From the NCBI GenBank assembly GCA_944393375.1, contig CALXZX010000005.1, forward strand, positions 1,293 through 65,292: 64,000 nt of DNA, read 5' to 3'. This DNA is from an uncultured Clostridia bacterium. Lineage in GTDB: Bacteria > Bacillota > Clostridia > TANB77 > CAG-508. A program made the position numbers and the translations under genes. The notes under the pieces are model-generated. The model was not told the origin of the DNA. It did not search any database and saw only the letters and a list, made by a program, of their open reading frames with translations. Shown here in pieces: positions 1 through 64,000 of this stretch (within the stretch, counting starts at the first letter, position 1; each line of letters starts with the position of its first letter).

Positions 1-6
1 AGTGAA

Positions 7-30
7 GTGGAGAGAAGTGGTACAAAGTGG
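7..30 (+). promoter_or_regulatory. MraZ-binding repeats (3x GTGG at 10-bp period)
   Basis: GTGG at 7-10, 17-20 and 27-30 just upstream of mraZ; same layout as the B. subtilis mraZ operator. Confidence 0.75.
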
Positions 31-58
31 TGGAAAAAGGAAATGAGGTGGAAGACCA

Positions 59-484
59 TTGCTAATTGGTGAATATGAGCATTCTCTAGACGCTAAAGGC
101 AGACTGATAATGCCAGTTAAATTAAGACAAGATATGGGAGAAAAGTTCATCATAACAAAAGGGTTAGATGGATGTTTATTTGCTTTTTCACAAGAAGAAT
201 GGTTGAACTTTGAAACAAAATTAAAGTTGTTGCCTCTTTCTGACAAAAATGCCAGAAACTTTGTAAGATTTTTCTTATCAGGTGCAACAGAATGTGAGAT
301 AGACAAACAAGGAAGATTTTTAATACCAAATAATTTAAGAAATGCAGCAAATCTAGCAAAAGAAGTAGTTATCATTGGTGTTGGGACAAGACTAGAAATA
401 TGGGATAAAGGTATTTGGCAAAAATGTGATGAAGACATATCAGCAGATGAAATTGCTGAAAATATGGCGAACTTAGGTATATAA
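59..484 (+). CDS. mraZ: division/cell wall cluster transcriptional repressor MraZ
   Basis: [16 protein letters not shown] and DKQGRFLIP motifs; 141 aa; first gene of dcw; TTG start with GAGGTG SD. Confidence 0.97.
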
Positions 485-505
485 CTTGAAAAAGTTTATA
501 TAGAT

Positions 506-740
506 ACAAAAGACAAATATACAAAAGATAAATGAAAGAATTCACAAAAGATAAAAAACAAAAGAAAAATGTACAAAAGATAAAAATACAAAAGCTTTAA
601 AAAATACAAAAGATAAATTTTTTAAAGTACAAAAGATTCTAAAATACGAATCATAAAATAGAAAGAAACGAAAGCTCAAATATACAAAAGAATTCATAAA
701 CAATTTGAAACCCAAAAGAAAAACGACAATATACAAAGAT
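506..740 (+). repeat. irregular array of ACAAAAG(ATA) heptamers
   Basis: Exact ACAAAAG at 506, 521, 544, 558, 573, 588, 606, 629 and 684, plus variants near 712 and 733. Confidence 0.85.
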
Positions 741-743
741 AAA

Positions 744-775
744 GACAACTGGTAGTTTTCTAATTACCAGTTGTT
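744..775. terminator. hairpin / possible intrinsic terminator
   Basis: ACAACTGGTA (745-754) and TACCAGTTGT (765-774) form a perfect inverted repeat. Confidence 0.55.
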
Positions 776-805
776 TAAGCATAATAAAAAATAAGAGGTG
801 TAAAA

Positions 806-1735
806 TTGAAATTTGAACATAAACCAGTCTTGCTACAAGAATGTATAGAGGGATTACAGATTAAACCAGATGGAATATATGTAGATGGCACAATGGGAGG
901 AGCAGGACATAGTATAGAAATTGTAAAAAGATTATCAAATAAAGGAAAACTAATTGGCATTGATAGAGATGAAGAAGCTTTAAAAGCTTCAAAAGAAAGG
1001 CTATCAGAATATAAAAATGTAACATATATCCATGATAATCATGATAATATGAAAGAAATATTACAAAAACTTGGAATGAATCAGGTAGATGGAATTTTAC
1101 TAGATTTAGGTGTTTCTTCTTATCAATTAGATGAAAGAAATAGAGGCTTTAGTTATCTAGGGGAAAATGAACTAGATATGAGAATGGATAAAAGTCAAGA
1201 GCTAACAGCCAAAAGAGTCGTCAATTACTATTCTGAAAAAGAGTTAGCAAATATCATTTATGAATATGGGGAAGAACGATTCTCAAGACAGATTGCTAAA
1301 AATATTTGTAATTACAGGAAAGAAAAGACGATTACAACAACAAAACAATTAGTAGATATTATTGAAAAATCTATTCCTAAATCAAAACAAAATGATGGAC
1401 ATCCAGCCAAAAGGACATTTCAAGCAATTAGAATAGAAGTAAATAATGAAATTAAACCATTATATAACACAGTAAAAGATTGTATTGATTGTTTAAAACC
1501 ACAAGGAAGATTATGTATTATTACATTTCATTCCTTAGAAGATAGGGCAGTCAAAAATGCTTACATAGAAGCAAAAGGAAAATGCACTTGCCCAAGTGAT
1601 TTACCATATTGTGTATGTGGAGCAAAAACATTAGGAAAAATCATTACGAAAAAACCAATCATTGCAACCAAAGAAGAACAAGAAGAAAATTCTAGAAGTA
1701 AAAGTGCAAAATTAAGAATTTTTGAGAAGATATAA
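806..1735 (+). CDS. rsmH: 16S rRNA m4C1402 methyltransferase RsmH (MraW)
   Basis: [47 protein letters not shown] motifs. Confidence 0.98.
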
Positions 1736-1771
1736 GAAATAAACAAAAGTAAAGAGGAGGTGAGATAACCT

Positions 1772-2272
1772 ATGGCAACAAGATATCAATATGAGACAAG
1801 TCCAAGAAAGTTAGAACCAGATATTAAAAAAGAAAAGAAAAGACAAAATATTAAAGTTGTAAAAGACTTGCCAAAACAAGATGTCAAACTATCAAAAGAA
1901 CAAAAGAAGAAACATAGAAAAGCAACTTTACTAGTAATGGCTATATTTGCTATATTATTTACCATAAGTTATCGAAATACTCAAATTAATGAAAAGTTTA
2001 ATGAGATACAGAATTTAAGAACAGAGTTATCTTCTTTACAAAAAGAAAATGAACAATTGCAAGTAACGATAGAAAACAGTTTAAATTTAAGTAATATAGA
2101 AAAACAAGCAAAAGAAAAATTAGGTATGCAAAAATTAACCAATAAACAAACTGTATATGTAAGTTTACCAAAGAAAGATTATATAGAATCTGCAACAGAA
2201 AAAGTAGAGATTAGTGATAATAATAACCAAAATTGGTTTGAAAAATTAGTAGATAAGATTTTTAATAGATAA
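1772..2272 (+). CDS. ftsL: cell division protein FtsL-like (septum formation initiator)
   Basis: Single TM followed by a coiled coil (LRTELSSLQKENEQL...IEKQAKEKLGM); position after rsmH. Confidence 0.75.
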   Translation: MATRYQYETSPRKLEPDIKKEKKRQNIKVVKDLPKQDVKLSKEQKKKHRKATLLVMAIFAILFTISYRNTQINEKFNEIQNLRTELSSLQKENEQLQVTIENSLNLSNIEKQAKEKLGMQKLTNKQTVYVSLPKKDYIESATEKVEISDNNNQNWFEKLVDKIFNR

Positions 2273-2334
2273 TTGTAATAAAAAGCAGTTATCTATTTTT
2301 ATTTATTTTAAATATTTCTTGCAGGCATAAAAAT

Positions 2335-2367
2335 AAACACCTCTAATACATATTATTAGAGGTGTTT
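2335..2367 (+). promoter_or_regulatory. 14-bp hairpin covering the SD of the PBP gene
   Basis: AAACACCTCTAATA / TATTAGAGGTGTTT perfect stem with CATAT loop; right arm contains GAGGTG 5 nt before the ATG. Confidence 0.6.
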
Positions 2368-2369
2368 TT

Positions 2370-4361
2370 ATGAATGAAATCAAACTATCAAGCAAGAAAA
2401 AAATGAGGAACGTTCTATTTATATCTTTTTTAATCATCATATGTTTAATTGTGAGAATTGGATATATACAATTAATACAAGGAAAAGAATTGGCTGAACT
2501 TGCCTATGAACAACAAACGTTAGATAGAAAGATTAATCCTAAAAGAGGAACCATTTATGATGCAACAGGTAAAAATATATTAGCCGTTAGTAGTACAGTA
2601 GAAACAGTTACAGTTAATCCAAGTAATATTTCTGCTGAAAATAAAGAAAAAGTTGCTAAAGCTTTGTCTGATATATTTGAACTGGATTATGAAACTGTAT
2701 TAAAAAAAGTAAAGAAAAGAAGTTCTATTGAAACAATTGTAAAAAAGGTCGAAAAAGAAAAAACAGATGAATTAAGAAAATGGATAGAAGAAAATAATAT
2801 TACAAGTGGGATTAATATTGATGAAGATACCAAAAGATATTATCCATATAACAATTTTGCGTCACAAATCATTGGATTTTGTGGAAGTGATAATCAAGGA
2901 TTAGATGGAATAGAAGCAAAATATGAAGAAGAATTAAAAGGAGAGCAAGGAGCAATACAAAAACATACAGACGCGAAAGGTGGAGAAATTGGAGAAGAAG
3001 GAGAAAACTATATACCTGCAGTAGATGGAAATGATTTAGTATTAACCATTGATTTAACCATTCAATCCATAGTAGAAAAATATTTAGAGGAAGCTTGTAT
3101 AGATAATGTTTGTACTGATGGTGGAAGTATTATTGTTATGAATCCACAAAATGGAGATATTTTGGCCATGGCAAATTATCCAAATTATAACTTAAATGAG
3201 CCATATGAACCATATACAGAAGAATTAAAAGCAACATGGGATTCTTTAGAACAAGCAGAAAAAACGACATATTTACAAGCAGTGTGGAGAAATAAAGCGA
3301 TTGCAGATACATATGAACCAGGTTCTGTGTTTAAGTTAATTACAGCCTCAGCAGCACTAGAAGAAGGAATTACAGATACAGATAATGAAGGAGAATTTTC
3401 TTGTACAGGTGGAATTGAAGTAGCAGGGGTTAGAATAAAATGTTGGAGATATTATAGACCACATGGTTCAGAAAGTTTGAGGCAAGCTTTGATGAATTCT
3501 TGTAATCCTGTTTTCATAGGATTAGGACAAAAAATAGGTGTGACAAAATATTATGAATATTTGGAAAAATTCAAATTATTACAGACAACGGGAATTGATT
3601 TACCAGGGGAAGCAGGAAGTATTTTTTTGGCTAAGGAAAAGGCTGGACCAGTAGAATTAGCAACTATTAGCTTTGGTCAAAGATTTGAAATTACACCTAT
3701 ACAACTAGCAACAGCAGTATCAAGTATTGCCAATGGAGGAACCAGTATAAAGCCAAGAGTGGTAAAACAAATTATTGATAGTGAAACAAAAGAAGTAACA
3801 GATATTCCAATAAAAAAAGGAGATACCGTTATTTCAAAAGAAACTTCTGAAAAAGTATTAAGTATGATGGAAAGTGTTGTATCAGAGGGAACTGGTAAAA
3901 ATGCAAAAGTAGTAGGATATAGAATTGGAGGAAAAACGGGAACTTCAGAAGATGGTGTAAATACCAATAAATATGTAACATCTTTTTGTGGAGTGGCACC
4001 AATTGATAATCCACAAGTGGTAGTATTAGTTACTTTATATAATCCAACAGGTGAAGGGGGACATCAAGGAGGAGGTGTAGCAGCACCTGTAGGTGGGCAG
4101 ATATTTAGTGAAATATTGCCATATTTAGAAGTGAATAAACAAGTATTAGAAGATGGTGAAGAAGAAGTTATTAATCAAATCCAGGTACCAGACGTGATGG
4201 GAAAAACATTAGAAGAAGCAAAACAGATTTTAAAAGAGAATAACTTAGAAATGTATTTAGAAAATGAAGAAGTAGATATGGAAAATACCTATGTAAAAAA
4301 TCAAATTCCAAGTTCAGGAATTACTGTTAATGAACAAAGTAAAGTCGTTGTGGAATATTAA
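2370..4361 (+). CDS. class B penicillin-binding protein (SpoVD/FtsI family), one PASTA domain
   Basis: RGTIYD dimerisation domain, SVFK (SxxK), SCN (SxN), KTG and C-terminal PASTA; position after ftsL. Confidence 0.92.
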   Translation: MNEIKLSSKKKMRNVLFISFLIIICLIVRIGYIQLIQGKELAELAYEQQTLDRKINPKRGTIYDATGKNILAVSSTVETVTVNPSNISAENKEKVAKALSDIFELDYETVLKKVKKRSSIETIVKKVEKEKTDELRKWIEENNITSGINIDEDTKRYYPYNNFASQIIGFCGSDNQGLDGIEAKYEEELKGEQGAIQKHTDAKGGEIGEEGENYIPAVDGNDLVLTIDLTIQSIVEKYLEEACIDNVCTDGGSIIVMNPQNGDILAMANYPNYNLNEPYEPYTEELKATWDSLEQAEKTTYLQAVWRNKAIADTYEPGSVFKLITASAALEEGITDTDNEGEFSCTGGIEVAGVRIKCWRYYRPHGSESLRQALMNSCNPVFIGLGQKIGVTKYYEYLEKFKLLQTTGIDLPGEAGSIFLAKEKAGPVELATISFGQRFEITPIQLATAVSSIANGGTSIKPRVVKQIIDSETKEVTDIPIKKGDTVISKETSEKVLSMMESVVSEGTGKNAKVVGYRIGGKTGTSEDGVNTNKYVTSFCGVAPIDNPQVVVLVTLYNPTGEGGHQGGGVAAPVGGQIFSEILPYLEVNKQVLEDGEEEVINQIQVPDVMGKTLEEAKQILKENNLEMYLENEEVDMENTYVKNQIPSSGITVNEQSKVVVEY

Positions 4362-4633
4362 ATGAATAAGAATAAGCAGAAGAAATTTCTTTATTTTGAT
4401 TGCTAAAGATAGGATACCTGATTACAGTTTTTAATTGCTATTTCAGGTGTCCATATTTTGTGCCTTCAAATTGATAAAATATTTAAAGAATATATATTGT
4501 TAGTGATATAGAAAAGGAAAAAATTGACTATACAAAATTTAAGATATTGAGTATAAAAATATTGTAAAAAAATATAGAATCATATATAATAAAAAAGATA
4601 AATATAATTAACAAAAGAAAGGAAGGAAAAACA

Positions 4634-7600
4634 TTGAAAGTGAAATTAAAAAACAAAAGCAAAGTCATTATTAGTATCATTTTCGTAGTGATATTAGTAG
4701 TAGGAATATTATCAATGTATTTAAAAAGTAATACAGAAATTATATCTTTAGCAGGAAATTGGTTAAATGCAATGAATGCTAATGTGGAACAAAGAATAGT
4801 AGGAAGTGGATTAGAATCAGCATATATTGAATGGGAAAGTGTTGATGGAGCGACAGGATATAATGTATATATATGTGATGAAGCATCTGGTAACTATGAG
4901 CAACTAGATAATGAATTAATAAGAAGATATAAAGATGGAACAGCTTCTTATTGGAGAGCTGATGCTGTTGGTTTAAAAGCAGGAAAATATCATTTTAGAA
5001 TCGTACCAATCATAAATAATCAAAATGATAGTAGTAAACAATTTGATTCTGATGTTATAAATGTACAAGCACATGATAGAACAGGATTTGCATGGGTAGA
5101 TGGAGAAACAACAGGTGCATATAATATAGATGGTACATTAAAAGAAAATGCCAATATTATATATGTTACAGAAGAAACTAAAGATACCGTTTCTTTAGAA
5201 GTGCAAACAAGTTCAAATGGGAAAACAGAAACAGCACAAGGATTACAAAATATATTGGATTTATATAAAAAAGGATATGATAACACACCACTGGTTATCA
5301 GATTTATTGGTAAAGTAACAGATCCAAGTGCATTAGATGGTGGCGATATCGTAATTAGTGGAAGTGGTTCAGACAAAAGAATTAATTGTGGAATTACATT
5401 AGAAGGGATTGGAGAAGATGCCACTTTATATGGATATGGTATCAGAATCAAAAATGCAACAAATGTAGAAATTAGAAATATAGCTGTCATGTTAACAGAT
5501 AGCTCAGAAGGCGATAATGTCGGATTACAACAAGAAAATGACCATATATGGGTTCATAATTGTGATTTCTTTTATGGAGAAGCAGGTAGTGATTCAGACC
5601 AAGCAAAAGGGGACGGCGCATTAGATTGTAAAAAATCAACTTATGTAACATTTTCATATAATCATTTTTGGGATTCAGGAAAGAGTAACCTTTTAGGATT
5701 AAGTGAAAATACAACAGATGGATTATATATTACATATCATCATAATTGGTATGACCATTCTGATTCAAGACATCCAAGAATTAGATTTTATTCTGCACAT
5801 GTATATAATAATTATTATGATGGAAACTCAAAATATGGTGTAGGAGCATGTTTAGGTTCATCTGTTTTAGTAGAAGGAAATTACTTTAGAAATTGTAAAA
5901 AACCAATGATGATATCAATGCAAGGTTCTGACACAAGTGGAACATTTTCTAAAGAAGATGGAGGAATGATAAAAGCATATAACAATTATATGATAGGACA
6001 AGATTCCTATATTCCATATTCACAAGATAATGAAAGTTTTGATGCCTATGAAGTAGCAAGCATAGATGAAACAGTACCAAGTTCAGTAAAATCATTACAA
6101 GGAGAAAATACATATAATAATTTTGATACATCAAGTATTATGTACGAATATGAAGCAGATAGCCCAGAAGTAGCAAAACAAAAAGTAGAAACATATGCTG
6201 GTCGTTTAAATGGTGGAGATTTTAAATGGGAATTTAATGATTCTGAAGATGATGAATCAGATAAATTAAATACAGAACTAAAACAAGCTTTAGAAAATTA
6301 TGAAACCAATTTATTATCAGTAGGTGGAAATTCTATAGATTCACCAGAACAACCAGAACCAGAACCTGAACCTGAACCAGAAGAAGTTCCAGTAGAAGGT
6401 GTTACACTAAATATACAAAATGTTACATTAAAAATTGGAGAATCAACAACTTTAGAAGCAAGCATAACACCAGATAATGCAACAAATAAGAATGTAACAT
6501 GGAGTTCAGAAGATAGTGATATAGCAAGTGTGGATAAAGATGGAGAAGTAACAGCAAAAGGAGAAGGAAAAACAACAATAACCGTTACTACAGAAGATGG
6601 AGAAAAAACAGCAACATGTGAGGTTACAGTTATAGAAGAACAAAAACCAGAACCAGAACCTGAACCAGAGCCAGATCCAGAACCTGAAGAAATTCCAGTA
6701 GAAGGGATTTCACTAAATATACAAAATGTAACTTTGAATATCGGAGAAACAACAACATTAGAAGCAACAATAACACCAGAAAATGCGACAAACAAAAATG
6801 TAACATGGACTTCAGAGAATAATGATATAGCAAGTGTAGATAATGGAGTAGTAACAGCTATAAGCGAAGGAACAACCAATATAATAGTAACAACAGATGA
6901 TGGTGGAAAAAAGGCAACATGTAGTGTTACAGTGCTTCCAAATGAAGAACCAGAGCCTGAACCAGAAGTTATTCCAGTAGAAAATGTGGTATTAAATCAA
7001 AATAGTGTAACTTTAAACATTGGAGAAACAACAACATTAAAAGCAACAATAACACCAGATAATGCGACAAATAAAAATGTAACTTGGACTTCTGACAATG
7101 AAGATATAGCAAGTGTAAACAATGGAATTGTAACTGCAATAGGACCAGGAAAAACAACCATAACGGTAACTACACAAGATGGCCAAAAAACTGCAGAATG
7201 TACGATTACAGTAATAGAACCAGAGCCAGAAGAAATTCACGTAGAAAAAGTAGATTTAAATATGCAAAACATTTCTTTAGAAATTGGAGAAACGGCAACA
7301 TTAGTAGCAGTTATCACACCAAATGATGCAACAAATAAAAATGTAACATGGACATCTGAAGATGAAAATATAGCAAGTGTAAATAATGGGATTGTAACAG
7401 CAATAGGACCAGGAGAAACAACGATAACCGTAACGACAGAAGATGGAGAAAAAACAGCAACATGTAAAATTACGGTTACTGAAGAAGAAGAAGAACTTGT
7501 ATCAACTATTTCTTATGATTATACAGAACTAACCAATCAAAATGTTACAGCAACTATTACATTTAATAGAGATGATGTAACCATAACCAATAATGATGGA

Positions 7601-8137
7601 AGTAATGAATATGTTTTTGAAGAAAATGGGACATTTACATTTGAATATATAGATAGTGAAGGAAATCGCTCTCAAAATATAGCTAGAGTTACTTGGATAG
7701 ATAAAGAAGGACCACAAATTAATATCAATTATGAAACGATAAATAATGGAAAAGTAGTACAAGTAACCATACAAGCAAATGAAGAATTAAAACCATTAGA
7801 AGGATGGACATTATCAGAAGATAGATTGTCAATTAGTAAGACATTTGATGAAAACCAAACAGAAACTATCCAATTAAGTGATTTAGCAGGAAATATCGTT
7901 GAAGCAACTATAAATGTACAAAATATAGAACAACCAGGAGATGAAAATCAAAATAATAATAGTACAACAAATACCATTACAGGGAATACAAATAACTATA
8001 AAGATGATACAGTAGCAAATACTATTTTACCAAGTGCAGGACTTTCAATGATTATAAAAGCTCTTATTGGAATCGTATTATTGGGAAGTATTGGATTTTA
8101 TATCCGTTATAGATATCTGAAAAATATAATAAGATAA
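4634..8137 (+). CDS. cell-surface pectate lyase (PL1-like) with four Ig-like (Big_2) repeats and LPxAG sorting signal
   Basis: N-terminal TM/signal; IWVHNCDF, DGALDCKK, VTFSYNHFW, ITYHHNWY, SRHPRIRF, HVYNNYY beta-helix motifs; four VTWTS..IASV repeats; LPSAG at 8027-8041, then a hydrophobic segment and basic tail. Confidence 0.88.
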   Translation: MKVKLKNKSKVIISIIFVVILVVGILSMYLKSNTEIISLAGNWLNAMNANVEQRIVGSGLESAYIEWESVDGATGYNVYICDEASGNYEQLDNELIRRYKDGTASYWRADAVGLKAGKYHFRIVPIINNQNDSSKQFDSDVINVQAHDRTGFAWVDGETTGAYNIDGTLKENANIIYVTEETKDTVSLEVQTSSNGKTETAQGLQNILDLYKKGYDNTPLVIRFIGKVTDPSALDGGDIVISGSGSDKRINCGITLEGIGEDATLYGYGIRIKNATNVEIRNIAVMLTDSSEGDNVGLQQENDHIWVHNCDFFYGEAGSDSDQAKGDGALDCKKSTYVTFSYNHFWDSGKSNLLGLSENTTDGLYITYHHNWYDHSDSRHPRIRFYSAHVYNNYYDGNSKYGVGACLGSSVLVEGNYFRNCKKPMMISMQGSDTSGTFSKEDGGMIKAYNNYMIGQDSYIPYSQDNESFDAYEVASIDETVPSSVKSLQGENTYNNFDTSSIMYEYEADSPEVAKQKVETYAGRLNGGDFKWEFNDSEDDESDKLNTELKQALENYETNLLSVGGNSIDSPEQPEPEPEPEPEEVPVEGVTLNIQNVTLKIGESTTLEASITPDNATNKNVTWSSEDSDIASVDKDGEVTAKGEGKTTITVTTEDGEKTATCEVTVIEEQKPEPEPEPEPDPEPEEIPVEGISLNIQNVTLNIGETTTLEATITPENATNKNVTWTSENNDIASVDNGVVTAISEGTTNIIVTTDDGGKKATCSVTVLPNEEPEPEPEVIPVENVVLNQNSVTLNIGETTTLKATITPDNATNKNVTWTSDNEDIASVNNGIVTAIGPGKTTITVTTQDGQKTAECTITVIEPEPEEIHVEKVDLNMQNISLEIGETATLVAVITPNDATNKNVTWTSEDENIASVNNGIVTAIGPGETTITVTTEDGEKTATCKITVTEEEEELVSTISYDYTELTNQNVTATITFNRDDVTITNNDGSNEYVFEENGTFTFEYIDSEGNRSQNIARVTWIDKEGPQININYETINNGKVVQVTIQANEELKPLEGWTLSEDRLSISKTFDENQTETIQLSDLAGNIVEATINVQNIEQPGDENQNNNSTTNTITGNTNNYKDDTVANTILPSAGLSMIIKALIGIVLLGSIGFYIRYRYLKNIIR
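6346..7500 (+). repeat. four tandem Big_2 domain repeats with (PE)n linkers
   Basis: Repeated DNA units such as ACAAATAAAAATGTAACATGGAC and CCAGAACC linkers inside the pectate lyase CDS; boundaries approximate. Confidence 0.85.
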
Positions 8138-8143
8138 TAAACT

Positions 8144-8177
8144 AGCAACATAAAAATATTTTATTTTTTATGTTGCT
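8144..8177 (+). terminator. intrinsic terminator
   Basis: AGCAACATAAAAA...TTTTTATGTTGCT hairpin just after the pectate lyase stop. Confidence 0.65.
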
Positions 8178-8334
8178 TAATTTTTATATAAAAAATGGAT
8201 TGAAATTATCAATTTTTAAAGGTAAAAAAATATAAAAACTCTATACAAAAAATAAATTTCGTTATATAATATGAGGGATTAAATGGAATAATTTGCATAT
8301 AATTAAGTATTCATAATCGAAAGGATTGAAAGAA

Positions 8335-9831
8335 ATGAATTTGAAACAAATATTAGTGGGATTAGAAAATTTAAAAATAAAAGGAGAACTAGATATTGAA
8401 ATATCTGGAATTCAAAATAATTCAAAAAATGTAAATAAAGGAGACTTATTTGTAGCCATACAAGGTTTTTCAACAGATGGTCATCAATATGTGGAAAATG
8501 CGATAGAAAATGGTGCAGTAGCCATCATGATACAAGAAGGTTGTAATCTAAAAGGAGCAAACATACCAGACAATGTAACGGTTATCATGGCAAAAGATAC
8601 AAGAGAGGGATTAGCGATTGTATCAGATAATTTTTATAATCATCCATCAAGAAAATTTAAATTAATTGGTGTTACAGGAACAAAAGGAAAAACAACAACA
8701 ACTTTTATGATAAAAGAAATATTTGAAAAAGCAGGAAAAAAAGTAGGGTTAATTGGAACAATTGCAACATATATTAATGGAAAAAAAGTAAAAGATAGTG
8801 ATAGAACAACACCAGAAAGTTTAGAATTACAACAAACATTTGATGAAATGGTAAAACAAGGTGTTGAAGTGGTTGTTATGGAAGTTTCATCACAAAGTTT
8901 AAAATTAAACAGAGTAGAAGGATGTAATTTTGATATTGTTGTATTTACAAACTTTTCAGAAGACCATATCAGTCCAAAAGAACACCCAGACATGGAGGAT
9001 TATTTTAATTCAAAATTAAAGCTATTTAAAATGTGTAGAACAGGAATCACAAATGCAGATGATTTACATGGAGCAAAAATACCAAGATTATTCCCAGATA
9101 GTAATATCACAACATATGGAATTGATAATTATGCAAATCTTTTAGCAAAAGATATCACCATTACAAATTCTTATGTAGATTTTAAAGTAAAATTAAAAGA
9201 TAAAAATGAAAGAGTAAAAACAGGAATACCTGGAAGGTTTAGTGTATATAATTCATTAGCGGCTATTTGTGTTGCACAAAAATTTGGAATTGCTCCTGAG
9301 CCTATAAAAGAAGCTTTGGCAGAGGTAAGAGTACCAGGAAGATCTGAATTAGTGGATAATAAAAGAGAAATACCAATTATGATAGATTATGCACATTCAC
9401 CAGAAAGTCTAGAAAATATATTACAAGCAACAAAAAGTTATACAAGAGGAAAAGTCATATCTGTATTTGGTTGTGGTGGAGATAGAGATGCTGGTAAAAG
9501 ACCAATTATGGGAGAGATATCAGGAAGAATTGCAGACTTTACAATTATTACATCTGATAATCCAAGAACAGAAGACCCTAAAAAAATAGTAGACCAAATA
9601 GAAGAAGGCATGAAAAAAACAAATGGAAAATACAAAGTGATTGTGGATAGAACAGAAGCCATAAAAGAAGCTATCAAAATGGCAACAAAACGTGACATTG
9701 TTATTTTAGCAGGAAAAGGACATGAGCCATATCAAGAAATTAATGGAGAAAAATATCCATTTGATGAGAGAGTGATTGTTAGAGATATCATAGATGAATT
9801 AGAAAATGGAACAAAGAATAAGAAAAAATAA
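8335..9831 (+). CDS. murE: UDP-N-acetylmuramoyl-L-alanyl-D-glutamate--2,6-diaminopimelate ligase
   Basis: GVTGTKGKTTT, TTPES, MEVSSQ, DYAHSP, FGCGGDRD, SDNPR, AGKGHE motifs; ATG at 8335 preferred over TTG at 8326 on SD spacing. Confidence 0.97.
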   Translation: MNLKQILVGLENLKIKGELDIEISGIQNNSKNVNKGDLFVAIQGFSTDGHQYVENAIENGAVAIMIQEGCNLKGANIPDNVTVIMAKDTREGLAIVSDNFYNHPSRKFKLIGVTGTKGKTTTTFMIKEIFEKAGKKVGLIGTIATYINGKKVKDSDRTTPESLELQQTFDEMVKQGVEVVVMEVSSQSLKLNRVEGCNFDIVVFTNFSEDHISPKEHPDMEDYFNSKLKLFKMCRTGITNADDLHGAKIPRLFPDSNITTYGIDNYANLLAKDITITNSYVDFKVKLKDKNERVKTGIPGRFSVYNSLAAICVAQKFGIAPEPIKEALAEVRVPGRSELVDNKREIPIMIDYAHSPESLENILQATKSYTRGKVISVFGCGGDRDAGKRPIMGEISGRIADFTIITSDNPRTEDPKKIVDQIEEGMKKTNGKYKVIVDRTEAIKEAIKMATKRDIVILAGKGHEPYQEINGEKYPFDERVIVRDIIDELENGTKNKKK

Positions 9832-9854
9832 AACGAAAGAAAGGTTGGATTAAA

Positions 9855-10835
9855 TTGATATTCGAGGCAAAAGTATTGATAATCGCATTTATTATAGCGA
9901 TTATCATGGGATTTATCATTATACCAATATTAAAGAAAAGAAAAGTAGGGCAAATAGAGAGGGACGATGGACCACAATCTCATTTGAAAAAACAAGGAAC
10001 TCCAACAATGGGAGGAATTATTATCATTATTACCATGACTTTGGTGGTAATAGGAACATATATATATTTATCAATGATTGGAGAAACAGATGTAGCTCAT
10101 AAATTGTTACCAATATTGTTATTGACGATTGGATTTGGCTTGATTGGATTTATAGATGATTTTAAAAAATTAGTATTAAAAAATACAGAAGGTTTAAAAC
10201 CAAGTTATAAAATGATTGGATTACTGATTATTTCAGTAGCATATGTCATCTATTTAGTATACGGATTACAAATTGAAACACAAACATATATACCAATTAT
10301 AAAAACATATATTGATATGCCTGTTTTTATATATATTCCATTTGCAATTATCGTTATATTAGGAGCGACAAATGCAGTTAATTTAACAGATGGAATTGAT
10401 GGATTATCATCTAGTGTATGTGCGATTATAATTACTACTTTGGCCATTATAGGAATTAGTTTACAATTATATGAAGTATCTATATTTGCAAGTATTGTAA
10501 TAGGTGCAGTTTTAGGATTTTTAATGTTTAATATTCATCCAGCAAAAGTATTTATGGGAGATACAGGATCTCTTATGCTAGGAGGCGTTATATCAGGATT
10601 AGCACTATACCTAGAAATGCCATTATTATTACTTGTAATTGCATTAATACCAGTATTGGAAACTATATCTGTTATGATACAAGTGGCATACTTTAAAAAG
10701 ACAGGAAAAAGATTTTTCAAAATGGCACCATTACATCACCACTTTGAATTATCAGGTTGGAAAGAAAATAAAGTAGTTGTTGTATTTAGTATAGCAACAT
10801 TATTATTATGTATTATTGGACTAAAGATAATATAA
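9855..10835 (+). CDS. mraY: phospho-N-acetylmuramoyl-pentapeptide transferase
   Basis: KQGTPTMGG, GFIDD, NAVNLTDGIDG, FMGDTGS, MAPLHHHFEL motifs. Confidence 0.98.
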   Translation: MIFEAKVLIIAFIIAIIMGFIIIPILKKRKVGQIERDDGPQSHLKKQGTPTMGGIIIIITMTLVVIGTYIYLSMIGETDVAHKLLPILLLTIGFGLIGFIDDFKKLVLKNTEGLKPSYKMIGLLIISVAYVIYLVYGLQIETQTYIPIIKTYIDMPVFIYIPFAIIVILGATNAVNLTDGIDGLSSSVCAIIITTLAIIGISLQLYEVSIFASIVIGAVLGFLMFNIHPAKVFMGDTGSLMLGGVISGLALYLEMPLLLLVIALIPVLETISVMIQVAYFKKTGKRFFKMAPLHHHFELSGWKENKVVVVFSIATLLLCIIGLKII

Positions 10836-10985
10836 GGAAAGCATGCATCACGAAATCAAAGATGATTTTTTCTATACAATAAAGAAAAGGACAAAAGAAA
10901 AGGTCGAAAAAAAGATTCTTTTCCAAAAGATTAAGGAATTTTAATCATGTGGCTTTTTTTCTTGAGAAAGGAATGATAAAAAAGA

Positions 10986-12119
10986 ATGGTAAAAAAGAAA
11001 GGTAAGAGTTTTTCAAGCTTTCTAAAAAACCCAATTGATTTTACATTATTGATAACGATATTATTATTGTTATCAATAGGACTAATTATGGTACTTTCAG
11101 CAAGTTCCCCATCAGCACTTTCTGAAAGTGGAAATAGTTACGCATATTTTTTTAGACAGGCAATTTTTGCAGTAGCTGGATTGTTTATGATGTGGGTAAT
11201 TTCTAACATTGATTATCGATTTTATCAGAAATATTCTAAATTAGCATATATAATAGCATTTTTATTGCTATTAGCAGTACCACTTATAGGTAGAGAAGTA
11301 AATGGTGCAAAAAGATGGATATATATTACAGAATCACTTTCATTTCAACCATCTGAAATTGTAAAATTATTAATGATATTATTTTATGCAGGAATATTGG
11401 TGAAAAATAGAGATGAATTAAATAAATACGGAAAAGGTTTTTTAAAACATATCGTGATTTTAGCACCAATTATTGTTTTATTATTAATACAACCACATTT
11501 TAGTGCTTCAATAGTAATTATTGGAATTGTAGCAATTATGATGATTATAGCAGGATGTAAATTCTGGCATTTTCTTGTATCGGGTTTAGTGGTTGGAGTG
11601 CCTGGAATTATAGCATTAATTTTTCTAGAACCTTATAGATTGCAAAGAGTTATTACATTCTTAAATCCATGGAGTGATCCAACAGGAGATGGGTGGCAGG
11701 TAATACAAAGTTTATATGCTATTGGTTCAGGAGGATTATTTGGAGCCGGATTAGGAGAAAGCAAGCAAAAGTATTTATACATTCCAGAACCACATAATGA
11801 CTTTATTTTTTCAATACTAGCAGAAGAATTAGGTTTTATAGGATGTGCAGTTGTTATTATATTATTTGCTATATTTATATGGAGAGGAATTTTAATTGCC
11901 ATGAAATCTCCAGATATGTTTGGTAGTTTAATTGCTATAGGAATTACAGCACAAATTGCTATTCAAGTAATTATCAATATTGCCGTTGTTACTTCATCAA
12001 TGCCGGCAACAGGAATGCCATTGCCATTCTTTAGTTATGGAGGTACATCATTATTTATATTACTCTGTGAGATGGGAGTGCTCTTAAATATTTCAAAAGC
12101 AGGGGCGAAGAAGGATTAA
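10986..12119 (+). CDS. ftsW: SEDS peptidoglycan polymerase FtsW/SpoVE
   Basis: GAKRW, FQPSE, PEPHNDFIF, LPFFSYGG motifs; lies between mraY and murG. Confidence 0.92.
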   Translation: MVKKKGKSFSSFLKNPIDFTLLITILLLLSIGLIMVLSASSPSALSESGNSYAYFFRQAIFAVAGLFMMWVISNIDYRFYQKYSKLAYIIAFLLLLAVPLIGREVNGAKRWIYITESLSFQPSEIVKLLMILFYAGILVKNRDELNKYGKGFLKHIVILAPIIVLLLIQPHFSASIVIIGIVAIMMIIAGCKFWHFLVSGLVVGVPGIIALIFLEPYRLQRVITFLNPWSDPTGDGWQVIQSLYAIGSGGLFGAGLGESKQKYLYIPEPHNDFIFSILAEELGFIGCAVVIILFAIFIWRGILIAMKSPDMFGSLIAIGITAQIAIQVIINIAVVTSSMPATGMPLPFFSYGGTSLFILLCEMGVLLNISKAGAKKD

Positions 12120-12164
12120 GGTGTATGTCTTTAATCCTTATTTTGTAATAAAGGAGAGAAAAAA

Positions 12165-13292
12165 ATGAAAGTAGTTATTGCAGCAGCAGGAACAGCAGGT
12201 CATATCAATCCAGGATTAGCCATAGCAAAAAAAATACAAGAAGAAGAAAAAGATTCTAAAATTATTTTTATAGGAACAACAAGAGGATTAGAAAATGATT
12301 TGGTTCCAAGAGCAGGATATGAATTAAAAACGATTGATGCATATGGATTAAGTAAAAAAATATCTATTGAAAATATAAAAAAGATGATAAAAACATTAAA
12401 AGGGTTTGGAGAGGCAAAAAAAATATTAAAAGAAATCAATCCGGATATTGTTATAGGAACTGGAGGATATATTTGTGGTGCAACTATATTAGCAGCACAT
12501 CGATTGAAAATTCCAACAGTATTACATGAAAGTAATGCTTTCCCAGGAAAAGCAGTAAAAATGTTAGCTAAAAAAACAGATAAGATTTTAGTATCTTTTG
12601 AGGACGCAATAGAAAGAATAAAACATGCAAAAAAAATTGTATATACAGGAACACCTGTAAAAATAAAGAAACAAAATTATACAGAAGAACAAAAAGAGGA
12701 AATGATAAAAAAAGTTGGATTAAATAATCAAATGCCAATTGCTTTAGTTTTTGGTGGAAGTCAAGGTGCAAGAAGAATTAATCAAGCAATCATGGAGATT
12801 ATAAAATCAGGGTTGAATGAAAAGTACCAAATGATTTGGGCGACAGGACCAAAACAGTATGATATTGTAAAAGAAGAACTAGAAAATCATCATAAAAATA
12901 TAAACCATATAAAAAATATGAAAATTCTTCCATATATATATAATATGGAAGAAATAATGAATATTGTAGATGTAATCGTGGCAAGAAGTGGTGCCATGAC
13001 GATTACAGAAATTGCAAATTTAGGAAAACCATCTGTATTAGTCCCATTACCAAATGTGAGTCATGATCATCAATTATATAATGCAAAAGTATTACAAAAT
13101 ATTGGAGCAGCAGATATTATATTAGACAATGAATTAACTGGAGAAAAATTAAATACGAATATAGAAAAAATTGTATTAGATGGCCACAAATGTAAAGATA
13201 TGGGAGAAAAGGCATTAACTGTTGCAACTGATGATGTGGAAAATAAAATATATGCACAAATTATAGAAACTATAAAAGAAAGAAATAAATGA
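12165..13292 (+). CDS. murG: undecaprenyl-PP-MurNAc-pentapeptide GlcNAc transferase
   Basis: GTAGHINP, GTGGY, HESNAFPG, GGSQGA, RSGAMT, HQLYNA motifs. Confidence 0.97.
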   Translation: MKVVIAAAGTAGHINPGLAIAKKIQEEEKDSKIIFIGTTRGLENDLVPRAGYELKTIDAYGLSKKISIENIKKMIKTLKGFGEAKKILKEINPDIVIGTGGYICGATILAAHRLKIPTVLHESNAFPGKAVKMLAKKTDKILVSFEDAIERIKHAKKIVYTGTPVKIKKQNYTEEQKEEMIKKVGLNNQMPIALVFGGSQGARRINQAIMEIIKSGLNEKYQMIWATGPKQYDIVKEELENHHKNINHIKNMKILPYIYNMEEIMNIVDVIVARSGAMTITEIANLGKPSVLVPLPNVSHDHQLYNAKVLQNIGAADIILDNELTGEKLNTNIEKIVLDGHKCKDMGEKALTVATDDVENKIYAQIIETIKERNK

Positions 13293-14770
13293 GAGGGAAA
13301 AGAATGTTTAGGAGTATTCAATTTAAAATAATTGTTGTATTTTTTTTAATAGGCATTATTGTGATTACAGGATTAGGTCTTGTATATATACAATCAATCA
13401 ACCATTTAGAAATGAATCTTAGTAATAAAGAAATTGGAAATATAGAGGAATTAGCCCAATATATTGAACAAATGCAAAATACAAATATTACTGCATTAAT
13501 TGTAGCAGGTGTTGTGTTTTTGATAGGTGGGATTTTGATAGCAATTGTTTTGTCTAGATTTGTTATTTATCCAATTAATAAATTAATAAAAAGTGCAGAA
13601 AAGATAACAGAAGAAGAAAAGAAAAAAGATAAAACAAATTCGCCAAAAGAAGATGTCAAAAAGTCAAAAAACAAAAAAGATATGGTGAATATAGAAGATG
13701 TATTAGGTGCTATGACAACAGAATTAAAGGAAAAGTTGAGTGAAGTTTCTACACAAAAAAATCAAATAGAAACGATTCTTTTACATATGACAGATGGAAT
13801 TATTGCATTTAATATGGAAGGAGAAATTATTTTAATTAATCCAGCAGCAAAAAAATTCTTGAGTATTAGACCAGAAGATATCACTTTTGATGATATTTTT
13901 GCAAAATTTAAATTGGGAATCAACATGGAAAAAATTATTTATCTAGAAAATTGGACATCAACAGAACAAAGAATTCAGGTCGAAGATAAATACATGAATG
14001 TATTTTTTGCACCTTTTAAAAATGAATCAGATAGGCCTAATGGTGTCATAGCGGTTATCCAAGATATAACAGAACATGTAAAATTAGATAATATGCAAAA
14101 AGAATTTGTGGCAGATGTATCACATGAATTAAAAACACCAATTACATCTATTATGGGGTATGCAGATACTTTATTAGAAGGAGAATATGATAAAGAAACA
14201 CAGGACAAGTTTTTAAATGTCATTGCTTCAGAAGCAAGAAGAATGGCAAGACTTGTTACAGACTTATTAACTTTATCAAGATATGATAATAATAAAAATA
14301 GAGTGAAAAAAGTATCATTTGATTTAGGTGAACTAGTAAAAAAATGTCAAGACAAATTAGCTATTGAAATTAAAAAGAAAAATCATACAGTAAATTCTTT
14401 TGTAACTGCAGATGTTCCACCAGTTTATGCAGATAAAGATGATATTGAGAGAGTGATTTTAAATATTCTAACAAATAGTATTAAATATACACCAGAAGGT
14501 GGAGAAATTAAAATATATGTAGGATTTGTGTATAATGATGCTTATATAAAAATCTTTGATAATGGAATTGGAATACCAGAAGAAGATTTATCTAGAATAT
14601 TTGAAAGATTTTACCGAGTGGATAAAGCTCGTACAAGAGAAATGGGAGGAACTGGTTTAGGATTATCTATTGCCAAAGAAATATTAGATAAAAATGGAGG
14701 AAGTATTGATATCAAAAGTACAGTAGGACAAGGTACAGAAGTTGTTATTCGAATTCCAACTAAAGATTAA
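13289..14770 (+). CDS. sensor histidine kinase, WalK/VicK-like (2 TM, PAS, HisKA, HATPase)
   Basis: DVSHELKTP H-box, NILTNSIKYT N-box, DNGIGIP, FERFYRVDKAR, GGTGLGL; overlaps the murG stop (ATGA). Confidence 0.92.
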   Translation: MRGKRMFRSIQFKIIVVFFLIGIIVITGLGLVYIQSINHLEMNLSNKEIGNIEELAQYIEQMQNTNITALIVAGVVFLIGGILIAIVLSRFVIYPINKLIKSAEKITEEEKKKDKTNSPKEDVKKSKNKKDMVNIEDVLGAMTTELKEKLSEVSTQKNQIETILLHMTDGIIAFNMEGEIILINPAAKKFLSIRPEDITFDDIFAKFKLGINMEKIIYLENWTSTEQRIQVEDKYMNVFFAPFKNESDRPNGVIAVIQDITEHVKLDNMQKEFVADVSHELKTPITSIMGYADTLLEGEYDKETQDKFLNVIASEARRMARLVTDLLTLSRYDNNKNRVKKVSFDLGELVKKCQDKLAIEIKKKNHTVNSFVTADVPPVYADKDDIERVILNILTNSIKYTPEGGEIKIYVGFVYNDAYIKIFDNGIGIPEEDLSRIFERFYRVDKARTREMGGTGLGLSIAKEILDKNGGSIDIKSTVGQGTEVVIRIPTKD

Positions 14771-14773
14771 AGA

Positions 14774-14970
14774 GTTTCTGTTCAGTGTTCACTTCCTCGA
14801 AGGTATATATATTATATTTTTCGCTATCCCAACACGTTACATACTCTAACTAAAACAGCTCCCACGGGACTGTCGCTGATTTAATAAGAGTATGTAACGT
14901 GTCGGTCCCCACGAAACTCGCTTAAAATATAATATATATACCTTCGAGGAAGTGAATATTGAACAGAAAC
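14774..14970. repeat. 197-bp nested palindromic element (REPIN/MITE-like)
   Basis: 47-bp outer arms 14774-14820 / 14924-14970 (2 mismatches, both G-U compatible on +); perfect 16-bp inner stem 14832-14847 / 14887-14902. Confidence 0.9.
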
Positions 14971-15008
14971 ATTAAGAATGAGAAATTATAAAAAAATACT
15001 AATTAGAA

Positions 15009-15037
15009 TTGAAAAATAAAAAGAATTCATGTATAAT
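15009..15037 (+). promoter_or_regulatory. sigma-A promoter (lepB)
   Basis: TTGAAA-17-TATAAT. Confidence 0.6.
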
Positions 15038-15072
15038 AAATTAGATTTTTTAAAGTTAAAGGAGAGAGAAAG

Positions 15073-15711
15073 TTGAATCCAAAGATAAAAGAGATATTAG
15101 AATGGGTATATTGTATTATTATAGCAATTGTATTGGCACTATTATTTAGATATTTTATCGGAACTCCAACAATTGTACAACAAGTTTCTATGTATCCAAC
15201 CTTAGAACAAGATCAAAGATTGTGGTTAAATAGATGGTCTAGAACTACGAAAACTTTACCAGAAAGAGGAAAAATCATTACATTTGAAGCACCAACAAAA
15301 AAATTCTATACAAGTTCAGAAATCGATACAGACAATCCAATTGCTCAATATGAAAATGAACCAACCAATATATTTGGAAAATTTGTAAAATATGTATTAG
15401 AAATTGGAAAAGAAAGTTATATAAAAAGAGTGATAGCACTTCCAGGAGAACATGTAGAAATAAAAGAAGGAAAAGTATATATAAATGGAGAAGAATTAGA
15501 CGAGCCATATTTACAAGATGGAGTAGTAACAGATGTGGAAGGTACAGGTTTTTCAGATTTTGTTGTTCCAGAAAATAGCGTATTTGCAATGGGAGATAAT
15601 AGAACACATAGTACAGATTGTAGAGCATTTGGTTGTATACCATTAGAAAAGATAGAAAGTACAGTAGCCATAAGAATTTGGCCATTAAACAAATGGGGAC
15701 ATGTAGATTAA
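15073..15711 (+). CDS. lepB: signal peptidase I
   Basis: SMYPTL (catalytic Ser), YIKRVIALPG (catalytic Lys), GDNRTHSTDCR. Confidence 0.96.
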   Translation: MNPKIKEILEWVYCIIIAIVLALLFRYFIGTPTIVQQVSMYPTLEQDQRLWLNRWSRTTKTLPERGKIITFEAPTKKFYTSSEIDTDNPIAQYENEPTNIFGKFVKYVLEIGKESYIKRVIALPGEHVEIKEGKVYINGEELDEPYLQDGVVTDVEGTGFSDFVVPENSVFAMGDNRTHSTDCRAFGCIPLEKIESTVAIRIWPLNKWGHVD

Positions 15712-15829
15712 AAGATAGAGATTATTTAGGTCTCTATTTTTTATTGTCTTAGATGACAAGGTTGTGGGGGACTAGGTCTGCAATCTTTAATTGCTATGTC
15801 GGGTCAGGTTCCTATTTGTTTAGTTCTGG

Positions 15830-15858
15830 TTGAAAATAAGACAAATTTATGGTATAAT
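15830..15858 (+). promoter_or_regulatory. sigma-A promoter with extended -10
   Basis: TTGAAA-17-TATAAT with TG at the extended -10 position. Confidence 0.6.
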
Positions 15859-15891
15859 AAAAAGAGTTTTAATAAAGGAGAGGTGATAGAT

Positions 15892-16083
15892 ATGACACCA
15901 TCTGAATATAGAAAAGAACTAGCAAAAGAAACAAAAGAAGCAAGGGCAAAAGGTATAGGAATATCAACAGGAGATTTAGAAAAGGCAATAAAATATGCTC
16001 ATGCTGGTGCAAAGGTAGGAAGCATGGCAGATAAATTGAAATCTGAAAAAGGCGTTTATGGTAGAAAAGAGGATGGTAGATAA
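15892..16083 (+). CDS. small basic hypothetical protein (63 aa)
   Basis: AAGGAGAGGTG SD and ATG at 15892; own promoter and downstream hairpin; the ORF-track 5' extension is unlikely. Confidence 0.65.
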   Translation: MTPSEYRKELAKETKEARAKGIGISTGDLEKAIKYAHAGAKVGSMADKLKSEKGVYGRKEDGR

Positions 16084-16107
16084 TCATAGGATTATCTATC
16101 TTTTTTA

Positions 16108-16136
16108 TTGAAAAATCAATTGTTTTAGTATATAAT
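16108..16136 (+). promoter_or_regulatory. sigma-A promoter (holB operon)
   Basis: TTGAAA-17-TATAAT. Confidence 0.6.
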
Positions 16137-16167
16137 AATAGAGGTTAAGAAAAAAGGAGCGAAATCT

Positions 16168-17064
16168 TTGATGTTTGATGAGATTATTGGGAATGAACAA
16201 ATAAAAAAAGAATTAAAAAAATCGATACTTGAAAATAAAGTATCTCATAGCTATATGTTTGTCGGAATAGAAGGAATTGGAAAACAAATGATAGCTAAAG
16301 AGTTTGCTCAAATGATATTATGTACAAGTGAACAAGAAAAAGGATGTCATCAATGTAAATCTTGTATTGAATTTATGTCTCATAATCAACCGGATTTCTT
16401 GTATTTAGAACCAGATGGCAACAGTATAAAGATTGAACAAATTCGATATTTACAAAGAAAAATACAAGAAAAGCCAATTATTTCTGACAACAAAGTATAT
16501 ATTATCAATGATGCTGATAAAATGACAACTGAAGCACAAAATTGTTTATTAAAAACATTGGAAGAACCACCAGAATATGGTACAATCATATTAATCGGTA
16601 GTAATGAAAATGCTTTTTTAAATACGATAAAATCAAGATGTATGAAGATTACATTTCAACCTGTTGAAAACGAATATATAAAACAATATATGGAAAAAAC
16701 ATATGGAATGACCAATATTAGTCAAAATATGTTGGAAGCATTTCAAGGGAGTATTGGAAAAGCAATTTTATTAAAAGATAAAAAAGAACAATATGAGAAT
16801 ATTGAAAGTATGATAGAAAAATTGAATAAAACAGATATGACAGAATTGATGAAATTAGGGGAACCACTATATCAATCTAAAGATGAAATTATGAATATAT
16901 TAGATTATATAAATATAATCTTATTAAGATTAGCAAAAGAAAATACACAATATGCAAATTGTATAGATATTATAGAAGATACCAAAAAAAGGTTGAATCA
17001 AAATGCAAATTATGATATGTGTATAGATAACATGATATTTAATATGTGGGAGGAAGTAAATTGA
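16168..17064 (+). CDS. holB: DNA polymerase III subunit delta'
   Basis: SHSYMF, zinc motif C..CHQCKSC, IKIEQIR, AQNCLLKTLEEPP, TIKSRC. Confidence 0.93.
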   Translation: MMFDEIIGNEQIKKELKKSILENKVSHSYMFVGIEGIGKQMIAKEFAQMILCTSEQEKGCHQCKSCIEFMSHNQPDFLYLEPDGNSIKIEQIRYLQRKIQEKPIISDNKVYIINDADKMTTEAQNCLLKTLEEPPEYGTIILIGSNENAFLNTIKSRCMKITFQPVENEYIKQYMEKTYGMTNISQNMLEAFQGSIGKAILLKDKKEQYENIESMIEKLNKTDMTELMKLGEPLYQSKDEIMNILDYINIILLRLAKENTQYANCIDIIEDTKKRLNQNANYDMCIDNMIFNMWEEVN

Positions 17065-17972
17065 AAGATATTGTAGGGGTAAGATTTAAAAAATTAGGAA
17101 AAATCTATTTCTTTAACCCAAAAAAATGGAGACTAAAAAAGGGAGATAAGGTTATTGTAGAAACAGCACAAGGAGAAGAATTTGGAGAAGTTATGATTCC
17201 TAATAGAGCTGTTCCAGAAGATAAAATTGTAGAACCTTTAAAAGTGGTTATCAGAATTGCCAATGGGAAAGATTATAAACGTTTTGACGAATGTAGAGCT
17301 TTAGAAAAAAAGGCTTTTGAAGTATGTAAAAAGAAAATTAAAGAACATGGATTAGAAATGACATTAACAGATGTAGAAGTAAAATTCGATAATAGTAAGA
17401 TTTTATTCTATTTCACAGCAGATGGAAGAATTGATTTTAGGGAATTGGTAAAAGATCTAGCAGCAGTATATAAAACAAGAATAGAACTAAGACAAATTGG
17501 TGTAAGAGATGAAGTTAGAAAAATTGGTGGAAATGGTGTATGTGGTAGAGAATTATGTTGTTGTACATTTTTAAATGATTTTGAAGCTGTATCTATCAAA
17601 ATGGCAAAGGAACAAAATATTTCTTTGAATCCTTCAAAAATATCTGGAAATTGTGGAAGATTAATGTGTTGCTTAAAATATGAAAGTGAAGTTTATGAAG
17701 AAAAATTGAAAAAATTACCACATATAGGAGCTATTGTAAAAACAGAAGAAGGGGAAGGAGAAGTAGATTCTATTGAAACCTTAAAAGAAAGAGTCAGAGT
17801 AAAGATTAAAGATGGAGATACCTTTATATATAGAAGATATGATGTAAAAGATATTCAAGTCATTAAAGATGCTGAAAAAGAAAGATTAGACCAAGAAGAA
17901 ATCGAACATCAAAAAGAATTAGAAGAATTAGAAAAGTTAGAAAAAGAAGAAGAAGGCATGAGAGAAGAATAA
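17061..17972 (+). CDS. ricT: PSP1-domain protein RicT/YaaT (stage 0 sporulation family)
   Basis: VGVRFKK..KIYFF, FTADGRIDFRELVKDLA, CGRELCC, SGNCGRLMCCLKYE; follows holB as in Bacillota. Confidence 0.92.
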   Translation: MKDIVGVRFKKLGKIYFFNPKKWRLKKGDKVIVETAQGEEFGEVMIPNRAVPEDKIVEPLKVVIRIANGKDYKRFDECRALEKKAFEVCKKKIKEHGLEMTLTDVEVKFDNSKILFYFTADGRIDFRELVKDLAAVYKTRIELRQIGVRDEVRKIGGNGVCGRELCCCTFLNDFEAVSIKMAKEQNISLNPSKISGNCGRLMCCLKYESEVYEEKLKKLPHIGAIVKTEEGEGEVDSIETLKERVRVKIKDGDTFIYRRYDVKDIQVIKDAEKERLDQEEIEHQKELEELEKLEKEEEGMREE

Positions 17973-18019
17973 AAACACAAGAACAATAGAGAAACAAGAA
18001 ATTAAAGGAGGTGAATATA

Positions 18020-18190
18020 ATGGCATATAAAATAACAGATAAATGTATATCATGTGGAGCTTGTGCTGCTGAATGTCCAGTTCAATGTATATCACAAGGA
18101 GATGATAAATTCGTAATTGATCAATCTGCTTGTATAAGCTGTGGAACTTGCGCAGGTGTTTGCCCAGTAGAAGCACCAGAAGAAGAATAA
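18020..18190 (+). CDS. 2[4Fe-4S] ferredoxin (56 aa, absent from ORF track)
   Basis: Hand translation MAYKITDKCISCGACAAECPV...ACISCGTCAGVCPVEAPEEE has two CxxCxxCxxxCP motifs; AAGGAGGTG SD. Confidence 0.97.
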   Translation: MAYKITDKCISCGACAAECPVQCISQGDDKFVIDQSACISCGTCAGVCPVEAPEEE

Positions 18191-18194
18191 GGAT

Positions 18195-18232
18195 AAAAGG
18201 GGATTTTGGGGACGGACTCAAATTTCCCTTTT
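18195..18232 (+). repeat. REP-like palindrome, family A copy 1
   Basis: AAAAGGGGATTTTGGGGACGGACTCAAATTTCCCTTTT; self-hairpin followed by a T-run. Confidence 0.9.
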
Positions 18233-18253
18233 TTATTAAAAGGAGGAGTAAAA

Positions 18254-19009
18254 ATACCCAGAAAAGAAAGAACACTACATATATCATCATATTATCATAT
18301 AATGATACAGGGAATAAATAAATTAAATATTTTTAAAACGAATATAGAAAAAAATACATATCTAAAATATTTGAATGAGGAAAAGAAAAAATATGATATT
18401 AAAATTTTAGCGTATGTGATAATGGATAATCATATGCATTTGTTAATATATGATGAAAAAGAAAAAAATGTTTCAAAATGGATGCAAATTGTTAATACGA
18501 AATATGCCAAATTTTATAATAAAGAGCATGATAGAGTGGGGTATGTATATAGAGACAGGTTTAAAAGTAAGCCGATTTGGGATAGAACATATTTATATAA
18601 TGTACTTGCATATATACATTTCAATCCCATAGAAGCAGGAATAAGTAAGGAGTTAAGTCAATATACCTTTTCTTCATATAATGATTATGTATATAATCGA
18701 AAATCTAGAGAAGAAGTTATATTATTATTTAGTAATGAAGATTATCAATCTTTATATAATTTAATTCATGAAAAATATTATAAGAAAATGTTATTAAAAT
18801 CGAATAGGTCTCCAGAAAATATATTACAAAATTATTTGGATGGTAAAACAGTAAAAGAAATAAAAAGAAACAAAGAATTAATTGCTAAAATAGTTATAGA
18901 AATAAAAAGGGAATATAACTTAAGAGAGTATCAAATAGCCAAAATTTTGTCAATTGGAAAAAACAGAATAAATCAACTAAAACGAGAAGGATTTATAAAA
19001 GAAGATTAA
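18254..19009 (+). mobile_element. REP-associated tyrosine transposase (RAYT; IS200-like Y1 HUH), apparent ATA start
   Basis: (I)PRKER N-terminus, YYHIMIQGINK, AYVIMDNHMHLL (HUH), YIHFNPIEAG, YTFSSY; flanked by inverted family A repeats; no tnpB. Confidence 0.88.
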
Positions 19010-19050
19010 ACAAGTGGATTACCAAATACAAATCTAGAAATTAAAAGACC

Positions 19051-19086
19051 AAAAAGGGAAAAATGAGTCCGTCCCCAAAATCCCTT
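19051..19086 (-). repeat. REP-like palindrome, family A copy 2 (inverted relative to copy 1)
   Basis: AAAAAGGGAAAAATGAGTCCGTCCCCAAAATCCCTT. Confidence 0.9.
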
Positions 19087-19118
19087 AAAATTAAATATTA
19101 GTAAAAGGAGAAATAGAA

Positions 19119-19767
19119 ATGGAAACATTAATTGTATCAGGTGGAGATATCAATATTGAAGAATTAAAAATATATTGTGAAAAACATGTACGGACAAAAT
19201 ATAATTGCTGGAGATAAAGGATTAGAGGCTTTATATCAATTGAAAATGATACCAAATCATGTAGTAGGAGATTTTGATTCTGTTTCTTCCGAAATTTTAG
19301 AATTTTATAAAAAACAACCTCAAATTATTTTTCATACATATCGTGCTGAAAAAGATAATACAGATACAGATATTGCTTTAAAGTTAGCGATTCAATTAAA
19401 AAGTTCTAAGATTACTATGCTAGGAGCATTAGGAAAGAGAATGGATCATGCACTTGCCAATATTCATATATTAAAAGATGCATTAGAAGCCAATATTCCT
19501 TGTCAAATTCTAGATGAATATAATCGAATTTATCTAATAAACAAAGAAATAGTTTTAGAAAAAGATAAAGTTTATGGAAAATATATATCATTAATTCCTT
19601 TGACGAGTACAGTAGAAGAACTAACTTTAACTGGTTTTAAATATCCTTTAAATCATTATACATTGACAATAGGAACCAGTTTAGGAATTAGTAATGAAAT
19701 GATAGAAGATAGGGCACATGTAAAAATGGAAAAGGGAATTTTGATTGTAGTAGAAAGTAAAGATTAA
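19119..19767 (+). CDS. thiN: thiamine pyrophosphokinase, split by a +1 frameshift near 19191
   Basis: METLIVSGGD N-terminus in frame 0 from ATG 19119 (AAGGAG SD); IIAGDKG, GDFDS, KDNTDT, LGKRMDH continue in the +1 frame. Confidence 0.9.
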
Positions 19768-19789
19768 AAAGAAAATGAGTAGTGATTTG

Positions 19790-19840
19790 AAAAAAACTCC
19801 TCAAGAAGTAATAAGTAAATCTTCTTGAGGAATTTTTTTT
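19790..19840 (+). terminator. intrinsic terminator after thiN
   Basis: CCTCAAGAAG...CTTCTTGAGG stem followed by a T-run. Confidence 0.65.
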
Positions 19841-19854
19841 CTAAATGATAACAC

Positions 19855-19894
19855 AAAAAGGGAATTTTGAGTCCGTCCCCAAAATCCCTTTTTT
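19855..19894 (-). repeat. REP-like palindrome, family A copy 3 (immediately after porB stop)
   Basis: AAAAAGGGAATTTTGAGTCCGTCCCCAAAATCCCTTTTTT. Confidence 0.9.
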
Positions 19895-19895
19895 A

Positions 19896-20852
19896 TTATT
19901 TATTTTTATTTGTGATTTCTTCTAAATCTAATAATTCTTGCCATCTTTCATCAACAATTTTTTGGAAGTCTTCAATCATCCATTCATTTCCAGGTTTAAA
20001 CATATGTCTAAATCTTTTTTGTGGTTTTAAGAATTCTTCAATTGGTAATTTTTTAGCTGGTTTATATGAAATATGATATACACCATTTACAACTTCATAT
20101 AATGGCCAATAGCATGTTTCAACAGCAAGTTTATTGATTTTCATTAAATCTTCTGTTGGATATCCCCATCCTCTAGGACATGGTGACATGACATTTAAAA
20201 ATGCTGGACCTTCTGTATAAATGGCTTTTTCAGCTTTTTCATATAAATCTTTAAAATTCATATATGCAATGGTTTGAGCAACATAAGGAATATGATGTCC
20301 TACCATGATTTTACTTAAATCTTTTCTACATTGTGTTTTTCCAGGAATAACGGTTCCAGCAGGTGAGGTAGTGGTATCTGCATATTTAGGTGTTGCAGAA
20401 GAACGTTGAATACCTGTATTCATGTATGCACCATTATCATAACATACATATACCATATCATGTCCTCTTTCCATAGCTCCTGATAATGATTGTAAACCAA
20501 TATCATATGTTCCACCATCTCCACCAAAGGCGATGAATTTTGTATCACCATCAGCTGGTAATTTTCCTTGTTTTTTCATAGAAACATAAGCTGCTTCTGC
20601 TCCTGCAAGTGTAGCACCTGCACATTCAAAAGCTGTATGTATAAATGAATCTGTCCAAGCAGTATATGGATAGATAAAAGTAGAAACTTCCATACATCCA
20701 GTAGCATTGGCAACAACTGCATGGTCTTCTGGTTTTAAAGCTCTCATAATATGTCTTGCAACAGGAGGAGCTCCACAACCAGCACACATTCTGTGTCCAG
20801 AAGTAAATCTTGAAGGTTTATTCGCAACGATTTCTTTTACATTATAAGGCAT
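19896..20852 (-). CDS. porB: pyruvate:ferredoxin oxidoreductase beta subunit
   Basis: GHRMCAGCG, ATGCMEV, GGDGGTYDIG (TPP motif), YDNGAYMNTGIQRS, SPCPRGW. Confidence 0.95.
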   Translation of the reverse strand: MPYNVKEIVANKPSRFTSGHRMCAGCGAPPVARHIMRALKPEDHAVVANATGCMEVSTFIYPYTAWTDSFIHTAFECAGATLAGAEAAYVSMKKQGKLPADGDTKFIAFGGDGGTYDIGLQSLSGAMERGHDMVYVCYDNGAYMNTGIQRSSATPKYADTTTSPAGTVIPGKTQCRKDLSKIMVGHHIPYVAQTIAYMNFKDLYEKAEKAIYTEGPAFLNVMSPCPRGWGYPTEDLMKINKLAVETCYWPLYEVVNGVYHISYKPAKKLPIEEFLKPQKRFRHMFKPGNEWMIEDFQKIVDERWQELLDLEEITNKNK

Positions 20853-22045
20853 TATTTGTCACCTTCCTTTCTTAATCCTAAATAACGATAAGGATTATCT
20901 ATTTTTCCAGTTTTTACGATTTCTGATAAATCTGTATATACACTTTCGATGTCATCAGCTTTTGTATCTCTACCACCAATACCATATACATAATTTACTG
21001 CAGGTACATGAATATTGTTTACATACATAGCAGATGTAACATCTTCAAATAAAGCACCACCAGCAGCATTTAAAGAATCTGCTTTATCTAATACGGCAAT
21101 TGCTTTTAGATGTGATAATGCTTTCGCAATTTCTTCTACTGGGAATGGTCTAAATACACGAAGTTTTAATAAACCTGCTTTTACACCTTGTTCTCTTAAT
21201 TTATCAACAACAAATTTGGTTGTACCAGCTGTTGAGTTCATACAAACAATGGCGATTCCTGCATCATCTAATTTATATTCTTCAAAAAGACCATATTTTC
21301 TACCAGTCATTTTTTCAAAATCTTTTGCTACATCTAAAATAACTTGTTTTGCATTTTTCATAGCTTCTGCTTGTTGTGCTTTATGTTCAAATAAATAGCT
21401 TTGCAAATCTAATGGACCAACAGCAATTGGTTCATTTTTATTTAATAAATAATGTTCTGGTTTATATGTTCCGACAAATTCTTTTACTTTGTCGTCTTCA
21501 ACAAGTTCTATATTTTCAATAGAATGAGAAGTAATAAATCCATCTTGGCAAACCATTAATGGAAGCATAACATTTTTATTCTCTGCAATTTTATGTGCCA
21601 TTAAAAGGTTATCATAAGCTTCTTGGTTGTTTTCTGAGAATAACATAATCCAACCAGCATCTCTAACACCCATAGCATCTGAATGATCATTATGAATGTT
21701 TAAAGGTCCTGATACAGCTCTGTTTACTAAAGACATAACGATAGGTAAACGTAAGCTAGAAGCAATATAGATCATTTCCCACATTAAAGATAAGCCATTG
21801 GCAGATGTAGCTGTCATAGCTCTTGCTCCTGCTGCTTCTGCACCAATACAAGCGCTCATAGCACTGTGTTCACTTTCAACAGCAACAAATTCAGTATCTA
21901 CAAGACCATTATCAACAAAAGTTGAAAAGTATTGTGGAATTTCTGTTGAAGGTGTAATAGGGAAGGCTGCGACAACATCTGGATTAATTTGTTTCATAGC
22001 AGTTGCTGCTGCTTCATTACCACTTAATCTTTCTCTAATACTCAT
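20852..22045 (-). CDS. porA: pyruvate:ferredoxin oxidoreductase alpha subunit
   Basis: SGNEAAA, AFPITPSTE, VESEHSAMSAC, DGFITSH, RVFRPFP; ATG at 22045. Confidence 0.95.
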   Translation of the reverse strand: MSIRERLSGNEAAATAMKQINPDVVAAFPITPSTEIPQYFSTFVDNGLVDTEFVAVESEHSAMSACIGAEAAGARAMTATSANGLSLMWEMIYIASSLRLPIVMSLVNRAVSGPLNIHNDHSDAMGVRDAGWIMLFSENNQEAYDNLLMAHKIAENKNVMLPLMVCQDGFITSHSIENIELVEDDKVKEFVGTYKPEHYLLNKNEPIAVGPLDLQSYLFEHKAQQAEAMKNAKQVILDVAKDFEKMTGRKYGLFEEYKLDDAGIAIVCMNSTAGTTKFVVDKLREQGVKAGLLKLRVFRPFPVEEIAKALSHLKAIAVLDKADSLNAAGGALFEDVTSAMYVNNIHVPAVNYVYGIGGRDTKADDIESVYTDLSEIVKTGKIDNPYRYLGLRKEGDK

Positions 22046-22046
22046 A

Positions 22047-22355
22047 TTATTCAACACCTTCCTCTCTCATTTCAATAGCACCGAAAGGACATACTTTGGC
22101 ACATACACCGCAACCTTTACAGTAATCATAATTGAAATCTTTTCTTTTTAAATCTTCTTTTCCTACTGGAATAGCATCTTCTGGGCAAACAGGAAAGCAT
22201 AAACCACATTGTTTACATTTATCAGATAGAAATACAGGGTAAGAACTTCTCCAGTCACCTGTTTTAAAATCTCTTGCATTTCCAGCAGTATAAATATCAC
22301 CACCAGGAGTTAATTTCTCCATAGGTGTGTTTGCATTTATATCTGTCATAATCAT
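22047..22355 (-). CDS. porD: pyruvate:ferredoxin oxidoreductase delta subunit
   Basis: KTGDWR; two 4Fe-4S motifs, CKQCGLCFPVCP and CKGCGVCAKVCP. Confidence 0.95.
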   Translation of the reverse strand: MIMTDINANTPMEKLTPGGDIYTAGNARDFKTGDWRSSYPVFLSDKCKQCGLCFPVCPEDAIPVGKEDLKRKDFNYDYCKGCGVCAKVCPFGAIEMREEGVE

Positions 22356-22372
22356 TCACATTCCTTTCATAA

Positions 22373-22954
22373 TTATTGAACTTTCTTAACTTCTTTTAAA
22401 GCCATTTCTAATGCTTTCATATTTCCGTCTATCACTTCAGGTTTCTTAGCAAATTTATGTTTAAAAGAACCTTTCATATCTTCTAATAATTCATCATCAG
22501 TCATAATTTTACTTACTTTTACAATGGCTGCTAGCATAGGTGTATTTGGAAAATACTTTCCTAAAGCCTCCTCTGAGATTTTTCTAGCATCGATTGTGTA
22601 AACTTCTCCAGAATATCCTTTTAACGCTTTTTTTAGATATTCAGCAGATTTTGTTGTGTTAATAACAATAGCTCCTGTTTCTTTTAAACCAGAAGTAACA
22701 TCAACTGATTCTAAAAGCGTGTCATCGACAACTACCACATAATCTGGTTCATAAATATTACTATGAATTGTGATAGGTGTTTTGCTAATTCTGTTGTATG
22801 CAGTGATAGGGGCACCCATTCTTTCAGGACCATATTCAGGAAATCCTTGAATATATTTGCCAGTATTAAAAGCTGCATCAGCTAGTAATAAAGATGCTGT
22901 TTTGGCACCTTGACCACCTCTACCATGCCATCTAATTTCTATCATGTTATCCAT
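22373..22954 (-). CDS. porC: pyruvate:ferredoxin oxidoreductase gamma subunit
   Basis: EIRWHGRGGQGAKTA, FPEYGPERMGAP. Confidence 0.95.
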   Translation of the reverse strand: MDNMIEIRWHGRGGQGAKTASLLLADAAFNTGKYIQGFPEYGPERMGAPITAYNRISKTPITIHSNIYEPDYVVVVDDTLLESVDVTSGLKETGAIVINTTKSAEYLKKALKGYSGEVYTIDARKISEEALGKYFPNTPMLAAIVKVSKIMTDDELLEDMKGSFKHKFAKKPEVIDGNMKALEMALKEVKKVQ

Positions 22955-22991
22955 TCTTAATTGCCTCCTTTTATTAAAATTTTACGACTTT

Positions 22992-23020
22992 AGTATATGC
23001 CTAAATGGTCTTAATGTCAA
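22992..23020 (-). promoter_or_regulatory. sigma-A promoter of porCDAB
   Basis: Minus strand TTGACA-17-TATACT. Confidence 0.75.
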
Positions 23021-23137
23021 TACATTTGACTAAAAGGACAGATGAAAAAAATTTAAAGAAATTACTTGTATAATAGCAATAAGTGTGATATAAATATAAG
23101 TATAAAAATAAAGCTAAGGAAGAAAGGCGGAGTTTTT

Positions 23138-23872
23138 GTGGAAGAAGAAATAGATAGAGATCAAAAAACAATTTTAATTGTTGATGATGAACAACCAATA
23201 AGGGAAATATTAGTATATAATTTGAAAAAAGAAGGATATAATGTCATTGAAGCAAGTGATGGTGTAACAGCACTAAATATTGCTTTAGAACAATACCCAG
23301 ATTTAATTTTGCTAGATATCATGCTTCCAAAAATGGATGGGTTGTCTGTATGTAAAAGAATAAAAAATTCATATAATGTACCAATTTTGATGCTAACAGC
23401 AAAAGATAGTGAAATTGATAAAATATTGGGATTAGAATTAGGTGCAGATGACTATATTACAAAACCATTTAGTGTTAGAGAATTAATTGCAAGGGTAAAA
23501 GCAAATTTAAGAAAAGTAGAAAATATGTCTATGTCAAGAATAGATAATGACAATTCAAAAAAGAAAGAAAATAAAATTATTGTTAATGATTTAGAACTAG
23601 ACTTAGACAAATTTGAGGTGAAAATCAGAGGAGAAGTTATTGATTTAACAGTAAGAGAATTTGAGGTTATTAAATTTTTAGCATCACAACCTGGACAAGT
23701 AGTTACAAGAGAAACATTATTAGAGAAAGTTTGGGGATATGAATATTATGGGGATATTAGAACAGTAGATGTAACTGTAAGAAGAATTAGAGAGAAAATT
23801 GAAAAAGATACATCATCACCAAAAATATTAATAACGAAAAGAGGAGTCGGATATTATATAGCTTCTAAATAA
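23138..23872 (+). CDS. OmpR-family response regulator, WalR/YycF-like
   Basis: ILIVDDE, LDIMLP, LTAK, DDYITKPFS, TRETLLEKVWGYEYYGDIRTVDVTVRRIREKIE, TKRGVGY; GTG start. Confidence 0.92.
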   Translation: MEEEIDRDQKTILIVDDEQPIREILVYNLKKEGYNVIEASDGVTALNIALEQYPDLILLDIMLPKMDGLSVCKRIKNSYNVPILMLTAKDSEIDKILGLELGADDYITKPFSVRELIARVKANLRKVENMSMSRIDNDNSKKKENKIIVNDLELDLDKFEVKIRGEVIDLTVREFEVIKFLASQPGQVVTRETLLEKVWGYEYYGDIRTVDVTVRRIREKIEKDTSSPKILITKRGVGYYIASK

Positions 23873-23881
23873 AGAAATTTA

Positions 23882-23917
23882 AGGAAAACCTGGAAATATC
23901 CATGTTTTCCTTTTTTA
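23882..23917 (+). terminator. intrinsic terminator after the response regulator
   Basis: AAGGAAAAC...GTTTTCCTT followed by a T-run. Confidence 0.65.
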
Positions 23918-24101
23918 TTGAATAGAAAAAGCAATTTTTTACGTCGACAAATTTTTACACTTCTTCGAGAACTTAAAAAAATATATAGTTAAATTAGAAA
24001 AGTAGAGAAAAAGTTTTCATGAAGTGGGATTTGTCCTGGGTATCTGGTTATAATTTTTAATTAATAAATGAAATAATTGGAATAAAAGGAAGGAATAAAA
24101 A

Positions 24102-25157
24102 ATGGATAGAACAAAAACAAGAAAAGTTATGGTAGGAGATGTACAAATAGGTGGACAAAACAAAGTGGTTATTCAATCTATGTGTAATACCAAAACAAAA
24201 GATGTAAAGGCAACTGTAAAGCAAATATTAGATTTAGAAAAAGTAGGATGTGAAATTATTAGAGTAGCAGCATTAGATATGGAAGATGCGAAAGCGATAA
24301 AAGAAATAAAAAAGCAAATTCATATTCCAATTGTTGCAGACATACATTTTGATTATAAAATAGCATTAGAAGCTATAAAAGCAGGAGTCGATAAAGTTAG
24401 AATTAATCCAGGAAATATTGGAAGTGAAGAAAAAGTAAAAGCAGTTGTAGACCAATGTAAAGAACACCATATTCCTATTAGAATAGGTGTGAATGCAGGT
24501 TCTTTAGAAAAAGATTTGTTGGAACAATATGGAAAGCCAACAGCGAAGGCAATGGTTGAAAGTGCAAGAAGACATATAGAAATATTAGAAAAATTAGATT
24601 TTAAAGATTATTTAATTTCACTAAAGGCATCAAATTTAGATTTATGTATAGAAAGTTATGAAGAAGCAGCAAAAACTTTTGATTGTCCATTACATTTAGG
24701 AATTACAGAAAGTGGAACAGAATTCAGTGGAACGGTGAAATCTAGTATTGGATTAGGATATATGCTAAGAAATGGAATAGGAGATACTATAAGGGTTTCT
24801 CTTTCAGAAGACCCAATAAAAGAGATTAAAGTAGCAAAAGAAATATTAAAAGATTGTAATTTATATCATAAAGTACCAACATTGGTAGCTTGTCCGACTT
24901 GTGGAAGAACACAAATTGATTTAATTCCAATAGCTAAAGAAGTAGAAGCGTTTTTAAGTACGATAGAATCAGATATCACAGTAGCTGTCATGGGATGTGC
25001 AGTAAATGGACCAGGAGAAGCAAGAGAAGCAGATATAGGAATAGCAGGTGGTGTGAAAGAAGGTCTATTATTTAAAAAAGGCGAAATTATTAAAAAAGTG
25101 CCACAAGAAAACATTGTAGAAGTATTAAAACAAGAAATTTTAGAGATGATAAAATAA
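24102..25157 (+). CDS. ispG: (E)-4-hydroxy-3-methylbut-2-enyl-diphosphate synthase
   Basis: [51 protein letters not shown]. Confidence 0.98.
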
Positions 25158-25159
25158 GA

Positions 25160-26035
25160 ATGGAGAAAAAGAATATGGAAATAATAGTGGGAAAAACAGC
25201 AGGTTTTTGTTATGGCGTAAAAAGAGCAGTAGATGGAGCAAAAGAAGAATTAAAACAAAATGAAACACTATATGGATTAGGAGAAATTGTACATAATCAA
25301 GAAGTGGTAAAAGAATTAGAAAATCTAGGAATGCAATTTATTGAGAATATAGAAGATGCTAATGGAAAGACGATTATTCGCGCACATGGTATTCCAAAAC
25401 AAATGTATGAACAAGCAAGAAAAAAACAGATAGAACTAATAGATTATACTTGTCCAAAAGTATTGAAAATTCATCAAATTGCAGAAGAATATGCGAATAA
25501 AGGGTACTATATATTTCTTTTAGGAAATAAAAAACATCCAGAAATTATAGGAACATTAAGTTATTGTGGAGAAAATAAATTTATAATAGAAAAAGAAGAT
25601 GATACAATAAAGGCATTAGAAGCACTTGAAAAGTCAGGAATAAAAAACGTATTAGTGATTTCTCAAACAACATATAGTTTGGAGAAATTTTATATCATAG
25701 AAGAATTTATAAAAAATGAAATACCAAGAAATATAAAAGTAGTGATAAAAAATACCATATGTCAGGCAACAGAAATTAGACAAAAAGAAACAGAAGAAAT
25801 GGCAAAAAAAGTAGATTGCATGATTGTTATCGGAGGAAAAAATAGTTCTAACACCAAAAAATTATATGAAATTGCAATACAATATTGTAAAATAGTTTTA
25901 TTGATAGAAAATGAAACAGAATTAGCACTACATAACATTAAAGCCAATAATAAAGTGGGAATTATGGCAGGAGCTTCAACACCAAGAGAAAGCATAGAAA
26001 AGGTAATTGAAAAACTAAAAAAAGTTTCTTCTTAG
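25160..26035 (+). CDS. ispH: 4-hydroxy-3-methylbut-2-enyl diphosphate reductase
   Basis: AGFCYGVKRA, IVHN, IRAHG, TCPKV, SQTT, TIC.AT..RQ, SSNT, AGASTP. Confidence 0.96.
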   Translation: MEKKNMEIIVGKTAGFCYGVKRAVDGAKEELKQNETLYGLGEIVHNQEVVKELENLGMQFIENIEDANGKTIIRAHGIPKQMYEQARKKQIELIDYTCPKVLKIHQIAEEYANKGYYIFLLGNKKHPEIIGTLSYCGENKFIIEKEDDTIKALEALEKSGIKNVLVISQTTYSLEKFYIIEEFIKNEIPRNIKVVIKNTICQATEIRQKETEEMAKKVDCMIVIGGKNSSNTKKLYEIAIQYCKIVLLIENETELALHNIKANNKVGIMAGASTPRESIEKVIEKLKKVSS

Positions 26036-26108
26036 ATTTAAGTTAACGATGAAATGTGATGTTTGTCGAACTTTGCGATGAAAAATAGAAAAAATGAAAA
26101 AGAACTTG

Positions 26109-26137
26109 TTGACAAGTTCTTTTTTTGACAGTATACT
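26109..26137 (+). promoter_or_regulatory. sigma-A promoter; perfect TGTCGAA (Spo0A-box consensus) upstream at 26064-26070
   Basis: TTGACA-17-TATACT. Confidence 0.6.
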
Positions 26138-26322
26138 GAAAGAAATTATATAATTTTTATTCAATAGAAATTTCTATTTATTTGTTAGTTATTAGTTATC
26201 TATATTTTATTAAGTTTGAATTTTTGTCTATTAAAATTCCATAATTAATCAAAATAAAATTTTAAAAGTTTGAATGAAATATGTGAAAAGGAGGTTAGTT
26301 TTAGTGCACTAAAATCATATAT

Positions 26323-26952
26323 ATGAATCGAAAATTTGTTGGAAAAAGTAATTTTGTACTAAGGCGTGTCTTAAACACAAAAGAGAATATAGATATATTA
26401 AAAGAATTTATAGAGGTGATGCTAAATTTAAAGATAAAAGAAGCAAAAATTAATCCATATTTAGAAAAAATGAAAGAGCATTTACCAGCAGAAGAAAATT
26501 TTGGTATTGCAGATTTAAGAATCAAAACAACTGAAAACGAAGAACGAAATGTGGGAATACAAATTATTGATGGAGAACATGTTTTGACAAAAATGTTATT
26601 GTATTATGCACAAATTCACGGAAATCAATTAGAATATGATGAAGATAGAAAAATTGCAAAAACAAATACCATCAATATATTAGATTTTGTATTAAATAAG
26701 GATTTAGATTATCATAGTAGAATGATTGTAAGTGAAGGAACAATGACCAATGTTATAAATGATTATCTTGAAATCCATATTTTGCAATTACCAAAATTCC
26801 AAATTGAAGATAGCGAAAACATAACATTAAAACAAGCATGGATGAGTTATTTAAAGGGAGAAAATTCAATAGAAGCTATCAAGAAAAGTAAACAAATAAA
26901 AAAATTAGATTGGTTACTTGAAAAGTATTGGAAGGAGGAGGTAATGGAATAG
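26323..26952 (+). CDS. Rpn/YhgA-like PD-(D/E)XK family protein, divergent
   Basis: Resembles the Rpn layout (NFVLRRVL..ENIDILKEF; GIADLRIK; NVGIQI; RMLxYY-like KMLLYYAQ; LEIHILQLPKF; W..YL); recognised by eye only. Confidence 0.6.
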   Translation: MNRKFVGKSNFVLRRVLNTKENIDILKEFIEVMLNLKIKEAKINPYLEKMKEHLPAEENFGIADLRIKTTENEERNVGIQIIDGEHVLTKMLLYYAQIHGNQLEYDEDRKIAKTNTINILDFVLNKDLDYHSRMIVSEGTMTNVINDYLEIHILQLPKFQIEDSENITLKQAWMSYLKGENSIEAIKKSKQIKKLDWLLEKYWKEEVME

Positions 26953-26955
26953 AAA

Positions 26956-27008
26956 TAAAAGAAACATACATAGAAATCTTTGATTTCACATGCATGTTTC
27001 TTTTTATA
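26956..27008. terminator. bidirectional terminator between convergent genes
   Basis: AAAAGAAACAT...ATGTTTCTTTT hairpin with A- and T-runs on both sides. Confidence 0.6.
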
Positions 27009-27016
27009 TGTATAGA

Positions 27017-45940: not shown

Positions 45941-47698
45941 ATGAAAGCAATTGATATTAGAAATAAATATTTAGAATTTTTTAAAAAACATGGACATGCA
46001 GTTATTCCATCAGCTTCATTGATACCAGAAAATGATCCATCTGTATTATTTACAACAGCTGGTATGCAACCATTGGTACCATATTTATTAGGTGAAAAAC
46101 ATCCAGAGGGAACAAGATTAACAGATTATCAAAAATGTGTCAGAACCAATGATATTGATGAAGTAGGAGATAATAGACATTTAACCTATTTTGAAATGCT
46201 TGGAAATTGGTCTTTAGGAGATTATTTCAAAGAAGAATCTATCAAAATGAGCTTTGAATTTTTAACAAAAGAACTACAAATACCAGTAGAAAAATTATCA
46301 GTTACTTGTTTTGCAGGAGATGAAGATTGTCCAAGAGATGAAGTTTCAGCAAAAGTATGGAAAGATGCTGGCATATTAGATGGACATATTTATTTTTATG
46401 GAAAAGATGATAACTGGTGGATAGCAGGAGAAGAAGGACCATGTGGACCAGATACAGAAATGTTTTATGATACAGGAAAACCAGCATGTGGACCAGATTG
46501 TCAACCTTCTTGTGATTGTGGTAAATATGTTGAAATTTGGAATAATGTGTTTATGGAATATTACAAAGACAAAAATGGATATTCTAAATTAAAACAAAGA
46601 AATGTAGATACTGGTTTAGGATTAGAAAGAATGACAATGTTATTACAAGGAAAAGAAACACCATTTGATACAGAATTATTTTTACCAGTTATGGAAAAAA
46701 TACAAGAATTACAAAAAGTAGATAGTATTGAAAGTAGAAGAATTATTGCAGAACATTTACGTTCTAGTATGATGATTATTGCAGATGGTGGAAGACCAAG
46801 TAATATTGATAGAGGATATGTATTAAGAAGATTAATTCGTAGAATGATTAGACATATGAATAAATTGCAAATTGATTTATCAGAATTATCAAATTTAATA
46901 GATATTAATGTAGATAATCTTAAAGAAATGTATCCAGAATTAGAACAAAATAGAGAAATCATCAAAAATGTAATTAATGAAGAAAAAGATAAATTTGTAA
47001 AAACATTAACACATGGAGAAAGAGAATTCCAAAAAGAAATGCAAAAAGCAAAAGAAAATGGAAAAACAGAAATTGATGCAAAAGTTGTCTTTAGATTATA
47101 TGATACCTATGGATTTCCACCAGAGGTAACAAAAGAATTAGCAGATGAAAATGGTATGACAGTGGATTTAAAAGGATTTGAAAAACTATTTAAGGAACAT
47201 CAAGAAAAATCAAGACAAGGAAGTACACAAAAATTTAAAGGTGGACTAGCAGACCAAAATGAAAAAACAATTGCATATCATACGGCAACCCATTTATTAC
47301 ATCAAGCTTTAAGAACTGTTTTAGGAGACCATGTAAAACAAAGTGGTTCTAATATCACAGAAGAAAGACTACGTTTTGACTTTACACATCCACAAAAAAT
47401 GACAAAAGAAGAAATTCAAAAAGTAGAAGATTTAGTAAATGAGCAAATAAAAAGAGACTTACCAGTTACTTGTGAAGAAATGAGTTATGAAGATGCTAAA
47501 AAATCAGGAGCTATTGGTTTATTTACAGATAAATATGGAGACAAAGTAAAAGTATATACCATTGGTGATTTTAGCAAAGAGATTTGTGGAGGACCTCATG
47601 TAACTCATACAGGAGATATGGGAAGATTTAAAATCAAAAAAGAGGAATCAAGTTCTTCAGGAATCAGAAGAATTAAAGCTGTTTTAATAAAAGAATAA
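45941..47698 (+). CDS. alaS: alanine--tRNA ligase, short form (585 aa)
   Basis: LFTTAGMQP, HLTYFEMLGN, GPCGPDTE, EIWNNVFM, DTGLGLER, HTATHLLH, CGGPHV, SGIRRI. Confidence 0.96.
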   Translation: MKAIDIRNKYLEFFKKHGHAVIPSASLIPENDPSVLFTTAGMQPLVPYLLGEKHPEGTRLTDYQKCVRTNDIDEVGDNRHLTYFEMLGNWSLGDYFKEESIKMSFEFLTKELQIPVEKLSVTCFAGDEDCPRDEVSAKVWKDAGILDGHIYFYGKDDNWWIAGEEGPCGPDTEMFYDTGKPACGPDCQPSCDCGKYVEIWNNVFMEYYKDKNGYSKLKQRNVDTGLGLERMTMLLQGKETPFDTELFLPVMEKIQELQKVDSIESRRIIAEHLRSSMMIIADGGRPSNIDRGYVLRRLIRRMIRHMNKLQIDLSELSNLIDINVDNLKEMYPELEQNREIIKNVINEEKDKFVKTLTHGEREFQKEMQKAKENGKTEIDAKVVFRLYDTYGFPPEVTKELADENGMTVDLKGFEKLFKEHQEKSRQGSTQKFKGGLADQNEKTIAYHTATHLLHQALRTVLGDHVKQSGSNITEERLRFDFTHPQKMTKEEIQKVEDLVNEQIKRDLPVTCEEMSYEDAKKSGAIGLFTDKYGDKVKVYTIGDFSKEICGGPHVTHTGDMGRFKIKKEESSSSGIRRIKAVLIKE

Positions 47699-47853
47699 TT
47701 CCAAATTACTTTTGTGTTATGAGCAAAAAAGCGAAAAAATCCAAGAGTATAAAAGAACGTAAAAAAGCCTTGATTAACAAGGCTTTTTATGTTATAATAT
47801 TAAGTGTAAGGTTATTTTTAATAAAAGAGGTGAAAAGCTTAGAAAAGTTCTAA

Positions 47854-48237
47854 GTGAGTAATATGAAAAATGCAAGTACAAATGCGGAGAGAATAAAGGT
47901 AATAGAATATCTAAAAGCTGCCTTAAGTCCAAAGGCATTATTTTCAACGATGGGTGATATACTTGTAAGATTGTCTGATTCTAAATTAACAGATGCAGAT
48001 AAAAGGGTTGCAGAAATTTGGGCAGATAATAAAGGAAGTAAGGAAAATATAGATAAATTAGAAGAAAGAGTGAGAATTCCAGAAAAAGGAGCTATTGGAG
48101 GAAAAGGTAAAGGTAACAGAACAAGAAAAACAAAAAAATATGAAGTATCAGTTCAACCACAAGAATCAGTTAGAGGAACAATGGAAAGTATGGATACACA
48201 TGAAAATAGCTCAAAAGGTTTTGAAATTGGAGAATAA
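47854..48237 (+). CDS. hypothetical protein
   Basis: 127-aa ORF with upstream TTGATT-17-TATAAT and a downstream hairpin; no recognised motif. Confidence 0.6.
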   Translation: MSNMKNASTNAERIKVIEYLKAALSPKALFSTMGDILVRLSDSKLTDADKRVAEIWADNKGSKENIDKLEERVRIPEKGAIGGKGKGNRTRKTKKYEVSVQPQESVRGTMESMDTHENSSKGFEIGE

Positions 48238-48270
48238 ATACAAGAATTTTAAAATTCTTGTATTTTTTAC

Positions 48271-48299
48271 TTGACAAAAGGAAAAACTACCAGTATAAT
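48271..48299 (+). promoter_or_regulatory. consensus sigma-A promoter of the tRNA
   Basis: TTGACA-17-TATAAT. Confidence 0.85.
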
Positions 48300-48331
48300 A
48301 TTACTTGCTAGCAAAAAAAATAAAGAAATAT

Positions 48332-48408
48332 GGCGAAGTAGCTCAGTTGGCTAGAGCATTCGGTTCATACCCGAAGGGTCATGTGTTCGAATCACATCTT
48401 CGCTACCA
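48332..48408 (+). tRNA. tRNA-Met (CAT), elongator type
   Basis: Acceptor GGCGAAG/CTTCGCT, anticodon stem TTCGG/CCGAA with loop TTCATAC, TTCGAAT T-loop, encoded CCA; paired 1:72 so not initiator; resembles elongator Met more than Ile2. Confidence 0.93.
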
Positions 48409-48410
48409 AA

Positions 48411-48447
48411 AAACTCGTAAATGTATAATAAACATTTACGAGTTTTA
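48411..48447. terminator. bidirectional terminator after the tRNA
   Basis: AAAACTCGTAAATGT...ACATTTACGAGTTTT. Confidence 0.75.
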
Positions 48448-48458
48448 TTTTTATATTT

Positions 48459-48998
48459 TTATTTTCCTTCAAATAACGTATTCAAAATATTTGGATATAT
48501 GGTATTAGCATGATTTTTCCAATTTTCCACGATTTTTTTAGCTCTTTCTCTTGAACCAGCGTATGTTTTTACCTCAAAAATTGTTTCATTATTTTCTACA
48601 ATTTTTAAGGTTACCGTATAATTGTTCTCATCTTTTGGAGTAAATTCAGCAACCACAGAAGAAGCTTCCTCAATATTAGAGAACTCTTTTTTGAAAACAC
48701 TATCTGCTTTTAATTTTAATATTCCGGGCATAACATCTTTTGTTAGAAGGTATGCATTTTTTCCTTCACTAGTGATTCTTAATACTTGTTCATCATCTTT
48801 TGTATAAACACCTACTAGCTTTGAATCAATTAAATCTGTCAAGATTTGTTTAAAATAAAAGTAATTTAAATTATTAATAGAAGAAATAATTTTAAACAAT
48901 CCATCTTGCACAATATCTCCATCAATTTGATGCAAAATATATAGGATTAATACCTTATTTTCAGCCAAAGTAGTAGTATTATTTGAATTTGAACTCAT
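48459..48998 (-). CDS. DUF4364 family protein
   Basis: LAENKVLILYIL, NYFYFKQILTDL winged-helix-like N-terminus, ENNETIFEVK; AAGGAG SD. Confidence 0.8.
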   Translation of the reverse strand: MSSNSNNTTTLAENKVLILYILHQIDGDIVQDGLFKIISSINNLNYFYFKQILTDLIDSKLVGVYTKDDEQVLRITSEGKNAYLLTKDVMPGILKLKADSVFKKEFSNIEEASSVVAEFTPKDENNYTVTLKIVENNETIFEVKTYAGSRERAKKIVENWKNHANTIYPNILNTLFEGK

Positions 48999-49144
48999 AA
49001 ATAGCACTCCTTACTTTGATATTTGCTAAATTATATCATAAGTATAGAAAAAAGTAAAATAAATTGTATAAAAAATCTTTAATTTTCAAGAAAAAAGTAG
49101 TATACTATTGTAGGAAAATTAAAAAAGAGAAAGGAATGGATTGT

Positions 49145-50101
49145 ATGAAAAAAGGAAAAGTTGTTTTAGTTGGAACTGGATTTGTAGGAATGAGTATGGC
49201 ATATTCTATGCTAAATAGAGGAGGTATCCAAGAACTTATTTTAATCGATATTAATAAAGATAAAACAATTGGAGAAGAAATGGATTTATCTCATGGATTA
49301 CCATATGCACCACAAAAAATGATTATTAGAGCAGGAGATTATGATGAATGTAAAGATGCGCAAGTAGTTGTTATTACTGCAGGTATTGCACAAAAACCAG
49401 GACAAACTAGATTAGAATTAGCAGAAGTAAATGCTAAAATTATGAAGGATATTACAAAAAGTATTATGGCAAGTGGATTTAATGGAATTATCGTGGTTGC
49501 AAGTAACCCTGTAGATTTAATGACATATGTTGTAGCTAAAGTATCTGGACTACCAAAAAATCAAGTTATTGGTTCAGGAACAGTTTTAGATACAGCAAGA
49601 CTAAGATATATTGTAGGACAATACTTAAAAATATCTAGTAAAAATATACATGCTTATATCATGGGAGAACATGGAGATTCTTCATTTGTACCATGGGAAC
49701 ATTGCTATGTTGGTTGCAAGAGAATTACAGATGTTATGAAAGACAATCATCATCCAATGGATAAATTAAATAAAATGCATGAAGAAGTTGTTAATGCTGC
49801 ATATGAAATTATTGAAAAGAAAAAAGCAACTTATTATGGAATTGGTATGGCATTAAATAGATTAGTAAGAGCTATTTTAGATGATGAAAATTCTATCTTG
49901 ACAGTTTCTACTTATCTAGATAATGAATATGGACAAAATGATATTTATATTGGAATACCAGCTATTATTAATAAAAATGGTGTAAGGGAATTGGTAAATC
50001 TAGAATTAAATGAAAAAGACCAAGAAAAATTAAATAATAGTTGTAAAGTCATAAAAGAGATGAGACAACAATCAATTGACAAAATTATAAATGAAAAATA
50101 A
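49145..50101 (+). CDS. ldh: L-lactate dehydrogenase
   Basis: VGTGFVG, TAGIAQKPGQTRL (Gln specificity residue), ASNPVD, GTVLDTARL, GEHGDS. Confidence 0.93.
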   Translation: MKKGKVVLVGTGFVGMSMAYSMLNRGGIQELILIDINKDKTIGEEMDLSHGLPYAPQKMIIRAGDYDECKDAQVVVITAGIAQKPGQTRLELAEVNAKIMKDITKSIMASGFNGIIVVASNPVDLMTYVVAKVSGLPKNQVIGSGTVLDTARLRYIVGQYLKISSKNIHAYIMGEHGDSSFVPWEHCYVGCKRITDVMKDNHHPMDKLNKMHEEVVNAAYEIIEKKKATYYGIGMALNRLVRAILDDENSILTVSTYLDNEYGQNDIYIGIPAIINKNGVRELVNLELNEKDQEKLNNSCKVIKEMRQQSIDKIINEK

Positions 50102-50128
50102 GAATTTTGTTATTTATATGAAAAATAT

Positions 50129-50157
50129 TTGCATTTTATGAAAATATATGTTAAAAT
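50129..50157 (+). promoter_or_regulatory. sigma-A promoter (secG)
   Basis: TTGCAT-17-TAAAAT with TG extended -10. Confidence 0.55.
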
Positions 50158-50204
50158 AGCAAAGTATAATTTGAGAGTTAAAAACCGTTAGGAGGAATCA
50201 ATAC

Positions 50205-50453
50205 ATGGAAATAGCAAAATGGATATTGGTTGTTATATATTTTATAGTAGCACTAGCATTAATCATATTAGCATTAATACAATCAAAAGAAGATTCTGGA
50301 TTATCTTCAACAATTACAGGTTCATCAACCAATAACTTCTTTGAAAAAAATAAAAGTAGAACAAAAGAAGGAAAACAAAAAAGATGGACAGTTATATTAT
50401 CAATCGTATTTGCAATATTAACGATTGTATTAGGGATATTATATATGGCATAA
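50205..50453 (+). CDS. secG: preprotein translocase subunit SecG
   Basis: Two TMs with a QSKEDSGLSSTITGS loop; secG-rnr synteny. Confidence 0.92.
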   Translation: MEIAKWILVVIYFIVALALIILALIQSKEDSGLSSTITGSSTNNFFEKNKSRTKEGKQKRWTVILSIVFAILTIVLGILYMA

Positions 50454-50460
50454 AACAAAG

Positions 50461-50497
50461 AAAAGGGATTTTGAGGACGGACTCATATTTCCCTTTT
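50461..50497 (+). repeat. REP-like palindrome, family A copy 4
   Basis: AAAAGGGATTTTGAGGACGGACTCATATTTCCCTTTT, 7 nt after the secG stop. Confidence 0.9.
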
Positions 50498-50512
50498 TTT
50501 GAATTTTATACA

Positions 50513-50661
50513 TTTGGGACATTTGGGGACGTTTCCGTTTGGACATTTTTATTTGAACTTATATGCCTTATTTTTGATAGATAACATATAACAATAACAA
50601 ATTTAATATTATATACATTTATATATATGTGTCCAAACGAAAACACCACCAAATGTCTCAA
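50513..50661. repeat. family B inverted doublet (one arm degenerate)
   Basis: TTTGGGACATTTGGGGACGTTTCCGTTTGGACA (50513-45) and TGTCCAAACGAAAACACCACCAAATGTCTCAA (50630-61). Confidence 0.8.
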
Positions 50662-50677
50662 GAAGAAAGGAATGTTA

Positions 50678-52795
50678 ATGGAAGAACAGGAACTGAAAGT
50701 TTTAAATTTAATAAAAGATAAAGATTATGCACCAATGAAGGCAAAAGAAATTGCCATGATGATGCACGTACCAAAAAGTGAATATAATGAGCTTTTAAGA
50801 ATATTAGGAAAATTAGAAATGGAAATGAAAATCCAAAAAAACAGAAAAAATCAATATAGACCAGTCGATAAAGTCTATTATGATGGTATTTATAGAAAAA
50901 ATCAAAAAGGTTTTGGGTTTGTTAAAATAGAAGACCAAGAAGATGAAATCTATATTGCAAAAGAAAATTCCCAAAATGCTTTAAATGGAGATAGAGTATT
51001 AATAGAAATAATAGAAGAAAAGAATAAGCTAAAAAAAGCAGAAGGAAAAGTTGTAAAAATACTAAAACATGAAAAAGATACCATTGTTGGAAGATTTGAA
51101 AATAATAAAAATTTCGGATTTGTGGTACCAGATGATAAAAATTTTGGAACAGATATCTTTATTTCCAAAAAGAATTTTGGAAAAGCAAGAAATAATCATA
51201 AAGTATTAGTAAAAATTATAAAATATCCTGAAAAAGGAAAAAAGGCAGAAGGAAAAATTATAGAAGTATTAGGAAATGTCAATGAAGCAGGTGTAGACAT
51301 GTTGTCTTTAATAAAAGAACATAATTTGCCATCAACATTTCCCGAACCAGTTGTAGAAGAAGCAAAAAAATGTGGTAATCAAATTGATGAAAGAGATATC
51401 GCAAAAAGGAGAGACTTAAGACAAGATATCATTTTTACCATTGATGGAGAAGATGCGAAAGACTTAGATGATGCTGTAAAAGTAACAAAATTAGAGAATG
51501 AAAATTATAAGCTAGATGTTCATATTGCAGATGTTAGTTACTATGTAAAGCCAAATAGTTTATTAGACCAAGAAGCATTACTTCGAGGAACTAGTATCTA
51601 TATGTTAGGAAGAGTTATTCCAATGCTTCCAAGAGAATTATCAAATGGAATTTGTAGTTTAAATGCAGGAGAAGATAGATTTACACTATCTTGTAGTATA
51701 GAAATTAACGAAAAAGGAGAAGTCATTTCTTCTGATGTCTATAAAGCGGTGATTAATGTAACAGAAAGAATGACATATACTAATGTTCAAAAGATATTAG
51801 ATAATTCTGATGAAGAAGTAGTTAATCGATACAAACCATATATTCAGGAATTTAAATTAATGGAAGAATTGGCTCTAATATTAAAAAATAAACGATTAGA
51901 ACAAGGATATCTGAACTTAGATATTCCGGAAAGTAAAATTGAATTAGACATTGATGGAAGGGTTACTAACATAAAAAAATATGAAACAACTTTTGCAAAT
52001 GAGATTATAGAACAATTTATGCTAACAGCAAATGAAACCATTGCAGAAAAATTCTTTTGGTTAGATGCACCATTTATATATCGAGTACATGAAAAACCAG
52101 ATTATGAGAAAGTTCAAGAGTTAAATAAATTTTTATTTAATTTTGGTTTAAGAATTAAAGCAAGCAAAGATAATATATATCCAAAAGAATTTGCAAAAAT
52201 ATTAGAGGAAGTACAGGGAAAAGAGGAAGAAAAAGTTGTTTCAAATCTAGTCCTAAGAACATTAAAAGTGGCAAGATATGAAGCAATTAACGAAGGTCAT
52301 TTTGGAATTGCTAGCAAATATTATTGTCATTTTACATCACCAATTAGAAGATATCCAGATTTATTTATCCATAGAATCATATCAAAATATTTAGAAGATA
52401 ATTATGATGTAGAAGAATCTTTTGTGGAAGAATATAGAAAACAGGCGGAAGAAAGAGCAAAACAATCTTCTGAAAGAGAAAGTATAGCAACAAAAGTAGA
52501 AAGAGAAAGCGAAGATATTAAAAAAGCAGAATATATGGAAGGTAGAATTGGAGAAGAATATGAAGGCATTATTTCTTCTGTAACTTCTTTTGGTATTTTT
52601 GTGGAATTAGAAAATACAGTAGAAGGTTTGATTCGATTTGATGACTTAGGTGATGAATATTTCATTTATGATGAAGAAAGAAAAATGTTAATTGGTGAAC
52701 AAACTAGAACAACCTATAAAATCGGAGATAAGATCAATATTAGAGTAAAAGATGCTAGTAAATTAATGAGAACAGTTGATTTTGAGAAAATATAA
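50678..52795 (+). CDS. rnr: ribonuclease R
   Basis: GFGFV cold-shock domains, FTIDGEDAKDLDDA, HIADVSYYV, IEQFML.AN, HFTSPIRRYPDL, C-terminal S1; ATG at 50678. Confidence 0.97.
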   Translation: MEEQELKVLNLIKDKDYAPMKAKEIAMMMHVPKSEYNELLRILGKLEMEMKIQKNRKNQYRPVDKVYYDGIYRKNQKGFGFVKIEDQEDEIYIAKENSQNALNGDRVLIEIIEEKNKLKKAEGKVVKILKHEKDTIVGRFENNKNFGFVVPDDKNFGTDIFISKKNFGKARNNHKVLVKIIKYPEKGKKAEGKIIEVLGNVNEAGVDMLSLIKEHNLPSTFPEPVVEEAKKCGNQIDERDIAKRRDLRQDIIFTIDGEDAKDLDDAVKVTKLENENYKLDVHIADVSYYVKPNSLLDQEALLRGTSIYMLGRVIPMLPRELSNGICSLNAGEDRFTLSCSIEINEKGEVISSDVYKAVINVTERMTYTNVQKILDNSDEEVVNRYKPYIQEFKLMEELALILKNKRLEQGYLNLDIPESKIELDIDGRVTNIKKYETTFANEIIEQFMLTANETIAEKFFWLDAPFIYRVHEKPDYEKVQELNKFLFNFGLRIKASKDNIYPKEFAKILEEVQGKEEEKVVSNLVLRTLKVARYEAINEGHFGIASKYYCHFTSPIRRYPDLFIHRIISKYLEDNYDVEESFVEEYRKQAEERAKQSSERESIATKVERESEDIKKAEYMEGRIGEEYEGIISSVTSFGIFVELENTVEGLIRFDDLGDEYFIYDEERKMLIGEQTRTTYKIGDKINIRVKDASKLMRTVDFEKI

Positions 52796-52798
52796 GAT

Positions 52799-53096
52799 TT
52801 GGGACAATTGGGGACGTTTCCATTTGGACATCTTTTAAAATCTAAATTAATAAAAATAAAAAGATAGTGATTCAAAAAAATTATTACATTCCTCGGCTAA
52901 CATTACATCATAAAGAAAAGCTAAAGGTATCTAATAGGAGAATCTCAAAGTAAATTTGAGATTCTCCTATTAGATACCTTAATTTTTTCTAATATGATTT
53001 CATTCACATTCGTCATTTCATAATTTTTTTAATCACTATCTTTTTGAAATTCTATTTGTAAAAATGTCCAAATGGAAACGTCCCCAATTGTCCCAA
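52799..53096. repeat. 298-bp nested palindrome with perfect 32-bp family B ends
   Basis: 52799-52830 / 53065-53096 perfect inverted repeat; 52858-52872 / 53031-53045 perfect 15 bp; 52924-52949 / 52955-52980 perfect 26-bp hairpin. Confidence 0.93.
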
Positions 53097-53121
53097 GTGT
53101 CTCAAAATCTTTCAATGAGCA

Positions 53122-53298
53122 TTAAGAAATACATAAAGCCACAATACTTAGTATAATAGAAAATAGTGAGAACACGATGACAAATACACCACCAAATTTA
53201 TTTTCATTTTTAAATTCATAAATTCCATAACTAAAGGATTCTTTAAAAACATATAGACAAAATAAAATAAAAACAATAAATTCTAAAAAACTAATCAT
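53122..53298 (-). CDS. small two-TM membrane protein (58 aa), last gene of the ger operon; absent from ORF track
   Basis: AGGAGG SD; hand translation MISFLEFIVFILFCLYVFKESFSYGIYEFKNENKFGGVFVIVFSLFSIILSIVALCIS. Confidence 0.75.
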   Translation of the reverse strand: MISFLEFIVFILFCLYVFKESFSYGIYEFKNENKFGGVFVIVFSLFSIILSIVALCIS

Positions 53299-53318
53299 AA
53301 ATGCCTCCTATGTTAAAG

Positions 53319-54545
53319 TTAGCTTTCTGTTAATAAGGAAGAAGAACGAATGGAAGAATCAACAGTTACCTTGAAAAAGCTATCTTTATATTTTTCACTC
53401 CAATTGTAATCATAAAATTCATCAAGAGTTAAAAAATTACTTCTAGCAGTTTTGCCAAAACCATTAATATCAGAATTTAGGGCTTTAGATGTTTTATATA
53501 AATATTCTGCCAAGATAGATTCTAAATAACTATTACAAGAATTTGAAATCTGACTTAACATGTCATTATCTAAATAATCAGCTCCGTCTTCCATAGAATA
53601 AATCCTTCCTGTAAAACGACAATCTAGAGTAATATATGGTGTTCCATTCAAGATATCGACCTTTACCTTTGGAGTGACTAATGGAGTAACATGTAAATCA
53701 ATATAAGAATTAGCTTTATTCGGATTTGGAACAGAAATTAAGAATCCATCTACTTGATTTCGAATAATGGAAAAACATAAGGTTTCTATAGAATTTAATT
53801 CACCAACTAAAACATCATCTTTAAAAACAGCAAGACCTGTATTTTCAGCAGTAGATTGACCAGATAAAGAAGAAGCATTTGATTTTGTGGTAGAATCATT
53901 TTCTGAATTAGTACTACCTGTATATTCTGTTGAGTTATTTGTTACACCACCTAATATGCCATAAGGCTCACAAGAATGGCATATTAAACTATCAAAAAAA
54001 TCGCCAATGGTAGCATTTGCTGTAAATCCGGTATAACTACCTGAAGCAGAGAAAACTTCATAATATTTTGTAATTAAGTTTTCAAATAAAGGTTTTGAAT
54101 GCTCTAAGTAATATCTGGCAGATGTTTTAGAAATAACAATATTGGTAGAAGGTCTGATTTGTGTGTCATTAATTAATGTATAGATTTCATCAGAGATTCC
54201 TTGACTTGCCACTTCTTCCGAAAATGTAATGACTTTACAATGGGAAAGATTAACAGATTTTCCTATATACGTATTAATTAAATTAATACCAGAACTAATG
54301 GAAGAAGCATCTACAGAGTAAATAATGGAAGGGGCTTGTTCAGAGGTTCCTGATTCAGAAACAGAAGAAGCATTTGTAAATTGAAAACTAATCTGTAAAT
54401 GATTTTTATCTGAAACATCAATTCCCATAGCAACAACTACACTTAAATTATCGATATTTAGAGTAGAATAAGATTTGGAAAAAGCAAGAAGAAGCATGAT
54501 GATTAGAATAACAACGAAAATTTTTTTAAATAGATTTTTGGGCAT
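53319..54545 (-). CDS. spore germination receptor C subunit, Ger(x)C family
   Basis: VVAMGID, NLSHCKVI..SEEVA, GLAVFK...LVGEL, SDINGFG. Confidence 0.9.
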   Translation of the reverse strand: MPKNLFKKIFVVILIIMLLLAFSKSYSTLNIDNLSVVVAMGIDVSDKNHLQISFQFTNASSVSESGTSEQAPSIIYSVDASSISSGINLINTYIGKSVNLSHCKVITFSEEVASQGISDEIYTLINDTQIRPSTNIVISKTSARYYLEHSKPLFENLITKYYEVFSASGSYTGFTANATIGDFFDSLICHSCEPYGILGGVTNNSTEYTGSTNSENDSTTKSNASSLSGQSTAENTGLAVFKDDVLVGELNSIETLCFSIIRNQVDGFLISVPNPNKANSYIDLHVTPLVTPKVKVDILNGTPYITLDCRFTGRIYSMEDGADYLDNDMLSQISNSCNSYLESILAEYLYKTSKALNSDINGFGKTARSNFLTLDEFYDYNWSEKYKDSFFKVTVDSSIRSSSLLTES

Positions 54546-55641
54546 CTGCTTTCAACTCCTTTTTTTTTCTTTTTTTGAAATATGCGAGGATTAGGAGAGA
54601 AACTCCTAAAAATATGGAAACAATAATGACCATATAATGATAAATATAATCCTCAATAAATTTTGAAATAGCATAATTTTTTGGTAGTAAACTAATGGCA
54701 AAAATCAATAATCCAAATACAAAAATCAGTGGTTTTTCATCACGAATATTGGTGATTTTTTTAAATATGGAAAGGGATATTTTAGCAACAATCGTTAAGT
54801 AGCAAACCATCTGCAAAATCCAAATAAGAAGAAAAATAGATTCTAATCTTTGGAAAAAGTTTCCAAATTCAATATATCTGGCAGCAGAGTATAAAGGCAT
54901 GATTTGGTTGGTATACATTAAGGAGATAAACATGAATAAGATAATAGAAACACATAACAAGAAATAGATGGTTCCTAGGATAATAGAAGTTAGATAAATT
55001 TTCTTCATCTTTTGAGGTTCTTTTAAATAGGGAGGAAGAAAATATAATAAAGTAATACCACCAAAAGCACCTAAATTGCCTAGTCCTGTTACAAAAGTGT
55101 TAAATAATCCGTCTCCAAAAATCGGAAAGATATTATCCAAAGAAAAGTTTTTCATGTTTGCAATAAATAAAAAAATAATACTAATAATGACTAAAGGAAT
55201 AATCAATAAATTTACTTTAGCAATAGATGAAAAACGATGGTGTAATGTTATACAAATTACCACAATAAAGGTTAATATGATAAAGATTAAACTTGTCATA
55301 GGGTAATATACAATTTTTAAACATTCACAAAAATTTCGAAGAAGAATACTACTACTAAATAAAAAGTAAAAGATAAAGACCATACCAATAAAAGTTTTTA
55401 GAGGTTTTCCACCTAGGTATTCTGCGATATCAACAATATCACTTCCAGGAAATTTAATAAGCAATTTATAAATTAAAAAAGTTATTAGTAATGCAATGAT
55501 ACCAACATAAATTAGATTAATTAAAGTAGCTGTTTTGGTGGTTTCAAGCATACTTCTTGGAAGAGCAACTAATGTATAAGCAACAAACATTCCAAGTATA
55601 ATACTAATTGCTTCAGCAGCAGTTATTTTAGAGGTTTCCAT
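54526..55641 (-). CDS. spore germination receptor B subunit, Ger(x)B family permease
   Basis: Multi-TM; PGSDIVDI, NIFPIFGDG, IEFGNFFQRLES; ATG at 55641. Confidence 0.9.
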   Translation of the reverse strand: METSKITAAEAISIILGMFVAYTLVALPRSMLETTKTATLINLIYVGIIALLITFLIYKLLIKFPGSDIVDIAEYLGGKPLKTFIGMVFIFYFLFSSSILLRNFCECLKIVYYPMTSLIFIILTFIVVICITLHHRFSSIAKVNLLIIPLVIISIIFLFIANMKNFSLDNIFPIFGDGLFNTFVTGLGNLGAFGGITLLYFLPPYLKEPQKMKKIYLTSIILGTIYFLLCVSIILFMFISLMYTNQIMPLYSAARYIEFGNFFQRLESIFLLIWILQMVCYLTIVAKISLSIFKKITNIRDEKPLIFVFGLLIFAISLLPKNYAISKFIEDYIYHYMVIIVSIFLGVSLLILAYFKKRKKKELKADAQKSI

Positions 55642-55652
55642 ATAAACTCCTT

Positions 55653-64000: not shown

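What the first reader, a model, noticed from the sequence alone, without database searches (positions are those of the whole stretch)
18195..19086. REPtron-like locus: RAYT transposase bracketed by inverted 36-38 bp palindromic repeats
A Y1/HUH transposase (NHMH, YIHFNP, YTFSSY; no tnpB) sits between two inverted copies of a hairpin-forming repeat with a GGGGACGGACTC core. This is the REPtron architecture known from Proteobacteria (E. coli, Pseudomonas, Stenotrophomonas). To my knowledge it is much less characterised in Clostridia. Here the REP has no GTAG-type foot that I could see, and the protein has an extra C-terminal HTH-like tail. Dispersed copies elsewhere in the window imply past or present activity.
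Basis: partly seen in the sequence, partly recalled or inferred. Interest (0 to 1): 0.75.

Follow-up and report, generated by a model that had tools for sequence, protein, structure and literature searches.

The report
Clostridial RAYT-type transposase with its repeats
A single-copy, domesticated tyrosine (HUH) transposase gene sits between two inverted copies of a short hairpin repeat that is scattered about a hundred times through the genome of an uncultured chicken-gut Clostridia bacterium. It belongs to an already described class (TIRYT / group 1 RAYT), so it is a clean new example, not a new kind of system.

Summary
A 251-aa Y1/HUH protein (18254-19009) lies between inverted copies of a ~37-41 nt repeat (18194-18235 and 19051-19087). 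Two further copies lie at 19855-19895 and 50460-50500.

The REPtron reading holds, but the protein is of the TIRYT type (Quentin subclass 2.1, which corresponds to Bertels group 1 RAYT), not a GTAG-REP RAYT. It matches 12 main-group published TIRYT sequences at 65-100 bits, against 30-42 bits for classical RAYTs. It has the Y-x3-NP and SSY motifs and a C-terminal helix-turn-helix. Its repeat core GGGGACGG fits 7 of 8 positions of the published TIR motif GGGGWSAS.

The gene is single-copy and under purifying selection (dN/dS 0.12-0.20). It sits at the same site (ferredoxin-gene-POR) in relatives down to 44% identity, each with its own flanking repeat. The closest relative lacks the whole unit.

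The repeat is a real hairpin with covarying stems. It is extragenic and 80-175 times deeper than its flanks in four metagenomes. In related genomes it forms inward-facing doublets (32 versus 0).

The start codon appears to be a conserved ATA.

Verdict: a new member of a known kind, of moderate interest. No group 1 enzyme was found tested on a substrate in the papers searched.

The parts
18194..18235 (+). REP-A copy 1, the left arm of the inverted pair. It starts 4 nt after the ferredoxin stop codon. Its sequence is ATAAAAGGGGATTTTGGGGACGGACTCAAATTTCCCTTTTTT.
   Evidence: Folds as a hairpin at -6.9 kcal/mol, z -2.4.
18241..18248 (+). Shine-Dalgarno sequence (AGGAGGAG, containing the GGAGG core at 18242-18246) 5 nt upstream of the ATA codon.
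   Evidence: Conserved in all four species of the clade.
18254..19009 (+). TIRYT / group 1 RAYT gene, 251 aa. The inferred start codon is ATA at 18254 and the stop is TAA at 19007-19009. Gene callers start it at the ATG at 18302, which cuts into strand beta-1.
18287..18691 (+). Y1/HUH catalytic core, residues 12-146. It holds HUH = H60-M-H62, the catalytic Y120 within YIHFNP, and FSSY at 139-142.
   Evidence: Pfam Y1_Tnp covers residues 12-122. The AF2 model has pLDDT above 90 here. Foldseek top hit is 4ER8, E 6e-7.
18872..18985 (+). C-terminal three-helix helix-turn-helix, residues 207-244.
   Evidence: AF2 helices at 207-221, 225-232 and 236-244, pLDDT about 87-90. HTH_17, HTH_7, HTH_22, HTH_8, HTH_23 and HTH_28 hits in 8-18 of 48 family members. 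The alignment to TIRYT hch_1378 runs to residue 238.
19051..19087 (-). REP-A copy 2, the right arm of the inverted pair. It carries the commonest (master) sequence variant.
   Evidence: Depth rises 82-175 times exactly over 19051-19087. This copy is absent from the orthologous locus L077.
19855..19895 (-). REP-A copy 3, between the converging TPK and POR-beta genes. It is terminator-like.
   Evidence: (z -4.2). Conserved at this position in L077, L114, L118 and L121.
50460..50500 (+). REP-A copy 4, with one mismatch in the core (GAGGACGGACTC). It lies just after a stop codon.
   Evidence: z -4.2.
50513..50550 (+). REP-B copy. This is a second repeat family that shares GGGGACG: TTTGGGACATTTGGGGACGTTTCCGTTTGGACATTTTT. 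It does not form a hairpin. It is related to the finding but is a separate family.
52798..52832 (+). REP-B copy, the left arm of an inverted doublet of about 300 bp between converging genes.
   Evidence: Homologous element in L052.
53064..53097 (-). REP-B copy, the right arm of the same doublet.

Best explanation
This is a TIRtron/REPtron: a domesticated, single-copy HUH-tyrosine (Y1) transposase of the TIRYT class (corresponding to subclass 2.1 TnpA_REP and group 1 RAYT) together with its cognate repeat.

Shown here:
- The protein has an intact HUH and Tyr core, a helical linker and a C-terminal HTH.
- The gene is single-copy, under purifying selection, and held at one chromosomal site across a deep clade.
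- It is flanked by inward-facing copies of a repeat, REP-A. REP-A is a hairpin with a covarying stem and an invariant 16-nt apex, TTTGGGGACGGACTCA.
- REP-A is extragenic, present on the order of 100 copies, and in related genomes forms doublets in the same inward orientation as the gene's own flanks.

Inferred from the biochemistry of groups 2 and 3 TnpA_REP and of IS608 (PMC3333891, PMC8266576):
- On single-stranded DNA at the replication fork the hairpin extrudes.
- The protein binds it. Recognition would use the conserved GGGGACG apex in place of a 5' GTAG foot, with the HTH possibly adding affinity.
- Y120 cuts nearby, forming a 5'-phosphotyrosine link.
- Strand transfer copies or moves REP singlets and doublets in trans. 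The gene itself no longer moves.

Also inferred:
- Expression is kept very low by an ATA start codon and by the REP hairpin with a T-run just upstream.
- REPs placed after stop codons, with a stem flanked by A and T runs, probably also act as bidirectional terminators or mRNA stabilisers.
For: Class of the protein:
- BLASTP against the published RAYT/TIRYT alignment ranks 12 main-group TIRYTs (65-100 bits, E 6e-16 to 6e-29, aligned from residue 1) above all 6 GTAG-REP RAYTs tested (30-42 bits).
- NCBIfam REP_Tyr_transpos scores 64 bits against 27 for IS200.
- The Foldseek top hit is 4ER8.
- H60, H62, Y120, N124 and P125 are invariant in 48 homologues.

Single copy and fixed site:
- The unitig carrying the gene has the same depth as its flanks: 21.4 against 21.2-22.5 in X1, and likewise in X2, X3 and X5.
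- Relatives at 85, 75, 70, 49, 46, 45 and 44% identity all sit directly after the same ferredoxin gene, with holB and PSP1 upstream wherever the contig reaches that far.
- Identity of the gene falls broadly in step with that of its neighbours.
- P0032 and P0079 each showed a single gene context in all the places returned (24 contigs read for each).
- dN/dS is 0.12-0.20.

Link between repeat and gene:
- Nearly every homologue examined has flanking inverted repeats, and almost all contain GGGGACG facing inward. Of the two exceptions, one (L137) has inverted flanks with a different core; the other (L138) carries GGGGACG only as two tandem copies upstream, and no flanking inverted repeat was found.

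Hairpin:
- 75.4% of cells are paired against 66.0% in shuffles (0 of 500 shuffles reach it) and at most 59.5% when the partner columns are slid.
- Pair 12-38 reads GC 86, UA 21, CG 9.

Abundance and arrangement:
- The REP core is 82-175 times deeper than its flanks in four metagenomes.
- At least 18 MAG species carry it.
- Doublets are 32 '+-' against 0 '-+'. 84% of REPs lie outside long ORFs that cover 88% of the DNA.

Loss as a unit:
- In L114, the closest relative, homology breaks at about 18192 and about 19090, the outer edges of the two REPs.
Against: - No biochemical or population evidence of movement was obtained. The presence and absence differences seen are between species, and the empty site holds 85 nt of unrelated sequence rather than a clean joint.
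- The commonest REP variant folds weakly on its own.
- The closest relative keeps REPs without the gene at this locus.
- The depth ratio may be inflated by co-resident species that share the repeat.
- The NCBIfam score is below the equivalog cut-off (64 against 80).
- Covariation counts sequences, not independent events.
Confidence: 0.75

Rival explanations
1. It is an ordinary autonomous IS200/IS605-family insertion sequence that carries only tnpA, and the flanking repeats are its ends.
For: The Y1_Tnp domain is present. IS608 and ISDra2 TnpA structures are the next-best structural matches. Many homologues sit on contigs of about 0.9-1.3 kb that end in the repeats, as a multi-copy IS would.
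Against: - Depth shows a single copy.
- The chromosomal site is the same in relatives from 44 to 86% identity.
- The IS200 NCBIfam model scores 27 bits against a cut-off of 55.
- The ends are inverted copies of one hairpin, not same-strand left and right ends.
- The repeat is about 100 times more abundant than the gene. This also explains why contigs break at the repeats.
- Relatives are rare on plasmids: 18 of 72,556 records.
Confidence: 0.05
2. The repeats are simply a lineage-specific family of intrinsic terminators, and the transposase-like gene merely lies between two of them without acting on them.
For: All four copies follow stop codons. The stem is flanked by A and T runs. Copy 3 passes the terminator scan. 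The closest relative keeps the repeats without the gene at this locus.
Against: - Divergent homologues at this and other loci are each bracketed by their own inverted repeat sharing GGGGACG.
- A terminator needs no invariant 16-nt apex.
- The strict 32:0 orientation of doublets, the tandem arrays and the conserved elements of about 270 bp bounded by REPs point to a mobile unit.
- The commonest variant is a poor hairpin.
Confidence: 0.1
3. The protein has been co-opted as a sequence-specific DNA-binding factor, through its HTH, that uses the repeats as binding sites for genome structuring or regulation, and it no longer catalyses repeat movement.
For: The gene is single-copy, vertically inherited and under strong purifying selection, including the C-terminal domain (dN/dS 0.16-0.30). 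The literature regards group 1 RAYTs as co-opted genes without REPINs (bioRxiv 10.1101/2021.07.10.451892).
Against: The HUH histidines and the catalytic tyrosine are invariant in 48 homologues, which argues that catalysis is retained. The repeat family is large, diversified and organised in oriented doublets. This rival overlaps with the best explanation and is not exclusive of it.
Confidence: 0.1

Closest known systems
TIRYT / TIRtron (Di Nocera et al. 2013, PMC3733652), which corresponds to TnpA_REP subclass 2.1 (Quentin et al. 2018, PMC6006769) and to group 1 RAYT (Bertels et al. 2017, PMC5581495)
   Same: - The protein scores best against the published TIRYT sequences.
- It shares the MPRxxR N-terminus, the xMxNHxHLL HUH context, Y-x3-NP, the SSY motif and a C-terminal HTH.
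- It is single-copy.
- It is flanked by inverted repeats with a GGGGWSAS-like motif: GGGGACGG here, and GGGGTCAG in the Sporomusa relative.
- The repeats are also dispersed as singles and dimers, as reported for S. maltophilia TIRs.
- Bertels reports the group in Clostridia, and a Desulforudis TIRYT (dau 2153) is in the 2013 alignment.
   Different: - Here the repeat is a clear hairpin with covarying stems, and the conserved motif lies in the apex. Quentin et al. found no REP-like structures next to subclass 2.1 genes.
- Abundance is on the order of 100 copies, against about 12 for the 16-mers flanking group 1 genes in Bertels et al.
- Position 7 of the motif is G, not A.
- The start codon is ATA.
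- The HTH is the short type. No Bac_DnaA_C hit appeared among the top-listed Pfam families.
E. coli REPtron: TnpA_REP (YafM, PDB 4ER8) with REP/BIME, group 2 (PMC3333891, PMC3479197, PMC8266576)
   Same: It has the same architecture: a single-copy gene between inverted REPs. It is the best structural match (E 6e-7, TM 0.66 on the target). The repeats are extragenic hairpins at high copy.
   Different: There is no GTAG foot. The E. coli protein has 165 aa and no HTH. Sequence similarity is weak (32 bits; PDB phmmer E 0.019).
Pseudomonas REPIN-RAYT systems, group 3 (PMC3116915)
   Same: Inverted REP doublets have a fixed orientation and preferred spacings. There is a master sequence with variants. 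The gene is vertically inherited at a fixed extragenic site, and it has been lost in one lineage while the repeats persist.
   Different: The RAYT group is different. The doublet spacings (about 38, 70-93, 270-277 and 445 nt) include long structured spacers. Inside the window, REP-A forms no short-spaced doublet. No evidence of movement is available.
IS200/IS605 TnpA (IS608, ISDra2)
   Same: It has the same Y1 HUH fold and, presumably, the same single-strand chemistry.
   Different: IS200/IS605 elements are multi-copy and autonomous, with asymmetric left and right ends and a short protein. The membership tests failed (see below).
CGTC-tagged REPs (PMC3733652)
   Same: The reverse complement of the core, GAGTCCGTCCCC, contains CGTC. 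CGTC REPs have no known transposase.
   Different: In those REPs CGTC is an unpaired tag at the foot of an 8-9 bp stem with a 4-5 nt loop. Here it lies in the apex. This is a resemblance only.

Membership tests
Class 2 Y1 HUH proteins (TnpA_REP / RAYT in the broad sense) | Y1_Tnp fold with an HUH motif and a catalytic tyrosine | tested here: met
   Pfam E 3.5e-11. H60, H62 and Y120 are invariant. AF2 pLDDT 90 and Foldseek hits to 4ER8 and IS608.
Class 2 Y1 HUH proteins (TnpA_REP / RAYT in the broad sense) | Class 2 signature Y-x3-NP (PMC6006769) | tested here: met
   YIHFNP. Y120, N124 and P125 are invariant in 48 sequences.
Class 2 Y1 HUH proteins (TnpA_REP / RAYT in the broad sense) | Low copy number, chromosomal, fixed site | tested here: met
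   Depth equals that of the flanks. Synteny is kept in seven relatives.
Class 2 Y1 HUH proteins (TnpA_REP / RAYT in the broad sense) | NCBIfam REP_Tyr_transpos equivalog cut-off (80 bits) | tested here: not met
   64.3 bits. It is still the best model, well above IS200.
Class 2 Y1 HUH proteins (TnpA_REP / RAYT in the broad sense) | Cleavage and strand transfer on the cognate single-stranded repeat | not testable with these tools
   Needs purified protein.
TIRYT / subclass 2.1 / group 1 RAYT | Closer in sequence to reference TIRYTs than to GTAG-REP RAYTs | tested here: met
   12 main-group TIRYTs at 65-100 bits against 6 RAYTs at 30-42 bits.
TIRYT / subclass 2.1 / group 1 RAYT | C-terminal helix-turn-helix extension | tested here: met
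   Three helices at 207-244. HTH_23 and HTH_28, among other HTH profiles, hit family members.
TIRYT / subclass 2.1 / group 1 RAYT | Flanking inverted repeats with the motif GGGGWSAS | tested here: inconclusive
   GGGGACGG fits 7 of 8 positions. The Sporomusa relative has GGGGTCAG, 8 of 8. The Acetoanaerobium relative has TAGGGACGG.
GTAG-REP RAYT (groups 2 and 3) | Conserved GTAG tetranucleotide at the 5' foot of the hairpin | tested here: not met
   No conserved GTAG in the 122 aligned repeats. The columns 5' of the stem are variable.
REPIN | Two REPs in inverted orientation with a short spacer, forming a population | tested here: met
   32 inward-facing pairs within 600 nt in related genomes, against 0 outward-facing. 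In the window itself only the gene-flanking pair and the REP-B doublet at 52798/53064 are of this form.
IS200/IS605 | Several near-identical copies, autonomous element | tested here: not met
   Single copy by depth. One context in all the places returned for each of P0032 and P0079 (24 contigs read for each).
IS200/IS605 | NCBIfam transpos_IS200 cut-off (55 bits) | tested here: not met
   27.4 bits.
CGTC-tagged REP | Unpaired CGTC at one end of an 8-9 bp stem with a 4-5 nt loop | tested here: not met
   CGTC lies in the apex, and the stem and loop dimensions differ.

The most novel reading that the evidence does not exclude
This may be the first well-resolved REPIN-like population driven by a group 1 (TIRYT) enzyme, and in a Gram-positive lineage. 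The hairpin repeat would be recognised through an invariant apical block (GGGGACGGACTC) instead of a GTAG foot. It has been kept with its single-copy gene at one locus across a family-level clade, and the enzyme is throttled by a conserved ATA start codon. If so, group 1 RAYTs would not merely be co-opted genes without repeats, as currently held, and the substrate rules of this untested group could be read directly from the covariation.
Probability: 0.4. Interest if true: 0.55.

Novelty: new member of a known kind. Interest (0 to 1): 0.38.

Why it matters
Among the papers found in the searched library, biochemistry and structures were reported only for groups 2 and 3 TnpA_REP (E. coli, Stenotrophomonas, Marinomonas). 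The largest group (subclass 2.1 / group 1 / TIRYT) has no defined substrate there. Published surveys found no REP-like hairpins next to its genes and regard it as co-opted.

This lineage offers a group 1 enzyme with an unambiguous, abundant, structurally constrained repeat. Natural covariation shows that the stem is free to change and the apex is fixed, and this predicts what the protein reads.

The locus also extends oriented REP doublets to an uncultured, AT-rich gut Clostridia clade. It also gives a cultured stand-in, Acetoanaerobium noterae DSL2, which has a perfect 25-nt TIR at 14 places in its record.

In practical terms, the repeat breaks short-read assemblies of these MAGs.

Tried and rejected
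- **Rfam, whole window:** only a tRNA was found, and nothing on the repeats.
- **PDB sequence search:** only a weak hit to 4ER8 (E 0.019). The structural search was needed.
- **PHROGs:** weak hits only.
- **Plasmid collection:** few and distant relatives.
- **Genome-collection scan:** It therefore gives lower bounds, not copy numbers.
- **Joints in the contig lay-down:** examples are 18189>19213 and 18238>19855. Each rests on one contig with 27-30 nt on the shorter side, and unitigs break at the repeat. I did not read them as excision events.
- **Profile search with the 48-sequence alignment:** it listed only the close family of about 250 aa, and no named or DnaA_C-bearing relatives.
- **REP-B as a hairpin:** rejected (z about 0).
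- **TTG inside the left REP (18206) as the start codon:** rejected. It is out of frame in L077, and L118 has an in-frame stop upstream.
- **CGTC-REP membership:** rejected (see the membership test).
- **Supplementary sequences of Bertels 2017:** not held. The TIRYT alignment of Di Nocera 2013 was used instead.
Full report
**1. What is in the sequence**

Between the stop codon of a small 2x[4Fe-4S] ferredoxin gene (18188-18190) and the start of a thiamine pyrophosphokinase (TPK) gene (19120) lies an ORF bracketed by an inverted repeat. The arms are 18200-18233 and 19051-19084: 34 nt, 94% complementary, 817 nt apart.

The core GGGGACGGACTC occurs four times in the 64-kb window with at most one mismatch: 18208 (+), 19065 (-), 19869 (-) and 50473 (+). 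Shuffles gave none. All four copies lie just after stop codons. I call this repeat REP-A.

The window has 27-32% G+C. It comes from an uncultured Clostridia bacterium of the chicken gut: 20 public metagenome runs, most of them labelled chicken gut, hold at least half of this region's sampled 31-letter words.

**2. The protein**

- *Domain and motifs.* The translation from 18254 to 19009 (251 aa) matches Pfam Y1_Tnp (E 3.5e-11). It scores 64 bits on NCBIfam REP_Tyr_transpos, below the equivalog cut-off of 80. It scores only 27 bits on transpos_IS200, whose cut-off is 55.
- *Conservation.* In an alignment of 48 homologues the invariant residues include N59, H60, H62 (HUH), Y120, N124 and P125. 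These give Y-x3-NP, the class 2 signature defined in PMC6006769. S140, S141 and Y142 are nearly invariant.
- *Structure.* An AlphaFold2 model is confident (pLDDT 90.3, pTM 0.74). It shows the Y1 beta-alpha core (residues 13-127), a helical linker and a terminal three-helix bundle at 207-244. Foldseek against the PDB ranks E. coli TnpA_REP bound to a REP hairpin (4ER8) first (E 6e-7, TM 0.66 on the target). IS608, ISDra2 and IS200 TnpA follow.
- *C-terminal domain.* Family members hit HTH_17, HTH_7, HTH_22, HTH_8, HTH_23 and HTH_28 in the C-terminal part (8-18 of 48 members, best E 3e-6).

**3. Which known class**

The literature describes exactly this combination:
- Di Nocera et al. (PMC3733652) named RAYT-like proteins flanked by terminal inverted repeats 'TIRYTs', and their loci 'TIRtrons'. 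Many of the TIRs share the motif GGGGWSAS, and some form moderately abundant dispersed families arranged as dimers.
- Quentin et al. (PMC6006769) equate these with their subclass 2.1. These are the longest Y1 proteins and carry a C-terminal HTH (Bac_DnaA_C, HTH_23 or HTH_28). They map 291 of 292 of Bertels' group 1 RAYTs to subclass 2.1. They state that no REP-like structures were found next to subclass 2.1 genes.
- Bertels et al. [quoted passage not shown]

I took the published RAYT/TIRYT alignment and compared the window protein with it by BLASTP. Twelve main-group TIRYTs scored 65-100 bits (E 6e-16 to 6e-29). They aligned from residue 1, and for hch_1378 the alignment ran to residue 238. 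Six GTAG-REP RAYTs, including E. coli b228, scored 30-42 bits. The protein is therefore a TIRYT. The repeat core GGGGACGG fits 7 of 8 positions of GGGGWSAS.

**4. Single copy, fixed locus, purifying selection**

- *Copy number.* In four chicken-gut metagenomes the unitig that carries the gene runs from 18205 to 19080, from REP core to REP core. Its depth equals that of the neighbouring single-copy DNA. In X1 it is 21.4 against 21.2-22.5, and the result is alike in X2, X3 and X5.
- *Synteny.* Relatives at 85% (L118), 75% (L077), 70% (L121), 45% (L137) and 44% (L124) identity all sit at holB-PSP1-ferredoxin-[gene]-(TPK)-POR. The relatives at 49% (L143) and 46% (L140) identity also follow the ferredoxin gene directly; the short contigs that carry them do not reach holB.
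- *Co-divergence.* Identity of the gene falls broadly in step with that of the neighbouring genes. holB goes 78-80%, then 58-61%, then 55%.
- *More distant family members.* P0032 and P0079 each showed one gene context in all the places returned (24 contigs read for each).
- *Selection.* dN/dS among four species is 0.12-0.20.
- *Plasmids.* Relatives are almost absent: 18 of 72,556 records.

**5. Gene and repeat go together**

Nearly every homologue examined is bracketed by inverted repeats, and almost all carry GGGGACG pointing inward on both sides:

| Locus | Flanking repeat |
|---|---|
| Window clade | REP-A |
| L140 | AGAGGGATTAGGGGGACGCATCT..AAATCCCTCT |
| L143 | ..GGGGGACGGGTCT.. |
| L124 | AATAGGGGACGTCC..CCCTATT |
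| L127 | ACTTrGGGACGTTC |
| L132 | GGGGACGGrGCAAAAA |

L137 has inverted flanks with a different core: AGAGGGAAAAAGGGTCCAGGACAAAAATTCCCTCT, as a doublet upstream and a single copy downstream. L138 is the exception: it has two tandem GGGGACGGAG copies upstream of the gene, none downstream within 260 nt, and no flanking inverted repeat.

Two cultured Bacillota show the same design:
- Acetoanaerobium noterae has a 273-aa protein and a perfect 25-nt TIR, AATCATTAGGGACGGTTCTTTTTGA, found at 14 places in the 2.63-Mb record.
- Sporomusa termitida has a 296-aa protein and the TIR TTTGGGGTCAGGCC.

**6. The repeat family**

It still returned REP-A in at least 18 uncultured Clostridia/Bacillota MAG species. 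The other rows were chance matches in unrelated phyla.
- *Hairpin and covariation.* An ungapped alignment of 122 copies has an invariant or nearly invariant block, TTTGGGGACGGACTCA, and variable arms. The arms stay complementary while their sequence changes. The stem types seen are GGGA/TCCC, CGGGA/TCCCG, GGTG/CACC, GTAC/GTAC, GACAC/GTGTC and AATG/CATT.
  - For the proposed hairpin, 75.4% of cells pair, against 66.0 +/- 0.6% in shuffles (0 of 500 reach it) and at most 59.5% when the partner columns are slid.
  - Pair 12-38 reads GC 86, UA 21, CG 9, with 5 unpaired.
  - These counts are of sequences, not independent events, but at least five stem types are involved.
- *Fold of single copies.* The commonest variant (..CTCATTTTTCCC..) pairs only in the outer 9 bp and folds weakly alone (z -0.12). 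Copies 3 and 4 fold well (z -4.2).
- *Abundance.* Depth over 19051-19087 is 82-175 times that of the flanks in four metagenomes, with 28-43 different contigs laid per run. Together with 4 copies in 64 kb, this suggests on the order of 100 copies per genome. Co-resident species that share the repeat may inflate the ratio.
- *Doublets.* In 562 kb of REP-bearing loci, pairs within 600 nt are 32 '+-', 0 '-+', 5 '--' and 2 '++'. The '+-' form has the cores facing inward, as around the gene. Spacings cluster at about 38, 70-93, 270-277 and 445 nt.
- *Position.* 84% of copies lie outside long ORFs that cover 88% of the DNA.
- *Known RNA families.* No Rfam family matches.

**7. Empty and variant sites**

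- L114 (MAG CAWVJB) is the closest relative by its neighbouring genes: holB 91%, PSP1 96%, POR 97-98%. It has ferredoxin, then 85 nt, then TPK, with no gene and no REP. Homology with the window breaks at about 18192 and resumes at about 19090. These are the outer edges of the two REPs.
- The 85 nt are unrelated sequence with their own hairpin, so this is a replacement and not a clean excision joint.
- All deeper relatives carry the gene at this site, so the parsimonious reading is loss of the whole REP-gene-REP unit in that lineage.
- That MAG still carries REP-A, including a 273-nt doublet and the copy after TPK.
- L077 lacks the REP between the gene and TPK, so its inverted pair encloses both genes.
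- L109 has an insertion of about 1 kb relative to window position 44520/44521. The insertion begins with a REP-A copy.

**8. Start codon**

More distant relatives begin MPRxxR with an ATG. In the window and in three other species of its clade the same position reads ATA, 5-7 nt after AAAGGAGG. Three facts point to ATA as the start:
- No canonical start codon lies between the SD and the first ATG, 16 codons downstream.
- L118 has an in-frame stop upstream of the ATA.
- L077 has no ATG until codon 32 or so, which would remove strand beta-1.

The 16 codons have dN/dS of 0.19-0.28 in five of six pairs, so they are translated. Initiation at ATA, which implies very low expression, is the simplest reading. 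This is an inference.

**9. Mechanism and rivals**

The best explanation is a domesticated TIRYT that acts in trans on REP-A hairpins in single-stranded DNA. It would recognise the fixed apex, and it no longer moves itself. Oriented doublets look like internally deleted copies of the REP-gene-REP unit.

Catalysis, strand specificity and the role of the HTH are inferred from groups 2 and 3 TnpA_REP and from IS608 (PMC3333891, PMC8266576). No paper found in the searched library reports a group 1 enzyme tested on a substrate.

The rivals are treated in their own section with the evidence for and against. They are an ordinary IS200-type element, plain terminators, and a DNA-binding factor that no longer moves the repeats.

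**10. Verdict**

The class is already described, including in Clostridia, so this is a new member of a known kind. Three points add something:
- A clear hairpin REP with the conserved motif in its apex, at about 100 copies, next to a group 1 enzyme. Published surveys did not find such structures for this group.
- Long residence at one locus, with repeat and gene diverging together.
- A conserved ATA start codon.

Noticed in passing
window 18254-18256 (also L118, L121, L077): The transposase gene appears to start with ATA where more distant relatives have ATG. A perfect Shine-Dalgarno sequence lies upstream in all four species of the clade. Gene callers therefore truncate the protein (235 or 222 aa) or extend it into the repeat (267 aa).
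   Followed up: yes
window 50513-50550 (+), 52798-52832 (+), 53064-53097 (-): This is a second repeat family, REP-B (TTGGGACAwTTGGGGACGTTTCCrTTTGGACAT). It also contains GGGGACG but does not form a hairpin. Two copies form an inverted doublet of about 300 bp around a perfect palindrome at about 52925-52980. Its core resembles the TIR of the P0032 homologue (L127), so the genome may hold a second TIRYT outside the window.
   Followed up: partly
L009 175-462, L014 1231-1521, L020 7534-7821, L040 3195-3486, L101 9-297; larger forms at L049 3132-3593 and L111 99-566: In several related species, inward-facing REP-A pairs 270-277 bp apart enclose a conserved, internally palindromic sequence (AAAATATAGAATATAAA...GCGTATCTAAATTTGA...AGAATTTCTATGAAAATTTAGCTTATACAAAAT...TTTATATTCTATATTTT). 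This is a MITE-like element. Versions of about 450 bp carry a nested insertion. I did not check whether the window holds a copy.
   Followed up: partly
L109 4901-5961 versus window 44520/44521: A related MAG has about 1 kb inserted at this point. The insertion starts with a REP-A copy, followed by degenerate REP-like repeats (TTTTGAGGACAGAT..) and a small gene that looks XRE-like/HTH by eye (not run against any domain library).
   Followed up: no
L120 1-940; X1 contig 18205-19080: Short-read unitigs that carry the gene begin and end exactly in the REP cores. Many homologues in the protein database sit on contigs of 0.9-1.3 kb. The repeat systematically fragments assemblies of these genomes.
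   Followed up: partly
L137 2280-2364: At the same locus in a 45%-identical relative the flanking repeat has a different core (GGGTCCAGGAC). Upstream of the gene it is already a tight inverted doublet, with arms 3 nt apart and 97% complementary.
   Followed up: partly
window 1-64000: GC skew is positive in every 4-kb bin except 20-24 kb, where the POR genes lie on the minus strand. The window lies on one replichore with strong gene-strand bias. The four REP-A copies show no strand preference (+, -, -, +).
   Followed up: no
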